DNA from: an uncultured delta proteobacterium
Lineage (GTDB): Bacteria > Desulfobacterota > Binatia > UBA9968
Length of the DNA stretch: 64,000 nucleotides
Assembly: GCA_963816145.1 (NCBI GenBank)
Contig: CAWFJP010000030.1
Location: 288,001 to 352,000, forward strand
Reading direction: 5' to 3'
The notes under the pieces: model-generated
The model's input: the letters and a program-made list of their open reading frames with translations, nothing else
What the model was told of the DNA's origin: nothing
Database searches by the model: none
Position numbers and translations under genes: made by a program
Part shown: positions 1 through 64,000 of the stretch, in pieces
Layout of the letters: each line of letters opens with the position of its first letter
How positions within the stretch are numbered: position 1 is the stretch's first letter

Positions 1-1
1 T

Positions 2-1613
2 CGGCGTTGGAACGAGCGCTGGAGCGATGTCAGCCTAGACGCAATATTCAAACGGCACGCACACGCCGTCGAGATCCTGGACCATCTGACGAAGATCAAG
101 CGCGGCGCGCTGACGCCGGCGGATCAACTCAACTACGACCTGTTCAAGAGAGATTATGAAAACGACGTCGAAGGATTTCAGTACCGCTGGTATTTGCTGC
201 CACTCAATCAGCTTGGCGGGGTTCATACCTTAAATCAACTAGTCGATGTGCTGCGTTTCCAGACGGTGAAAGATTACGACGACTGGATCGGCAGACTTAA
301 CGGATTACCGACACTTGTCGATCAGACCATCTACTCTGATGCGTTTGGGGATCAAAAACGGCATCGTTCACCCGAAGATCGTCCTGCAGCGCGTGCCAGC
401 CCAGATCGACCATCACATCGTCAACGATCCGAAGGCGAGTCTGTTTTATGCACCCTTCAAAAAGTTTCCGTCGCCGATAACTGCAGCGGACCGAGCACGG
501 CTCGCGCAAGCCGCCGAAAACGCCATCGCTAACGCCGTGATTCCAGCCTATCAGAGGTTGAAAGACTTTATCGTCAACGACTACCTCCCCGCTGCGCCTT
601 CTCAAGTGGGCATCTGGCAGTTCCCCGATGGAGCGGCGATGTACGCGTACGCCGCGCGCTCCAACAGCACGACGGATCTCGCGCCGCAGAAGATCCATGA
701 AATCGGTTTGGATGAGGTCAAGCGTATCCGTACCGAAATGCAAGCCATCATTGACAAGTTAGGCTTTAAGGGCTCATTCGGCGAATTTGCCAAGTTTCTG
801 CGCAACGATCCAAATTTTTACTTCAAAAGCGAGGCCGAGTTACTCGACGGTTACCGCGCCCTGAGCCGGCGCATCGATCCGTTGCTCGTAAAAATTTTTG
901 GCGTCCTGCCGCGCACGCCTTATGGCATCGAGCCGGTGCCGGCAAATATCGCACCCGATAGCCCCGTCGGCCTCTACCGCGGTCCGGCCGCCGACGGTTC
1001 CCGCGCCGGCATTTTCAGCGTCAATACGTTCAAACCGGAGATCAGACCGAAGTACGAAATGATGGCGCTATCGCTGCACGAAGGCGTGCCCGGACATCAC
1101 CTGCAAATTGCTCTGGCCATGGAGCAACAAGGCATCCCCAATTTTCGCCGTTACGGCGGCTACACGGCGTTTGTCGAAGGTTGGGGACTGTACGCGGAAT
1201 CGCTCGGCGATGAGATGGGTTTGTACGACGATCCCTATTCTAAATTCGGCCAGCTCATGTATGAAATCTGGCGCGCCAGCCGGCTGGTCGTCGACACCGG
1301 CATCCACTATTTCCATTGGGATCGACAGAAGGCCATCGACTTCATGCTGGAAAACACCGTGAAACAGGAATTGGAAGTGGCCGCTGAAATCGACCGCTAC
1401 ATCGTCTGGCCCGGCCAAGCGCTCGCTTACAAGATCGGTCAGCTGAAGATCTCTGAGCTGCGCGCCAAAGCCAAGCAAACTCTAGGCGACAAATTCGACA
1501 TCCGCCGCTTCCACGACGAAGTGCTCAGAGATGGCGCCATGCCGTTGGATCGGTTGGAGTCTAAGATGAATGCATGGCTCGCAAAGCAGCAACAATCGGA
1601 AACTAAACCGTAA
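2..1613 (+). CDS. DUF885 family protein (5'-partial; +1 frameshift near 331)
   Basis: Frame open from window edge (RRWNERWSDVS...DQTI) shifts at ACCATC-T-ACTCTGATG into the 315..1613 frame. C-terminal motifs HEGVPGHH, EGWGLYAE and PGQALAYKIG are typical of DUF885. Confidence 0.85.
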
Positions 1614-1711
1614 CGGCGCGAATCGACGTGACGAACGCTCGACGTCGACTTTACGCTAAGAGAGACTATGACCTGCCGAGTGATGCAAACGAAAAGAACT
1701 CGAAAGATTTT

Positions 1712-3637
1712 ATGACAGCCATCGTTTCCCCCTTCGGTTCATGGAAGTCGCCGATCACCGCCGAAATCGTCGGCAGCGGCGAGATCGGCCTGGAACAGCT
1801 ACGCATCGATGGCCATGACATCTATTGGATCGAGCGGCGCGCCCAGGAAGGCGGCCGTAAGGTAATCGTGCGGCGCTCTGCAACCGGAGAAATCATCGAT
1901 CTCACACCCGCGGGATTCAACGCGCGCACCCGCGTGCACGAATACGGCGGCGGCGATTACGCGGTTTCCAAAGAGACCATCGTCTTTTCCAACTTCGCCG
2001 ACCAACGGCTTTACCTCCAAGCCAATGACGCACAACCGCGGCCGCTAACCCCCAGTGCTGCGCACCGTTTTGCCGATGGACAATTCGATCGGCGAAGAAA
2101 TCTTTATTATACCGTCCGCGAGGATCATTCCGGTCATGGCGAAGCCATCAACACCTTGGCTACGCTCGACCTCGACAGCGACAATACCGGCACAATCATC
2201 CATTCGGGCAACGACTTCTATGCGTCGCCGCGTCTGCGTCCGGATGGTTCACAACTAGCCTGGCTCAGCTGGAACCATCCCAACATGCCCTGGGATGGCA
2301 CCGAGCTTTGGCTCGGGCAGTTAAACGGCGACGGCTCGGTGGGCGAGCGCCAGTGCATCGCCGGTGGCGCAAATGAATCCATCTGCCAGCCGCAATGGTC
2401 GCCCGACGGCACGCTCTATTTCATCTCCGATCGCAACGGCTGGTGGAATCTCCATCGCTGGAATGAAAATCAAATTGAAGCGCTCTGCCCAATGGAAGCG
2501 GAGTTCGGCCAACCGCAGTGGGTGTTTGGCGGTTCGCTCTACGGCTTCGCGTCCGAAAGGCAAATCATCTGTAGCTACAGCAAAAACGGCATTGATCATC
2601 TCGCCACACTGGACGTGGCCACCAAGATATTGCGCGATATCGAACTGCCGTATACGGCAATTTCCCAAGTTCGCGTTGCTGGAGGGCGCGTCCTCTTCAT
2701 CGGCGCATGCGGAACGGAAAGCAGCGCGGTTATCGCACTGGATCTATCAACGCGACAGTTCGAAGTTTTGCGCAGATCGCGCGATACGGCTGTCGACGCC
2801 GGCTATCTTTCCGAAGCGAGAGCCATCGAATTCCCAACCGAACAGGGTTTAACCGCGCACGGCTATTTCTACCCGCCGAAGAATTGCGACTACGCCGCGC
2901 CGGCAAACGACAAACCACCGCTACTGGTCATGAGCCATGGCGGGCCGACCTCTTCCAGCTCCGCATCCTTGAAATATTCGATTCAGTATTGGACCAGCCG
3001 CGGCATCGCCGTGCTTGACGTCAACTATGGCGGCAGCGCCGGCTACGGTCGGGCGTACCGAGAACGATTGAACGGAAGCTGGGGCATTATTGACGTCGAC
3101 GACTGCGCCAACGGCGCGCGCTACCTCGCAGAGCGCGGCGAAGTCGACGCCAATCGCCTCGCGATCCGCGGCGGCAGTGCCGGCGGCTATACGACGCTGT
3201 GCGCGCTCACATTCCGCAATGTTTTCAAGGCCGGCGCCAGCCACTACGGCATCAGCGACTTGGAAGCCCTAGTGAAAGACACGCACAAATTCGAGTCGCG
3301 CTATTGCGACAGGCTCATCGGACCCTACCCTGAGCGACGCGACCTCTACGTCGCGCGTTCGCCGATCCATTTCACGAAGAAATTAAATTGCCCCATGATC
3401 ATCTTCCAAGGTTTGGAAGATAAAGTCGTGCCGCCCAACCAAGCCGAGATAATGGTCGCCGCCGTCCGCGCCAAGAAACTCCCTGTCGCCTATCTGACGT
3501 TCGAAGGCGAACAGCACGGCTTCCGCAAAGCCGAGAACATCAAGCGCGTGCTGGAGGCGGAGCTGTATTTCTACTCGAAGGTGTTCGGGTTCGAATTGGC
3601 CGATCCGATCGAGCCGGTCGAGATCGAGAACCTTTAA
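1712..3637 (+). CDS. S9 family peptidase (prolyl oligopeptidase/acylaminoacyl peptidase-like)
   Basis: N-terminal PFGSWKSPIT, propeller region, HGGP, nucleophile GGSAGG, QGLEDKVV and EGEQHGF triad. ATG at 1712 preferred over GTG at 1628. Confidence 0.92.
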   Translation: MTAIVSPFGSWKSPITAEIVGSGEIGLEQLRIDGHDIYWIERRAQEGGRKVIVRRSATGEIIDLTPAGFNARTRVHEYGGGDYAVSKETIVFSNFADQRLYLQANDAQPRPLTPSAAHRFADGQFDRRRNLYYTVREDHSGHGEAINTLATLDLDSDNTGTIIHSGNDFYASPRLRPDGSQLAWLSWNHPNMPWDGTELWLGQLNGDGSVGERQCIAGGANESICQPQWSPDGTLYFISDRNGWWNLHRWNENQIEALCPMEAEFGQPQWVFGGSLYGFASERQIICSYSKNGIDHLATLDVATKILRDIELPYTAISQVRVAGGRVLFIGACGTESSAVIALDLSTRQFEVLRRSRDTAVDAGYLSEARAIEFPTEQGLTAHGYFYPPKNCDYAAPANDKPPLLVMSHGGPTSSSSASLKYSIQYWTSRGIAVLDVNYGGSAGYGRAYRERLNGSWGIIDVDDCANGARYLAERGEVDANRLAIRGGSAGGYTTLCALTFRNVFKAGASHYGISDLEALVKDTHKFESRYCDRLIGPYPERRDLYVARSPIHFTKKLNCPMIIFQGLEDKVVPPNQAEIMVAAVRAKKLPVAYLTFEGEQHGFRKAENIKRVLEAELYFYSKVFGFELADPIEPVEIENL

Positions 3638-3751
3638 ACTGCGCGCTCGGTTTCGCAACTCGATTTTTTCGTCATTCCGGGCAAGCTGGCGATGGCTAGC
3701 GCGACCCGAAATCCGGCGAGGAGGCGCGGCGGTCCCGGACTTCCCTCCGCT

Positions 3752-3883
3752 GAGGCTGTGTCGTAATGCGCAAATGCCCCGCATCTGTCATCCCGAGCGC
3801 GGCGAGGGATCTCGTGTTCTCAGTCACATACGAAGAAGAGATTCCTCGGCTTCACCTCGGAATGACAGTTGCGAGACAGTCTC
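3752..3883. mobile_element. 132-bp MITE-like element, family A copy 1
   Basis: Imperfect terminal inverted repeats GAGGCTGTGTCGTAAT / GTTGCGAGACAGTCTC (12/16). Internal CTGTCATCCCGAG...CTCGGAATGACAG palindrome. Colinear, highly similar copy at 35719..35850. Confidence 0.75.
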
Positions 3884-4068
3884 CCCAGCGGGTTGGCGCA
3901 AGCCACCAGCTATCTGTGTTAACATGAGTCCATAGATTCCCGGTTGGGAACCAAGTCAATGAAGGTTATGCGACACGACACACCAGCGAGCTTTCTCGGT
4001 CGGGCAAAAAATCGGCGACCGAGCGGTTTGCGAAGTGCAGGATTGGATCTTTGAATCGAAGGCTATCC

Positions 4069-5262
4069 ATGTACGATGTAACCAGACACGAACCGCTTAT
4101 TGAGGCAGAATGGAATCAGGAACTGGCACTTGCGGCGATCGATCGGATCATCCGAGATACTCACGCGCGGTTTGATCGGCAACAACTTTGGCCAATTCAC
4201 CCTCTCGACAAAATATCCGACGAACCGACAAAGCCTTTCAGGATGCTCTATTTCGGCGCGGCAGGAGTGATATGGGCGCTGGACTACTTACGGGTCGCTG
4301 GGGCGACCGCGATGCAACGCGATTTCAAAGACACGCTCATCGACCTTGCCGCGAAGAATCGTGCCGAAATGCAGCTGCGTGCCCCGCACACCTACTCGTA
4401 CCTCATGGGCGATGTCGGGATTCAACTAGTGCAATGGCGCCTCTCGCCCAGCGATGTTTTGGCGGATCAAATCTTTCAAGCCGTCGAGGCCAACGTGGCC
4501 AACCCAGCGAGGGAATTTATGTGGGGCGCGCCAGGAACTATGCTAGCTGCGCTCTTTATGTTTGAAGCGAGCGGAGCTACGCGCTGGAAGGAAGTTTATT
4601 TGCAAAGCGTTGAACAACTCGTTGGCGAACTTAGAAAGAACGAGGAGCGCAACTGCTACGTCTGGATCCAGCACCTCTATGGCCGGTCGAGCGTGTATCT
4701 TGGAGCGGTTCACGGTTTTGCAGCAAATATTTTTTCAATCATCAAAGGTCGCAAATATCTTGACTCACAGACCCTATCACTCGTCGAGTCACGGGCTCGG
4801 GAAACCGCCGCACGTAGCGCGCAAACCGATTATGTCTGCGCCAATTGGCCCGCGGACCTGGGTGGCACAAGCAAACTCGTTCAACATTGTCATGGCGCGC
4901 CCGGCATGATCACCTGCCTTGCGGACTTGCCGTCCGGCCCGGCCGAGGAATTCGATCGATTGCTGATAAAAGCCGGCGAACTTATATGGCAAGCCGGCCC
5001 GTTGACGAAAGGCCCAAACCTCTGTCACGGCACCGCTGGCAACGGCTATGCTTTTTTAAAACTCTATCGGAGAACCGGCGACACGAAGTGGCTCGAACGC
5101 GCCCGCGCATTTGCGACGCACGCCATTGACCAGAGTGAGCGGCATGCCCAAAACTTCGGCCAGCGGCGTTACTCGCTTTGGACCGGCGACCTTGGGCTTG
5201 CCGTCTATCTGTGGGACTGCATGAGCGGCGAAGCTCGGTTTCCAACCATGGATATTTTCTGA
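4069..5262 (+). CDS. stand-alone LanC-like (lanthionine synthetase C-like) protein
   Basis: LYFGAAG, GAVHGFAAN, QHCHGAPG and NLCHGTAGNG zinc-binding motifs, SLWTG end motif. Confidence 0.88.
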   Translation: MYDVTRHEPLIEAEWNQELALAAIDRIIRDTHARFDRQQLWPIHPLDKISDEPTKPFRMLYFGAAGVIWALDYLRVAGATAMQRDFKDTLIDLAAKNRAEMQLRAPHTYSYLMGDVGIQLVQWRLSPSDVLADQIFQAVEANVANPAREFMWGAPGTMLAALFMFEASGATRWKEVYLQSVEQLVGELRKNEERNCYVWIQHLYGRSSVYLGAVHGFAANIFSIIKGRKYLDSQTLSLVESRARETAARSAQTDYVCANWPADLGGTSKLVQHCHGAPGMITCLADLPSGPAEEFDRLLIKAGELIWQAGPLTKGPNLCHGTAGNGYAFLKLYRRTGDTKWLERARAFATHAIDQSERHAQNFGQRRYSLWTGDLGLAVYLWDCMSGEARFPTMDIF

Positions 5263-5966
5263 TGAAGATCTGCGCGGTCATCTTCGACTTATTCGGCACC
5301 ATCGTCGAGGACTTCGCCGCGGCTTCGGCTGGTTCGAACCATGCCGAATTTCCGGCAGCGCTGGGCGTAGCCTACGATCCTTTTATGCAACACTGGCGAC
5401 AACTAACGAACCGGCGGAGCCTGGGCGAATTTCAAACCATCGAAGCGAGCATCGAGCATGTTTGCAATATCATCGGCGCAAGGGTAACTGCCGAGCAAAT
5501 GACGAAAGCTGTCGCAATCCGCTTGCAACTAACCCGACGCGCGCTGACGCCACGAGCCGACGCGGTCACAACTCTGGCACAACTAAGAAACGACGGCTTC
5601 AAGATCGGCCTGCTCAGCAATTGCTCCATCGAAATCCCCATGGTCTGGCCTGAGACGGAATTTGCCGACCTGTTTCATGCCACAATCTTATCCAGCCGGG
5701 AGCGGATCAAGAAACCTGCGCGGCAGATCTATATGCTCGCCTGCGAACGCCTCGGCGTCGAACCTGAAGAATGCATCTACGTCGCCGACGGAGAAAATCA
5801 CGAACTCAGAGCCGCCGCCGATTTCGGCATGAACCCGGTATTGATACGAGCGAATTCGCATCAGCCTCAAGGTGAAGTGCGCCAGGAGGCGCGGGAGTGG
5901 CAAGGCCTGACGATTTCAACTCTGTCGGAAATTTTGCGCCTTACCGACAAGAACAACGCTTGGTGA
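5262..5966 (+). CDS. HAD-superfamily hydrolase
   Basis: AVIFDLFGT motif I, LLSN, KKP, YVADG. Start overlaps the LanC-like stop (TGATG). Confidence 0.88.
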   Translation: MKICAVIFDLFGTIVEDFAAASAGSNHAEFPAALGVAYDPFMQHWRQLTNRRSLGEFQTIEASIEHVCNIIGARVTAEQMTKAVAIRLQLTRRALTPRADAVTTLAQLRNDGFKIGLLSNCSIEIPMVWPETEFADLFHATILSSRERIKKPARQIYMLACERLGVEPEECIYVADGENHELRAAADFGMNPVLIRANSHQPQGEVRQEAREWQGLTISTLSEILRLTDKNNAW

Positions 5967-5990
5967 CTTCGGTATGCTTAGTCCTTGCCT

Positions 5991-6482
5991 ATGATCATCC
6001 GCGATGCCACGGAAAGCGATCTGCCGGAAATAATCGCCATCTACAACGCATCGGTTCCCGGGCGTACCGCCACCGCCGATACGCAACCGGTCACAGTTGA
6101 GAGTCGACGAGCCTGGTTTCATGAACATCATCCAACCACGCGCCCGCTTTGGGTCGCTACTGAAAATAACGCCGTCGCCGGCTGGCTCAGCTTCCAATCG
6201 TACTACGGGCGGCCTGCCTATCATGCCACTGCTGAGATGAGCATTTACGTCGCCGCGGATTTTCAGCGTAAGGGAATTGGCAACGCGCTCCTGGCCAAGG
6301 CGATCGAGCATGGGCCACGATTGGGATTGAAGACTCTCCTCGGCTTTATCTTCGGTCACAACGTCGCGAGCCTGCGGCTGTTCGAGACGCTCGGCTTTCA
6401 ACGTTGGGGCGTTTTGCCGCGCGTCGCCGAGATCGACGGCGTCGAGCGCGATCTAATCATTGTCGGCCGTCGAACAGCCTAG
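5991..6482 (+). CDS. GNAT N-acetyltransferase (phosphinothricin/methionine sulfoximine acetyltransferase-like)
   Basis: IYNASV..TATAD, RPAYHATAEMSIYV, QRKGIG acetyl-CoA loop, NVASLRLF. Confidence 0.9.
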   Translation: MIIRDATESDLPEIIAIYNASVPGRTATADTQPVTVESRRAWFHEHHPTTRPLWVATENNAVAGWLSFQSYYGRPAYHATAEMSIYVAADFQRKGIGNALLAKAIEHGPRLGLKTLLGFIFGHNVASLRLFETLGFQRWGVLPRVAEIDGVERDLIIVGRRTA

Positions 6483-6491
6483 CCGCGACCA

Positions 6492-7214
6492 TTGGATAAC
6501 TACGACAAATTTTTCAAATTCTACGACCGGGTCATGGGCGATCGATCGCAGGCTGCGAACTATATTGCCAATCTAATCGAACACTATCACCCAAACGCAA
6601 AAACGCTGTTGGAAATTGGCTGCGGCACCGGCGGACTATTGGGCCGGTTTTCAGAATCCTACGATGTCACCGGCCTCGATCGCTCTCGGCCCATGCTCGC
6701 GATCGCGCGACAAAGATTGCCGCATATTCGCCTGCTCCGGCAGGATATGACGAGTTTCCAAATCAATCGCCGATTTGACGCCGTGGTCTGCGCCTTCGAC
6801 TCGATCAATCACTTACATCGGTTTTCCGACTGGAAGAAAACCTTTCGCTGCGTCGCCGCCCATCTCAATGCCGGCGGCGTTTTTGTCTTTGACGTGAATA
6901 CTATCGGCAAACTGCAACGTTTGGTCAAAGGCCCGCCGTGGGTTAAACAGTTCGGGCGGGATCTAGTGATCATCAAAGTAAACGGTGGGCGTGCCGGCGT
7001 CTTCGCATGGGACGTGAAAATCTTTGAGCACCAAAAAAGAGACGACTATAAACTCATCGGCGAGACTATCGAAGAAACCGCCTATCCGATGCAGCGCATT
7101 TTAACTTCTTTGCGAAGCTATTTTCGACAAGTCAAAGCGTTCGACCCCGAAGGCGCGCGGCCATCGGATCAGTCGGAGCGGTTGTATTTCGTGGGCAACG
7201 CCGGACCTGATTGA
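6492..7214 (+). CDS. class I SAM-dependent methyltransferase
   Basis: LLEIGCGTG, VTGLDRS, QDM, FDAVVC..DSINH, HLNAGGVFVFD. TTG start. Confidence 0.88.
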   Translation: MDNYDKFFKFYDRVMGDRSQAANYIANLIEHYHPNAKTLLEIGCGTGGLLGRFSESYDVTGLDRSRPMLAIARQRLPHIRLLRQDMTSFQINRRFDAVVCAFDSINHLHRFSDWKKTFRCVAAHLNAGGVFVFDVNTIGKLQRLVKGPPWVKQFGRDLVIIKVNGGRAGVFAWDVKIFEHQKRDDYKLIGETIEETAYPMQRILTSLRSYFRQVKAFDPEGARPSDQSERLYFVGNAGPD

Positions 7215-7295
7215 GAACAAAGGCCAACTGTGGCGAGTTGGCCCCTTCGGCGCTTAAGTTTTGCCGCGGCGGTGTGTTATGCTGCCGCTCTGAAA

Positions 7296-7482
7296 ACCGG
7301 ATGGCCCTCGGCCTTAAGCCAAGGAGATTGAATTTGTCGACTGGAAGACGTCTCCTCCTTTCGTCATTCCGGCGCAGGCCGGAATCCAGGTTTTTTTGGC
7401 CTTGTAGCACAAGTGCCGGCATGACAAACCTTTTCTTCGCCTGAAGGCGCGGGATTTCAACCATCCCCGAAAGGGACATTAA
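7296..7482. mobile_element. non-autonomous palindromic element, family B copy 1
   Basis: CCCTCGGCCTTAAGCC...GTCATTCCGGCGCAGGCCGGAATCC...GCCTGAAGGCGCGGGATTTCAACCATCCCCGAAAGGGACATTAA. Homologous to 50154..50384 and 52376..52602. Confidence 0.75.
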
Positions 7483-7502
7483 TTTTGAAGTAGGCGCTTA
7501 CA

Positions 7503-8675
<1,173 letters not shown>

Positions 8676-8759
8676 AAATTACCGTGACCGTGTTCGTGGT
8701 TCGTGATCGTGCCGGAAAGAACTCGATCGGTTTATTCGTAATCTAGAAGGAAATTTTCG

Positions 8760-9932
8760 ATGAACCAACAGCTCGCCAATTTTTTAGTCAAGGGCGGCCG
8801 CCTCATCGACCCCGAGGGGAGCCATGATGGCTCGTTAGACATTCGCGTTCGCGACGGCAAGATTGACGCTATCGGCGCGAATCTCGCTGCTGGCGGTGCC
8901 GTTGTTATCGACGCCAAGGATTGCGTCGTCACGCCCGGATTGATCGACGTCCACCTCCACTTGATGAAAGGCCTTGGCGCCTTCGGTGTCGACCCGGATA
9001 TTTTCGGCGTTGGCTCCGGCGTGACGACTGTCGTCGACGCCGGCAGCGCCGGCCACACGCTGCTCAATGTATTTCGTAACTACGTCACCGACAACGCCAA
9101 GACCCGCGTGCTCAATTACATCAATCTGTCGACCCTTGGCGGCGTCAGCGGCCCCGGCTATAGCATCCTCGCCGACCCGCGTTTGATCGATGAAGCGAAG
9201 ATCGAGCAGGCGGTCGAAGCCAACCGCGACATCATTGTCGGCATCAAGATCATCGCCACCGGCGGCGCGCTGGGAGTTCAAGGATTAAAACCGCTCGAGC
9301 GCGCCCGCAAGCTGGGCGATTCGCTCAAAATCCCTTTGCTAATTCATATCGGCGAGAGCTGGACCAAAGGCACCGAACCGATCGCCATCGGCGACGTGCT
9401 CAAGTACCTCGTCCCCGGCGACATCATCACGCATATGTTCACCGTGCACCCGGGCGGTTTGCTCGACGCCAACGGCAAACTGTGGCCACAAGTACGCGAT
9501 GCCAAGGCAACCGGCGTACTCATGGACGTGGGCCATGGGCTGCACAATTTGAACTTCGACGTGGCGCGCAAAGTGCTCGACCAGGGGCTTCAGCCCGACG
9601 GCGTCTCCACCGACGGCCACCGCGGCAACCGCTCCGGCCCGGTGTACGATCTACCGACGACCATGGCTAAACTTATGGCGCTGGGGTTCTCTCTGAATCA
9701 GGTCGTCGAGATGGCAACGGCGAACGCCGCGAAACTGCTCGGACGAGCCGGCCAACTCGGCACCCTGCGCGCTGGCGATTCAGCGGAGATCTCGGTTTTG
9801 AAAATTGAAGACCGCGAGTGGCAGGCACTCGACTCGCAGAAGGGAATGATCCCCGCCAAGCAGACCATTACACCAGTCTATGCCATCCGCGGCGATATGA
9901 TCTACGAACCACTCCCGGCAAACAGACCATGA
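8760..9932 (+). CDS. amidohydrolase/deacetylase family metallohydrolase (dihydroorotase-like)
   Basis: PGLIDVHLH, GVTTVVDAGSAG, IVGIK, IHIG, THMF, DVGHG, STD. Confidence 0.88.
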   Translation: MNQQLANFLVKGGRLIDPEGSHDGSLDIRVRDGKIDAIGANLAAGGAVVIDAKDCVVTPGLIDVHLHLMKGLGAFGVDPDIFGVGSGVTTVVDAGSAGHTLLNVFRNYVTDNAKTRVLNYINLSTLGGVSGPGYSILADPRLIDEAKIEQAVEANRDIIVGIKIIATGGALGVQGLKPLERARKLGDSLKIPLLIHIGESWTKGTEPIAIGDVLKYLVPGDIITHMFTVHPGGLLDANGKLWPQVRDAKATGVLMDVGHGLHNLNFDVARKVLDQGLQPDGVSTDGHRGNRSGPVYDLPTTMAKLMALGFSLNQVVEMATANAAKLLGRAGQLGTLRAGDSAEISVLKIEDREWQALDSQKGMIPAKQTITPVYAIRGDMIYEPLPANRP

Positions 9933-9941
9933 AGAAGGAAC

Positions 9942-10034
9942 GGCCGCAAAGAACTCATAGGACGCAAAAAAACTAATGGCGGGTGTTGAACCCGTCATTA
10001 CTGAGCATTTGCGCTTTTTGCGTTCTTTGCGGCC
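9942..10034. repeat. inverted repeat built from ~9-bp units between convergent genes
   Basis: GGCCGCAAAGAAC...GACGCAAAA versus TTTGCGC-TTTTTGCG-TTCTTTGCGGCC. Confidence 0.65.
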
Positions 10035-10042
10035 AACCAATC

Positions 10043-11500
10043 CTATCTTTTTCTCCGCGTCGTCGTGCTGCCGAAGATCGATCCCAACACACCGCGCATG
10101 ATCTCTCGTCCAACTTGACTGCCGATCGCTCGCGCCGCGCTCGTTCCCAACGCGCCGAGCAGTTTCCCGGCCTCTCCTTGCCATCCGCTACCGCTTTGCC
10201 CCGGTGCTTGCCCGGCTTCAGCCTGCGGCGTACGCGTTTTGAGCATCTCGTAAGCCGAATCGCGATCGACGATCTTTTCGTAGTGACCGTACAGTGTCGA
10301 CTGTTTGACGACCTGCTCGCGTTCGCCGGCGGCCAGCGGCGGCAGTTGGCTTTGCGGCGGATAGATCAGCGCGCGCTCAACCGGCGTCGGTTGCCCTTTG
10401 TCGTTAAGAAACGATACAAGCGCCTCGCCGACGCCAAGCTCGGTGATCACCGATTCCACATCGACGTTCTTGTTCTGCCGAAAAGTCGTCGCGGCCGCCT
10501 TGACAGCTTTTTGATCGCGCGGCGTGAAGGCGCGCAGCGCGTGCTGCACGCGATTGCCGAGTTGGCCGAGCACAACCTCGGGCACGTCGAGTGGATTTTG
10601 CGTTACGAAATAGACGCCGATGCCCTTGGAACGGATCAGGCGGATTACTTGCTCGATCTTCTCCAGCAAGACATTGGGGGCATCGTTAAACAGCAGATGC
10701 GCCTCATCGAAGAAAAACGCCAATTTGGGCTTCTCCGGATCCCCCACCTCCGGCAAGCGCTCGAATAACTCGGATAACAGCCAGAGCAAGAAAGTCGCGT
10801 ACAGCTTGGGGGCATTGATGAGCTTATCGGCGGTGAGAATGTTGATGATTCCGCGCCCTTGGCTATCGGTCTGCATCATGTCGTCCAGATCGAGGGCCGG
10901 CTCGCCGAAGAACTTGTCGCCGCCCTGCTCTTCGAGCGCCAGCAAGCCGCGCTGGATCGCGCCGACGCTCGCCGCCGAGACATTGCCGTACTGGGTTTTA
11001 AACTGCGCCGCATTGTCACCGACATGCTGCAGCATGGCGCGCAGGTCTTTCAAATCGAGCAGCAGCATGCCGTTGTCGTCGGCGATCTTGAAGACCATCG
11101 CCAGCACGCCGCTCTGGGTCTCGTTTAAATTGAGCAGGCGCGCCATCAGCAGCGGCCCCATGTCGGAAATCGTCGTCCGCACCGGATGGCCCTGTTCGCC
11201 GAAAACATCCCAAAATGCCACCGTATAGGCGGCAAATTGAAATCCGTCGATGGCGAGCTTGTCGAGCCGTTCACTAATTTTTGGGTTCGCCGCGCCGGCC
11301 CGGGCGAGCCCCGACAAATCGCCCTTCACATCGGCCATGAATACCGGCACGCCGATCCGGCTGAACCCTTCTGCGATCACGCGGAGCGTCACCGTCTTGC
11401 CGGTGCCGGTGGCGCCGGCGATCAGCCCATGGCGGTTCGCCATTCGCGGCAGAAGCACCAGATCGTTGTCCCCCTTGGCAATCGTAAGAACATCCGACAT
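10043..11500 (-). CDS. DUF853/HerA-like P-loop ATPase (YjgR family)
   Basis: [14 protein letters not shown] Walker [20 protein letters not shown] Walker [28 protein letters not shown]. Confidence 0.92.
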
Positions 11501-11724
11501 GGAAATAACCTCCCAGAATTCAATAACTTAGGCTCATGGGCGGCCGTTATTTAGCTTAAGCATTGAAGCCGTTTCATATATAGACTCATCCGGAGTGAAT
11601 GGAAAGCCGGTAGCGCGCGTCCAAGTCACCAGAATGAGGTCGATTACATCGGGTCGAGCGGAGGGCGATGCAGTCAAGGCTTCATTCAAAAATCAACAAC
11701 AACATTTTTAAGGGGGATTCACGA

Positions 11725-11949
11725 GTGAAAAGAATTTTGAGCGTATTTATTACTTCGATGTTTTTGGCCTCTGCCGCATTTGCCGCCGATGCTACGAAGG
11801 ACGAGAAGAAGACCGAACCAGCCAAGGCGAAAGCCAGCGACACTAAGGGTGAGGCCAAATCCACTGAGAAGAAGGCCGATGGCAAGGCGAAAGCCAGCGG
11901 CGCCAAAGCCGACGCTAAGAGCGACGAGAAAAAAGCCGCCACTAAGTAA
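11725..11949 (+). CDS. small secreted Lys/Ala-rich low-complexity protein
   Basis: AGGGGG RBS, GTG start, signal peptide ending AFA, K/A/D/E-rich tail, followed by a terminator. Confidence 0.8.
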   Translation: MKRILSVFITSMFLASAAFAADATKDEKKTEPAKAKASDTKGEAKSTEKKADGKAKASGAKADAKSDEKKAATK

Positions 11950-11970
11950 GCATTTTTCTGGGTTGTCTCA

Positions 11971-12007
11971 AGAGCAAGGTGTCCCTCCCCACCTTGCTCT
12001 TTTTTTT
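11971..12007 (+). terminator. Rho-independent terminator
   Basis: AGAGCAAGGTG-loop-CACCTTGCTCT followed by a T run. Confidence 0.85.
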
Positions 12008-12246
12008 GCCCATCGACCTTTCGCCCGCGTTAAATACGATCAGCTGCTTCGAAGCGCCATCATTCGCGGCGCACTGACCGCGACTCAATGGGATTATTCG
12101 TGAGAGTCCTGTGGATGGCACTGTAACTTTGAATCACTATCAGATATGTTCGTCTATACTATTAGTTGCATGGTTCATGCGTGGTGGAGGGGACGCATGG
12201 GCGGGTTAAAGAATTTACCCAAAACAAATCCTAGGAGGATTGATCG

Positions 12247-12546
12247 ATGAAAGGACTACTCGGTTTACTCGTCGCCGCCGCGTTTGTCGCCAGCGCCTCG
12301 CTCGCACTGGCTAAAGATTATCAAGTCACCGGCCCGGTTGTCGACGTGACAAATGACCAGATCACCGTTAAGAAAGGCACTGAGAATTGGGAAATCGCCC
12401 GCGATAAAGATACCAAGTCGACCGGCGAAATCAAAAAAGGCGACCGCGTCATGATCAAGTACAAGATGATCGCCACCACTATCGAGTCGAAGAGCACGGC
12501 CAAACCCGCCGATAAGACCAAGGTCGACACTAAGAAGACCAAGTAA
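12247..12546 (+). CDS. small secreted protein, probable OB-fold
   Basis: AGGAGG RBS, signal peptide ending ALA, YQVTGPVVDV...IKKGDRVMIKY beta-strand pattern. Confidence 0.8.
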   Translation: MKGLLGLLVAAAFVASASLALAKDYQVTGPVVDVTNDQITVKKGTENWEIARDKDTKSTGEIKKGDRVMIKYKMIATTIESKSTAKPADKTKVDTKKTK

Positions 12547-12686
12547 GCTCATTCTTAGGAACTCCCTCCACCTAATACTCACTAACGGGCCGCGCTTTGC
12601 GGCCCGTTGTGTTTCTAGCCCTGACTTTTCTTTTCCCAGCTGTTTTGCTACGGTTTTGGAAATTCGCGGCAACGGGACGGCTAAAT

Positions 12687-13397
12687 ATGGCAACGCACCC
12701 AGAAGTCACTATTGTTCATAGCTCGGATTTACATCTCGGCACCGACGACAGTTTCAGCGACAAAGACCGTTTGGCGGTATTACCGCAAGTCCTGGGCGCG
12801 GCTAACGAGGTCAACGCCGATATTGTCGTGCTCGCCGGCGACTCTTTCGACAATCACCGGCAACCGGCCGATCTGCTCGAGCGAGCCGCCGGGATTTTGC
12901 GCGATTACGGCAAGCGCGTGGTGATCTTGCCGGGCAACCATGATCCGCTGACCCCCGACTCGGTCTATCGGCGCGGCGGCCTGGCGGAGGTTGCCAACGT
13001 CAACATACTCGGCTTGAACTGCGGCAAGTCCGTGATCTTCCCCGAGTTTGAGTTGGAGATTTGGGGCCACGCCCATGTCGACTACACCGACATGTCGCCG
13101 CTCGCCAACCCCCAGCCGCGCACGACCCGCTGGCAGCTGGCCGCCGCCCACGGCCACTACGTCGATGAAGAACGCGATCCCAACCGTATGATCGGCTCCT
13201 GGCTGATCCATCGCGAAGAGCTGCTTGCCATCAGCGCCGACTACGTCGCTCTCGGCCATTGGAATCAGTCCATCGCGGTCGGCAACGGCGACGTTAACGC
13301 CCACTACTCCGGCTCGCCGGAGTACACCGGCACCGTCAATGTCGTCAAGTTTACGAAAGACGGCCAAGTCGAGGTCGGCAAAGCCAAACTGCGCTAG
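12687..13397 (+). CDS. metallophosphoesterase (SbcD/Mre11-like nuclease domain only)
   Basis: HSSDLHLG, LAGDSFD, PGNHD, AHGH, YVALGHW, YSGSPE. Confidence 0.85.
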   Translation: MATHPEVTIVHSSDLHLGTDDSFSDKDRLAVLPQVLGAANEVNADIVVLAGDSFDNHRQPADLLERAAGILRDYGKRVVILPGNHDPLTPDSVYRRGGLAEVANVNILGLNCGKSVIFPEFELEIWGHAHVDYTDMSPLANPQPRTTRWQLAAAHGHYVDEERDPNRMIGSWLIHREELLAISADYVALGHWNQSIAVGNGDVNAHYSGSPEYTGTVNVVKFTKDGQVEVGKAKLR

Positions 13398-13471
13398 CGG
13401 CCTTGCCTTACTCCCTTCTGTATTCATAATTCATATCCGCCCCAACGCGGCAATTCATCACAGATTCCAAC

Positions 13472-14545
13472 ATGTGTAGGTTGCTATTCCTTGCCGGCGC
13501 ACTGCTATGGGCAAGCGTGTTATTCGCGCTAGAATCAATTGGCGCCGCCCAACCCGCAGCGAGTACTTTCAATAACGAACAAAGCGCAGCCAGTTTTTAC
13601 CGCGGAAAAGTCCTCCGTATCGTCGTCGGTTTTCCCCCCGGCGGCGGGGCTGACGTCTACTCACGGCTGATCGCGCGCCATCTGGGCCGGTACATCCCCG
13701 GCAACCCCACCCTCGCCGTCGCTAACATGCCTGGCGCCGGCAGCATCATCGCCGGCAATCATGTCTTCAATAACGGCGCGCGCGACGGCAGCGAGATCGG
13801 CATGCTCAATGGCGCGGTGATCTTGGAACAGCTCTTCGCCAACCCCGGGGTCCATTTCGACATGGCCAAGTTCCGCTACCTGGCGGTCCCGGTCAACGAA
13901 ACCTATGTGATGATCGTCACCCGCCAGTCGGGCATCGGAAAGTTCAGCGAGCTCGTTGGACCGGGTGCCAAGCATCTGACCCTGGGCGCCATCCCCAACT
14001 CGACTCTGGAACATGCACCGATCTTGATGCGCGAGGCCTTGGACGCCAATCTCAAGGTCGTCTCGGGCTACAAAGGCAGCGCCGATATCCGATTGGCCAT
14101 CGACTCGGGCGAGATCGGCGGCTTTTTCAATCCCTGGAGCACGGTCAAGCCGAGTTCCCACGATAAATTCAAAAGCGGCGACTGGTCGGTCATCGCCCAG
14201 CTCGCCGATCAACCGTTGCCCGACCTGCCGGCGCATGGCGTTCCGACCATTAACGAGCTCACCAGAGACGAAAGCCCGCGTCTGCTGCTGCGCTATGGCA
14301 CCAGCGCGCCCAATCAGTTCGGCAAAGTCTATATGCTACCGATGGGTGTCCCGGCCGACCGCGCTGCGGCATTGGAGAACGCCTTCGCCAGAACTTTAGC
14401 CGATAAGAATTTCTTAGCCGATGCGGAGAAAGGTAAGTTGGAAATCACGCCGATTTACGGCGAGTCGATTTATAAGATCGTTCGCGAATTTCTCGCCATG
14501 CCGCCAACAATCAAAGCGCGCCTGGAAAAAGCTCTCAAGAGATAA
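13472..14545 (+). CDS. Bug/TctC tripartite tricarboxylate transporter substrate-binding protein
   Basis: IVVGFPPGGGAD, NMPGAGS, GYKGSA, signal peptide. Confidence 0.9.
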   Translation: MCRLLFLAGALLWASVLFALESIGAAQPAASTFNNEQSAASFYRGKVLRIVVGFPPGGGADVYSRLIARHLGRYIPGNPTLAVANMPGAGSIIAGNHVFNNGARDGSEIGMLNGAVILEQLFANPGVHFDMAKFRYLAVPVNETYVMIVTRQSGIGKFSELVGPGAKHLTLGAIPNSTLEHAPILMREALDANLKVVSGYKGSADIRLAIDSGEIGGFFNPWSTVKPSSHDKFKSGDWSVIAQLADQPLPDLPAHGVPTINELTRDESPRLLLRYGTSAPNQFGKVYMLPMGVPADRAAALENAFARTLADKNFLADAEKGKLEITPIYGESIYKIVREFLAMPPTIKARLEKALKR

Positions 14546-14639
14546 ATACACGTGAGGGGGTGAAGCGTCAGCGGTAAGGCGTTCCGGAAAATCCCCATCC
14601 GAACACCTAACCCTTCACCCCTCACGCTTTGCGCCTGCA

Positions 14640-15626
14640 TTACGCCGGCAACAGCAGCCGCGCCTCATCCGCATCCACCACCGGATTCTTCGGCCGTTTG
14701 CTTTCGAGCACGCGGATCACTTCCTCGGCGGCGCCCCACTCGCCGCGCTCGGAAGCTTCCAGCGTCACCGCGCCCAAATGCGGCGTCCAGAGCACATTGT
14801 CGAGCTTGAACAACGGATGATCCTTGGCCGGCGGCTCGCTGGCGATCACATCCAACGCGGCGCCGGCGAGCTTGTGCTTTTGCAGCATCTCACACAGCGC
14901 TGCTTCGTCGACGATACCGCCGCGCGCCGCATTGATCAGAAAAGCTGCAGGCTTCATCAGCCCCAGTTCCTTGGCGCCGATCATGCCGCGGGTTTCACGG
15001 TTGAGTGGGCAATGGATCGTGACGAAATCGGAATCCGCCAGCAGCTCGCTGAGACCGACCCACTTGCCGCCGAGCGCGGTCACGTGGGACTCGGGGATGT
15101 AGGGATCGCAGACGAGAAAATCCATCTCGAAAGCCCGCGCCCGGATCGCCAGGCGCGCGCCGATATTACCCATGCCGACGATGCCGATGGTTTTGCCGGC
15201 CAGCTCGGTGCCGATGAATTTCAGATAATCGCTCCAGCGATTGTCTTTGACCGCGCGGTCGGCCGCATGGGTGTGGCGTACCAGCGCGATCATCTGACCG
15301 AACACCAACTCGGCGACCGAGACGGCGTTGCTGCCGGGCTGGTTGGTCACCCAGACTTTCAGTTCCTTGGCCGCTTCCAGGTCCACGCGCGACGGATCGA
15401 CGCCGACGCCGGTCCGGGCGATAATCTTCAAGCGCCCGCCGGCTTTTTCCATATGCTCGCGCTTGATTTGACCCTTGCGGCTGATGACCGCATCGACGCG
15501 CGCCGCCTCGATGTCCCAACGTTGCGGCTCGACCCAAGGATTGACGACCACCAGATCGACCCGCTCGCGCAACCATTTCAAAACTTCCGGTTGAAACTCC
15601 TCGACCAACACGCGCCCTAATGACAT
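14640..15626 (-). CDS. D-isomer-specific 2-hydroxyacid dehydrogenase (SerA-like)
   Basis: GIVGMGNIG, HCPLNRET, INAARGGIVDE, AALDV...EP, TPHLG. Confidence 0.92.
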   Translation of the reverse strand: MSLGRVLVEEFQPEVLKWLRERVDLVVVNPWVEPQRWDIEAARVDAVISRKGQIKREHMEKAGGRLKIIARTGVGVDPSRVDLEAAKELKVWVTNQPGSNAVSVAELVFGQMIALVRHTHAADRAVKDNRWSDYLKFIGTELAGKTIGIVGMGNIGARLAIRARAFEMDFLVCDPYIPESHVTALGGKWVGLSELLADSDFVTIHCPLNRETRGMIGAKELGLMKPAAFLINAARGGIVDEAALCEMLQKHKLAGAALDVIASEPPAKDHPLFKLDNVLWTPHLGAVTLEASERGEWGAAEEVIRVLESKRPKNPVVDADEARLLLPA

Positions 15627-15778
15627 AAGTGCAGCCTCCGCGGTAATCGTGATGTTGCGCTGTATTCTAAACAGACCCGTGGCGGAATACTACGACCCAC
15701 TGCTGGAAGAACCGAGTTGCTTCATAGCCGGTTCCCGATATACTGGCGCCAATTTAACGTCGAACTCCGGAGCCGATC

Positions 15779-16747
15779 ATGACCCGCAGGTTTCTCCATA
15801 GCTTGAACGGAATTTTGACCGTCGCGCTGACCGTCCTGGCCACGACAAATTTCGCCGCGGCGGAAAAAATCCGCCTGGCATTGCCGTCGCGTTCCATGGG
15901 TTATCTGCCCATGTTCATCGCGCTGCAGCGCGGCTTTCTCAAAGACGAAAATCTAGACCTCGAACTCCCGGCCATGCTGCCCAACATCGCGCACAACGCG
16001 CTGTTGAGCGGCGAGGTGGAGTATCACGGCGTTGCCGACTCGGCGCTGCGCCTGGCCGCCAAAGGGGCGCCGCTGAAGTCGATCTTTTTCAGCGCCCGGT
16101 TGCCGAATTACTTTTTAATGGCCAAGCCAACGATCAAATCGGTCAGCGAACTGCGCGGCAAATTAGTCGCCGTCAGCCGTTTCGGCGGCACCACCGATTT
16201 GGCCGCCCGGGTCGCGCTCCAAGCCAACGGCCTCGACCCGCATAAAGATGTCGTCTTGATCATGATCGGCCTGGGCAACACGCGCAATGCCGCACTCATG
16301 GCCGGCTCGGTGGACGCCAACATCGCCAACCCGCCGGACAATTCCATGCTCAAACAAAAAGGCTTTCGCGAATTGTTGTTTCTCGGCGATGCCATGGAGT
16401 TCCCCAGCAACGGCTTTACCACCACTGAGCGCCGGCTGGCTGAGAACCGCGATCAGGTGAAGCGCCTGCTGCGCGCGTTTTACCGCGGCCTGCTGTTTTC
16501 CCGCGACAATCCCGAAGAATCGATCAAGATCGTCGAGCGCGAGTGGAAGCTCGACCCGGCGATGGCGCGCGACTCCTATCAATCGATCATGAAGGCCGCC
16601 AGCCGCGACGGCGCTTCTTCTGACGCCGGTCTGAAAGTCCATATCAAATTGATCCAGAATTCCGACAAAAGCATCGGTGACATTCCCTTGAACAAGATCG
16701 TCGACTTCCGCGTCCTCGAAGAAGTCCGGCGCGAGATTTCCCGCTAA
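15779..16747 (+). CDS. NMT1/SsuA-type ABC substrate-binding protein
   Basis: Signal peptide; GFLKDENLD, ALLSGEVE, ELRGKLVAVSRFGG. Confidence 0.85.
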   Translation: MTRRFLHSLNGILTVALTVLATTNFAAAEKIRLALPSRSMGYLPMFIALQRGFLKDENLDLELPAMLPNIAHNALLSGEVEYHGVADSALRLAAKGAPLKSIFFSARLPNYFLMAKPTIKSVSELRGKLVAVSRFGGTTDLAARVALQANGLDPHKDVVLIMIGLGNTRNAALMAGSVDANIANPPDNSMLKQKGFRELLFLGDAMEFPSNGFTTTERRLAENRDQVKRLLRAFYRGLLFSRDNPEESIKIVEREWKLDPAMARDSYQSIMKAASRDGASSDAGLKVHIKLIQNSDKSIGDIPLNKIVDFRVLEEVRREISR

Positions 16748-16757
16748 GAGTAAATCA

Positions 16758-17726
16758 ATGAAACTACCTATCGTTCTCGCACTTGTGTTTCTCGCTGCCA
16801 CCGATGGTCGGGCCGAGCGTGTGCGCACCATCATCCCGCGAGCGACGCTGAATTACTTGAGCGTGCCCGTAGCTGAGCTTAAGGGTTACTTTCGCGATGA
16901 GAATCTGGAAAACGAAACCATCGTCATCCCGGGCAGCACCGCCATCGCCGCGCTGGTGAGCGGCGAGGCCGACTACAGCGGCGCTGGCGGTACCGGCATG
17001 CGGGCGGCGCTGCGCGGCGCGCCGATCAAATGCGTGATGTTTCAGACCGAGAAAGTGACCTGGTACTTGATCGCCGCACCGGAGATCGCCAAGGCCGCCG
17101 ACCTTAAGGGCAAGCGCGTGGCGGTGGGCACCGTCGGCGACACCCAGGATTCGTTGATCACGCTTTTCGCTGAACGGAACGGCGTCGCGCCGCGCGATCT
17201 GACCCGTGTCGCCATGCCATCGCGCTCGACAATGACGACCATCCTCGGACTGAAATCGGGCGCCATCCAGGCCGCCACAGTCAACGGGGACGAGGCGATC
17301 ATCGCCGAGAAGGAAGGGCTGCGCACCATCACCTTCTTGGGCGACCTCTTTCCCTATCCGTTTCAAGGTTTCATGGCGAGCGATAAAAAAATTGCCGAGC
17401 GGCCGGGCGATATCAAACGTTGGCTGCGCGCCATGATGCGCGCCCTCATGTTCATCCGCGAGCGGCCCGAAGAAGCCGCCGACATCGCCATTAAAAAAAT
17501 TCCCATGGGTAGCCCGAGCCGGCCCGTCGTTATCGAAGGCATCCGCCGCTTTGTTCGGGCGCTGCCCGACGGCATTCCTGGAGTGCCTTCGGCCCAAGGG
17601 CTGAAAAACGTCATCGAGTTCGACGTCAAGGCGCCGTTAAAAATCAAAGACGAGGTCGCCCCGGAAAAATTTCTCGCGCTCAAGCTCGCCGCCGAAGTCA
17701 AAGAAGAGTTGGAACGTAAACGCTAA
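16758..17726 (+). CDS. NMT1/SsuA-type ABC substrate-binding protein
   Basis: Signal peptide; GYFRDENLE, AALVSGEAD, DLKGKRVAV. Close paralogue of 39520..40509. Confidence 0.85.
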   Translation: MKLPIVLALVFLAATDGRAERVRTIIPRATLNYLSVPVAELKGYFRDENLENETIVIPGSTAIAALVSGEADYSGAGGTGMRAALRGAPIKCVMFQTEKVTWYLIAAPEIAKAADLKGKRVAVGTVGDTQDSLITLFAERNGVAPRDLTRVAMPSRSTMTTILGLKSGAIQAATVNGDEAIIAEKEGLRTITFLGDLFPYPFQGFMASDKKIAERPGDIKRWLRAMMRALMFIRERPEEAADIAIKKIPMGSPSRPVVIEGIRRFVRALPDGIPGVPSAQGLKNVIEFDVKAPLKIKDEVAPEKFLALKLAAEVKEELERKR

Positions 17727-17738
17727 AAAGGATTTGTC

Positions 17739-18740
17739 ATGATTCGGCTTGCCCATCGTGCAATCGCGCTTGCTCTGCTCGGGCTATTGGTTCAAGCAAG
17801 CGCCGTCCACAGCCAAGAAAAGAAAAACCTGCGGGTCGTATTCGTCAGCCTGTCATGGAACGCCCAATTGCCGTTCCGCATCGCCAGCGCCAAAGGGTTT
17901 TTCAAGGAGCAGGGACTGACGGTGGAGCAGATCTTCGTGCGCGGCGGACCGATCGCGATCGCCTCGCTGGTCTCCGGCAATGTCGATTTCGCCAGCATCG
18001 GCGGCGCCCAAGCGGCGATTCGCAGCAAGGCGAAGGGGCTCGATCTCAACATCATCTCATCGCTGTCGAACTACACCAACTACACGCTGATCGGCAGCAA
18101 AGAAAACAAGCGGCTCGACGACCTGCGCGGCAAAACCGTCGGCATCACCGGCGCCGGCACATTCTCCGACTTTACCATTCGGCTTTACCTCAAGCGCAAC
18201 AATATCGACCCTGACAAGGACGTCGCCTTGCGCGCCATCGGCCAAACCGTCGTGCGCGCCGGCGCGCTGGAAAAAGGCCTGATCGCCGCGGCGCCGTTTT
18301 CCGCCGAAGATGCGGTAAAACTGCTCGACAAAGGTTTCCCGATGATCGTCAACCTGAACGAGGCCCTGCGCGTGCCGCAAAGCGTCTACGTCACCCGCGG
18401 CGATATGCTGGAGAAAGCTCCCGACACGACGAAAAGATTTTTGAAAGCGGTGATTCTCGGCATGCAGCTGGCCAAGTACAACAAGCAGGAAGCGATCAAG
18501 ATCGGCTTTGCCGCCGGACTGCAAGGCGATCCCGATATCGTCAACCGTTCCTACGATCTTTTCAGCCCCGGCTACGCCGCCGATCTCTCGGTCGCCTGGG
18601 ACGGCATACAGATTATGCTCGACGACGATATCCACACCGGACTGGTGGACAAAAAATTTACCCTCGATCGCGTCATTAATGACCGGATTTTGAAGCAAGC
18701 GCAGCAGGAGTTACGAAACGAAGGACGGCTGAGACAATGA
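17739..18740 (+). CDS. NMT1/SsuA-type ABC substrate-binding protein
   Basis: Signal peptide; GFFKEQGL, SLVSGNVDF, DLRGKTVGI. Confidence 0.85.
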   Translation: MIRLAHRAIALALLGLLVQASAVHSQEKKNLRVVFVSLSWNAQLPFRIASAKGFFKEQGLTVEQIFVRGGPIAIASLVSGNVDFASIGGAQAAIRSKAKGLDLNIISSLSNYTNYTLIGSKENKRLDDLRGKTVGITGAGTFSDFTIRLYLKRNNIDPDKDVALRAIGQTVVRAGALEKGLIAAAPFSAEDAVKLLDKGFPMIVNLNEALRVPQSVYVTRGDMLEKAPDTTKRFLKAVILGMQLAKYNKQEAIKIGFAAGLQGDPDIVNRSYDLFSPGYAADLSVAWDGIQIMLDDDIHTGLVDKKFTLDRVINDRILKQAQQELRNEGRLRQ

Positions 18741-18745
18741 CCCCT

Positions 18746-18770
18746 GGGCGAGCTTCAAACTCGCCCCTAC
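18746..18770 (-). repeat. GTAG-type REP palindrome
   Basis: Minus strand reads GTAG-GGGCGAGTTTGAAGCTCGCCC. Related copy at 57599..57624. Confidence 0.65.
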
Positions 18771-18840
18771 GTCAAGAATTATTTTGCGTTAGTATGCGTT
18801 CTTTGCGGCGAAACCTCCGATCTTGAAAGGAGATTCTGTC

Positions 18841-19650
18841 ATGAACCAAGAACTGACCGCCAGCATCCCCTATACCGTGGACACGGGTGAAAAACTCGTG
18901 AACGAAACCTTCGGCCCGAATAACATACGGCGACGCAAGACGGGCAGCCACGAACTCATGACCATGGCCGTGCGCAATGGCCGGTTGCTTGGCGGCGAGA
19001 TTTCACTGGAGCAAAACGGCTTCGTCTTGGTTGACCACAAAACCAAGGTCGCCGACTTCTTCGATACCCGGCAACTTGAGTCGGTGTACTACCGGGAAGT
19101 CGAGCAATTGATCAAACGAGAGTCAGGCGCATCCCGGGTGGTGATTTTCGATCATACGCTACGCTCCGGCGACGAAGCCGAGCGCGAAAAGAAGCTGATC
19201 CGCGAACCGGTCATGTCGGCGCACAACGATTATACCGAATGGTCGGGACCGAACCGAGTGCGCGAGTTTCTGCCGGACGAAGCGGAAGACTTGCTGACCC
19301 GCCGCTTCGCGATCGTTCAAGTCTGGCGCGCGATCAATCAACCGATCCAAACCAATCCCCTCGCGCTGGCCGACGCCAAGAGTGTGGCGATGGAAGATCT
19401 GGTCGTCGCCGAGCGCCGCTACCCACACCGGGTCGGCCAAACCTATCGATTGAAATACAACCCCAATCATCGCTGGTATTATTTTCCCGAGATGCGCCGC
19501 GACGAAGCGCTGGTGTTTAAAGTCTACGATTCCGAAATGGACGGCCGCGCGCGCTTCACGCCGCACACATCCTTCGACGATCCCAACACTCCGGCCGGGG
19601 CTCCGGCACGGCAAAGCATCGAAGTGCGCGCTTTCGCCTTTTATAATTGA
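18841..19650 (+). CDS. CmcJ/NvfI family oxidoreductase
   Basis: FDHTLR, AHNDYT (HxD), QVWRAI, PLALAD, HRWYYFPEM, FKVYDS, TPHTSF, RQSIEVR. Confidence 0.88.
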   Translation: MNQELTASIPYTVDTGEKLVNETFGPNNIRRRKTGSHELMTMAVRNGRLLGGEISLEQNGFVLVDHKTKVADFFDTRQLESVYYREVEQLIKRESGASRVVIFDHTLRSGDEAEREKKLIREPVMSAHNDYTEWSGPNRVREFLPDEAEDLLTRRFAIVQVWRAINQPIQTNPLALADAKSVAMEDLVVAERRYPHRVGQTYRLKYNPNHRWYYFPEMRRDEALVFKVYDSEMDGRARFTPHTSFDDPNTPAGAPARQSIEVRAFAFYN

Positions 19651-19714
19651 ACATTCCACAGCGAGAATTCACGAGAATGCGATTCAAGTCGACTCAAAGT
19701 TGACTTGCAAATTT

Positions 19715-19794
19715 CTGTCATTCCGGCGTCGGCCGGAATCCAGGTTTGTTCCGCTGAACTCTAAGCTGGATACCGGCTTTCGCCGGTATGACGG
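19715..19794. repeat. GTCA-type REP doublet
   Basis: CTGTCATTCCGGCGTCGGCCGGAATCCAG...CTGGATACCGGCTTTCGCCGGTATGACGG. Confidence 0.8.
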
Positions 19795-19901
19795 AACAGC
19801 TCTTCATCAGAGGCGATGCTCAATTCGGGTGACGGTGCGGCCTGATTTCAATCTAAACCGAAATGGCGTGCGGAGTTTGGAAAAAATTTCTCGCCGAACC
19901 A

Positions 19902-19929
19902 TTCACAAGTTTTTCTGCTTTGCTATAAT
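19902..19929 (+). promoter_or_regulatory. sigma70-type promoter with extended -10
   Basis: TTCACA-16 bp-TATAAT, with TG one base upstream of the -10 hexamer. Confidence 0.55.
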
Positions 19930-20058
19930 CATCTGCGAACATCAACCTTCCGAACTGTGAGCGTTTGATCCTGTTTTGCATTCAACTATCGCGTCACGAG
20001 CTTACGGCGACGCTTGGCGCAGCCCGATAATCGCCAAGTTCCGGCGCGCAATCCATTG

Positions 20059-20110
20059 ATGGAGAAACCGAATCAAAATGTCTAAACCTATGCCGAAACC
20101 CGAGGTGGCT
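20059..20110 (+). repeat. diverged duplicate of the top6B translation-start region
   Basis: ATGGAGAAACCGAATCAAAATGTCTAAACCTATGCCGAAACCCGAG versus ATGGAGAGCCGTGAATTGAGATGTCTAAAGCTATGCTAAAAACCGAA at 24448. 22/27 nt identical counting from the ATG. Confidence 0.7.
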
Positions 20111-20180
20111 CGTAACAGGTTATTGCGTTGCCGCCTGTAGGGCGAGAATCTATGATTGCAAGGCTCCCTGCTAAAGTTCC

Positions 20181-21833
20181 ATGAGAATAGCCCAGTCGGT
20201 TCAACTAACCAAAGACGAAATACGGATACTGACGAAATGGGCACGAGGTCGTCGGACCCCAACTCGGCAGATGCAACGAGCGAAGATCGTTCTATTGGCC
20301 GCCGAGGGACATCAGAATAATACGATCGCGAACATGCTGGGCATTAACCGAGTGCGGGTGGCGCGCTGGCGCCAGCGGTTCGCAAATCATCGGTTAGCAG
20401 GAATTGAAAAAGATGCTCCACGATCAGGCACCAAGCGTCGCTTTGACCAGAATTTGGGGCAGCATGATTCGGCGACTCTGGAGCAGCATCTCCACACAAA
20501 ACGATTGTATCGCGATTTATCCAGCAAAGCCGATGTTTCCGACAGCTCCCCCCACACCATCCATGTAATTGACCCCTTACCACCTTCGATAGCACTGTCA
20601 TCCCAGCAACGGGAGGCCCTTGATGCGATCGTTGAAGAGCAACCGAGTCTTCCAGCCTCAGAGTGGCCTGCACGCGCAATTTTAATGTGGAGCAACGGAG
20701 TCACACAATCAACTACGGCTCGGGATCTCGGTATTAGCGAGGAGACCATCAAACTTCTACGTCATCGCTGGTTGTCATCAATGGACCGTATTGATGCAGC
20801 AGAGAAGAGGTTGACCAAGGAATTGACCAAGTTCTTGTCACTCATTTGTCAGACTCTAAGCGAGGAAACACCTGCCGAAACGCCACTGGATGCTCCTGCG
20901 GATATCGCCAAAACAAGAACCGCCAACCGAGAGAAGCCAACTACGAGTATTGAATTGCGACCGGCGACTAACGCACTAATCGAGATCCTTCATCACAAGC
21001 CAAACGTCTACGGAATTAACAGAAGCAATTGGAACCAACGAAGCCTCGCGCAAGCATTTGAAATACTATATGGCCAGAGGCCATCAAAAAGTACGGTATC
21101 CCGGCTATTGAAGCAAGCTGGTCTCAGCTGGAAGAAGTCGAGAAAAGTTTTGACAAGTCCAGATCCCAATTACCGCGAAAAGGTCGAGTTGTTATTAACA
21201 ACACTCCAATCTCTGAAAGCTGACGAGGATTTGTTCTTTATAGATGAACTAGGACCACTTCAGGTCAAAAGGTACGGAGGTAGATGCTACACTCCGAGGG
21301 GAAGCACGCCCACCCATCCGCAGAATCAGCGTACGAAAGGGTCTATCACCTTATACGGGGCGTTGAGTGCTACCACCAACCAAGTAACTTGGTTCTATAG
21401 GAATACGAAAGACTCAGCGGGAATGATCGACTTAGTCGAGATAGTTTACAATCAGCATCACGACAAAGCGAGAATCTATCTGACCTGGGATGCTGCCTCT
21501 TGGCACGGATCGAATGAGTTGGTGGAGTGGGCTGACAACTTCAATTCTTGGAACAACGCAAACAGCACCGGCCCAACTATCGAGTTCGTTCCGCTCCCGG
21601 CGAGCGCACAGTTCCTGGATGTCATTGAGGCAGTTTTCAGTGCTATGAAAAAGGCAGTGGTCCACAATTCGGACTATCAGTCGGAGGAAGAAATGAAGAC
21701 TGCCATATCCGTGCACTTTTGTGAACGAAACGAGTTCTTTAAACACAACCCCAAACGCGCCGGCAAGAAAATATGGCAAATAGACTTCTTCGAAGACCAA
21801 AACTACATACGGTCTGGGAACTATAAGGAATGA
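20181..21833 (+). mobile_element. IS630 family transposase (550 aa, duplicated N-terminal HTH module)
   Basis: RAKIVLLAAEG...RWRQRF...DAPRSG HTH, second similar module, SPDPNYREK linker, DDE triad FIDE / TWDAASWH / FLDVIE. No terminal inverted repeats found by eye. Confidence 0.9.
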
Positions 21834-21839
21834 AAAGGC

Positions 21840-24143
21840 ATGAGCCAGTTTTTGGTCGATACAGCATTTATCATCGAGCGGACATACCAGACGTTCTTTG
21901 GGACTCCGCTTCTGACAGCACAGGGAAGCGACCTTACTTTCACCTTCGCCTTTGCAAGAGATTTTCTAAGGCTGCGATGCGAGTTGAGTATTAAGGCGGG
22001 AGTTCTGGTTATAGGAAGGGAATCTCACTCACTCACCACCCATCAGAACATTGAGAGTGTTATTATTTTTCTTCAGCAACTGAAGATTCCTTACATCCAC
22101 GATCCGGCGAATCCCGGTTTAAAAATCATCGCCTCTATCAGTTCCCAATTCACGCATATCGTTTCGGGGGACAAGCGATGTCTACAACTGTGCAGCGACG
22201 ACCTTACCGTCGTCCTCGTTGGAGGTGCTAGCCGCTACCAATACGACTGGATGTCCGCGGATAAGGTCGGAACGAAGATGGGCATCGCTCCGAAAGATAT
22301 ACCCACCTACCTAGCGTTAACGGAAGCATCGAACGCGCAAGCAATAACCAGTAGACAAGCGGTCCGGCTCATCGAGCTGTATGGCGACTTGGATTCTATT
22401 TACGAGACCCTATCAAAGGTCGCGTCAGGCCAAATCCGAAAGACGCTGGTAAAAAACGAGACTCGAGCCCGGGATTACTATTCGGAGAGTAAAGCTAACC
22501 GAGCCAAGGAGTCATGCTCCTGCAATGTTCAAACCTTTTCTTTGAGCGACTTGGACACTGACAGAAATCGGCAACTTTTGAGAACTCACGGTTTTCACTC
22601 ACTTTTGCCACTATTGGCAAATCCTACGGATGCCCGGCTGGATTTGAATGAGATTACACCCAGACCAGACGCCTATCACGCCGTGGTTGACGTAAAGGGG
22701 ATCCTAGAACTCGAATCTTTGCTTGTGTCATCAAAGCAATGTTCAATAGACACAGAATCCGATGACAAGGATCCTAGGGAGGCACATTTACTTGGAGTTG
22801 CCTTCTCGGTAAAGGGCGGAGAAGCTTATTTCGTCCCGCTGATCGAGGAGGACCTCAAGGGATTGACCAAAGATGATGTGCTGAAGTTTCTAAAGCGGGT
22901 ATGCGATAGCGACATAGGTTTCATTGGACATAATATAAAGTACGATCACTTACTCCTCCGGCGAAACGGCATAAGGATTAAGTCGATTCACTTTGACACG
23001 ATGCTGGCCGCCTATGACTGTCATGGTGACTGGGACTTTTTCAATCTTCGTGACTTAGCTCAGAGATTCCTGCACGAGAAAATCAAATCCTACTCGGATT
23101 TGGTCGATGAAGGCAAAACCTTTCTAGACTTGCCCTTAAAAGAGTTGGTTAACCACGCTTGCCAGGACGCTGACGTGACCATGCGACTGTATCCCATTTT
23201 CTTGGCGGAGTTGAACGATCGAAATATAATTGAACAGTATTACGAACATACCATGCGTCAGATGATGCATCTAGCTGAGCTAGAATTCCAAGGGATTGCA
23301 GCAGATTTGGGGCAAATCGATGCGATCAGGCGATCTCTTGGTAAAAAGGCTTCTGACTTGAAGGACGATATCTGTAGAAAAGTGGGGATAGCCTTTGACC
23401 TGGACTCGGAGAAGGATCTTTCGGGAGTATTTAAGGAGGCTATAGTTTTGAGGGGCTATCTCGCGCCAAGAAAGATCACGATGGCAATATTAGAGCAGAT
23501 GGCCATTAGCGATCCGATTATGCGTTTGGTCATTCAGTATAAAAGACTCCGTCGTCGTATTTCGGGGCTGGAATCGATCTCCGCTTCTGTAACTGACGGA
23601 AAGATCTATCCGCTCTTTAGTCAAATTAAATCTCGTGCTGGTCTTCTGACCACGGTCAAACCAAGTTTGTTCGAGAACGATACATTGCCAGAACTCAAGT
23701 CTTGCTTCGATAGCGGTGTAAGGGATTATTTCAGGGATAGACAGCGAGCATTGGACACGTTATCGCAAGTGACTCATGATACTGCCCTAAGCGAACGCCA
23801 GACGTGTAAGTCTAACGCCGACGTTTTCACGACGGATCAAGTTGGGATGCAGAACCTTGACCACGAAGAATGCTTGCTTTCTCTCGCAGTGGGCCATTCC
23901 GATTCACAGCTGAGTAAAATGTTTCTCATGGATCGACCGAAGGTTGACATGATGCGGCATGATTTCACCAAGAGATATTCGACTATGTTTCGGTGGCTGG
24001 ACAATTATCGCCGGAAAGCCCAGGCAAACGGCTATTCCGCGATTAACGGCAAGCGAAAATACATTGATGGTCTCAAGAGTTCAGATATTTCTAGGAGAGA
24101 ACGAGCAACGGAACATGTGGTGAGGTGGTTGATACGTTATTAA
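21840..24143 (+). CDS. DNA polymerase I-like protein with degenerate 5'-nuclease and polymerase domains and conserved 3'-5' exonuclease motifs
   Basis: Colinear with PolA: LVD, SGDKR, LIELYGDLDSIY, IDTE (ExoI), GHNIKYD (ExoII), FDTMLAAY, ACQDADVT (ExoIII), DGKIYP, GKRKYI. Ends before polymerase motif C. Confidence 0.85.
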   Translation: MSQFLVDTAFIIERTYQTFFGTPLLTAQGSDLTFTFAFARDFLRLRCELSIKAGVLVIGRESHSLTTHQNIESVIIFLQQLKIPYIHDPANPGLKIIASISSQFTHIVSGDKRCLQLCSDDLTVVLVGGASRYQYDWMSADKVGTKMGIAPKDIPTYLALTEASNAQAITSRQAVRLIELYGDLDSIYETLSKVASGQIRKTLVKNETRARDYYSESKANRAKESCSCNVQTFSLSDLDTDRNRQLLRTHGFHSLLPLLANPTDARLDLNEITPRPDAYHAVVDVKGILELESLLVSSKQCSIDTESDDKDPREAHLLGVAFSVKGGEAYFVPLIEEDLKGLTKDDVLKFLKRVCDSDIGFIGHNIKYDHLLLRRNGIRIKSIHFDTMLAAYDCHGDWDFFNLRDLAQRFLHEKIKSYSDLVDEGKTFLDLPLKELVNHACQDADVTMRLYPIFLAELNDRNIIEQYYEHTMRQMMHLAELEFQGIAADLGQIDAIRRSLGKKASDLKDDICRKVGIAFDLDSEKDLSGVFKEAIVLRGYLAPRKITMAILEQMAISDPIMRLVIQYKRLRRRISGLESISASVTDGKIYPLFSQIKSRAGLLTTVKPSLFENDTLPELKSCFDSGVRDYFRDRQRALDTLSQVTHDTALSERQTCKSNADVFTTDQVGMQNLDHEECLLSLAVGHSDSQLSKMFLMDRPKVDMMRHDFTKRYSTMFRWLDNYRRKAQANGYSAINGKRKYIDGLKSSDISRRERATEHVVRWLIRY

Positions 24144-24204
24144 GCGCCAGTATGTGGACCTATCCACCAGCCAGTTTTGAGATCTAACCTCAATTTCTGA
24201 ACCA

Positions 24205-24235
24205 GGATTTGGGTAGCGTCCTAAATCCCAATTTT
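24205..24235 (+). terminator. possible terminator hairpin after the polA-like gene
   Basis: GGATTTGGG-TAGCGT-CCTAAATCC followed by CAATTTT. Confidence 0.35.
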
Positions 24236-24467
24236 GGCCTGGGAACGTTTGACACCGGTTTAGCTTGACCCCAAGTTAATTCATTTCTCGCATCGAAGGA
24301 TTAACAAACCCATTCGCTCTGATATATTAGAGATTAACAATCGGAATCGCTCGTTTGTCAGCACTGAGTCAATCATTCGTTGGGGGGTACTTAACTGTGA
24401 TTTATTCAGCGCCGACCCCGCCGATTTGGTACCACACATTCTATGCTATGGAGAGCCGTGAATTGAG

Positions 24468-26503
24468 ATGTCTAAAGCTATGCTAAAAACCGAAGCGGTA
24501 GCCACGCCGGCGCCGCCCAGCGAACCGCGAAAGATCGTCACCGCCGCCGAGATGGGCGCGCGCCAGAGAGAAATTTCCGTATCGGAATTTTTTACCAAGA
24601 ATCGCCACCTGTTGGGCTTCGACAGTCCGCGCAAGGCGCTGCTTACTTGCATCAAAGAAGCGGTCGATAACGCACTGGACGCTTGTGAAGAAGCCGGCAT
24701 CTTGCCCGAAGTCATCGTCAAGCTCGAAGTGGTGCCCAATGGCGGGATTACGGCGGCGCCGAGCCAAGCAACGCGCTTTCGCGTCACCGTGATCGATTAC
24801 GGTCCCGGCATCGTGCGCCAGCAGATTCCGCCGATTTTCGCCAAGCTGCTTTACGGCTCGAAGTTCCATCGTTTGCGCATGAGCCGCGGCCAGCAAGGCA
24901 TCGGCATCTCCGCCGCCGGCATGTACGCCCAGCTCACCACCGGCAAGCCGGTGCAGATCATTTCCCGCACCAGCGCCAGAGCGCCGGCGCACTATTTCGA
25001 AGTCCAGATCGACACCAAGAAAAACGAGCCGCGCATTTTCGAGAGTAAGAAAATCGACTGGGAAAACCACCGCGGCACACAGGTCAGTTTAGAAATCGAA
25101 GGGCGTTATCAAAAGGGCCGCGCCTCGGTGGATGAATATTTAGAACAAACGGCCATCGCCAATCCGCATGTCAAGCTCGTCTACCATACGCCTGAAGGCG
25201 AGATAAAGCAGTATCCGCGCACCATCGAAGAGCTGCCGCCGCAACCGCGCGAGATCAAGCCTCATCCCTACGGCATCGAGTTCGGTATGATGCTGAAGAT
25301 GTTGCACGACACCAAAAGCCATTCTCTGGTGGGTTTTCTGTCCAGCGAGTTTAGCCGGGTGTCATCCAGTCTGGCTCAAGAGATTTGTAAAACCGCCAAA
25401 CTCTCGCCCAACGCCCGGCCGCGCGATCTCCATGGCGCCGCCGCTGAAACCTTTTACAAAGCCATGCAGTCGACCAAGATCATGGCGCCACCGAGCAGCT
25501 GCATATCGCCCATCGGCGAACGGGCGATATCTGCACGGCCTGTACAAACAGATCAAAGGCGAATTTTACACCGCTGTGACCAGGCCGCCGGCGGTCTATC
25601 GCGGCAATCCGTTTGTCATCGAGGCCGGCCTCGCGTTCGGAAAAAGTCCGGAGCAGACGGTAAAAGTCAAAGAACCAAAGCATCCCGCTCGCCGAAGGCG
25701 AAGACAAAGACGACGACAACGAATTGGCGAGCGTGATCCGCTACGCCAATCGCGTGCCGCTGCTCTACCAGCAGTCGGCTTGCGCGACGTTTAAATCGGT
25801 CCTCGACACCACCTGGCGCAATTACGGCGTGGCGCAGTCGCGCGGCGCCCTGCCCGCCGGGCCGATGGTGATCTTCGTGCACATGGCGTCGGTCTGGGTG
25901 CCGTTCACCAGCGAGTCCAAGGAAGCCATCGCCGACTACGACGAGATTCGCAAAGAAATCAAACTCGCTCTCCAAGAGTGCGGCCGGCGGCTGGGAGTCT
26001 TCTTGCGGCGGCGCGAGCGCGCCAAGGGGGAATTTCGCCGGCGCAATATCTTCGCGCTTTACATCGAGGAAGTCGTCGATGCCTGCGCACGCTTGAAAGG
26101 CGGCAAGCTCGCCAAGGAAAAGCTCAAAGAACAGTTGCAAAAGATCGCCAGCAAACGCACCGGCGGCGAGAAAACCGACGAGATCCTGGGCCACGATGGC
26201 GGCGGGCCTGAAGGCCTGCCTCATTCGATCATCGTCACCGCCGACGGCACCGAAGGCGATGCTCCTAGCCTGCCAAGCTCGGATGAGAGCGCGGCGATGG
26301 CGCCTGCCGCAAGCGAGACCGAGCCGGAGCTGCCCATACTCGTCGACGATGATCCGGCGCCAGCAGCCAGAAACAAAAACGTCCGTGTAAAAGCAGCTAA
26401 TGCCGATCAAGCCAAAGATGGCGCGAAACAGATGACGCTAGCCTTGGACAGAAGGGCCAAACCTACAGGAAAGAAAGATGGCGGCAAAAAAAGCAAAAAA
26501 TAA
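24468..26503 (+). CDS. top6B: DNA topoisomerase VI subunit B (two +1 frameshifts, near 25531 and 25681)
   Basis: ISVSEFFTKNRHLLGF, KEAVDNALDA, DYGPG, LLYGSKF, SRGQQGIG (GHKL ATPase). Continues in the next frames as YRGNPFVIEAG, then RYANRVPLLYQQSAC and FTSESKEAIA. Confidence 0.92.
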
Positions 26504-27584
26504 CGGCGTCGTCGAGAAAAAGCTCATCAGCATCGCCGACACGGTGATCACTGCGGCGCAGCGCAGCCAGGACCCAACGCTGAATATTCCGGTGCGTAGC
26601 CTGGCCAACGTCAACTTCAACCCCAAGCGCGGCATTATCGAGATGGGCCGGCGCAAGCAGGAGCGCACCTTCTTCAACGTCGGCATGGCCAAAAAATTCA
26701 TGCAGACGGTGCTAGTGGCCGACGCCTTGGCCGAGCTGCAGCGCGCCAACTTGACCACCTCGCTGCGCGAAATTTACTACCGCACCAAACACACCATCAA
26801 AAATTCCCACGAGAACACCTTTGATGGCCAGAACGAGTCCGATCCGCTCATCGAAGATCTCGAAGTCACCCTCGAAGCGCTCCGCGAAGAACTGCATGTC
26901 AGCGCGGAAAACCGCGGCACCGTAGTCGGGCCGTTGACCATCGTCGACGATGGTGACCGCGTCGACTGCACCAAACTCGGCAAAGGCGGCTATTCGGTGC
27001 CCTCCATCGTCGAGCCGGAATATATTCAGATCAGCAAATGCACCGCCGACTTCATCCTGCTGGTGGAAAAAGGCACCCAATGGAACCGGTTATCGGAGGA
27101 TAAATTCTGGCGCAGGTATAATTGCGTCCTGATCACCGGCAACGGCCAACCGCCCCGAGGCGTGCGCCGGTTGGTGCGCCGGCTGCACGAGGATTACAAA
27201 CTGCCGGTCTACGTTTTGGTCGACAACGACCCCTGGGGCTACTACATATACTCCGTCATCAAGCAGGGGTCGATCAATCTCGCCTTTGAAAGCGAGCGCA
27301 TGGCGATCCCCAAGGCAAAATTCATCGGTTTCTCCAGCGCCGACCCCGAACGCTACGGCCTGCCGCGCAACGTCGGCATCAAGTTGAACGACAAAGACAT
27401 CAACCGCGCCAAAGAGCTGATGAAGTACAAGTGGTTTCAAAAAAAAGAGTGGCAGAACGAAATCAAAGGCATGCTTACCAGCGGCCTGAAATTCGAGCTC
27501 GACGCGCTCGCCAACAAAGATTTTCAGTATCTGACCAAGACCTACTTGCCAAGAAAACTGAAGGATAAGGATTGGCTTGATTAG
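26478..27584 (+). CDS. top6A: DNA topoisomerase VI subunit A
   Basis: LREIYY (catalytic Tyr), LLVEK, GNGQP, DNDPWG TOPRIM motif, FELDAL. Overlaps the top6B end by 26 nt. Confidence 0.95.
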   Translation: MAAKKAKNNGVVEKKLISIADTVITAAQRSQDPTLNIPVRSLANVNFNPKRGIIEMGRRKQERTFFNVGMAKKFMQTVLVADALAELQRANLTTSLREIYYRTKHTIKNSHENTFDGQNESDPLIEDLEVTLEALREELHVSAENRGTVVGPLTIVDDGDRVDCTKLGKGGYSVPSIVEPEYIQISKCTADFILLVEKGTQWNRLSEDKFWRRYNCVLITGNGQPPRGVRRLVRRLHEDYKLPVYVLVDNDPWGYYIYSVIKQGSINLAFESERMAIPKAKFIGFSSADPERYGLPRNVGIKLNDKDINRAKELMKYKWFQKKEWQNEIKGMLTSGLKFELDALANKDFQYLTKTYLPRKLKDKDWLD

Positions 27585-27622
27585 TTTTTTGCCGGCGCGT
27601 AAAGACGGCATCTAACTTTTAT

Positions 27623-27698
27623 CTGTCATTCCGAACGAATGTGAGGAATCCTGCCGCAGAATCTGAGTCGGGATTTCTCCCTTCGGTCGAAATGACAG
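27623..27698. repeat. GTCA-type REP doublet between convergent genes
   Basis: CTGTCATTCCGAACGAATGTGAGGAATC...GATTTCTCCCTTCGGTCGAAATGACAG. Confidence 0.75.
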
Positions 27699-27728
27699 CG
27701 GTCCAATCCAGCTGCGATTAGATTCTAA

Positions 27729-28520
27729 TTATTCCCCGCCATTCACATCAATTATCGCGCCGCTGACAAAGCTCGCCGCGTCGGAAGCCAGGAACAGTGC
27801 TACGCCGGCGACTTCATCGGCGGTGCCGGCGCGGCCCAGGGCGATTTTTTTGAGCACCTGCGCCCAATCGTCCTGGCGAGTGCTACCCGCCGGGCGCGGC
27901 GTGTCGATGATGCCTGGGGCGATGGCGTTAACGCGGATCTCCGGCCCCCAGTGCTGCGCCATGTGAATCGACAGGTTCATCACCGCCGCCTTGGCCGCGC
28001 CATAGGCCGCCATGTCAGCTCGTTCTTTCTTTGTGCCGCGCCCTGATATCGAACCGATATTGACCATGCTGCCTTTGCCGCGCGCCATCATCGCCGGCGC
28101 CACCGCTTTGGCGCAGAGAAAGGCGCTCTTGGTGTTGACCGCATAGGCGGTCATGAAGTCTTCCGGCGCGAGATCGAGCAGCGGCGCGCGATTGAACGCC
28201 GGCATATGCGGGTTGCGGCTGTAGGAGCCGCCGGCGACGTTGATCAGCGCGTCTATACGGCCAAACTTCGCCAAGGTTTGATCGACCAGCGATTTGACCT
28301 GGGCCTCGTCCGACACATCCACCGCCAAGCCAAGCGCCATCACGCCGAGAGCTTCGATCTCCTGGACCACCGGCGGGATCGAGTCGGGCGGCAATGACGC
28401 GATCACGATGTTCGCCCCGGCCTTGGCGAACGCCACCGCGCACGCTCGGCCAATGCCACCGCTGCCGCCGGTGATGATCGCCGTCCGGCTGTCCAAAGAA
28501 AAACGCGATAAATCGATCAT
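27729..28520 (-). CDS. SDR family oxidoreductase
   Basis: TGGSGGIG, YGAAK, IRVNAIAPG. Confidence 0.92.
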   Translation of the reverse strand: MIDLSRFSLDSRTAIITGGSGGIGRACAVAFAKAGANIVIASLPPDSIPPVVQEIEALGVMALGLAVDVSDEAQVKSLVDQTLAKFGRIDALINVAGGSYSRNPHMPAFNRAPLLDLAPEDFMTAYAVNTKSAFLCAKAVAPAMMARGKGSMVNIGSISGRGTKKERADMAAYGAAKAAVMNLSIHMAQHWGPEIRVNAIAPGIIDTPRPAGSTRQDDWAQVLKKIALGRAGTADEVAGVALFLASDAASFVSGAIIDVNGGE

Positions 28521-28642
28521 TGCTCTGCCCCCGCTATGAAAAACAAATTATTATTTCGAATCGAGTTTCGTGTGATTAAGATGAGTATTCGGAAAGCCGG
28601 CGAGTCAAGACCTTTTTGCTGCATCACCACGGAGCGGTCGCT

Positions 28643-29671
28643 TCAGGCGCCGCGCTCGCGGCGGTTGTAGCGAATCGAGTCGCAAAACGCCCAAACGATA
28701 AACCCGCTGCCGATCAGGCCCGTGACCACTTCCGGAATATGGATGACGGCATTGAGAAACATCATCACCGCCAGAGCGATGATCGCGTAGAACGCGCCGT
28801 GCTCGAGGTAGCGGTACGAGGCGAGGGCTTCTTTCTCCACCAGCATAATGGTCAGACTGCGGACAAACATGGCGCCGATGCCCAGGCCGATGGCGATGAT
28901 GAATAGGTTATTGGAAAGCGCAAAAGCGCCGATCACGCCGTCGAAGCTGAAACTGGCATCGAGGACTTCAAGATAGAGAAACGAGGCCGCGCCCGAGCGC
29001 GCCACTTCGCCGGTGATCGCCGATTCGAAATTGAGCAGGGCGGAAACGCCGTCAACCGCAATGTAAGTCACCAAGCCAAAGATCCCAGCGGTTAAGAACT
29101 CGACCTGCTCGCTGCCGAAAAGCCAGCGGGAAATCGCGTAGAGCAGTAGCAAGACCAAACCTAGCTCCACCGCTTCGATGCGGCCGAGCCGCGTCAGCGG
29201 ACGCTCGATGACCGTAATCCAGTGAATTTCCTTCTCCTGATTAAAAAAATGCTTCAAGCCGACCATGGCGAGAAATGCCCCGCCGAATGCAGCGACCGAG
29301 ACATGTGCGCTGGTGAGCACGCGCGAGTATTGATCCGGGTCGGTGGCCGCCATGACCAGCGCCGACCATGGATCGATGCGCGCGATGATCGCGACAATGG
29401 CCAACGGGAATATGATCCGCATGCCAAAGACCGCGATGGCGATACCCCAGGTGAGGAAGCGATGTCGCCACACTGGAGTCATTTCTTTGAGCACCGTGGC
29501 ATTGACGACGGCGTTGTCGAACGATAACGAAACTTCCAGAATCGCCAGCACGCCGACGATAAAAACCGTCGATAAAGCGCTAAATAAACTGCGCTGAACT
29601 TCCCACCCGAGAAAGGCGCCGAGACCAAGACCGACGAGGGTAACGACAAACGAGTTGCGAAAATAGCCCAT
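28643..29671 (-). CDS. DUF475 family membrane protein (TerC superfamily)
   Basis: LEVSLSFDNAVVNA, FLYLEVLDASFSFDGVIGAFA, YLEHGAFYAI. Confidence 0.92.
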   Translation of the reverse strand: MGYFRNSFVVTLVGLGLGAFLGWEVQRSLFSALSTVFIVGVLAILEVSLSFDNAVVNATVLKEMTPVWRHRFLTWGIAIAVFGMRIIFPLAIVAIIARIDPWSALVMAATDPDQYSRVLTSAHVSVAAFGGAFLAMVGLKHFFNQEKEIHWITVIERPLTRLGRIEAVELGLVLLLLYAISRWLFGSEQVEFLTAGIFGLVTYIAVDGVSALLNFESAITGEVARSGAASFLYLEVLDASFSFDGVIGAFALSNNLFIIAIGLGIGAMFVRSLTIMLVEKEALASYRYLEHGAFYAIIALAVMMFLNAVIHIPEVVTGLIGSGFIVWAFCDSIRYNRRERGA

Positions 29672-29987
29672 GGTGGAATTCAGCTCCGCTGTGCAATAGC
29701 TTAAATTCACCTCACTGTCCAACGCTTTTTTGCCGGCCAACCGATTTGGCTATTGAAAGCAAGAAAGGGCGGTCATCGGATCGGCAATCCGATGCTTAGA
29801 GATCTGAATCAATTGAGGCGATTCAATCAATCATGACGGTACGGCAAGACAACGTTACGAGTCGTGGCAAACTGACGCCTAACCCCCCAACGGTAATTTG
29901 CGCTATAGGCAGCGTCGAGAAATTCATTAATCAGGACTTATCGATCAACTTGGCGGAGATTTAATCTCGGATTGGGATTACCTGCGC

Positions 29988-30995
29988 TCACTTAACTCCA
30001 TAGGTCGCCTGCAGCCGGCCAATGAAGCCATTCTCGTCCAGCCTTCTTACAATCCGATCATCGATCAACTCTTCGATCTTGATGTTTTCCAGCTTCTGAT
30101 TACGCGGCTTGAGCAGCCGTTGTGTGTTGCGCAGGCCATCAACCGACGGCAGAAGCTTTTTGTCGAGGCCGGTAACCAGATCTTGATAACCTTCTTCGGC
30201 GGTGGCCGGATCATTGATGCGCAGATGCTGCATGATTGTCTTGAGCACCACTGGCTTGGACTTTTGACTTAGAATAAATGCCACCGATTCGGCGAGCCCT
30301 TTGAGCACGCCTTCGAGGGCGTCTTGGCGCTCGCGCAGCAAATTCGTCCTGGCGATCAAGCCGAGACCGATGGTCGGAATATTGGCGTTGCTGAATTCGG
30401 CGAGCACGGTAAAACCCTTTTGTTTCAGCCGGCGGCTAAACACGCCGTCGAGGGCCGCGGCGTCGATGCTCCCGGCTTCGAGCGCTTGGGCGATCACTGA
30501 TTGGTCGCCGACTTGCAGCACGTTGATATTGTCCCGTTGCGGGTCGAGTCCTAACGACTCCAGGCCGAGCATGGCACCCATCCACAGTCCGCCGCCAAAT
30601 GCTTGAATGCCGAAACGCTTGCCGCGCAAATCCTTGACGGTTTTGATCCCCGGCGTCGCCACGAGATCATAATTCACTCGGCCATTGAGCGCGGCCACCA
30701 TCTTGGCGTCGAGTCCGCCAGCCGCAGCACCGAGCAGGGTGCTGCCTGAAGACAGTGCAAGATCGATCTCGCCGGTGCCCAGGCCGCTGACCATGATCTG
30801 AATCTGGCGCACGAGAATCACCGTCGACTCGACGCCATATTTGGCAAAGAACTTTTGTTCGTGCGCGATCCACAGCGGTGCGATCCGCGCGTTGAGGGCG
30901 CCATGCGCCAGGACCATCTTGGCCGCGATGGCAGGACCAGACGAATTTAGGATCAGTCCAAGGATCAATGCACTAATGACGAAGAATTTTGCCAT
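29988..30995 (-). CDS. NMT1/SsuA-type ABC substrate-binding protein
   Basis: Signal peptide; FFAKYGVE, DLRGKRFGI, ALEAGSIDAA. Confidence 0.85.
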   Translation of the reverse strand: MAKFFVISALILGLILNSSGPAIAAKMVLAHGALNARIAPLWIAHEQKFFAKYGVESTVILVRQIQIMVSGLGTGEIDLALSSGSTLLGAAAGGLDAKMVAALNGRVNYDLVATPGIKTVKDLRGKRFGIQAFGGGLWMGAMLGLESLGLDPQRDNINVLQVGDQSVIAQALEAGSIDAAALDGVFSRRLKQKGFTVLAEFSNANIPTIGLGLIARTNLLRERQDALEGVLKGLAESVAFILSQKSKPVVLKTIMQHLRINDPATAEEGYQDLVTGLDKKLLPSVDGLRNTQRLLKPRNQKLENIKIEELIDDRIVRRLDENGFIGRLQATYGVK

Positions 30996-31046
30996 AATTG
31001 ATTCTCACTGAGCCAGCACGGAAATTGAAGAAACTAGGATTCGAAA

Positions 31047-31187
31047 ATATTTCCCGCAAAGACGCCCGGTTCGGAATCGTTGTCATTTCGACCCTTGGGA
31101 GAAATCTTTCTTAGATCCCTCGCGTTCCCTCGGGATGACGGGCAGCACCCGTCACCATTGCGGCCTTGGCGCCTTTGCGGGAGATAT
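31047..31187. mobile_element. MITE-like element, family C copy 1
   Basis: Terminal inverted repeats ATATTTCCCGCAAAGACGCC / GGCGCCTTTGCGGGAGATAT (18/20), internal GTCATTTCG...CGGGATGAC REP doublet. Inverted copy at 50394..50530. Confidence 0.7.
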
Positions 31188-31256
31188 TCCGAAATATTCC
31201 TGCGGCTCCGGCGCGCTACTTCCTTCGTGGTAAGACTTCCGAAAACTTCACAGTGA

Positions 31257-32219
31257 TCAGCGCCGCGCCACCGCTTTGGCTTGAGGGTCCGGCGCGAAGA
31301 ATTTCTCGGCACCGCCGAGTTTGCGCGCTTCGGCTTCGATACCGGCGGCGTAGATCAAGGCTTGGATATTTTCTTTGCTGATGACGATGGAATAATCGTT
31401 GGCCAGATAGTCCAGCGCTTTGCGCTCCCTGGCGAGATCGCCGCGGGCGGTTTTTTTGAATGCCGCCGCGGCGGCACGCTCCTTGTCGGTGCGGATCACT
31501 TCCATGGCGCGATGCAACGCCCGTAGGAACGCTTCCACTTCCACCGGGCTAGTTTCCAGCTTGCGCCGGCTGCTGGCGAGAATACTCAACGGGAATTCCG
31601 GTATGACCTGAACCATGTCCATGAGCAATGAGTAACCCTTCGGTTCAAGCGCCACCCGCTCTCCCGGCGAAAACGCCGCGGCTTGGATAATCTTCGTCTC
31701 CAACGCCAACACCCGCGCCGGGCTGTTGCCCGCATAGTGAATCCGATAGTCGCGATCGCGTTTGAGACCACGGCGCGCCAGAGCTTCCACCGTTAAAAAC
31801 TCTGTCATGCCGCCCGCCGAAGTCACGCCGACGACCTGTCCCTTGATCGCGTTGAGGGTGGTCACGCCGGGGCCGCCCATCAGCATCCAATTGACGTGGC
31901 GAACATAATTGCCAATCACCACGGCCGGGACGCCCTTGGCAATCGCTTGCACCACGGTCGTCGAACCGACGATCGAATAGTCCGACGCTCCGCTGACCAT
32001 CGCCGCCATCACCGTTGGTCCGCTGCGCACGTAGACCGGGGTGACTTCGAAACCTTCCGCGGTGAAAAATCCCAACTCCTGGGCGACCAGGATCGGCAGC
32101 ATGACGTTGAGAGAGTTGGTATTGTACGCGAGCGTGATCGGCTTAGCCTGAGCGTGATCGCCGGCACAGAGCCAAAGCGCCAACGCGGCGGCGAAAATTC
32201 TAAGCGAGCCGTTGAACAT
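31257..32219 (-). CDS. NMT1/SsuA-type ABC substrate-binding protein
   Basis: Signal peptide; GFFTAEGFE, AMVSGASDY, IKGQVVGVTSAGG. Confidence 0.85.
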   Translation of the reverse strand: MFNGSLRIFAAALALWLCAGDHAQAKPITLAYNTNSLNVMLPILVAQELGFFTAEGFEVTPVYVRSGPTVMAAMVSGASDYSIVGSTTVVQAIAKGVPAVVIGNYVRHVNWMLMGGPGVTTLNAIKGQVVGVTSAGGMTEFLTVEALARRGLKRDRDYRIHYAGNSPARVLALETKIIQAAAFSPGERVALEPKGYSLLMDMVQVIPEFPLSILASSRRKLETSPVEVEAFLRALHRAMEVIRTDKERAAAAAFKKTARGDLARERKALDYLANDYSIVISKENIQALIYAAGIEAEARKLGGAEKFFAPDPQAKAVARR

Positions 32220-32252
32220 GTCTGGGTTTCCCCTGAATGAACCGGGGAGACA

Positions 32253-33209
32253 CTATTTTTTTCCGAACAAATTGATGAAGCTGCCGTCGATCATCTCGCT
32301 CGCTGAAATTTTCCTCTTTAGCCGGCCGGTCTCGATCTCCTGCTCGACCGTGGCGGTAATGCCGGCGTCGAGGATGCGCCCGTCCATGGGAAAGGAATCG
32401 CGGTACTCGTCGTACCCGGCGGCGGCTTCGCCGGCGTTTAGGCCGACATATTTTCTCAAGGCGCGAATGCCATCGTCGCGATTCTCGCGGGTGTGCTTCA
32501 CGCCGCGCTGGTAAGCGCGCAAGAATTTCGTCGCTTGCTCTTTTTCTTTGGCGAGCCAGCTTTCCCGGGCGATAAAGCCGACGTTAGTCCAGTTGGGATA
32601 GAGCTCTTTCAGATCGAAGAGCTTATTCAAGCCGGCCGCTTTGGCGCGCTCGGTGACGGGAAACCATAGAATGGTCGCATCGACGATGCCGCCGGCGAGC
32701 GTGGTAAAGCGCGCCGGCGTGCCGCCGATCTGCACCATGGTAACATCTTTCGGATCGACTCCGACATGGCGCAGCGCCGAGCGGGTGAGAAATTCCGACA
32801 ACGAGCCGAAGCGGCTGATGGCAAATTTTTTGCCCTTACCGTCCTTCAACGATTTCACGCTCGGGCTGCCGTAGATCTGAAACGGCATAACATTGGAAAT
32901 CGCCCAAAAGTTTTTGATATCCACGCCGCCCGCCCGGGCAAGCACCGTCTCCGGCACGCCGCCGGCCATGACCTGCACGTCGCCGCCGATCATCGCCTGA
33001 AGATTGGTCGCTCCGGCGTTGAACATGACGACGAGAACGTCCAAGCCCTCGTCTTTGAAGAAGCCTTTGTCCTGGGTCACATAGATGGGCAAGAAGGCGA
33101 CGTTCACCGTCGACACGCCGACGACCATCCGGGCATCGATGGCAGCAGGCTGGACGCTGCCAACGAGCAATAACAGGGTTAGGCAAAGCCAGGATCGGCG
33201 CTCAAGCAT
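32253..33209 (-). CDS. NMT1/SsuA-type ABC substrate-binding protein
   Basis: Signal peptide; GFFKDEGLDV, KGKKFAISRFGS. Confidence 0.85.
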   Translation of the reverse strand: MLERRSWLCLTLLLLVGSVQPAAIDARMVVGVSTVNVAFLPIYVTQDKGFFKDEGLDVLVVMFNAGATNLQAMIGGDVQVMAGGVPETVLARAGGVDIKNFWAISNVMPFQIYGSPSVKSLKDGKGKKFAISRFGSLSEFLTRSALRHVGVDPKDVTMVQIGGTPARFTTLAGGIVDATILWFPVTERAKAAGLNKLFDLKELYPNWTNVGFIARESWLAKEKEQATKFLRAYQRGVKHTRENRDDGIRALRKYVGLNAGEAAAGYDEYRDSFPMDGRILDAGITATVEQEIETGRLKRKISASEMIDGSFINLFGKK

Positions 33210-33298
33210 TTATTTGTCCTCCGCCGCGGAGATTAGAGAGATCGACCCTTTCAGTCAAGCACATTTCGCTTCACGCCTTCGTGACATTCTGAGTTCTC

Positions 33299-34306
33299 TC
33301 AACGCGGCTTAGTCTTATACAGACCGTCGATGTAGCCACTGTCGTCGAGCTCTTTGATAAAACGGTTGTCGACGAAGTCTTCCGGTTTAGCGACCTTCGC
33401 TTTGGGGTTTTCGTCGGCCAACAAATCGAGCGCCATCTGCAAACCGGCGAGAGACGGATATTGTTTGCGCGAGATCCGGTTGTCCGGCGCAGCGGATTCA
33501 TAGGATTTCGCCAGCACGTCCCGCTCTTTGATCTGCCCAAGATATTTGCCCAGCACTTTGAGCGCTAATTCCCGATCGGTTTTCATCAGCGCGACCGCCT
33601 CGACATGGGACTTGACGTAGCGGCGCACGATCTCGGGTTTGTCTCGGATCATCGCGCGGGTGGTCACTACGCCGATATGCACGAACGGCAAGCCGAGCTC
33701 GGCGACATCCGCCAGCGCGTTGAAGCCTTCCCGCTGCGCCGTGATATTTTGCGGCGGGCTGAACAGCGTCCCGTGAATTTTTCCCAGCCGCAGGCTGGCG
33801 ATGCGCTCGCTGGTGCCGCCGACCACGATAAGCGATACGTCCTTCGGTGCCAGGCCCAGCTTTTGTAAAGCGAAACGAGTGGCGGTTGGATTGGCGCCGC
33901 GGATCGCCGACAAGCCCACCGTACCGCCTTTGAGTTGCTCCGCGGTTTTTATTTCCGGCCGGGTGACGAGGACGAAGTCGAGGGTCGACATGCCGCCGGC
34001 AACGTAGACGGTATTGGAGCCACGGAGCGCGCTTTCGACCACCACCGGTCCCGAAGCGAGGACGAATTGCAATTCGCCGGACATCAACGCCATGACCCCC
34101 ACCGAGGCATGGACCCGCACGGCCTGCACGTCCAAGCCGTTACGCGCGAAAATACCGGCCTCCTTGGCGATCCAGAGCGGCAGGACACCGGCCGAATCGG
34201 AAACGTAGGCGGTCGTGGTTTTGCTGACCTGTGCCTGGGTCTCCAGCGCAAACAGGCTCAGCCAAACGAACGCCAGTAGGAGAAAAAACAGTTTAGCGAT
34301 TTTCAT
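33299..34306 (-). CDS. NMT1/SsuA-type ABC substrate-binding protein
   Basis: Signal peptide; GIFARNGLDV, ALMSGEL, ELDDSGYIDGLY. Confidence 0.85.
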   Translation of the reverse strand: MKIAKLFFLLLAFVWLSLFALETQAQVSKTTTAYVSDSAGVLPLWIAKEAGIFARNGLDVQAVRVHASVGVMALMSGELQFVLASGPVVVESALRGSNTVYVAGGMSTLDFVLVTRPEIKTAEQLKGGTVGLSAIRGANPTATRFALQKLGLAPKDVSLIVVGGTSERIASLRLGKIHGTLFSPPQNITAQREGFNALADVAELGLPFVHIGVVTTRAMIRDKPEIVRRYVKSHVEAVALMKTDRELALKVLGKYLGQIKERDVLAKSYESAAPDNRISRKQYPSLAGLQMALDLLADENPKAKVAKPEDFVDNRFIKELDDSGYIDGLYKTKPR

Positions 34307-34393
34307 CGGCAGCCCTCAAAGCCCATGGCCGGGAAACTAACCGAAGCGGCGCCGCGCCGTCAATGGCGCCTAATTTAATCTCGCGGCGAACCA

Positions 34394-34423
34394 TTGACGG
34401 CGAAGAACATCGGTTGCTAAAGT
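34394..34423 (+). promoter_or_regulatory. putative sigma70 promoter
   Basis: TTGACG-18 bp-TAAAGT with extended TG, in the divergent intergenic region. Confidence 0.45.
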
Positions 34424-34473
34424 GCGGCTATCGTAGGGTTCGCGAGTTCAAGTCAGCTTAGCGGAGGTGACCT

Positions 34474-35592
34474 ATGGCGATCGGACTTTCACATGGCGGG
34501 ACCAACGTTTATTCGGCGGGCGAGCGCTCCAATCAACTTTGGGTGGCCACCCAAGATGGACTCGTTCTGTTCGAGCGCGCCGGAATTGGCCAATGGCGCG
34601 AAGCCCAGCGCGCTCTGCGCGGCCAACATATCAGCGCGATCATCTTTGAAAAAACCACCGGCACCATGTTAGCCGGCACCTTCTTCGGCTCGATCCACGC
34701 CAGCACCGACGGCGGCAAGACTTGGGAACGGCGCGATAATGGAATGCCGATCCACGATGTCTACAGCTTGGCGTCCCATGTCATCGACGGCAAAGTCCGC
34801 GTCTACGCCGGCACCCAACCGGCGCATCTGTTCGTCAGCGAAGACTTGGGAATGCATTGGCGCGAGCTGCCGTCGATGCGCGAAGTGCCGAGCGCGACCC
34901 AATGGTCCTTCCCCGCTCCGCCGCATATCGCGCATACCAAATTCATCACTTTCGATCCGTTCGATCAGAACGCGCTCTACGCCTGCGTCGAGCAGGGCGC
35001 ATTTTTGAAGAGCAGCGATTTAGGCAAGAGCTGGAAACAGCTGAACACCGTCGGCCTGTACAAAGACGAAAACCGCCCGGTGGAACATTTCTACGATGTT
35101 CACCGCTGCCTCATCGACCCGCGCAAACCCGATAACATTTACGTCACCGGCGGCGCCGGTTTGTACGTCACCCACAACGGCGGCGGCAGTTGGGAGCGTT
35201 GGACGGCGCCGGATTGGGCGCCCGACGTCTATCCTGACGGTTTTACTTGGAATCCGAAAAATCCCAACATGATGTTCGTCGCCGCCGCCGAGCATAACCC
35301 GGTAACTTGGCGCAAAGCCGGACCGGCGGCCCGCGCCGAGGGCAAAATTTATCGCAGCAAAGACTGCGGCAAGAACTGGGAGCGCTTAAGTGGCGGCCTG
35401 CCCGCCAGCTTGAAGCATGAGTTCGGTGCACTATGCCTCGAGGAGGTCAATGGAACCTGTTCGATCTTCGGCGGCACCACCGGCGGCGAGGTGTTTTGCA
35501 GCGAAGACAACGGCGAGACCTGGACAATGATTACCGACAAATTGGCACCAATCTCAAAGAAGGGACATGAGCGGCTGCTGGCGGCAAGCTAA
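34474..35592 (+). CDS. BNR/Asp-box beta-propeller protein, no signal peptide
   Basis: Asp-boxes STDGGKTW, SEDLGMHW, SSDLGKSW, THNGGGSW, SKDCGKNW, SEDNGETW; GGAGG RBS. Confidence 0.88.
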   Translation: MAIGLSHGGTNVYSAGERSNQLWVATQDGLVLFERAGIGQWREAQRALRGQHISAIIFEKTTGTMLAGTFFGSIHASTDGGKTWERRDNGMPIHDVYSLASHVIDGKVRVYAGTQPAHLFVSEDLGMHWRELPSMREVPSATQWSFPAPPHIAHTKFITFDPFDQNALYACVEQGAFLKSSDLGKSWKQLNTVGLYKDENRPVEHFYDVHRCLIDPRKPDNIYVTGGAGLYVTHNGGGSWERWTAPDWAPDVYPDGFTWNPKNPNMMFVAAAEHNPVTWRKAGPAARAEGKIYRSKDCGKNWERLSGGLPASLKHEFGALCLEEVNGTCSIFGGTTGGEVFCSEDNGETWTMITDKLAPISKKGHERLLAAS

Positions 35593-35718
35593 AAAATGCC
35601 GTCTTTTATGCATCCCCCTCTTCTCCGATTCTCTCCCCCGTGACGGGGGAGAGTTAGAGTGGGGGTACTGGTCACATGACGCGGTGTTGAGCACCCCCAT
35701 CTTAATCTTCCCCCGTCG

Positions 35719-35850
35719 AAGGTTGTGTCGTAATGCGTGAATGCCCCACATCTGTCATACCGAGCACAGCGAGGGATCTCGTCTTTTCAGCCACGTACGA
35801 AGAAGAGATTCCTCGGCTTCACCTCGGAATGACAGTTGCGACGCAATCTC
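35719..35850. mobile_element. 132-bp MITE-like element, family A copy 2
   Basis: Same length and colinear with 3752..3883; flanked by TCG on both sides. Confidence 0.75.
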
Positions 35851-35917
35851 TCGAGAGGGAGGATACCGGATCGGCCGGTGAACCCTCTCGGCGGAATTTG
35901 AATTTGTCCTATTCGCG

Positions 35918-36667
35918 GTGACTACCTCAACCGACAGGCCCGGCTCAGCCCTCGCCAAGCAATTGCTTGCGCGCAGCGAACAAGATGCCGCCATCACGCC
36001 AATGGACGCTGTGATCGACGCGGCACGCGCAGGTAAATTCACCAACGATCACTGTTTTCGCCTGCTGGCGCGGCTGTGGACGCTCAAGCGCATGCTTTAC
36101 TATGTTTACGGCGGTTGGGCACAGGGCATAAACCTGAACGACTATCCGCCCGGCGTCGCCTATCTCTTCGGCAGGCAGACCTACGACGAGTCGACCCAGG
36201 AGATGCAGTACTGTGACGAGATTCTACGCCGCCGCTTCGTGCTGACGCAGCGCGAGTTATTCGTGCACCCCTACGGCCAGTTCGACACCGCCACCCGGAC
36301 CGGCGCTTATATATTTTGTCTGCGCGCGCTCGCCAACTATCCGCACAACATCCGCATCGCCGCGCTTAATCTCGGACCGAAGGTCATCGAACTCGCCTGG
36401 ACCGAAAGATTCGCCAAATTATTGCCCGATGAATCCATGCAGGCGGTTTTTCACAGCCAACTCGCGGAAACCCGCAGCCATGTCTTGATGGGCCGTCATC
36501 AAGTCGAACAATATGTACAGAAGGAAGTCGACGCCGAATTAGCCCGGCGCTTATGTGCGGAGACCAAGCGCGACTATTTATTCTTTCTCGAAGAAACCGC
36601 CCGCTTCGTCCTCGACATGGCCGAAGAGAAAGCCGGAGAAGTGACGGTACAGGCGGATGTCGACTAA
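35918..36667 (+). CDS. ferritin-like protein with degenerate metal ligands
   Basis: Helical pattern parallel to 37204..37944: RQTYDESTQ versus RQIWDEVKH, SQLAETRSH versus SQSAEELMH. GTG start. Confidence 0.65.
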   Translation: MTTSTDRPGSALAKQLLARSEQDAAITPMDAVIDAARAGKFTNDHCFRLLARLWTLKRMLYYVYGGWAQGINLNDYPPGVAYLFGRQTYDESTQEMQYCDEILRRRFVLTQRELFVHPYGQFDTATRTGAYIFCLRALANYPHNIRIAALNLGPKVIELAWTERFAKLLPDESMQAVFHSQLAETRSHVLMGRHQVEQYVQKEVDAELARRLCAETKRDYLFFLEETARFVLDMAEEKAGEVTVQADVD

Positions 36668-36679
36668 CGGAAAACAGCC

Positions 36680-36792
36680 GTTCAAGGGTTCAAGGTTCAA
36701 AGGTTCAACGATTTCCGGATTCCGACCTTGAACAAAACGTTTTGAACGGCTTGAACGATTGGAACCTCTGGAACTTTTGGAACAGCTGGAAC
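36680..36792. repeat. GTTCAA/TTGAAC inverted repeat plus 9-bp tandem array T(T/G)GAACNNN
   Basis: GTTCAAGG GTTCAAG GTTCAAAG GTTCAA...TTGAACGGC TTGAACGAT TGGAACCTC TGGAACTTT TGGAACAGC TGGAAC. Confidence 0.85.
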
Positions 36793-36825
36793 TAATATAA
36801 TTCGCCTGAACTACCAGAAGTCAAA

Positions 36826-37104
36826 ATGACACCACCGAGACTCAAAATTGATCATGCTAAGTGTACCGAATGCCGCATGTGCTACGTCGTCTGCCGCGAG
36901 ATCGAAATCAATGCAGTTGTCATCGCGCCGACTTCGCAACATTTTTTGGAGATCGATGAGCGCTGCACCTACCCCGGTTGCACGGTGTGCTTGATGTACT
37001 GCCCTGCGGAAGGCTCCATCGTCGAGGCCGCCACCGGCCGCTCCATGGTGCCGCCGCCGCCGGAAGTCTGGACGGAAAATAAACGCTGGCCGCGCATCCC
37101 TTGA
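36826..37104 (+). CDS. 4Fe-4S dicluster ferredoxin
   Basis: CTECRMCYVVC and CTYPGCTVCLMYCP. Confidence 0.85.
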   Translation: MTPPRLKIDHAKCTECRMCYVVCREIEINAVVIAPTSQHFLEIDERCTYPGCTVCLMYCPAEGSIVEAATGRSMVPPPPEVWTENKRWPRIP

Positions 37105-37115
37105 CCGAGAACGAA

Positions 37116-37175
37116 TTGAACGGCTTGAACGTTTTGAACGATTGAAACCTCTGGAACAACTGGAACCCTTGGAAC
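37116..37175. repeat. 9-bp tandem array T(T/G)GAACNNN (7 units)
   Basis: TTGAACGGC TTGAACGTT TTGAACGAT TGAAACCTC TGGAACAAC TGGAACCCT TGGAAC. Confidence 0.85.
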
Positions 37176-37203
37176 CAAGCCAAACATTAAGACGGATTTC
37201 CCC

Positions 37204-37944
37204 ATGCATACCATTCTAAAAGACTTCCTGGAGAAATGGGTCTATCCGACCGGCTTCACCGGCCCCGGAGTCGACTTTCGCCTGCGCCAGACCGAGCGGT
37301 GCTTGCCGCTCTGGGACAAGCTGGTGCTCCAAGCGATCAAGGCCGCTGAGACCGACTTGAAATCCGGCAGCGACGAGTACAAAGCGGCCCGCGCCCGCGG
37401 CGGTTACGCTGCCGAAGGACCGTTCATGTCGTTGAAACAAATGTCGACCCAGATTCTTTCGGTCAGCACCGACCAGCAGCCAAAGTACATCGACCTGCAG
37501 CGCATGCGCGCTCGGCAGATCTGGGACGAGGTCAAACACGGCCAGCTCCACGCCGATGTCCTACTGCGCGGCGGCTTCATTGAGCGCGAAGAAGAATTGA
37601 TGGACGATGCCCGCGCCAATACTCAACCGAAACTTTCTTACTTCGGCATGACCGCCATGTTCCCGCATATTCATCCGCTCGCCCGCGCCGGACAACATTA
37701 TTACAACGAGTCGATGGCTTGTCTCGGCATCGCCGCGACGCTGAGCGTCATCGACGACGAACTGATCCGTCATCAACTGCATAGCCAATCGGCGGAAGAA
37801 TTGATGCACTTTATGGAAGGCAAATATCAGATCGACGCCTACGCGCTCACACCTGAGGACCAGAAACCCATCGAAGCAGTGTTCGACTTCCTGCTACGCC
37901 CCTGGGCCCCTGAACCCAGCCGCGCTCTGGGCGGCAACGCGTAA
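37204..37944 (+). CDS. ferritin-like diiron protein
   Basis: Candidate ligand set AAE / DEVKH / NE / EELMH, i.e. E, ExxH, E, ExxH. Confidence 0.75.
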   Translation: MHTILKDFLEKWVYPTGFTGPGVDFRLRQTERCLPLWDKLVLQAIKAAETDLKSGSDEYKAARARGGYAAEGPFMSLKQMSTQILSVSTDQQPKYIDLQRMRARQIWDEVKHGQLHADVLLRGGFIEREEELMDDARANTQPKLSYFGMTAMFPHIHPLARAGQHYYNESMACLGIAATLSVIDDELIRHQLHSQSAEELMHFMEGKYQIDAYALTPEDQKPIEAVFDFLLRPWAPEPSRALGGNA

Positions 37945-37957
37945 ATTGAGCACAAAC

Positions 37958-38146
37958 ATGAAAGTGAAAATCGTCGAATCTCTCTGCATCGCCTGCGGCC
38001 TGTGCCGCGAAGTCTGCCCCGAAGGCGCTGTCCATCCCAAGATGCAGGACATCCATCACATGTACGAAGTGATCGAGTACGAATGCACCGGCTGCGCCGA
38101 ATGCCTGCCCTACTGCCCGGAGCCGGGAGCTTTGCTGCAATACTAG
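37958..38146 (+). CDS. 2x[4Fe-4S] ferredoxin
   Basis: CIACGLCREVCP and CTGCAECLPYCP. Confidence 0.9.
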   Translation: MKVKIVESLCIACGLCREVCPEGAVHPKMQDIHHMYEVIEYECTGCAECLPYCPEPGALLQY

Positions 38147-38243
38147 AGGCTCCCTGGCTTTTTCTTTTCCTCATCGCTTGCCAATCTTACCTTGACATCT
38201 AATTCGAGTCCGCACTAAAACGGACGGATTCGGAGGGAAGTGT

Positions 38244-39426
38244 ATGGCGAGCGATCCACGCACCCATGGTTTGCATGAGACCTGCAATCAACGCGGCCCC
38301 AACCGGCCGTTATTCACTAAAGGGGGGCCACCCAATTACGTGGAGAAATCGCTGGCCGCCGCCGCCGAGCCGTTCAAAGGCATAACAAGCGACGGCGTCG
38401 TCATTCCCAATCTCTACGGTTTGCACAAGACCGGGATATCGACTCAGGCAATCCGTAAAGCTGCCGAAGCTTTTCTCGCATCGCTGACCGCCGAGCAACG
38501 CGCCAAGACGCTCTTTCCCGTCGACACCGACCAATGGCGCAAGTGGAGCAACATTCATCCGACTTTGTTGCGCCATGGCATGGCGCTCTTCGAGATGAGC
38601 GACGGCCAGCGCGATTGCGCCTTTGCGCTCCTGCGCGAGAGTTTGAGCCAACGGGGTTTCGAAGAAACCCTCGACATCATGCATTTGAATGAAACGGTCC
38701 GAGAAATGACCGGCCGGCTCGATGAGTATGGCGAAGATCTTTATTGGCTGAGCATTATGGGCGCGCCGTCGGCCAGCGAACCCTGGGGCTGGCAGTGGGA
38801 TGGCCATCATTTGATCATCAATTATTTCATCCTCGGCAATCAGATTGTCGTGACACCGACGTTCTTGGGTGCCGAACCGGTGCACGCGGTCAGCGGCAAA
38901 TACGTCGGTGTCCGCGCATTCAAGGGCGACGAAGACCGCGGCCTGGCCTTGTTCCGCGCGCTTTCGGAATCGCAACGGGTCAAAGCGGTGATCGCGCCCG
39001 AGACAACCGGCGAGGACTTTACCACCGCGTTTCGCGACAACCTCGTGCTCGATTACAAAGGCATCCGCTCCGGCGAGTTGTCGAGCGCACAACAGGAACT
39101 GCTGCTCGGCCTGGTGGACTATCATGTCGGCCGCATGCGCGACGGCCATGCGCAGGTCAAGATGGATGAAGTGAAGCGCCATTTGAACGACACGTATTTT
39201 TGCTGGATGGGCGGCGACGCGGCTGGACGGTGTCTTTTACTATCGCGTCCAGAGTCCGGTAATCATCGTCGAGTTCGACCACCAACGCGGCATCGCCTTC
39301 CGCGAGCGCACCAAGCCGTACAAGGACCATATTCACGTCATCCTGCGCACGCCCAACGGCAACGACTACGGCAAAGACTTGCTGCGTCTACATTATCAGC
39401 AAGGCCATCATGCGACCGGGCGGTGA
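38244..39426 (+). CDS. DUF3500 family protein (+1 frameshift near 39223)
   Basis: [30 protein letters not shown]. After GACGCG-G-CTGGAC it continues [16 protein letters not shown]...[15 protein letters not shown] to TGA at 39426. Confidence 0.88.
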
Positions 39427-39519
39427 GCATTTGGCATTGAGTCAGCGACGCCGGAGTGAAATTACCATCGCGCCCTGTGCGTGCTTGGCGCGAGCCATTC
39501 CGAGACTGAGGGAGGCATC

Positions 39520-40509
39520 ATGACCGGCAAACCTCGCCATCGACTGATAATTCTCCTTTTGATCGCGTCGGTCGCCGCCAGCGCCCGCGCTGAAAAGATC
39601 CGCACCAGCATTCCCGGCGCCAATCTCAATTATCTCTCGGTTTACAGCGCTGACGAACGCCATTTCTTCCGCGATGAAGGCTTGGAAAATGAAACCATCG
39701 CCATCGGTGGCCCCGCCGGTATCGCCGCTTTGGTGAGCGGCGACGTCGATTTCAGCGGCGCCGGCGGCAGCGGTCTGCGTGGAGCGGTGCGCGGCGCCCC
39801 GCTCAAAGCGATTTTCTATCAGACCGAAAAACCGACCTGGTATTTGGTCGTTCATCCGAGCATCACTCAGGGCGCCGACTTAAAAGGCAAAAAAATTGGC
39901 GTCGCGCTGATCGGCGACAGCGAAGATCGCTTTATCACTTTGTACGCCGAACGGGCGGGCGTGTCGGCGAAGGATATCACCCGGCTATCTCTGGGCACGA
40001 GCATCGGCGACAAAATCCTCGGCGTCAAGACTGGCGCGGTGTCGGCCGTGGTTCTCGATCCCGCCGGCACCGTGGCGGCGGAACGCGAGGGGTTGCGCAA
40101 GCTTGTCTTCATGGGAGATATTTTCACGCTGCCCTTTCAAGGCTATGTCGCCACCCATCAAAAACTCGCCGAGAATCCAGCGCAAGTCAAAAGATGGATT
40201 CGCGCCATGACCCGCTCGCTGCTCTTCGTGCGCGACCGGCCCGAAGACGCCGCCGACATCGCGCTGCGCCGCCTGCGCTTGAGAAATATCACCAAGCCCA
40301 TGCTGGTCGAAGCGATCCGCAGTTACACCCGCGCGTTTCCGCCCGGCGTGCCCGGCGTGCCGTCGGCGGAAGGGGTGAAGAGCATTCTCGAAAACGAACT
40401 GAGAATTCCCTTGAAACTCGATAAGCCGCTGGCGGCGGAGAACTTTTTCGACCTGCGCTGGGCCGAAGAAGTGCGCAAGGAATTTACCGTCAAAGGGACA
40501 AACCAGTAA
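39520..40509 (+). CDS. NMT1/SsuA-type ABC substrate-binding protein
   Basis: GGAGG RBS, signal peptide; FFRDEGLE, AALVSGDVDF, DLKGKKIGV. Confidence 0.85.
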   Translation: MTGKPRHRLIILLLIASVAASARAEKIRTSIPGANLNYLSVYSADERHFFRDEGLENETIAIGGPAGIAALVSGDVDFSGAGGSGLRGAVRGAPLKAIFYQTEKPTWYLVVHPSITQGADLKGKKIGVALIGDSEDRFITLYAERAGVSAKDITRLSLGTSIGDKILGVKTGAVSAVVLDPAGTVAAEREGLRKLVFMGDIFTLPFQGYVATHQKLAENPAQVKRWIRAMTRSLLFVRDRPEDAADIALRRLRLRNITKPMLVEAIRSYTRAFPPGVPGVPSAEGVKSILENELRIPLKLDKPLAAENFFDLRWAEEVRKEFTVKGTNQ

Positions 40510-40540
40510 AACAGTCGCGTTGACCTAGGGAGACATCTCC

Positions 40541-41530
40541 ATGTGTCAGAGATATCTGCATCGACTCAGCTATGCCGCTCTGATTGCCGTTGAGATCTGG
40601 CTTTGCGCCTCAGCGCCAGCCCAGACAACGCTGAAAAAACTCCGCCTCGGCATTGCCGCCACGAGCGTCGGATTTCTCCCAATCTACGCAGCTCATCAAA
40701 AAGGATTTTACCGAGACGAAGGCATCGATCTGGAAATCATCTTGATGTCGCTGGCCGCCGCCAACAATGCATTCTTCAAAAACGAGATCGAATACAGCGC
40801 TGGGTTGACCGGTCTGGCCCTCGCGGTGGCACGTAATTATCCGGCGAAGATACTGATATTCACTGTCGCCAAACCGCTGCAATCTTTCGTCAGCCGCAAG
40901 GAGATTAAAGAGCCGCGCGATCTGAAAGGCAAGAAAGTCGCCGGCAGCTCACCCGGCGGTTCGGCAACGATCCTCGCCTATCAAGCTTTGAAGCACTTCG
41001 GGCTGGAGCCCGGTAAAGACGTGCAGGTCGTGCCCATGGGCGGCTCGGGCGCGGGGCGCCTCGCGGTGTTGGAACAGGGTGTCGTCGACGCGGCGCTGCT
41101 GTCGGTGCCGGAAAATATCATCGCCGTGAACAAAGGCTACAACGAGCTGATTTTTTTGGGCGATGTCGTGAGTTTCCCGCAAAATGGCTTCGGCACCTCG
41201 GTGACACGCATCCAACAGCAACCGGATGAAGTGTATCGCATGGTGCGAGCCACGCTGCGTGGGTTGCTGTTCGTCACCGACGAGGCAAATCGCGAACAAG
41301 CGCGCGACATTATGATGAAGCAATGGCGCGTCAGCGACCAAAAGCTCGCTGGTGAAATGATCGCCTTTCTCAAACGCGGTCTGGCCAAAGACGCGGTGAT
41401 CAGTCCGCAAGCAGTGCAATACTTCATCGATTTGACCCGCGAGACCTCCAATGTCACGCAACCGATCTCCGGGGCCCAGGTCGTTGACTTCAGTTTTCTC
41501 GAAAAAGCGCGTAAAGAATTGGTTCGGTAG
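40541..41530 (+). CDS. NMT1/SsuA-type ABC substrate-binding protein
   Basis: Signal peptide; GFYRDEGIDLE, DLKGKKVAGSSPGG. Confidence 0.85.
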   Translation: MCQRYLHRLSYAALIAVEIWLCASAPAQTTLKKLRLGIAATSVGFLPIYAAHQKGFYRDEGIDLEIILMSLAAANNAFFKNEIEYSAGLTGLALAVARNYPAKILIFTVAKPLQSFVSRKEIKEPRDLKGKKVAGSSPGGSATILAYQALKHFGLEPGKDVQVVPMGGSGAGRLAVLEQGVVDAALLSVPENIIAVNKGYNELIFLGDVVSFPQNGFGTSVTRIQQQPDEVYRMVRATLRGLLFVTDEANREQARDIMMKQWRVSDQKLAGEMIAFLKRGLAKDAVISPQAVQYFIDLTRETSNVTQPISGAQVVDFSFLEKARKELVR

Positions 41531-41550
41531 TTCCACAACGAGGAGGCTCT

Positions 41551-42183
41551 ATGCTCGAATTTGCAGGCCGGAAAATCCCCACTGAACTGAAAGAGATCGT
41601 CGATCCCAAACATACGGTCCTGCTCGTATGGGACATGCAGAACGATCAAGCCGGCGGTTCATTTAACAAAGACGCGCTGATCCGCACGGCGCCGCCGCTC
41701 ATTGCCGCCGCGGCCAATGCGGGCGTGAAGACCGTTTACACGCGCCAGACCCCGTTTCTCTGGAGCGAGGAGGCGGTCACCTGGATTCGCCGCGCGATGG
41801 TCAACGAAAAGGTCGATCATCCGAGCAAGTTGAAGCCGCGACGTTTGAAGGGCAGCACCAACTGGCAAATCATGGAACCCTTCAAACCGGCGCTCGAAGA
41901 CATCGTCATCGACAAGCGGCGGCCGAGCATGTTCGTCGGCAACGAGTTCGAAACCATCGTGCACAACCTCGGCGCCACGACCGTAGTCATGATCGGTTGC
42001 ACCACTGACGGCGGCGTCGAGATGACCGTGCGCGACGGCCACAACCGCGGCCACTTGATGGTCGTCGTCCGCGATTGCGTCGGCACCTACACCGAGGAAG
42101 GCCACAACGCCGCGCTCAAAAGAATCGAGCGCTTCGCCGATGTGGTGGAGTCGAAAGCACTGATCGAGATCTGGCAGCGCTAA
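41551..42183 (+). CDS. isochorismatase/cysteine hydrolase family protein
   Basis: VWDMQND, IDKRRPSMF, IGCTTDGGVEMTVRDG. Confidence 0.88.
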   Translation: MLEFAGRKIPTELKEIVDPKHTVLLVWDMQNDQAGGSFNKDALIRTAPPLIAAAANAGVKTVYTRQTPFLWSEEAVTWIRRAMVNEKVDHPSKLKPRRLKGSTNWQIMEPFKPALEDIVIDKRRPSMFVGNEFETIVHNLGATTVVMIGCTTDGGVEMTVRDGHNRGHLMVVVRDCVGTYTEEGHNAALKRIERFADVVESKALIEIWQR

Positions 42184-42189
42184 ATAACC

Positions 42190-42591
42190 ATGGAAGAAAA
42201 AATACGCGCTGCCGTGGAGGCCTATCGTAACGGCGAAGACGAAGAACCGTTGGCGGCGTTGCTCGAATTGGATGCCGACATCGTGCCGGCCATGGCCGAA
42301 CTATTCCGTGGCGAGACCGATCCCAATGTGCGCGCATTTCTCGTAAGAGTCGCTTGGGAGCGCCGCGAGCGAAATTCCGTCGAATTTCTCGTCGAGGCGC
42401 TAAGCGACCCCACGGAGGAAGTCTGGCAGTCGGCGCTTGACGGCACCGTCGCACTCGCATCACCGGAAATTCTCGAAGTTCTGCACGCCGTCAAGCTGCA
42501 AGTAAGGCCCGATGCCGCAATGGCCCGGCGATTTCAGATGTGCGTAGAGGAAGCGATTTTATATGTGGAAGGTTTGCTGCGTGCCAGATAA
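42190..42591 (+). CDS. HEAT-repeat-like protein
   Basis: ETDPNVRAFLV, LVEALSDPTEEVWQSALDG. Confidence 0.7.
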   Translation: MEEKIRAAVEAYRNGEDEEPLAALLELDADIVPAMAELFRGETDPNVRAFLVRVAWERRERNSVEFLVEALSDPTEEVWQSALDGTVALASPEILEVLHAVKLQVRPDAAMARRFQMCVEEAILYVEGLLRAR

Positions 42592-42787
42592 CACCCTCAC
42601 CTCGTTCCTCTCCCATCAAGGGCGAGGATGTAATTCAGGTTTCTGCGTCTCACTACCATCAGCAACCGCGACTTTTCAAACAATCGGAACTTGCTTCGTC
42701 AATCCCACTCTCCATTTGCCAACCCCACCCCTGTCGAGTTAATACTAAGGCAAATTTCACTCGGCATTTCGACCCAAGGAGACCTTC

Positions 42788-43756
42788 ATGAGCGGCACGA
42801 ATGGTAAAAAGGCACTGCACGTCGCGACATTTTCCGGCTGGTACCGTTTCGAGCAGAATGGCAAGCAGTTCACACAGACCAAACGCGATCTTTCGTACTG
42901 GACAATCACCTGCATGACCGTGGACCCGGAAGATCCCAAAGCGCTCTACGCCGGCACCGAACACTCCGGTCTCTTCTACACCAAGGACGCCGGCGCCCAT
43001 TGGCACCGCGCCGATCCGCAGGTGCCGAAAATGTTTCTCTACTCGGCGCTGGCGCTTAACGGCGGCGTCATGGTCGGCACGATACCGTCCGCGGTCTACC
43101 GCAGCACGAACGGCGGCTGGGAAGAACTGGAAGGCGTGAGGTTGCACAGCGCCGGCGCCAATTTCCCGCCGAGTCCTGAGCTGCAGTCGCGCACGCGCTA
43201 CCTCGCCTATGATCCGGAAAACAAGAATCGTCTTTACGCCGGCATCGAAGTCGGCGGCATGGTGCTGAGCGACGACGGCGGCCGCGGCTGGGAACCCTGC
43301 AACGAAGGGCTCACCGATATGGACATCCATGAGATCCTCGCCTCCGAGCAACATAGCGGCATGGTGTTTCTCGCCTGCGGCGAATCCTGCTTCCGCAGCC
43401 CGGACCGCGCCGGCCACTGGGAAAACATCTCGCCGAAAAATCACGACTACGGCATCTCGGTCGCCGAAGACAAAAACGGGGTCATCTATGTCGGTGCCGC
43501 GCACGGCCGGCCGAATCTATGGCTGCGCGAACAAGGCGCAATGTCGGCGATCCTGCGCAGCAGCGACAAAGGCAAGAGCTGGGAAACGGTCATCGACAAT
43601 TTGAACGGCGGCGTCATGCATCTCTGCCCCACGCCCGACGGCAACGGCATGGTCGCCGGGACCTCGGACGGAACGCTGCTCGTCGTCGACGACAGCGGCG
43701 CGCGTGAAGTCGTCAAAGGCCTGCCCTTTGTCACCTCGGTGGAATTGGCAGCTTAA
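42788..43756 (+). CDS. BNR/Asp-box beta-propeller protein, no signal peptide
   Basis: TKDAGAHW, SDDGGRGW, SPDRAGHW, SSDKGKSW, LYAGIEVGG; AAGGAG RBS. Confidence 0.88.
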   Translation: MSGTNGKKALHVATFSGWYRFEQNGKQFTQTKRDLSYWTITCMTVDPEDPKALYAGTEHSGLFYTKDAGAHWHRADPQVPKMFLYSALALNGGVMVGTIPSAVYRSTNGGWEELEGVRLHSAGANFPPSPELQSRTRYLAYDPENKNRLYAGIEVGGMVLSDDGGRGWEPCNEGLTDMDIHEILASEQHSGMVFLACGESCFRSPDRAGHWENISPKNHDYGISVAEDKNGVIYVGAAHGRPNLWLREQGAMSAILRSSDKGKSWETVIDNLNGGVMHLCPTPDGNGMVAGTSDGTLLVVDDSGAREVVKGLPFVTSVELAA

Positions 43757-43764
43757 GAAATAAA

Positions 43765-43858
43765 GATTAAAGGCGGAAGGATAAGGGATGAACTTCGGAT
43801 GTGCAAAAGCTTCCACTCCGAAAATTACTTCATCCTTCCGCCTTCATCCTTCGTCCTT
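43765..43858. repeat. heptamer-repeat inverted structure
   Basis: GATTAAA GGCGGAA GGATAAG GGATGAA versus TTCATCC TTCCGCC TTCATCC TTCGTCC. Confidence 0.7.
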
Positions 43859-43883
43859 TTCTGAATCAACCTGTGAGACCCAC

Positions 43884-44873
43884 ATGAAGGCACTACTAGT
43901 ACTTGTATCTCTATTGCTCGCCACCCCCGCTACCGCCCAGGACGCGAAGCTGATCGCCGAAGGTAGAAAAGAAGGCCGAGTCGTCATTTACGGTTCTATG
44001 GAAACCGACATTTTCGAGGGTATTCAAAAGGCTTTCGAGAAAAAGACCGGCATCAAGGTCGATTACTGGCGTGCCGCCGGCGCCACCGTGCTCGAACGGG
44101 CGTCGAGCGAACGAAAAGCCAACAAAGTCGCTTACGATCTAGTCTTGAATAACGCCGGCCCGATGGAAATCTTGCTGACCGAGGGAGCGCTGGCTAAATA
44201 CGATTCACCACTGGCCAAGAATTTTCCCGCTGAATTCGTCCATCCGCAGTTGGGACCGAGTTATCGAACCTCCATAGTCGGGATCATTTATAACAAGAGC
44301 ATCCTCAGTTCCGACAAAGCGCCGAAGTCGCTGGAAGATCTTTTAAAACCCGAATTCAGTGGCAAACTGGCGTTCCCCGACCCAAGCCGCGGCGCGGTCG
44401 CCGTCATGTGGCCTATGAGTCTTTACAAACTCATGGGCAAAGACCGCGCCGACAAATATCTCCGCGATCTCGCGGCTACGAAACCGGTGATTGTCGAAGG
44501 CGTATTGCCCGCTGCCGAACGAGTCACCAGCGGCGAAACGCCGATCGCCATCAGCTATTTGAAGTATGTCATCAATTTTGGCCAGAAAGGCGCGCCGCTC
44601 GATTATGTCCGCCAGGAAAAAATGCTCGGCCACAATCATGCGATCGCGCTCAGCATCAAAGCGGCGCACCCCAACGCGGCGAAAGCGTTTCTCGATTATT
44701 TTTACAGCGATGACAGTCTGAAGATCATGGCCAAGTCCGGCGAATTTATGACCCGCAAAGGCATCTACCCGCCGCTGCCCGACGCGGAAAAGATTCAAAT
44801 CGTCCCAATGGACGAACCCGACGCCAGCACGATGGCCGAGAAACGCAAGGAATACAGGAAAATATTTCAATGA
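43884..44873 (+). CDS. extracellular solute-binding protein (AfuA/FbpA-like)
   Basis: Signal peptide; KEGRVVIYGS, FEKKTGIKVDYWRA, IIYNK, HPNAAKAFLDY. Confidence 0.85.
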   Translation: MKALLVLVSLLLATPATAQDAKLIAEGRKEGRVVIYGSMETDIFEGIQKAFEKKTGIKVDYWRAAGATVLERASSERKANKVAYDLVLNNAGPMEILLTEGALAKYDSPLAKNFPAEFVHPQLGPSYRTSIVGIIYNKSILSSDKAPKSLEDLLKPEFSGKLAFPDPSRGAVAVMWPMSLYKLMGKDRADKYLRDLAATKPVIVEGVLPAAERVTSGETPIAISYLKYVINFGQKGAPLDYVRQEKMLGHNHAIALSIKAAHPNAAKAFLDYFYSDDSLKIMAKSGEFMTRKGIYPPLPDAEKIQIVPMDEPDASTMAEKRKEYRKIFQ

Positions 44874-45514
44874 AACTCTACACCTTCTTCCGCAGCTCCG
44901 CTTCCTACCGTGTGCGCATCGCGCTCAATTTGAAAGGCATTAGCTACGAACAGGCCGCGATCCATCTGCGCCGCGGTGGCGGCGAGCAACTGATGCCGGC
45001 TTACAAGGCGCTCAATCCGCAAGCGTTGGTGCCGGCGCTGGAAGACAACGGCAGGATTCTCACCCAGTCGTTAGCGATCATCGAATATCTCGAAGAAACC
45101 CATCCCAATCCGCCGTTGCTGCCCAAAGACCCGGCGGACAAAGCGCTGGTGCGCAGCATGGCGCTTGTCGTGGCTTGCGAAATCCATCCGATCCAGAATC
45201 TGCGCGTGCTCAATTACGTCAAGGCGACCTACAATCAGACCGATGAACAGGTAAACAAGTGGGCGCAGCACTGGATCGATCTCGGACTGTCGGCGCTCCA
45301 AGAGATGATCGTCGGCCAATCCAAGCGCGGAAAATTCTGCTTCGGCGACAGCGCAACCCTGGCGGACATTTGCCTGATCCCCCAGCTCGGCAACGCCCGC
45401 CGTTACGGCTGCGACCTGTCGAAGTATCCAACGATTTTAGAGATTGAAAAGAACAGCAACGCGATCCCAGCCTTTGCCGACGCCGCGCCGGAGAAACAGC
45501 CGGACGCGGAATGA
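44870..45514 (+). CDS. maiA: maleylacetoacetate/maleylpyruvate isomerase (GST zeta class)
   Basis: YTFFRSSASYRVRIALNLKG, NPQALVP, QSLAIIEYL, IHPIQNLRVL, PEKQPD. Confidence 0.93.
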   Translation: MKLYTFFRSSASYRVRIALNLKGISYEQAAIHLRRGGGEQLMPAYKALNPQALVPALEDNGRILTQSLAIIEYLEETHPNPPLLPKDPADKALVRSMALVVACEIHPIQNLRVLNYVKATYNQTDEQVNKWAQHWIDLGLSALQEMIVGQSKRGKFCFGDSATLADICLIPQLGNARRYGCDLSKYPTILEIEKNSNAIPAFADAAPEKQPDAE

Positions 45515-45521
45515 AATCTGG

Positions 45522-45597
45522 CAGCAGTCAGCTAGCAGCGGTCAGCAATTAGATCGCAAAAACCGAAGTTGACAGCTGATCGCTGACACCTGACACC
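45522..45597. repeat. heptamer-repeat inverted structure
   Basis: CAGCAGT CAGCTAG CAGCGGT CAGC versus TGACAGC TGATCGC TGACACC TGACACC. Confidence 0.7.
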
Positions 45598-45605
45598 TAT
45601 CCCCC

Positions 45606-46379
45606 ATGTTCATCCTCAAGCAATTCTTGAAAGCGCTCCTGTTGCCACCGATGCCGTGGCTGCTGATGCTGCTCGCGGTGTTGATCTTCTGGCAGCGCCA
45701 CTGGGCGCGCAAGCTGCTGTTCCTGTCGTTTGTAGTCATCCTGGGTCTCCACTGCGGCCCGGCAAACTACGCGCTGCGCTACCAACTCGAGTCGCGCTAT
45801 CCGGCGTTACTCGATCCGCGTAAAGCAGGACCTTACGATGCCATCGTGGTACTCACTGGCGGCAGCCTGCCGGCGACCGGCTTGATCCCGTTTCCATCCG
45901 TTAATGAGCATATGTTTCGCCGTCTCGACGAGGCCTGGCGGTTATATCGCATCCAGCCCAAGCCGATCATCATCTCGGGCGGCCATGTCAATCCGTTCAC
46001 CCCGGCGATGGGCGAGAACAAGATCGCCCGCGATTTCTTGATCAAGTGGGGCGTGCCGAAGCACGATATCATCGGCGAAGAAAAATCCCGCGACACTTTC
46101 GAGAGTGCATTGGAGAGCGAAAAGATATTGAAGAACCGTGGCTGGAAGCGCTACCTCCTGGTCACTTCGGCCATGCATATGCCACGTAGTATGCTGATCT
46201 TTAACGCGCGGGTGCCCGAGCCGATCCCCGCTCCCGGCGATTTTTCCATCGGTGAGTTCAAGCTAACGCCTTTCGACTTCTTTCCCAACGAAAGTGTCGC
46301 GCCGAAAATTTTCGCCACCCTTCACGAGTATGTCGGCTGGGCGAATTACTATTGGCGCCTGCACTTTTCCACTAACTAA
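45606..46379 (+). CDS. YdcF/DUF218 (ElyC-like) membrane protein
   Basis: Two N-terminal TM segments, DAIVVLTGG, ISGG, SRDTFE, LLVTSAMHMPRS, LHEYVG. Confidence 0.9.
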   Translation: MFILKQFLKALLLPPMPWLLMLLAVLIFWQRHWARKLLFLSFVVILGLHCGPANYALRYQLESRYPALLDPRKAGPYDAIVVLTGGSLPATGLIPFPSVNEHMFRRLDEAWRLYRIQPKPIIISGGHVNPFTPAMGENKIARDFLIKWGVPKHDIIGEEKSRDTFESALESEKILKNRGWKRYLLVTSAMHMPRSMLIFNARVPEPIPAPGDFSIGEFKLTPFDFFPNESVAPKIFATLHEYVGWANYYWRLHFSTN

Positions 46380-46480
46380 CCGGCGCAAGTCGAGTTGCAA
46401 ATCCCCGGCAGCGTGATAAAAAATGCGCTTGAATTTCGCGCGCAGAGTTTTCTCGACGTCGGATCGAGAACCACCCGATC

Positions 46481-47548
46481 ATGATCTCGGTAAGAAACTT
46501 ACATAAGATTTTCAAGTCCGGCACCGATGCGGTGCATGCCGTCGACGGCGTCAGCATCGATGTCGCCGAGCAGGAGTTTTTCGTGCTGCTCGGGCTCAGC
46601 GGTTCGGGCAAAACGACGCTTTTGCGCTGCGTCGCCGGCTTGGAAAGACCCGACGGCGGCGAGATCGCCATCAGCAACGTCCTGGTCAGCTCCGCCGAAC
46701 GCAACTTCTTCGTCGCTCCGGAAGGCCGCGGCATCGGCATGGTGTTCCAGTCCTACGCCGTCTGGCCGCATATGACGGTGTTCGACAACGTCGCCTTCCC
46801 GCTCATCAATGGACCGCATAAACTGTCCCGGGGCGGCATCAAGAAGCGCGTGTTGAACGCCCTGGACCTAGTTCAGCTCGGCGGCCTCGCCGACCGTCCC
46901 GCGCCGTTCTTGAGCGGCGGCCAGCAACAACGCGTCGCTCTGGCCCGCGCTCTGGCCGTCGAACCGAAAGTGCTATTGATGGATGAGCCGCTCAGCAACC
47001 TCGACGCCCGCCTACGCGAAGAAGTGCGCGACGAGATCAAAAACCTATCGAAGAAATTCGGCATCGCAGTGCTCTACGTCACTCACGATCAAGTCGAAGC
47101 CATGGCGCTAGCCGATCGCGTCGCGGTGATGAGCAAAGGCAAAGTCTTGCAATGCGCGCCGCCGCGCGAGCTTTACGATCGGCCATCGAGCCGGGAAGTC
47201 TGCGAGTTTCTCGGGTCGACCAACTTGATCGACGGAATCGTCGGCAACGGCGGCCAAGTCGACACCGATTTGGGCAAGCTCAACTGCGTCGTCAGCGACG
47301 GTAGTCTGCGCAATGTCAGCGTCGCCATCCGCCCGGAAGAGTTGCAGATGGCCGCCGCGCCCACCGGCTTGGAAAACGAATTCGCCGCCGAAGTGTTGGC
47401 ATCGACGTTTCTCGGCGAGCTGACGGTATGCGACGTGAAAGTGAATGGCAAAGCTTTACGCTTCAAGACCACTCAAAGCACCGCACCGGCGCAACAGGTT
47501 TACATCCGGCTACCGGCTGAAAAATTGAAATTGTTCGTACGATCGTGA
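46481..47548 (+). CDS. ABC transporter ATP-binding protein (FbpC/PotA-like)
   Basis: GLSGSGKT, LSGGQQQRVALAR, LLMDEPLSNLD, VTHD, C-terminal TOBE-like region. Confidence 0.93.
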   Translation: MISVRNLHKIFKSGTDAVHAVDGVSIDVAEQEFFVLLGLSGSGKTTLLRCVAGLERPDGGEIAISNVLVSSAERNFFVAPEGRGIGMVFQSYAVWPHMTVFDNVAFPLINGPHKLSRGGIKKRVLNALDLVQLGGLADRPAPFLSGGQQQRVALARALAVEPKVLLMDEPLSNLDARLREEVRDEIKNLSKKFGIAVLYVTHDQVEAMALADRVAVMSKGKVLQCAPPRELYDRPSSREVCEFLGSTNLIDGIVGNGGQVDTDLGKLNCVVSDGSLRNVSVAIRPEELQMAAAPTGLENEFAAEVLASTFLGELTVCDVKVNGKALRFKTTQSTAPAQQVYIRLPAEKLKLFVRS

Positions 47549-47569
47549 TCAAGGAACGAAACACTATTT

Positions 47570-47650
47570 TCACCACGAAGGACACCAAGCGCACGAAGTT
47601 CGGAAAATTATAAAACGAAACCTTCGTGCCCTTCGTGATCTTCGTGGTGA
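47570..47650. repeat. nonamer-repeat inverted structure
   Basis: CACCACGAAGGACACCAAGCGCACGAAG versus CTTCGTGCCCTTCGTGATCTTCGTGGTG. Confidence 0.75.
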
Positions 47651-47674
47651 GACCGTATTTTAGGAGAGCGACCC

Positions 47675-48829
47675 ATGGCACTCACGCCCCAGGAAAATGA
47701 CGACCTGACCCGAGTCGGGCCAGGCACGCCGTGCGGCACGATGATGCGCCGATATTGGCACCCGGTCGGCTTCAGCGCCGAACTCAAGGGCAAGCCGGTG
47801 CGGCGCAGGCTGCTCGGTGAAGATTTGGTGCTATTCCGCGATGGAAACGGCCAATTGGGTCTCATCGGCGCACGATGTCCGCACCGCGGCACTTCGCTGC
47901 ATTTAGGCTATATCGAAGACGGCGGTTTGCGCTGCTGTTATCACGGCTGGCTGTTCGACGTGAACGGTCGCTGTCTGGAGCAACCCACCGAACCGGCCGA
48001 GGCGAACTTCAAAGACAAAGTGCGCCAGCCCGCCTACAAAGTCGAAGAATTGGCCGGCGTTGTCTTCGCGTATCTCGGTCCCGAGCCGGCACCGCTTCTG
48101 CCGCGCTACGATGTGCTCGTGCGCGACGACGGTGTGCGCTCGCTGCAAGGTCGCATCGCCAGCTGCAATTTTCTGCAAATGGTCGAGAACACCGTCGATC
48201 AACACCACTTCAAGTGGCTGCATCGCACACCCAACACCAAGATGTGGACCGACACGGTGCTGACATCCGAGTACTTCGCCTACGGCATCCGCGACACCTT
48301 CGCTCGCACCGGCGGCGGCGAGCGTTATCAAACCGTCAGCTATTTCATCATGCCGACGATGAACAAGACCGGCTATCATGTGCCGGACGAGCATCCCTGC
48401 GGCATGGCAGCCAATCACCCTGGCTATGAAGCGTTGCGCTGGCGCGTGCCGGCGGATGACACCCACACGATGCATTTCACCGTCTGCTTCACCCCTTTGG
48501 TAAACGGCAAACCGATGGGTAAAATTCCGCCGGACAGCGCCGAAAAAGGCGTGGTCGAGACCACGCCGGGGCGATACCGTTACGACGAAGCGACGGGATA
48601 TCTAGCGCGTGGCGACCAGGACCGCGCCGCCCAGGAAAGCCAAGGTGAAATTTGCGACCGCAGCATCGAACACTTGGGCGTATCGGACAAGGGCGTGATC
48701 ATGTTGCGCAAGCTTTACAAAGATTCCATGGACGCCATCGCCGCCGGTAAAGACCCCATCGGCACGATCCGCGACCCGGCGACAAATCGCATCGTCGAAA
48801 TCAAGCCGGGAGAATTCAAAATCGGCTAA
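47675..48829 (+). CDS. Rieske non-heme iron oxygenase alpha subunit (phthalate 4,5-dioxygenase/LigX-like)
   Basis: RVGPGTP, CPHRG...CCYHGW Rieske motif, ENTVDQHHFKWLH, QDRAAQESQG. Confidence 0.9.
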   Translation: MALTPQENDDLTRVGPGTPCGTMMRRYWHPVGFSAELKGKPVRRRLLGEDLVLFRDGNGQLGLIGARCPHRGTSLHLGYIEDGGLRCCYHGWLFDVNGRCLEQPTEPAEANFKDKVRQPAYKVEELAGVVFAYLGPEPAPLLPRYDVLVRDDGVRSLQGRIASCNFLQMVENTVDQHHFKWLHRTPNTKMWTDTVLTSEYFAYGIRDTFARTGGGERYQTVSYFIMPTMNKTGYHVPDEHPCGMAANHPGYEALRWRVPADDTHTMHFTVCFTPLVNGKPMGKIPPDSAEKGVVETTPGRYRYDEATGYLARGDQDRAAQESQGEICDRSIEHLGVSDKGVIMLRKLYKDSMDAIAAGKDPIGTIRDPATNRIVEIKPGEFKIG

Positions 48830-48861
48830 GCGACATTTTCGATCTCGAAGAGGACCATGCC

Positions 48862-50139
48862 ATGCTGTCACGCGAAGAAAACGACATGTTAACGCAAGTA
48901 AGTCCGGACAAACCGATGGGCCAACTGATGCGTCGCTATTGGATACCGGCGCTGCTCGCCAGTGAAATTCCCGAACCCGACAGCGCGCCCGTGCGTGTGC
49001 GTCTGCTCGGCGAAGATCTGGTCGCCTTTCGCGATACTCAAGGCAGAGTCGGCTTACTCGAAGAGCACTGCCCGCACCGCGGCACCTCGCTATTCTTCGG
49101 CAGGAATGAAGAGTGCGGGCTGCGCTGCATTTATCATGGCTGGAAAATGGACTTCGAAGGCAAGGTGCTCGACACGCCGGCCGAGCCCGCCGACAGCACA
49201 CTGAAAAATAAAGTCCGCCAAACCGCCTATCCGTGCAAAGAAGCCGCCGGGATTATTTGGACCTACATGGGATCCAAGCACAAGCAGCCGCTGTTGCCGG
49301 CTTACGAATGGCTGAGTATGCCGGCGGAAAAAATCTATGTCAGCAAGTCCATCCAAGAGTGCAGTTGGCTGCAAGGCCTCGAAGGCGAATGCGATTCGTC
49401 GCACCTGTCCTTCCTGCATCGATCCTTTACCGGCGAACGGCCGCGCGGCGGCGGCGATGGCGCGTTGTACGTCGCGGACACGGCGCCGACTCTGGAAGGC
49501 ATCGATATGGACTACGGTATCCGCATGTTGTCCTGCCGCAAGATCGCCGCCGATACCGTCTATCTAAGAGTTTCGAATATCGTCATGCCCTGCCACGGCT
49601 TTATCCCTACCGGCGGCATCAAAGGTAACTCGGAAGGCTACACCATCCACTCCCATGTGCCGGTGGATGACAGCCACAGCCTACGCTTCAATATCCACTT
49701 TCGCCGCAACCGGCCCATCGAGTCGGAGGAACGGCAGCATGAAGAGGAAATCGGTCCCGACTTCCTCAAGATTCGCAATTTCAACAACGATTATCTTATC
49801 GACCGGGAAAAGCAGAAGCGCGAAAACTTCACCGGCATGGGACCGATCTTCATGGTGCACGACGCCTGCGCCACCGAAACCATGGGGCCGATCTACGATC
49901 GCTCGCAAGAGCATCTCGGCGTCAGCGACATGACGGTCATCGCCGTGCGCAAATTCATGTTGAACGCCGCGCGCGCCGTCGCCGCCGGCAAGGAGCCACC
50001 CCATGTGATCCGCAGCGCGGAACAGGCGGACATGCGCCACGTCGCCTGCATCGCAACGCAGATCCCCGCGAGCATAGACCCGAAGACCTACGTCGTCGAG
50101 CAGTTGAAAAAAGACAAGTATTGGGAAGCGGAGAATTAG
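48862..50139 (+). CDS. Rieske non-heme iron oxygenase alpha subunit (phthalate 4,5-dioxygenase/LigX-like)
   Basis: MRRYWIP, CPHRG...CIYHGW, EGECDSSHLSFLH, HDACATETMG, EHLGVSD. Confidence 0.92.
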   Translation: MLSREENDMLTQVSPDKPMGQLMRRYWIPALLASEIPEPDSAPVRVRLLGEDLVAFRDTQGRVGLLEEHCPHRGTSLFFGRNEECGLRCIYHGWKMDFEGKVLDTPAEPADSTLKNKVRQTAYPCKEAAGIIWTYMGSKHKQPLLPAYEWLSMPAEKIYVSKSIQECSWLQGLEGECDSSHLSFLHRSFTGERPRGGGDGALYVADTAPTLEGIDMDYGIRMLSCRKIAADTVYLRVSNIVMPCHGFIPTGGIKGNSEGYTIHSHVPVDDSHSLRFNIHFRRNRPIESEERQHEEEIGPDFLKIRNFNNDYLIDREKQKRENFTGMGPIFMVHDACATETMGPIYDRSQEHLGVSDMTVIAVRKFMLNAARAVAAGKEPPHVIRSAEQADMRHVACIATQIPASIDPKTYVVEQLKKDKYWEAEN

Positions 50140-50153
50140 CCGCAAAAAACGCA

Positions 50154-50384
50154 CCTGAATGACCCTCGGCTTCAAGCTGAGCGGTTCTGAATTCGTCGAC
50201 TGGAAGTCGACTCATCTTTTCATCATTCCGGCGCAGAGCCTGCCCCGGACTCGATCCGGGGCCGGAATCCAGGTTTTCTTTGGCCTTCCAACGAAGCCGA
50301 AGATGGATGCCGGCCTGCGCCGGCATGACAAATCCCTCTTTGCCTGAAGGCGAGGGATTTCAATCATCCCCGAAAGGACATTAA
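50154..50384. mobile_element. non-autonomous palindromic element, family B copy 2
   Basis: Homologous to 7296..7482, with an extra GCCTGCCCCGGACTCGATCCGGGG palindrome inside. Confidence 0.75.
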
Positions 50385-50393
50385 GAAATTGGA

Positions 50394-50530
50394 TTGTCTC
50401 CCGCACAGGCGCCAAGACGCAAAGGTCTCGGGCCAAGCCCGTCATCCCGAGCCATGGCGAGGGATCTAAGAAAATTTCTCTTTTCGGTCCTGATGAAGTG
50501 ATTCCGAACTTAACGTCTTTGCGGGAAAAT
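50394..50530. mobile_element. MITE-like element, family C copy 2 (inverted relative to copy 1)
   Basis: CTCCCGCACAGGCGCC...CCGTCATCCCGAG..GCGAGGGATCTAAGAAA...CGTCTTTGCGGGAAAAT. Confidence 0.65.
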
Positions 50531-50622
50531 CACCCGAATCCGAATGTCACCTCGACAAGTTTCTCATTGTATTGACTCCTCCTTCTTGGTAAGAGCGGGC
50601 TAGCTTTTACCCTGGAGGTCCC

Positions 50623-52266
50623 ATGAAAGTCGTCGACGTTATCGCCGAGATTTTGAAGCGCGAAGGCGTAGAGTTCCTCTCCTGCTACCCGACCAATACC
50701 ATGATCGAAGCTGCTGCGTCGGCGGGCATCCGGCCAATCGTCTGCCGCCAAGAGCGCGTCGGCGTCGGCATCGCCGACGGCTTTTCCCGCGTCACCAACG
50801 GCAAACGCATCGGCGTTTTCAGCATGCAAGCCGGACCAGGCGCGGAAAACGCCTACTCCGGCATCACGACTGCCTACTCGGACTCCACGCCGATCCTACT
50901 CTTGCCTGTCGGCCACGCGCGCAACACGTCGCAAGTGCATCGATTCTTTCGTTCGGTGGAAGCCTACGCTTCGGTCACTAAATGGACCGAAGAGATCACG
51001 CTGGCGAATCAAGTGCCGGAGATCATGCGGCGCGCCTTCAGTTATATGAAAATGGGCCGCCCTGGTCCGGTGCTGGTGGAGATCCCCAATGACGCCGCCA
51101 TCGAAGAATTCCCCGCGGCGGCGATCGACTACACGGCAGTCAAGCGCACCGTCGCCGGCGCCAATGTACAAGATGTCGAAGCCGCTGCCAGAGTTTTAGT
51201 CCAAGCCAAACGTCCAGTGATCGTCGCCGGCCAGGGCGTGCTTTGGGCCGAAGCGACGGCCGAGTTGGTCGAGCTTGCGGAACTCTTGCAAGCGCCGGTA
51301 ACCACACCGCTCGAGGGCAAGAGCGCTTTTCCCGAGCATCATCCCTTGTCCCTCGGCACCGGCGCCGGTGTCATGCCCCGGCCAGTGCACAGCTTCTTGC
51401 AGAAAGCCGATGTCGTCTTCGCTATCGGCGCGAGCTTGACTAAACACAACATCGTCGCCGCGCCGATCCCGGCGGGTAAGACGATCATTCACGCCACCAA
51501 CGACGAACGCGACTTGAACAAACACTACGCCACTGATTATCCGCTGTTGGGCGACGCCAAGCCGGTATTGCAGCAATTCATCGCAGCGGTAAAAGATCAG
51601 CTCGGCAACAAAAAGCGCGAAGCCAACGGCGTCGCCGCAGAGATCAAAAAGGGCAAAGAAGAGTGGATGGCGGAGTGGCTGCCAAAGCTCACGTCGAGCG
51701 AAAAACCGATGACACCCTACCGCGTCATGTGGGAGTTCATGAATCTGTTCGACCGCAAAGATGTCATCGTCACCCACGACGCCGGCAGCCCGCGCAACCA
51801 ACTCGTGCCGTTTTACCAAGCGCCAGTGCCGCGCAGTTACCTGGGCTGGGGCAAGTCCCACGCTCTGGGAACCGGTTTGGGTTTAATTATGGGCGCCAAG
51901 CTCGCCGCCCCGGAAAGGTTCTGTGTCAACTTTATGGGCGACGCGGCCTTCGGCATGACCGGTTTGGATTTCGAAACCGCCGTGCGCAATAACATCCCGA
52001 CTTTGACAATCGTGTTGAATAACAACTTCATGGCCGCCGAAACCCACAGCATGCAAGCCTCCCACGAACGCTACGGCACCATGAATATTCTCGGCAACTA
52101 CGCCGACCTGGCAAAATCCCTCGGCGGCTGGTCGGAGCGCGTCGAAGATCCCGGACAAATCGTCCCGGCGCTCCAGCGCGCCTACAAAACAACTCAAGAC
52201 GGCAAGGCGGCGTTGCTGGAGTTTGTCACTAGCCGGGAGATCGCTTATTCAAGAATGAGAGATTGA
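50623..52266 (+). CDS. thiamine pyrophosphate-requiring enzyme (acetolactate synthase-like)
   Basis: CRQERVG, GPGAEN, RPGPVLVEIP, MGDAAFGM...LNN TPP motif. Confidence 0.92.
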   Translation: MKVVDVIAEILKREGVEFLSCYPTNTMIEAAASAGIRPIVCRQERVGVGIADGFSRVTNGKRIGVFSMQAGPGAENAYSGITTAYSDSTPILLLPVGHARNTSQVHRFFRSVEAYASVTKWTEEITLANQVPEIMRRAFSYMKMGRPGPVLVEIPNDAAIEEFPAAAIDYTAVKRTVAGANVQDVEAAARVLVQAKRPVIVAGQGVLWAEATAELVELAELLQAPVTTPLEGKSAFPEHHPLSLGTGAGVMPRPVHSFLQKADVVFAIGASLTKHNIVAAPIPAGKTIIHATNDERDLNKHYATDYPLLGDAKPVLQQFIAAVKDQLGNKKREANGVAAEIKKGKEEWMAEWLPKLTSSEKPMTPYRVMWEFMNLFDRKDVIVTHDAGSPRNQLVPFYQAPVPRSYLGWGKSHALGTGLGLIMGAKLAAPERFCVNFMGDAAFGMTGLDFETAVRNNIPTLTIVLNNNFMAAETHSMQASHERYGTMNILGNYADLAKSLGGWSERVEDPGQIVPALQRAYKTTQDGKAALLEFVTSREIAYSRMRD

Positions 52267-52375
52267 CGACAGATTTTGCTGGTGTGTGAAATGGGGGAGA
52301 ATTAGCTCCTGAGTAGCTAATACTGATCCGCCGTGCACTTTGCATAGTAAACCTTCAGCTCAAGCCAGCAACAAA

Positions 52376-52602
52376 ACTGAATGACACTTGGCTTCAAGCG
52401 ACGGGGTTCTGAATTCATCGAATGAAAGTCGGCTCTCCCTTCGTCAATCCGGCGCAGAGCCTGCCCCGAACTCGATCTGGGGCCGGAATCCAGACTTTTG
52501 AACTCGAACCGGACTCGAATCGGGATGCCGGCTTGCGCCGGCATGACAAATCTTCCCTTGGCATGAAGGCGAGGGATTCTAATTCTCCCCGAGAGACACC
52601 AA
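52376..52602. mobile_element. non-autonomous palindromic element, family B copy 3
   Basis: ACTGAATGACACTTGGCTTCAAG...GCCTGCCCCGAACTCGATCTGGGG...GCATGAAGGCGAGGGATTCTAATTCTCCCCGAGAGACACCAA. Confidence 0.72.
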
Positions 52603-52660
52603 CTCATACCCCCCCCGGACATATTGACTTGCTCCATCGAAATGTTTACCCGTATTTGCC

Positions 52661-52984
52661 GTGGGCCGTACTCTTATCAACTGCCTTCTCGTGCTGAGCC
52701 TCGTTCTCGGCGTCGCGCCGGCGGGTGCGGTCTTCCCGCACGAGCTAAGCGAGCGATCGACTGAGCCTGGAACTCCCCTTGAACGGGAGGAAGCGGTCGC
52801 ACGCTCCGCCGTCTCGCGGGCAGCGTCAAATCGGAGCGGCAAATATAGCCCAGCCGATCTCCCCGGACGATTGATAATCATTACGGCCGCGCCGCAATCG
52901 ATTTCTGCGCAACCACTACCGCTCGCCCCTTCTGTCAGCTCTCCGCCTCATCTGCATCAGCTTTACGGCGTGCTGCGTATCTAA
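52661..52984 (+). CDS. small protein with signal-like N terminus upstream of terC (possible leader)
   Basis: GTG start, hydrophobic LLVLSLVLGVAPAGA, Pro/Ser-rich C terminus ending HLHQLYGVLRI. No clear RBS. Confidence 0.5.
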   Translation: MGRTLINCLLVLSLVLGVAPAGAVFPHELSERSTEPGTPLEREEAVARSAVSRAASNRSGKYSPADLPGRLIIITAAPQSISAQPLPLAPSVSSPPHLHQLYGVLRI

Positions 52985-53063
52985 ACTCGTCTCCGTTCAT
53001 TCTAGTTTTGTGACCTGGCCCATTCCTGTGCTTCTATAGCTCTTTTTTCGGAACGGAGACCCC

Positions 53064-54008
53064 ATGGATTCGGATCGCCTACTGCTGTGGATTGTTTTCA
53101 ATATTTTCGTATTTGGCATGCTCACCCTCGATCTGGGTGTGTTTCACCGTAAGGCTCATGCGGTGTCGCTCAAAGAGGCCGGCGTTTGGAGCTGTATTTG
53201 GGTGAGCTTAGCGCTGGTCTTTAACTTCGGGATTTACTACCTCTGGGGACAGGAGAAGGCACTGGAGTTCTTGACCGGTTACGTCATCGAAAAATCGCTC
53301 AGCGTCGACAACCTCTTTGTCTTCTTAATGATCTTCCAATATTTTAACACCCCGGCGGAGTACCAGCACCGGATTTTGTTCTGGGGCATTGTCGGCGCGT
53401 TGATTCTGCGCGCGATCTTCATCGCCACCGGTTCGGCTCTGTTGTCGAATTTCCATTGGATGATCTACGTCTTTGGCGGCTTTCTTGTCATCACCGGTAT
53501 CAAGATGTTCATGCAGGGCGACGAGAAGATCGAGCCGGAGAAAAACCCGGTGGTGCGGCTGTTTCAGCGCATGATGCCGGTGACCCACAATTATCACGGT
53601 CAGAATTTCTTCGTCTCGAAGGACGGGAAGAGACAGGCCACGCTGATGATGGTCGTGCTGATCGTGGTGGAAACCACCGACGTAATCTTCGCGGTCGACT
53701 CGATACCGGCGATCTTCGCCATCACCACCGACCCGTTCATCGTCTACACGTCCAACGTGTTTGCCATCCTCGGCCTGCGCGCCCTCTATTTCATGCTCGC
53801 GGGCGTTATGGAAATGTTTGTCTACCTGAAAGTAGGTCTTTCCTTTGTGCTGGTTTTCGTCGGCGTCAAGATGACCCTGGTCGACGTCTACAAGATCCCC
53901 ATCGGCGCATCGCTTGGCGTGATTGGCGGGATACTCTTGCTTTCGGTCCTGATGTCCCTGGCATCTCAGCGCCGCCCGGTTCCAAGCAGCAGTGACGAGC
54001 CCCTCTAG
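53064..54008 (+). CDS. TerC family membrane protein (Alx/MeeF-like)
   Basis: LDLGVFHRK, EKSLSVDNLFVF, ETTDVIFAVDSIPAIFA, SNVFAILGLR. Confidence 0.93.
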   Translation: MDSDRLLLWIVFNIFVFGMLTLDLGVFHRKAHAVSLKEAGVWSCIWVSLALVFNFGIYYLWGQEKALEFLTGYVIEKSLSVDNLFVFLMIFQYFNTPAEYQHRILFWGIVGALILRAIFIATGSALLSNFHWMIYVFGGFLVITGIKMFMQGDEKIEPEKNPVVRLFQRMMPVTHNYHGQNFFVSKDGKRQATLMMVVLIVVETTDVIFAVDSIPAIFAITTDPFIVYTSNVFAILGLRALYFMLAGVMEMFVYLKVGLSFVLVFVGVKMTLVDVYKIPIGASLGVIGGILLLSVLMSLASQRRPVPSSSDEPL

Positions 54009-54100
54009 ACCGGCTGGGTTATGCGCCATGGCAGCAGCAGAGCGGACCAAGCTTGAGTTTTCCGAAGACACGAATTAGCTTAGCGCCGGAGGGATTTTCC

Positions 54101-55123
54101 ATGCTGCATACCCAAGTAACTCGCCGGATCGTGTCGCTATCGTTTCTCATAGGAGCACTGGTCATCGCGCAAGGCACGCTATTCGCTCAATCGCTCGACG
54201 TTGAAGCCGCCAAGAAGGAAGGCAAAGTCACTGTCTACGGCACGACGGTTACGAACGTCATGGTGCCGATCCATACGGCCTTCGAAAAGCGCTATGGCGT
54301 CAAGGTGGACTATTGGCGCGCTTCGGCGACGGCTGTCGCCGAACGGGCGATCGCCGAATGGCGCGCGGGCAAGCCGGGATTCGATGTCATCTTCGCGATC
54401 AACGGCACGGTCGCGCTCTTGAAAGGCGAAAACGCTCTGGCCAAGTTCACAGCGCCGGCCGCGGCCAAGTTTCCTGCGCAGTTCAAAGACAAGGACGGTA
54501 TCTTGACGGCGTTCCGCCATACGCCGATCAGCCTGCTCTACAATACGGAGTTAGTGAAGCCCGCCGACCTGCCCAAAGGATTCGACGACTTGCTCGATGC
54601 CAAATGGCAGGGCAAGATCTCGATCCCCGATCCGTCGCGCCACACCAGCACGGCGCAGTTTCTCTGGAACCTGCAGAAGATCAAAGGCGACAAATGGATG
54701 GACTACGTGCGCGCGCTGGCAAAGCAGAAGCCATTTTTGGTCGAGTCCTTCGCGCCGCTGCCGCAAGCACTAGTCAAAGGCGAAGCCCATATCGGCATCA
54801 CTTATGCTCAATACACCACACAAGTAAAAGGGCCGTTGAGCCACGTAGTCTTCGACAAAGTTTTTACGGATTCCACAGACCTGGCTTTGGGAGCCAAGGT
54901 GGCGAGCCCTAACGCCGGCAAATTATACATCGACTTCCTCTGCACTCCGGAAATCCAAAAGATCATCGCAGACGCCGGCGACTTCCCCCTTGCCCCGGGC
55001 GTCTATCCCAACGTCAAAGACGCCGAGAAGGTCGTCGCCAACGCGATCTTCATGGACAACCCGAGCGAGGAGGAGTTCAAGAAACTGCGAGCCGAGTTTC
55101 GCAAGATTTTCGTAGGGCAGTAA
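54101..55123 (+). CDS. extracellular solute-binding protein (AfuA/FbpA-like)
   Basis: Signal peptide; AKKEGKVTVYG, FEKRYGVKVDYWRA, LLYNT, SPNAGKLYIDF. Paralogue of 43884..44873. Confidence 0.85.
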   Translation: MLHTQVTRRIVSLSFLIGALVIAQGTLFAQSLDVEAAKKEGKVTVYGTTVTNVMVPIHTAFEKRYGVKVDYWRASATAVAERAIAEWRAGKPGFDVIFAINGTVALLKGENALAKFTAPAAAKFPAQFKDKDGILTAFRHTPISLLYNTELVKPADLPKGFDDLLDAKWQGKISIPDPSRHTSTAQFLWNLQKIKGDKWMDYVRALAKQKPFLVESFAPLPQALVKGEAHIGITYAQYTTQVKGPLSHVVFDKVFTDSTDLALGAKVASPNAGKLYIDFLCTPEIQKIIADAGDFPLAPGVYPNVKDAEKVVANAIFMDNPSEEEFKKLRAEFRKIFVGQ

Positions 55124-55288
55124 AGACCGCGTCGACACGAACTTTCACATTGCGTCTTCGCCGGCTTCATTTTTAACAATCCCTTCGCCTGAGGCTTTGT
55201 ACAGGAAAGGTTAATCAAGGACTGGGCTAACTTTCTTGTTCGATATCCTACGCATAAACTTTTGAACCTAGAACCTTTGAACGGAAAT

Positions 55289-56380
55289 TTAGGGCATAAC
55301 CCCATTCGCCCGCAGCGCTGACTGATAACGTTTCGGGATCTCCGGGTCTTCGTTTTCGTAGGTGATCATCCAACCGCCTTCATCGACACTGCGGAAGACA
55401 TCGTCATCAGTCTTCTGGTGCGACACTTTGAAACCCAGCGGATGGATGCGGCTGCCGTAACGCACGGCTAGATGACGCGCCGGTTCTTTGCCGGTGTTGA
55501 AATGCTGGTGAAACCAGTCACCCGGCGGGCAGTAGATGCTGCCCTCGCCCCATTTGATGTCGATGATCTTGTCTTCGTGGCCGTCCGTGTACGGGTGCAT
55601 GCCCCATTGTTTGTGCCACAGGAGCACGTTACCGACCGACTTCGTGCCGACGATGATCGCGCCCGGGCCATGATAGTGCGCTTTGTGGTATTTGCCCACC
55701 GGCCACTCGCCCAAATGACCGACCAGCGCGTTGCCGGCCATTTCAAATTGCGCCAGGCGCAGACCGGCGCCTTTCACTTCAAGGCTTTCCAGCATTGCGG
55801 CATTGATGTCGGGAATAAAATTGGTCTCCCAGATATTGATCAAGCCGCTTACGTAACGCTTTTTACCAACCTCGAAATAATCCTCCTCGCCGTAGTAACG
55901 GTCTTTGAAACTGTAGGGGCAATTGAAAACAAAATTCTCATCGCGGTAGATATCGAACGTTAAGGGTGCATTGGTCACGGCGAGAAAACGCACCGGCTCG
56001 CGGGAGCCATTGACCAGGCGATGGACCGTGTTCAGCGGCGGCGCGAACAGACTCCACTTGTTCCACTCGAACATTTTTTTGTTGCCATGGTCGTCCCACA
56101 ACTCGGTGGCACCCTGGCCGTTCAAGATACAAATGACTTCTTCATAGAGATGGCGCTCTGGTTTGAGCGTATCACCCGGCGGTATCTCGCCGATGTAGCC
56201 GCCGGTAATCCCCTGCATGCCATGCAGGTGAATGAATGCGGCGTTGCCGCCCATACGGGCATAGGGCGCGACTTCGAGGGCGCGCAGATCGGCCATGCCA
56301 TGGCCGTTGTGAATCGGCAGCCCCTGGCTCTTCATCCAGCGAACGTAACCGGTTTTTTCATTGAGTGGCGCAATGTCCAT
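55289..56380 (-). CDS. bicupin protein (gentisate 1,2-dioxygenase-like fold)
   Basis: GGAGG RBS before ATG at 56380; ERHLYEE, PPLNTVH, KAHYHGPGA, WFHQHFNTG. Confidence 0.85.
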   Translation of the reverse strand: MDIAPLNEKTGYVRWMKSQGLPIHNGHGMADLRALEVAPYARMGGNAAFIHLHGMQGITGGYIGEIPPGDTLKPERHLYEEVICILNGQGATELWDDHGNKKMFEWNKWSLFAPPLNTVHRLVNGSREPVRFLAVTNAPLTFDIYRDENFVFNCPYSFKDRYYGEEDYFEVGKKRYVSGLINIWETNFIPDINAAMLESLEVKGAGLRLAQFEMAGNALVGHLGEWPVGKYHKAHYHGPGAIIVGTKSVGNVLLWHKQWGMHPYTDGHEDKIIDIKWGEGSIYCPPGDWFHQHFNTGKEPARHLAVRYGSRIHPLGFKVSHQKTDDDVFRSVDEGGWMITYENEDPEIPKRYQSALRANGVMP

Positions 56381-56429
56381 CGGTTCCTCCGTCGGTGGGT
56401 TAATGCTATCTACCCGCGAATTTTGTGAT

Positions 56430-56497
56430 CGTTCAAGGACCAGATCAAGACATAAAGCCGAATTCGGATTCGACCTTGAACTCTTGAACCTTGAACA
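56430..56497. repeat. GTTCAA/TTGAAC repeat, same family as 36680
   Basis: GTTCAAGG...GACCTTGAACTCTTGAACCTTGAAC. A shorter relative, TTGAACCTAGAACCTTTGAAC, lies at ~55262..55282. Confidence 0.6.
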
Positions 56498-56501
56498 CCG
56501 G

Positions 56502-57536
56502 CTATGCCGGTTTGTGCCAGAACTCCGGATTATTTTTGAAAATGTTCTTGGGAATCTTGGCATAGACGAGATTGACGATATCGACGGCTTCGCCAATTCC
56601 CAAGTCCACGGCCAGGCTCGACAGCGCGTAGGCATCCGCCGCACTCAGCCCTTTTTCCTCCTGGAGATAGTCGACCGCTTCTTGCAGCGCGATGCGCGTG
56701 GCAATGTTAAGATCGACGTCGAGGCCGGTGGTCAGATAATCGATCGCGGTTTCGACCCGCGGCTGCCTGATCGTCTTGCCCTTGTGCACGATAAACTGCA
56801 GCGTCGGCTTGAGCGAGATTTCAATCGCGCCGCCGTCCACCTCGCCGTCACCCTGCACGGCATGACCGTCACCGGTAAAGAATTGCCCGCCTTTGTTGAA
56901 TACCGGCAGGAACAACGATGAACCGATGCCGGTGTATTTCAAATCGATATTGCCGCCCCAAGCGCCCGGCGGCGTCGATGAGACCATTCCCAAACTCGTC
57001 GGCGGCGACACCGCCATGATGCCCATGAACGGATTGAGCGGAATCTGAATGTCGTCGGAGAACAGCGCCACACGCCGTTCGAGATCGATGCGGATCAGTT
57101 TCGCGGTGGCGTCTTTGAGCAGCTTCGGTAGCACGCCTTTGCCGGGTCCGGTATTATTGACGCCATAGGGCACGCGAAACTTGATGTCGTGAACACGGAT
57201 CTCCAAGGTATCGCCGGGATCAGCTCCCTCGATATAGATCGGCCCGGTGAGAATATGCACGCTGGCGCCCTTGGGGCGTTTCACCTCGGCGTAAATACTC
57301 TTCGCATCGGCGAGCACTTCATTGCCCGGAATTCCGTAACCGGCGAAAAACTTCTCGGGATCTTTATTGGTGGTCAGCCCCTGGTGCGACAGCGCTTCGA
57401 TCTCGACGATCTGCCCCGATTTGATCGTCAACGCCGGCTGTAGATTCGCCGCGATATAACCCCAGAGGATCGTATCGGGCGTCGATTTCAACGTCGCGTC
57501 GGGCTGAACGGTAGGTTGGATCGCGGTTTCACTCAT
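56502..57536 (-). CDS. acetamidase/formamidase family protein
   Basis: HILTGPIYIEGA.PGD, PFMGIM, GGNID, GDGHAVQGDGEVDGGAIE, DAYALSS. Confidence 0.92.
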   Translation of the reverse strand: MSETAIQPTVQPDATLKSTPDTILWGYIAANLQPALTIKSGQIVEIEALSHQGLTTNKDPEKFFAGYGIPGNEVLADAKSIYAEVKRPKGASVHILTGPIYIEGADPGDTLEIRVHDIKFRVPYGVNNTGPGKGVLPKLLKDATAKLIRIDLERRVALFSDDIQIPLNPFMGIMAVSPPTSLGMVSSTPPGAWGGNIDLKYTGIGSSLFLPVFNKGGQFFTGDGHAVQGDGEVDGGAIEISLKPTLQFIVHKGKTIRQPRVETAIDYLTTGLDVDLNIATRIALQEAVDYLQEEKGLSAADAYALSSLAVDLGIGEAVDIVNLVYAKIPKNIFKNNPEFWHKPA

Positions 57537-57598
57537 GGTTGCTCCGATTCCCGGCGAAGTTATCCGATCGACCGAAAGACTGTCAACGCGCGTCAAGC

Positions 57599-57624
57599 GG
57601 GCGGGTTTAAAACCCGCCCTCTAC
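57599..57624 (-). repeat. GTAG-type REP palindrome
   Basis: Minus strand reads GTAG-AGGGCGGGTTTTAAACCCGCCC. Confidence 0.65.
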
Positions 57625-57746
57625 ATTCGGAATTCCTCTTGGAATTTTTTGCACCCTTTGCGTTCTTTCCGGTCATATTTCCGAGTACTGACCTTCCACT
57701 CTGCGACCTCGGTTACTCTGCGGTGAGTCTTGTCGAATCCCGGACC

Positions 57747-57786
57747 AAAAAAAGGCGGTGAAGTCGCAAAAACTCCCCCGCCTTTA
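57747..57786 (-). terminator. Rho-independent terminator for the SDR gene
   Basis: Plus strand AAAAAAAGGCGG...CCGCCTTT gives a hairpin plus T run on the minus strand. Confidence 0.6.
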
Positions 57787-57803
57787 CTTAAAATATTGAG
57801 AAT

Positions 57804-58550
57804 CTAATCGCGGATCGCCAACGCGCCGCCGTCGACCGGCAAATCGATCGCATAGATGAACTCCGACTCGTCGGAAACCATGAACACGACCGCTTTGGCA
57901 ATGTCCATCGGCACGCCGCGCCGACCGGCGAGATTTTTCACGAAACGATTTTCCGGCACGTCCTGTTGCCCGACCGGCGAGCCGATGCGGTTGGGAGAGA
58001 CGGAATTAACCCGGATGCCTTCCGGCGCCAGTTGCACGGCGATGGAGCGGGTCAGGTTCAACACGCCGGCTTTCGCAGTAGTGTAAGCGGTCGCTTCTTT
58101 GCGGCCCCAGTGGCCCGAAGTCGACGCGATGTTGACGATCCGGCCTTTGCGCTTTTGGTCGATCATGACCTTGGCCGCTGCGCGGGTGCAGTACCACACG
58201 CTGCGCATGCACACGTTCATCGTCCGGTCCCACTCTTCTTCGGAGATGTCGAAAATAGTTTTATGGTCGGTCCAGGCCGCGTTGTTGACCAAGATATCGA
58301 CACCGCCAAAAGCTTTCACCACCTTCTCCACCATGCTGTTGACGGAACTGGCGTTGGCGACATCACAGACGACCGAAATAGCTTTGCCAGGATTCTTGGC
58401 ATTGATTTCTCCGGCGACCTTGCTGCCCCGCCCCGGATCTAAATCAACAACCGCGACCTTGGCGCCTTCCTCGACGAATAGTTTGCAAACATCTTCGCCG
58501 ATATTGCGCCCCGCGCCGGTCACGATCGCCACTTGATCTTTAAGTCTCAT
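57804..58550 (-). CDS. SDR family oxidoreductase
   Basis: GGAGG RBS; TGAGRNIG, LVNNA, YTTAK, IRVNSVSP. Confidence 0.92.
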   Translation of the reverse strand: MRLKDQVAIVTGAGRNIGEDVCKLFVEEGAKVAVVDLDPGRGSKVAGEINAKNPGKAISVVCDVANASSVNSMVEKVVKAFGGVDILVNNAAWTDHKTIFDISEEEWDRTMNVCMRSVWYCTRAAAKVMIDQKRKGRIVNIASTSGHWGRKEATAYTTAKAGVLNLTRSIAVQLAPEGIRVNSVSPNRIGSPVGQQDVPENRFVKNLAGRRGVPMDIAKAVVFMVSDESEFIYAIDLPVDGGALAIRD

Positions 58551-58740
58551 GAGTTCCTCCGATTTAATTTGTTCTCTGCTGCATATCAAAAGGGTTGTGA
58601 AAGTTCCAGTTCGGCGGCCTTAACCGGAGACTCGGCAAAGTCCCCATCGAGCAAGGATGCGCGAACAGAAGATCGCCATCTGCGATCTTCCCTCCTCGAT
58701 CCTGGATTTGTTCAATCTACGTGAATCTAACCGCGGCCGG

Positions 58741-59766
58741 TCAGAGGCTCACCTTCTCAACGTAAAGGTCCTTCAAGAACTTGCTGTTCTTGAGCTCGTC
58801 GAAAAAGCGCGGCTCAGTGATATCGGCGGGTTTGAGCTTGCCGGCGCGCTGGTCCGCCTGGGCGCTGACGTCGATGATCGCCTGAAGCGATTCATCGTTA
58901 AGCTCGGGCAGCGGCCGAAGTTGGGCGGAGTAAGCGTCGTACATGGTGTCGACCGAGATACCTTGAGTGCCGGGAAAGTATTTTTTCAAGATCGCCAAAC
59001 TTTCGCTCCGTTTCGAGATGAAATAATGGATCGCCGCCGCGTATCCTTTCATGAAACGGCGGATGACGTCTTCGTCCCGCTTGATAAACGAGCGCGTCGT
59101 CATCAACAGGTCAGTAAGCACGGGAACGCTTTTGATGTCGATAATCTTGATGCCGGCTTTCTTCGCTTCGGCGGCGATATCCTCCCGAAACGGCACTCCC
59201 TGCACCAGATTTTTTGACAGTGCTAACGCCCGTTGCGGCGCCAGGCCGGCAGCGACCATTTCAACATCCTTGGCCGGATCTAACCCGGCGCGCCGCAGCA
59301 TGACGCGGGCAATGAGATCCGAGCGCGCGCCGAGCGCGGAAACACCGACTTTTTGACCCTTTAAATCTTTGACCGCTTGGATGGATGAAGTGACACCCAT
59401 GCCGTACTGATCGAAGCTGACATGGGAGCCAATAACCGTGACATCACCGCCGCTCGCCACTGGCTGCACCACTGCAAGCGGATTGCCGAAACCGATCAAC
59501 AGGTCGACGCCAAGCAGCGATTGCACGCCGGCGCTCAGCGTGTCGCGGATCGGTAGCTCTTCGATGTCGAGGCCATGCTGTTTGAACAATCCCCCGTCGA
59601 CACCGATGTAAGCCACCGCTGTGCCGATTTCCCAACCGGCATAAGCCAAGCGCAGCTTCTTCGGACCATCAGCAGCCCGAGAAACGCCGGCGGCAAAAAC
59701 AACCAATCCAACTGCCAACCCCATCGAATAAATCCGAGGGAAGTTAAATCGACGAAAAATCATCAT
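58741..59766 (-). CDS. NMT1/SsuA-type ABC substrate-binding protein
   Basis: Signal peptide; GLFKQHGLDIE, DLKGQKVGVSALG. Exact start uncertain. Confidence 0.85.
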   Translation of the reverse strand: MMIFRRFNFPRIYSMGLAVGLVVFAAGVSRAADGPKKLRLAYAGWEIGTAVAYIGVDGGLFKQHGLDIEELPIRDTLSAGVQSLLGVDLLIGFGNPLAVVQPVASGGDVTVIGSHVSFDQYGMGVTSSIQAVKDLKGQKVGVSALGARSDLIARVMLRRAGLDPAKDVEMVAAGLAPQRALALSKNLVQGVPFREDIAAEAKKAGIKIIDIKSVPVLTDLLMTTRSFIKRDEDVIRRFMKGYAAAIHYFISKRSESLAILKKYFPGTQGISVDTMYDAYSAQLRPLPELNDESLQAIIDVSAQADQRAGKLKPADITEPRFFDELKNSKFLKDLYVEKVSL

Positions 59767-59845
59767 GCGGCATCATAGCCCACCAGAATCGGCGCGCCAA
59801 GAGGCCGGCGACTGTCATCTCGAGATAGCAGCAACCATTTGGACG

Positions 59846-60784
59846 CTACCGATTGCCGGGGCAAACTCTAAAATCGGCCAACGCTGGGAACGCTTTTACC
59901 AGGGACTCGGGTGGCGCGGCGCCATCGTCGAGCCCCAGCGCCAGCTTGAGCATGAAGGCATTGGCCACCGCCTGGCCGCGCGCGTGGTTGTTGAAAAAAA
60001 CGTAGGACTTGGCGGTCGGCGCCTGGCCGCCAAGCTGCTTCAGTTTGGCCGCGAGCCGATGAATGTTTTCCGGCTGGTAGAAGTAATCGTAGCGCTCCCA
60101 GGCGCTGTCGTGGCGCCACCACTTTTCTCGATTGCGTCCGTGCAAGCGCAGATAGTTGAAATTGCCCTGCGCGGCAATCTCCTGATGGACCGAAGAGGGG
60201 AACTTGGGTTCGTCGATGAATGCCCAGGTAGCGTTGAATTTACCGAGTAGCGCTTCAGTTTCATCGCGCCGGTCGCTCCAGCTTTTGTGGCGTAGCTCGA
60301 CGACTTTGGGCGCCATAGTAAAATTCGCCAGCGCCGACTCCAGCCGTTCAACATTGGCTGCTTCAAATGAAAAACTCGCCGGATATTGAAACAGCAACGC
60401 GCCCAATCGCCTCGCTTCCGCCAAGGGCGCGATGCCTTCACTGAAGCGCTCGACATCGGTCTTGTCGAACGCCGTCCACTTGGAGCCCGGCAGCTTGCCG
60501 TCGCGACCGAGTTCCGTCGGATGGGTGAACTTTTGCCAGACTTTTGCCGTGAAGATGAAGTCCGCGGGAGTCTTCGCGAGCCAGCCGCGCGCCATCGCGG
60601 CGCTTGCTGGCCGGTAAAAGGTCGAATTGATCTCGACACAATTGAAATGCGCTGCGTAGAACTCCAATTCATCGACCCTTGTGCGCCCGGCCTTGGGATA
60701 AAACACGCCGCTCCAACCTTTGGGCGGCAGGCCGGGATAGGAATAGCCGCAGGTACCGATAAAATAGTGCGCTTCGTTGGTCAT
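59846..60784 (-). CDS. DUF72 family protein (YecE-like)
   Basis: IGTCGYSY, VEINSTFY, LLFQYP, ELRHKSW, YLRLHGRN, YDYFY, FFNNH. Confidence 0.93.
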   Translation of the reverse strand: MTNEAHYFIGTCGYSYPGLPPKGWSGVFYPKAGRTRVDELEFYAAHFNCVEINSTFYRPASAAMARGWLAKTPADFIFTAKVWQKFTHPTELGRDGKLPGSKWTAFDKTDVERFSEGIAPLAEARRLGALLFQYPASFSFEAANVERLESALANFTMAPKVVELRHKSWSDRRDETEALLGKFNATWAFIDEPKFPSSVHQEIAAQGNFNYLRLHGRNREKWWRHDSAWERYDYFYQPENIHRLAAKLKQLGGQAPTAKSYVFFNNHARGQAVANAFMLKLALGLDDGAAPPESLVKAFPALADFRVCPGNR

Positions 60785-60951
60785 CGAAAAAGCTCGTCAG
60801 CTATTGCCGGCGTTGCAGGCGCGGAAAACGCCTCTGATATTCCGATCTCAGCGGATTTGAAGATTTGCAACGCCAATTTTTTTCATCTAGGATATGCCGA
60901 GTTTCACGCCCATGGCAATTCCGCGCTAGTTATTTTGGAGGTTTCAAGCTC

Positions 60952-61776
60952 ATGGCAACGATGATCGCCAACGATTGTATCAACTGCGGCGCCTGCGAAC
61001 CCGAGTGTCCCAACAACGCGATTTCCCAGGGTGACCCGATTTTCGTCATCGATCCAAAGCTTTGCACGGAATGCGTCGGTTTTCACGACTACGAGGCCTG
61101 CGCGGCGGTTTGTCCGGTCGATGTCTGCATCACCGATCCCAATAACGTCGAGTCCGAAGAGGTTTTGATAGCACGGGCGCGCCAGCTTCATCCCGAGACC
61201 GACTTCGGTGATAGTTTCGAGTCGCGTTTTCGCAAGGGTCAAGGGAAGACGGCTGGAGCCACTGCAGCCCCTGCAGCCGCGGTTCAAGCCGCGGCCACAT
61301 CGGCCGGCCCAAGTGCGGCGCAAGCAGCGGCCGACGCCAGCGCGGTCTCGGCATTCGTCGAGGCCGATGTGAATTATGTCGAGCTGCCGCCCATCGACTC
61401 CTGGAACATTCCGCTGCGTTGCTACAAATGCAACGCCGTCCAGGAACAGAACGTCAAGAACTTCACCATCGGCAACGTAATCTTCTGCCCACATTGCCAC
61501 AAATCGACGGTTGTTCGGGACAATTTAAATTTTCATATCCGCACGCTGCTCAAAGACTCCTACGACAAGTGGGAAAACGAGCAACGGGAGTTCGTCGAAC
61601 GGCGCGAGCGTGAGCTGGCGCAATTCGTCGAGCGGCGCGCTAAAGACGCCGCCGCCTTCGAGGCACACCAGGAGCGCGAGCGCGAGCGCATCCGCGAACA
61701 ACTCGACATTATCGGCGACACCTACGACGCCGCCGGCAAACCTTACAAGAAGGGTTCGCGCTTTAGCTGGGGATGA
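60952..61776 (+). CDS. YfhL-type 4Fe-4S dicluster ferredoxin fused to a Zn-ribbon and coiled coil
   Basis: CINCGACEPECP, CTECVGFHDYEACAAVCPVD, Ala-rich linker, CYKC-x18-CPHC, E/R-rich helix; GGAGG RBS. Confidence 0.85.
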   Translation: MATMIANDCINCGACEPECPNNAISQGDPIFVIDPKLCTECVGFHDYEACAAVCPVDVCITDPNNVESEEVLIARARQLHPETDFGDSFESRFRKGQGKTAGATAAPAAAVQAAATSAGPSAAQAAADASAVSAFVEADVNYVELPPIDSWNIPLRCYKCNAVQEQNVKNFTIGNVIFCPHCHKSTVVRDNLNFHIRTLLKDSYDKWENEQREFVERRERELAQFVERRAKDAAAFEAHQERERERIREQLDIIGDTYDAAGKPYKKGSRFSWG

Positions 61777-61788
61777 TCCCACCGCCCC

Positions 61789-62262
61789 ATGTTCTACTCC
61801 TGGCTCCATTTGATCGCCCTGGTGGTCTACCTGGGGGCGGTCATCGGCTTTTGGCTCATGCTGCTGCCCGCAGTAGCAGTATTGGAGAATCATGACGAGA
61901 AGGTGCGATTTTTCGTCCGCGGCTTGAAGTTTTACAACCCCCTCCAGGTCGGCTCCCTGGGCATCATCTTGTTTACCGGAGCCTTCCAGCTCACCGAATT
62001 GAAAGCGGCATACCGCGAAAACTTTTTCAAATATCTCGAATACAACCTGTTCATAAAGTTGATCTTCGCCTTCCTGCTGGTCATGTTCAGCGTCTACCAG
62101 GCGCTTGGTATCGGCCATCGTTTCGTCCGGCGAACCGAAGGCGGCGACGAGGTCAGTCCCGAGCAGCTAAGCTCAATCATCAACCGCATGACCAGCGCCA
62201 ACTGGGGTATCCTGTTATTCGCCGCCATCACACTCTGGCTTGGGCTTCGGCTTCACCCGTAA
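61789..62262 (+). CDS. four-TM membrane protein (CopD/DUF4149-like)
   Basis: WLHLIALVVYLG, IILFTG, LFIKLIF, C-terminal TM; 12 bp after the ferredoxin fusion. Confidence 0.7.
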   Translation: MFYSWLHLIALVVYLGAVIGFWLMLLPAVAVLENHDEKVRFFVRGLKFYNPLQVGSLGIILFTGAFQLTELKAAYRENFFKYLEYNLFIKLIFAFLLVMFSVYQALGIGHRFVRRTEGGDEVSPEQLSSIINRMTSANWGILLFAAITLWLGLRLHP

Positions 62263-62338
62263 GCCGCCGCTGGCAAAACAGTTCTGACTAATGCTATGAC
62301 CCGCTTAGCAGCGCTTTACATTTCGAGAGGAAATTCCC

Positions 62339-63274
62339 ATGTCAAACAAAAGACTCCGGATCATTTATCGCTCCAATTCTCACGCGCCACTTTGGCTGGT
62401 TGCCGATAAATCGGGCTGCTGGCAAAAGAATGGTCTTGAAGTCGACACCTCGCCGCAACTCGTCCGCGAAAAAGCCGTCGAGTCGCTCAAGAACGGCAGT
62501 GTCGACCTGATCTCCGGCAATCATCATAATCTGTATGTCCGTAACGCCAAAAACGGCGAAGACTTCGTCCACCTGGCCCAGCCGACCAATAATTGGACTG
62601 AGAATAAACTGATCGTCCGGCCGGCAATTCGCTCGGTCCAGGATCTTAAAGGTAAAAAGATTGTCGCTGACAAGCTTACCTCCCACGCTGGCCTCAACAT
62701 TTGGCTGTTTTTGAAACAAGAAGGATTGGATGTCGACCGCGGCGACATCGAACTTATCGAGTTGCGCGGTTCGTCCGAAGATCGCTGGAAGAAGGTGTTG
62801 AGCGGCGAATACGACGCCACCTTCGTCACCATCCCGCATGACAGCCGCGCCGCCAAAGCGGGCGCTCACGTCATCACCGTGCGGGCAATTCCGATGATCC
62901 GCGGCGTTACGCTGACGACCACCACCGGCTTTGTGAGAAGTCATCCCGGCGAGATTCGCCTGCTGACCAAAGGTCTGGTCGATGCCATCCACTTTTTTCT
63001 CACCCGCAAACAGGAGACGCTGGAGATTCTCAAGGAGCACGCAACCCCAATCTTGAAGCTTCAAACCGACCAGGAAGTCGAAACCCTGTACGACGAATGG
63101 GCACAGTCTTTGGAGAAAAAGCCCTATCCGTCCCTTGAAGGGATTGCCAACGTTTTCCAGCTCGCCGTGCGGCGCGACCCCGAAATCGCCGGCTTCAATC
63201 CACTGGCGCTGTGGAACACCCACTTCGTGCGTGAGTTGGACGACAGTGGTTACATCGATAAACTCTATCACTAA
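62339..63274 (+). CDS. NMT1/SsuA-fold protein lacking a signal peptide
   Basis: WQKNGLEVD, SLKNGSVDL, DLKGKKI, ELDDSGYIDKLY. The N terminus MSNKRLRIIY starts directly at the fold. Confidence 0.82.
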   Translation: MSNKRLRIIYRSNSHAPLWLVADKSGCWQKNGLEVDTSPQLVREKAVESLKNGSVDLISGNHHNLYVRNAKNGEDFVHLAQPTNNWTENKLIVRPAIRSVQDLKGKKIVADKLTSHAGLNIWLFLKQEGLDVDRGDIELIELRGSSEDRWKKVLSGEYDATFVTIPHDSRAAKAGAHVITVRAIPMIRGVTLTTTTGFVRSHPGEIRLLTKGLVDAIHFFLTRKQETLEILKEHATPILKLQTDQEVETLYDEWAQSLEKKPYPSLEGIANVFQLAVRRDPEIAGFNPLALWNTHFVRELDDSGYIDKLYH

Positions 63275-63315
63275 ACCCGGACGCTGCCGCGTCCAGGGAT
63301 AAAATGCCGGCCCAT

Positions 63316-63349
63316 AAAAAAAGGCGGAGTCGAAGACTCCGCCTTTTTT
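63316..63349. terminator. bidirectional Rho-independent terminator
   Basis: AAAAAAAGGCGGAGTC-GAA-GACTCCGCCTTTTTT between convergent genes. Confidence 0.9.
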
Positions 63350-63378
63350 CGCTGCCCCCCGTGTTTCTTACAAAGAAA

Positions 63379-63999
63379 CTAGCGCTGGGTGATCTTCTCC
63401 CCGGCTGGCTCGGTCGTCGTCTGCGACGAGCGCGGCGCGGCTGGCTGCTGCGGCGCCGGAGCGGCCGCCTGCGAAGTGATGCCTTCGCGATAGACCAAGA
63501 TTTCCACGCGGCGGTTCTTAGCTCGGCCCTGGGCGTTGTTGTTTTCCGCTACCGGAGCGCTCTGGCCGTAGGACACCGGAATGACCTTCATCGGGTCCAT
63601 GCTCTTTTTCGTGATCAGATAACGGCTCACCGCATCGGCGCGCTTCTTGCCGAGTTCATAATTGTACTCTTCACTGCCGACGCTATCAGTATGGCCGGCG
63701 ACCAAAAAAATCGTTCCCTCCGCACCGGAAACATCGCCCTTGAGGTCGCTCAGGAAACCGTCGATCTCGCGCTGCGCCTGCTGTGGCAAGCTAGCCGAAT
63801 TAAACGCGAAGTTGGCGCCATCCTTCATGTCGATGACAATCTTGCGCTCCAGGCGAAGATTGGCGATGGCATTTAGAGCACGGTCAGCCTTGGCATCAAC
63901 CTGTCCGAGGCGGCCTTCAAATTGGCCAAGCTTACCTTCGACACCGGTCATACGGTTACCCAGACTACCGATCTGGCTGTCATGCCCATCCAAACGCCC
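63379..63999 (-). CDS. OmpA-family peptidoglycan-binding protein (5'-partial)
   Basis: FAFNSASL, GHTDSVGSEEYNYELGKKRA, SYG, NRRVEI. Heptad coiled coil upstream; frame open to the window edge. Confidence 0.9.
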   Translation of the reverse strand, partial: GRLDGHDSQIGSLGNRMTGVEGKLGQFEGRLGQVDAKADRALNAIANLRLERKIVIDMKDGANFAFNSASLPQQAQREIDGFLSDLKGDVSGAEGTIFLVAGHTDSVGSEEYNYELGKKRADAVSRYLITKKSMDPMKVIPVSYGQSAPVAENNNAQGRAKNRRVEILVYREGITSQAAAPAPQQPAAPRSSQTTTEPAGEKITQR

Positions 64000-64000
64000 T

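Follow-up and report, generated by a model that had tools for sequence, protein, structure and literature searches.

The window, a stretch of 64,000 nucleotides, contains two intact, co-oriented open reading frames, ORF1 (20181..21833, 550 aa) and ORF2 (21840..24143, 767 aa), which are separated by 6 bp and lie, like all features described here, on the + strand. Both are AT-rich: the GC content is 0.46-0.50 over positions 20750-24500, compared to 0.57-0.63 in the flanks. Coordinates, gap and base composition thus all agree with the initial annotation of this DNA. The two ORFs are the only ones described in a mobile element of 4390 bp (20110..24499), whose limits follow from empty-site contigs, from the empty sites of relatives and from the low GC content; searches with Pfam and equivalog profiles gave no match to a tyrosine or serine recombinase family within it. 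An Rfam search of positions 19400-24700 returned no match, and tRNA genes were absent from the 17 loci scanned.

ORF1 encodes a DDE transposase of the IS630 clade. It scores 175.4 bits against NF033545, the model for IS630 family transposases (cut-off 100), and its homologues at other loci reach 138-189 bits; the Pfam matches are DDE_3 and several HTH families. A variable N-terminal HTH region (aa 1-262) is followed by a conserved part (aa 263-550), made up of the catalytic core and a C-terminal tail specific to the family, and lengths across the family range from 420 to 730 aa. The catalytic triad is preserved together with its neighbouring motifs, D355 and E483 being present in 33 of 33 copies and D437 in 32, with one gap. 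Values of dN/dS are 0.06-0.20 for the core and 0.15-0.50 for the N-terminus. The combination of a constant core with a hypervariable N-terminus points to a possibly modular choice of targets. Among the 120 transposase matches listed, at least 18 equal a listed PolA-like match in the size of their longest contig, which is a soft pointer.

ORF2 is related to DNA polymerase I (PolA) over three domains. The first, a degenerate 5'-nuclease domain of the FEN/PIN type (aa 1-265; 21840..22634), yields only sub-threshold profile matches and was delimited by alignment to canonical FEN and PolA sequences. Compared to the host genome's own FEN and the PolA of a relative, it keeps the first aspartate (D7), which is invariant in the PolA-like family, and has lost the second carboxylate, the arch, EADD and the GDxxDN H3TH motif. 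Of GDKD, one half survives in the window copy (GDKR), a half that the family as a whole does not retain. The second domain, a 3'-5' exonuclease (aa 266-465; 22635..23234), matches DNA_pol_A_exo1 (PF01612) with 58 bits, and alignment to the Klenow fragment shows that ExoI DTE, ExoII NIKYD and the ExoIII aspartate are retained, with histidine at the position of the ExoIII tyrosine. The DEDD residues D304, E306, D369 and D445 are therefore all intact; over 22 sequences, D304, E306 and D369 are invariant, and D445 and H439, which replaces the tyrosine, are conserved in at least 90%. The third domain is a remnant of thumb, palm and fingers (aa 466-767; 23235..24143), recognized by Pfam, by alignments to Klenow and within the family, and by Foldseek. 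It scores 48 bits against DNA_pol_A, covering only profile positions 5-294 of 381, lacks the R, K and Y of motif B, and stops about 90 residues short of the Klenow C-terminus and hence before motif C; its own C-terminus (RWLIRY) is conserved. At the motif A aspartate the window copy has a D (RDYF), yet this column is not conserved across the family. The losses in nuclease and polymerase domains that had been proposed in the initial annotation, as well as the retention of the exonuclease carboxylates, are thus borne out, with the qualification that a D happens to occupy the motif A position in this copy. Of the active sites of the protein, only that of the DEDD 3'-5' exonuclease is intact, and exonuclease activity is predicted from these residues.

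The overall fold resembles that of polymerase I: an AlphaFold2 model of ORF2 (pLDDT 84.7) gives Foldseek matches to full-length M. smegmatis Pol1, Taq polymerase and Klenow. At the same time, the protein falls far under the cut-offs of the PolA equivalogs (215.6 vs 720 bits for NF004397; 153.6 vs 600 for TIGR00593). It belongs to a distinct family, in which all full-length members measure 759-779 aa and, even at identities as low as 39%, have their C-terminus in common. Family members score 577-1271 bits and the nearest PolAs of about 900 aa at most 320 bits; a complete polymerase domain is missing from every close relative, which speaks against a recent truncation. In the Atlas, there is a cluster of 327 members. 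Purifying selection acts on all three domains, with dN/dS values of 0.25-0.36 for the 5'-nuclease domain, 0.12-0.22, the lowest, for the exonuclease and 0.23-0.37 for the C-terminal remnant. The PolA-like protein is therefore a conserved family under selection and not a product of decay, as the initial annotation had argued in favouring repurposing.

That ORF2 might instead be a decaying polA pseudogene, next to an unrelated insertion sequence by chance, would fit the observation that the host assembly contains no other polA. A separate canonical polA, which the initial annotation had expected in the host, was indeed not found in this assembly; in a synteny search for the missing gene, the flanks of the G018 polA mapped to different contigs of G000. 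However, the reading frame is intact over 767 aa, it belongs to a family of about 770 aa with a conserved C-terminus, and its dN/dS is well under 1. Moreover, ORF2 is only 21-25% identical to the PolA of the genus, none of the 30 other genomes of the genus that were searched contains the PolA-like family, and the gene lies within a 4390-bp insert that is missing from the empty-site forms. The intact ORF, the conserved family, the dN/dS values and the insert boundaries refute the pseudogene explanation, the probability of which is practically nil.

The limits of the insert can be given to the base. Contigs from three of four public runs (X1, X4 and X10, from three studies) join position 20109 straight to 24500, and the empty site is also found in four genus relatives (G002, G019, G004 and G021). 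At this joint no letter fits both sides, the skipped part starts with TC and finishes with GT, and the host sequence to the right is the same in occupied and empty forms, with no differing letter in the X1 and X4 contigs. The segment from 20110 to 24499 is read here as a recently mobile, site-specific element, the presence of which varies in natural populations.

The element is inserted into the start of the gene for topoisomerase VI B (top6B). Its left neighbour is the host target copy, R (20056..20109), which comprises the native ribosome binding site (RBS) and the first 11 codons of top6B, is contiguous with the uninterrupted sites of relatives and has been severed from the gene; the native start is now fused to the left end of the element and runs into a stop, leaving a remnant ORF of 20 codons (20078..20140). 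At the right end, the element carries a mimic of the target, R' (24446..24499), with an RBS, an ATG at 24468 and 11 codons, which is fused in frame to the host body of top6B at the joint 24499/24500, so that the restored ORF (24468..25736) starts within R'. R and R' form an imperfect direct repeat of about 54 nt and about 77% identity; the alignment of R with positions 24445-24499 scores 34, compared to a shuffled maximum of 25. Between ORF2 and R' lies a non-coding right arm (24144..24445), of which positions 24144-24233 are conserved with the related element in locus L026; the homology with that element begins, on the left, at 20153. Consensus scans point to three promoter-like sites, each by pattern only. 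One, at 19902..19929 (11/12 with a TG extension), lies upstream of the native top6B start in a region that alignment to relatives identifies as host DNA, and now faces into the element; a second (20128..20156, 9/12) is located just upstream of the transposase gene, and a third (24301-24328, 10/12 with a TG extension) sits in the right arm and faces top6B. The element thus supplies a promoter-like site, an RBS and 11 codons in place of the displaced top6B start. The exact limits and the duplication-free insertion into a gene start that is restored go beyond what the initial annotation had described.

No target-site duplication, TA included, is present at the joint, and the true ends (20110, 24499) are not joined by terminal inverted repeats: inverted alignments between the flanks score 21 at best, compared to a shuffled maximum of 25. 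In the window and 14 other loci, scans for terminal inverted repeats found nothing above the shuffled background except in L114 (a 15/16 candidate) and L025 (weak, and outside the conserved block). Flanking direct repeats exceed the shuffled background in three of 15 loci tested, namely the window and two loci of a second clade, L113 and L118, where each end bears a direct repeat of about 45 nt; restoration of the target gene may thus not extend to the family at large. For L025, a search of 40 further genomes of the family of G049 for an empty site gave short, repeat-like matches only. A 17-nt motif from L114 was considered as a shared right-end motif and dropped: its occurrences are spread over L103, L114 and L118, some of them a long way from the module, and it is barely enriched, with nine matches in 0.52 Mb as opposed to 13 in 1.2 Mb of unrelated loci.

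The lack of detectable inverted repeats and of a duplication, the single copy in the genome and the resemblance of R' to the top6B start of a related lineage would also be expected if the insert had been acquired as foreign DNA, through recombination, from a relative carrying it at the same gene, and were no longer a working mobile element. However, the left joint and the end of the similarity between R and R' fall on the same base, and the right host sequence is identical in occupied and empty forms; a clean insertion therefore fits better than a homologous crossover combined with an illegitimate join. The preserved DDE triad, the purifying selection on both genes and the patchy distribution across phyla likewise argue against this scenario, which we consider very unlikely.

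The two genes are adjacent at every assessable locus of the family. Starting from 33 PolA-like loci, of which 26 could be assessed, a transposase of a single IS630 clade was found co-oriented and ending 8-23 bp upstream of the PolA-like gene in all 26, an answer to the question of linkage that the initial annotation had raised. These loci come from metagenome-assembled genomes labelled Deltaproteobacteria, Verrucomicrobiae, Acidoferrales and Bacteroidetes, and from metagenomes. Three of the 33 loci (L123, L129 and L172) hold truncated PolA-like remnants without a family transposase upstream. No gene families other than these two recur in the neighbourhoods. The trees of transposase and PolA-like protein, the comparison of which had likewise been suggested, share eight of 13 splits, and every clade of the transposase tree with a support of at least 92 is present in the PolA-like tree. 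Transposase and PolA-like gene are inherited as a unit across phyla. Each host genome checked carries a single copy, which fits a low transposition activity.

A conserved pair might still consist of a transposase and its cargo, i.e., the PolA-like gene could encode a passenger exonuclease, for anti-phage defence or DNA repair, say, that plays no part in transposition. One copy per genome would be in line with this notion, as would a weak PADLOC match of the PolA-like protein to a CRISPR-associated DEDDh model (E 0.0018) and an AbiEi-like ORF downstream in L023 (E 0.00056, far below its cut-off). That DEDDh model is, however, the only PADLOC match of the PolA-like protein, none was obtained for the transposase, and there is no convincing match to a defence-system model. 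The family was also absent from the viral contigs searched (best match 33% identity, over short stretches) and from the plasmids, where all matches were below 24% identity and represented canonical polA. More importantly, cargo tends to differ from one related transposon to the next, but the PolA-like gene recurs at a fixed spacing in every assessable locus and diverges together with the transposase; its catalytically dead domains are under selection as well, and the predicted complex of the two proteins, described below, passes against controls. A passenger role is therefore unlikely.

Co-folding of transposase and PolA-like protein gave an ipSAE of 0.76-0.77 in three runs, compared to 0.00 for the best of three controls; 58 of 80 solved complexes attain this mark, as do two of 110 mismatched pairs. 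At least 76% of contacts agree between runs, and the pLDDT of the partner is at least 75. The co-fold that the initial annotation had proposed thus predicts an interaction. In the models, the transposase would dock on the degenerate 5'-nuclease domain, with predicted interface residues 17-25, 36, 40, 130-132 and 251-257 within aa 1-265. Conservation at the predicted interface is not clearly higher than elsewhere in either protein, and as a check of the co-fold it lacks overall significance: the values are 0.675 vs 0.718 for the rest in the transposase and 0.644 vs 0.603 in the PolA-like protein, the latter matched by 18% of random residue samples, or by about 5% when the N-terminal domain alone is considered. 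Linkage, truncation, dN/dS and co-fold analyses together support the core idea of the initial annotation, namely that an IS630-type integrase and an exonuclease derived from PolA form a repurposed two-gene module.

Binding to the transposase core, as predicted by the models, and the whole DNA-binding architecture of polymerase I, which is retained and under selection, could also mean that the PolA-like protein is a target selector comparable to TnsE of Tn7, steering the transposase to primer-template junctions, flaps or gaps, with an incidental exonuclease. The only resolved insertion, however, lies at a sequence similar to the end of the element itself and not at an obvious structural feature. 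In addition, the exonuclease carboxylates are the most conserved residues (D304, E306 and D369 invariant) in the domain with the lowest dN/dS, which argues that the activity itself is used. We regard such a steering function as an improbable account of the pairing.

The resulting hypothesis, which we hold to be probable on balance, is that of a two-gene, site-specific mobile element, in which an IS630 DDE transposase of one clade acts together with an obligate partner that was exapted from polymerase I and serves as a subunit of the transposase. According to this model, the variable N-terminal HTH region of the transposase would read a target resembling the right end of the element, and its core would dock on the PolA-like protein, at the dead 5'-nuclease domain and at the C-terminal remnant. 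The PolA-like protein would be the subunit of the transpososome that binds DNA junctions and trims 3' ends, which might allow the element to join or leave cleanly, without the TA duplication and the footprints typical of IS630/Tc1-mariner elements. A point against the model is that it would require a DDE enzyme to insert without a duplication. A more far-reaching proposal, which is possible but doubtful, is an unreported class of mobile elements with sequence-specific, scar-free insertion and excision by a DDE transposase bound to a polymerase-dead polymerase I: the HTH array would set the target, the end of the element would mimic this target and rebuild the gene, and the polymerase I scaffold with its live nuclease would make the joints seamless.

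If the two-gene hypothesis is correct, a family A polymerase has become a subunit of a transposition machine with no polymerase function, which would be the first such case found and an addition to the few known dead-polymerase scaffolds. The element also presents a DDE transposon of the IS630/Tc1-mariner type that acts like a site-specific integrative element, with no duplication, a restored target gene, and occupied and empty forms in nature. The mechanistic question can be addressed with two proteins and a DNA of 4.4 kb. Tools for DNA insertion are a field in which transposases with long, specific targets and clean joints have practical interest.

Elements of the IS630 family consist of one gene in about 1.1-1.7 kb, are bounded by terminal inverted repeats and generate a TA duplication. 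The window element resembles IS630/Tc1-mariner elements in its transposase, which exceeds the IS630 equivalog cut-off and keeps the DDE triad, but it has two genes in 4.39 kb, no terminal inverted repeat that could be found, no duplication, and a single copy per genome; its family's transposases (420-730 aa) also differ in their variable N-terminal extension and extra conserved C-terminal tail. Islands that target tRNA genes rebuild the gene into which they insert; they rely on tyrosine or serine recombinases and mostly enter at 3' ends. As in such gene-restoring integrative elements, insertion in the window is precise, the displaced gene end is carried along and the target gene stays whole; however, no candidate for a recombinase other than the DDE transposase is present, and what is restored is a 5' end, along with a promoter-like site. 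Cas1-Cas2, the analogy drawn in the initial annotation, can team up with a DEDDh enzyme, a DnaQ-like nuclease that trims the ends of DNA in the 3'-5' direction. This combination of integrase and 3'-5' exonuclease is similar to the pair described here, including the weak DEDDh match of ORF2, but the integrase fold is unrelated and the exonuclease of ORF2 is embedded in a whole polymerase I scaffold.

IS1272, a DDE-type insertion sequence, differs from the window element in that it belongs to another IS family and has a single gene, many copies and no polymerase-derived partner. It is reported to insert without a target-site duplication, at targets resembling its own ends, by "IR-replacing" transposition (PMC5678879). 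The literature searched, supplementary files, where such a cluster could sit, being outside its scope, contains no description of a pairing between IS630 and PolA, in agreement with the initial annotation, which knew of none. In the main-text passages searched of two surveys of PolA diversity (PMC10201439; PMC12926913), no transposase-linked or polymerase-dead PolA appears. ORF2 shares its domain order, its fold and an intact exonuclease site with bacterial polymerase I (E. coli Pol I/Klenow, Taq, M. smegmatis Pol1), but not the polymerase catalytic residues, the last residues (about 90), the arch or, D7 excepted, the metal ligands of the 5'-nuclease. A comparable protein is ImuB, which, in the passages covered, is a catalytically dead polymerase homologue acting as the partner of another enzyme, together with ImuA and DnaE2 (PMC12926913). 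Like ORF2, it combines a polymerase fold under selection with the loss of catalysis and an enzyme partner; ImuB, however, belongs to family Y, is not located on a mobile element, and has a polymerase rather than a transposase as its partner.

The two open reading frames, an IS630-family transposase of 550 aa (ORF1, 20181..21833) and a PolA-like, i.e., Pol I-like, protein of 767 aa (ORF2, 21840..24143), lie on the same strand with a gap of 6 bp, and GC falls to 0.46-0.50 over both, compared to 0.57-0.63 outside, which confirms the initial annotation. ORF1 scores 175 bits against NF033545 (IS630-family transposase; cut-off 100) and carries extra HTH domains. Pol I is colinear with ORF2, yet the protein falls short of membership in PolA (score 215.6, cut-off 720): in Pfam it matches the 3'-5' exonuclease domain, its polymerase-domain match ends at profile position 294 of 381, and its 5'-nuclease matches are sub-threshold. 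The proposed selective loss of active sites is borne out by alignment with Klenow, in which ExoI (DTE), ExoII (NIKYD) and the ExoIII Asp are all retained (with His at Klenow's ExoIII Tyr position), the motif B residues are lost, and ORF2 ends ~90 residues short, ahead of motif C. The 5'-nuclease losses hold too: set against a relative's PolA and the FEN that this genome carries as a stand-alone protein, ORF2 retains only the first 5'-nuclease Asp and has deletions at the arch and the H3TH metal site. An AlphaFold2 model of ORF2 (pLDDT 84.7, pTM 0.60) resembles full-length M. smegmatis Pol1, Taq and Klenow.

Judged from their sequences, the PolA-like proteins are a conserved family rather than a wreck. 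A protein search returned 307 matches; among the top 120, lengths are mostly 760-775 aa and most matches span the whole query, with identity down to 39%. In an alignment of 22 sequences, D304, E306 and D369 are invariant, H439 and D445 are kept in at least 90% of sequences, the C-terminus RWLIRY is common to the family, and the motif A Asp column is variable. A profile search covering 1.84 billion representatives placed full-length members (759-779 aa) at 577-1271 bits and the first ~900-aa PolA at 320 bits, leaving a clean gap below the family floor, which speaks against recent truncation; a 771-aa cluster in the Atlas counts 327 members. Pairwise dN/dS (Nei-Gojobori, six pairs) is well below 1 in every domain: 0.25-0.36 in the 5'-nuclease-like, 0.12-0.22 in the exonuclease and 0.23-0.37 in the polymerase-like domain. 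Pseudogene decay is refuted by this ~770-aa family with its shared C-terminus and its dN/dS of 0.12-0.37, and repurposing, as initially proposed, is upheld.

The association of the two genes was followed in 33 family loci (28 metagenome loci and five species-representative genomes, labelled Deltaproteobacteria (2), Verrucomicrobiae, Candidatus Acidoferrales and Bacteroidetes). Wherever the start of the PolA-like gene and at least 300 bp upstream were present, a co-oriented ORF1 homologue ends 8-23 bp ahead of the gene (26/26 assessable loci, tblastn), as expected for linkage to this IS630 clade; L116, L119, L121 and L127 are cut by contig ends and lie outside the 26. Three of the 33 loci (L123, L129, L172) hold N-terminally truncated PolA-like remnants with the family transposase missing upstream, that of L123 behind an IS4-type DDE ORF. 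The transposase keeps its DDE residues (D355 and E483 in 33/33 copies, D437 in 32/33, with one gap), and its last ~290 residues show 50-75% conservation per column, the first ~250 merely 8-24%. Trees of both proteins from 16 loci have 8/13 splits in common, including every transposase-tree clade with support of at least 92; one well-supported conflict joins L103 with L106 in the PolA-like tree (98) and with the window in the transposase tree (73). In all-against-all clustering of ORFs, transposase and PolA-like protein are the only recurrent neighbourhood families. The two-gene unit moves as a single piece, with both genes under selection. A passenger or defence role of the PolA-like gene is a weak alternative, favoured by a PADLOC DEDDh match (E 0.0018) and by one locus, L023, with a weakly AbiEi-like ORF downstream.

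The limits of the element emerge from relatives that lack it. In four genomes of the genus (G002, G019, G004, G021) the left flank (to ~20104-20109) adjoins the right flank (from ~24435-24467), the two overlapping by ~50 bp in G002. Four public runs from soil, wetland or sediment were compared. In three of them, from three studies (X1, X4, X10), assembled contigs run straight from 20109 into 24500, skipping exactly 4390 bp with no letter common to both sides, and pieces of the element occur there as well; in the fourth (X2) a contig spans the right junction and the empty joint was not found. These empty joints place the element at 20110-24499, with a left arm of 71 bp and a right arm of 356 bp outside its two genes. 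Natural populations are polymorphic for it, with occupied and empty forms; contig depths do not give shares of cells, and only the existence of both forms is therefore stated. L026, the locus with the closest element, shares DNA with it from 20153 to 24233 only (83% identity). Insertion is precise and without target-site duplication, and no inverted repeats above shuffled background were found at the element ends. Arrival of the element by recombination is an unlikely rival reading. The family is present as a single copy in the host assembly (G000) and in five other host genomes; searches for it in 30 further members of the genus (tallies including the unpublished G005), in viral contigs and in plasmids returned none.

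The insertion splits the topoisomerase VI B gene, and a gene-start mimic at the right end of the element restores it. The last ~54 nt of the element (R', 24446-24499) are ~77% identical to the host target copy on the left (R, 20056-20109), which contains the gene's native ribosome-binding site and its first 11 codons; the empty form begins MSKPMPKPEVA-ATPA, and the occupied form starts within R', in frame, as MSKAMLKTEAV-ATPA. By pattern match only, a promoter-like site in the right arm (24301-24328) faces the topoisomerase VI B gene, and the native one (19902-19929) now faces the element. Two loci of a second clade carry ~45-nt direct repeats at both ends (L113: 5672-5716 and 10134-10180; L118: 1541-1586 and 6004-6050), and a third copy in L113 (11914-11960), 1.7 kb downstream of the element, is possibly an unoccupied target; no flanking repeat above background was found in the other 12 loci tested. 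Further along the window, the topoisomerase VI B gene (24468-26503) is broken into two ORFs, of 422 aa and 259 aa, that overlap near 25724-25736, which may reflect real frameshifts or a fault of the assembly. In most relatives it is a single frame of ~660-730 aa, and breaks also occur in G003, G004, G017 and G045; the next gene, at 26478-27584, encodes topoisomerase VI A.

A co-fold that paired the full-length PolA-like protein with residues 330-550 of the transposase supports binding between the two, as far as a predicted model can: ipSAE was 0.76-0.77 in three runs (best of three controls, 0.00), with at least 76% of contacts in agreement between runs and partner pLDDT of at least 75. The same mark is reached by 58/80 solved complexes and 2/110 mismatched pairs, counts that hold roughly only, because our own alignments served as input. 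Predicted contacts include transposase residues 403-427 and, on the PolA-like side, lie in the dead 5'-nuclease domain (residues 17-25, 36, 40, 130-132 and 251-257) and in what remains of the C-terminus (687-690, 746-754); residues at the interface show no clear excess conservation over the remaining ones. We infer that the transposase has the Pol I-derived protein as a subunit, which would dock via its dead 5'-nuclease domain and supply DNA-junction binding and 3'-end trimming; the transposase's variable N-terminus, with its HTH, would pick targets resembling the right end of the element. A rival to this subunit role makes the PolA-like protein itself a structure-directed target selector. A circular intermediate cut at the junction of R' and the left end would yield the observed duplication-free product; no circle was seen in the assembled contigs.

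IS630 insertion sequences are defined by terminal inverted repeats, a TA duplication and a single gene, and the element differs from them in all three. Near analogies are gene-restoring integrative islands, TnsE of Tn7, and Cas1-Cas2 with DEDDh. The core reading of an IS630 integrase with a PolA-derived exonuclease module is supported, and extended by the element limits and the gene restoration; the element is filed as a transposon with an accessory subunit, and there is a real chance that its mechanism is new. Neither an IS630-PolA pairing nor a polymerase-dead PolA is described in the literature searched, including the main text of two PolA diversity surveys (PMC10201439; PMC12926913). ImuB offers an analogy for a dead polymerase scaffold (PMC12926913), and IS1272 is reported to insert without duplication at targets resembling its own ends (PMC5678879).

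The separate canonical polA anticipated for the host was not located: no canonical Pol I polymerase domain was found in G000 (7.8 Mb, 99.47% complete), which may be a real loss or an assembly gap, synteny around polA not being conserved. Besides the element's PolA-like gene, the assembly has only a stand-alone FEN-like 5'-nuclease of ~300 aa and a domain like the RNase D exonuclease (C15:96588-97448 and C29:454433-454933). A ~900-aa PolA is present in 21/30 other genus genomes and not in 9/30 (count including G005), some of the nine being 93-98% complete. In G018, the family A polymerase domain is matched not only by its PolA but also, weakly, at another locus (C15:14742-15374; 81.7 bits, 585-aa open frame).

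Several loci carry additional transposases. Tandem upstream copies occur in L105, L109, L128 and L023, the last with three diverged IS630-clade paralogues in a row (572, 558 and 527 aa; 2890-7989) before one PolA-like gene. The PolA-like gene has its closest relative in L026 (6629-9002, 76% identity), where it is split into two frames overlapping at ~7239-7312, possibly by a frameshift or by an error in sequencing. In L114, a 15-of-16 inverted repeat (3027-3042, 8872-8887) brackets a three-gene unit, and ~8940-8975, just past the right arm, resembles the 3' part of a tRNA, with no tRNA gene called there. Five loci have an inverted downstream copy on the minus strand, converging on the PolA-like gene (L025:10328-11908, L112:5429-6943, L114:7130-8806, L121:1617-3269, L122:10329-11945). 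These inverted copies form their own clade (support 99) under purifying selection (dN/dS 0.20-0.37), and two of them, those of L025 and L114, are whole in loci with a broken upstream copy.
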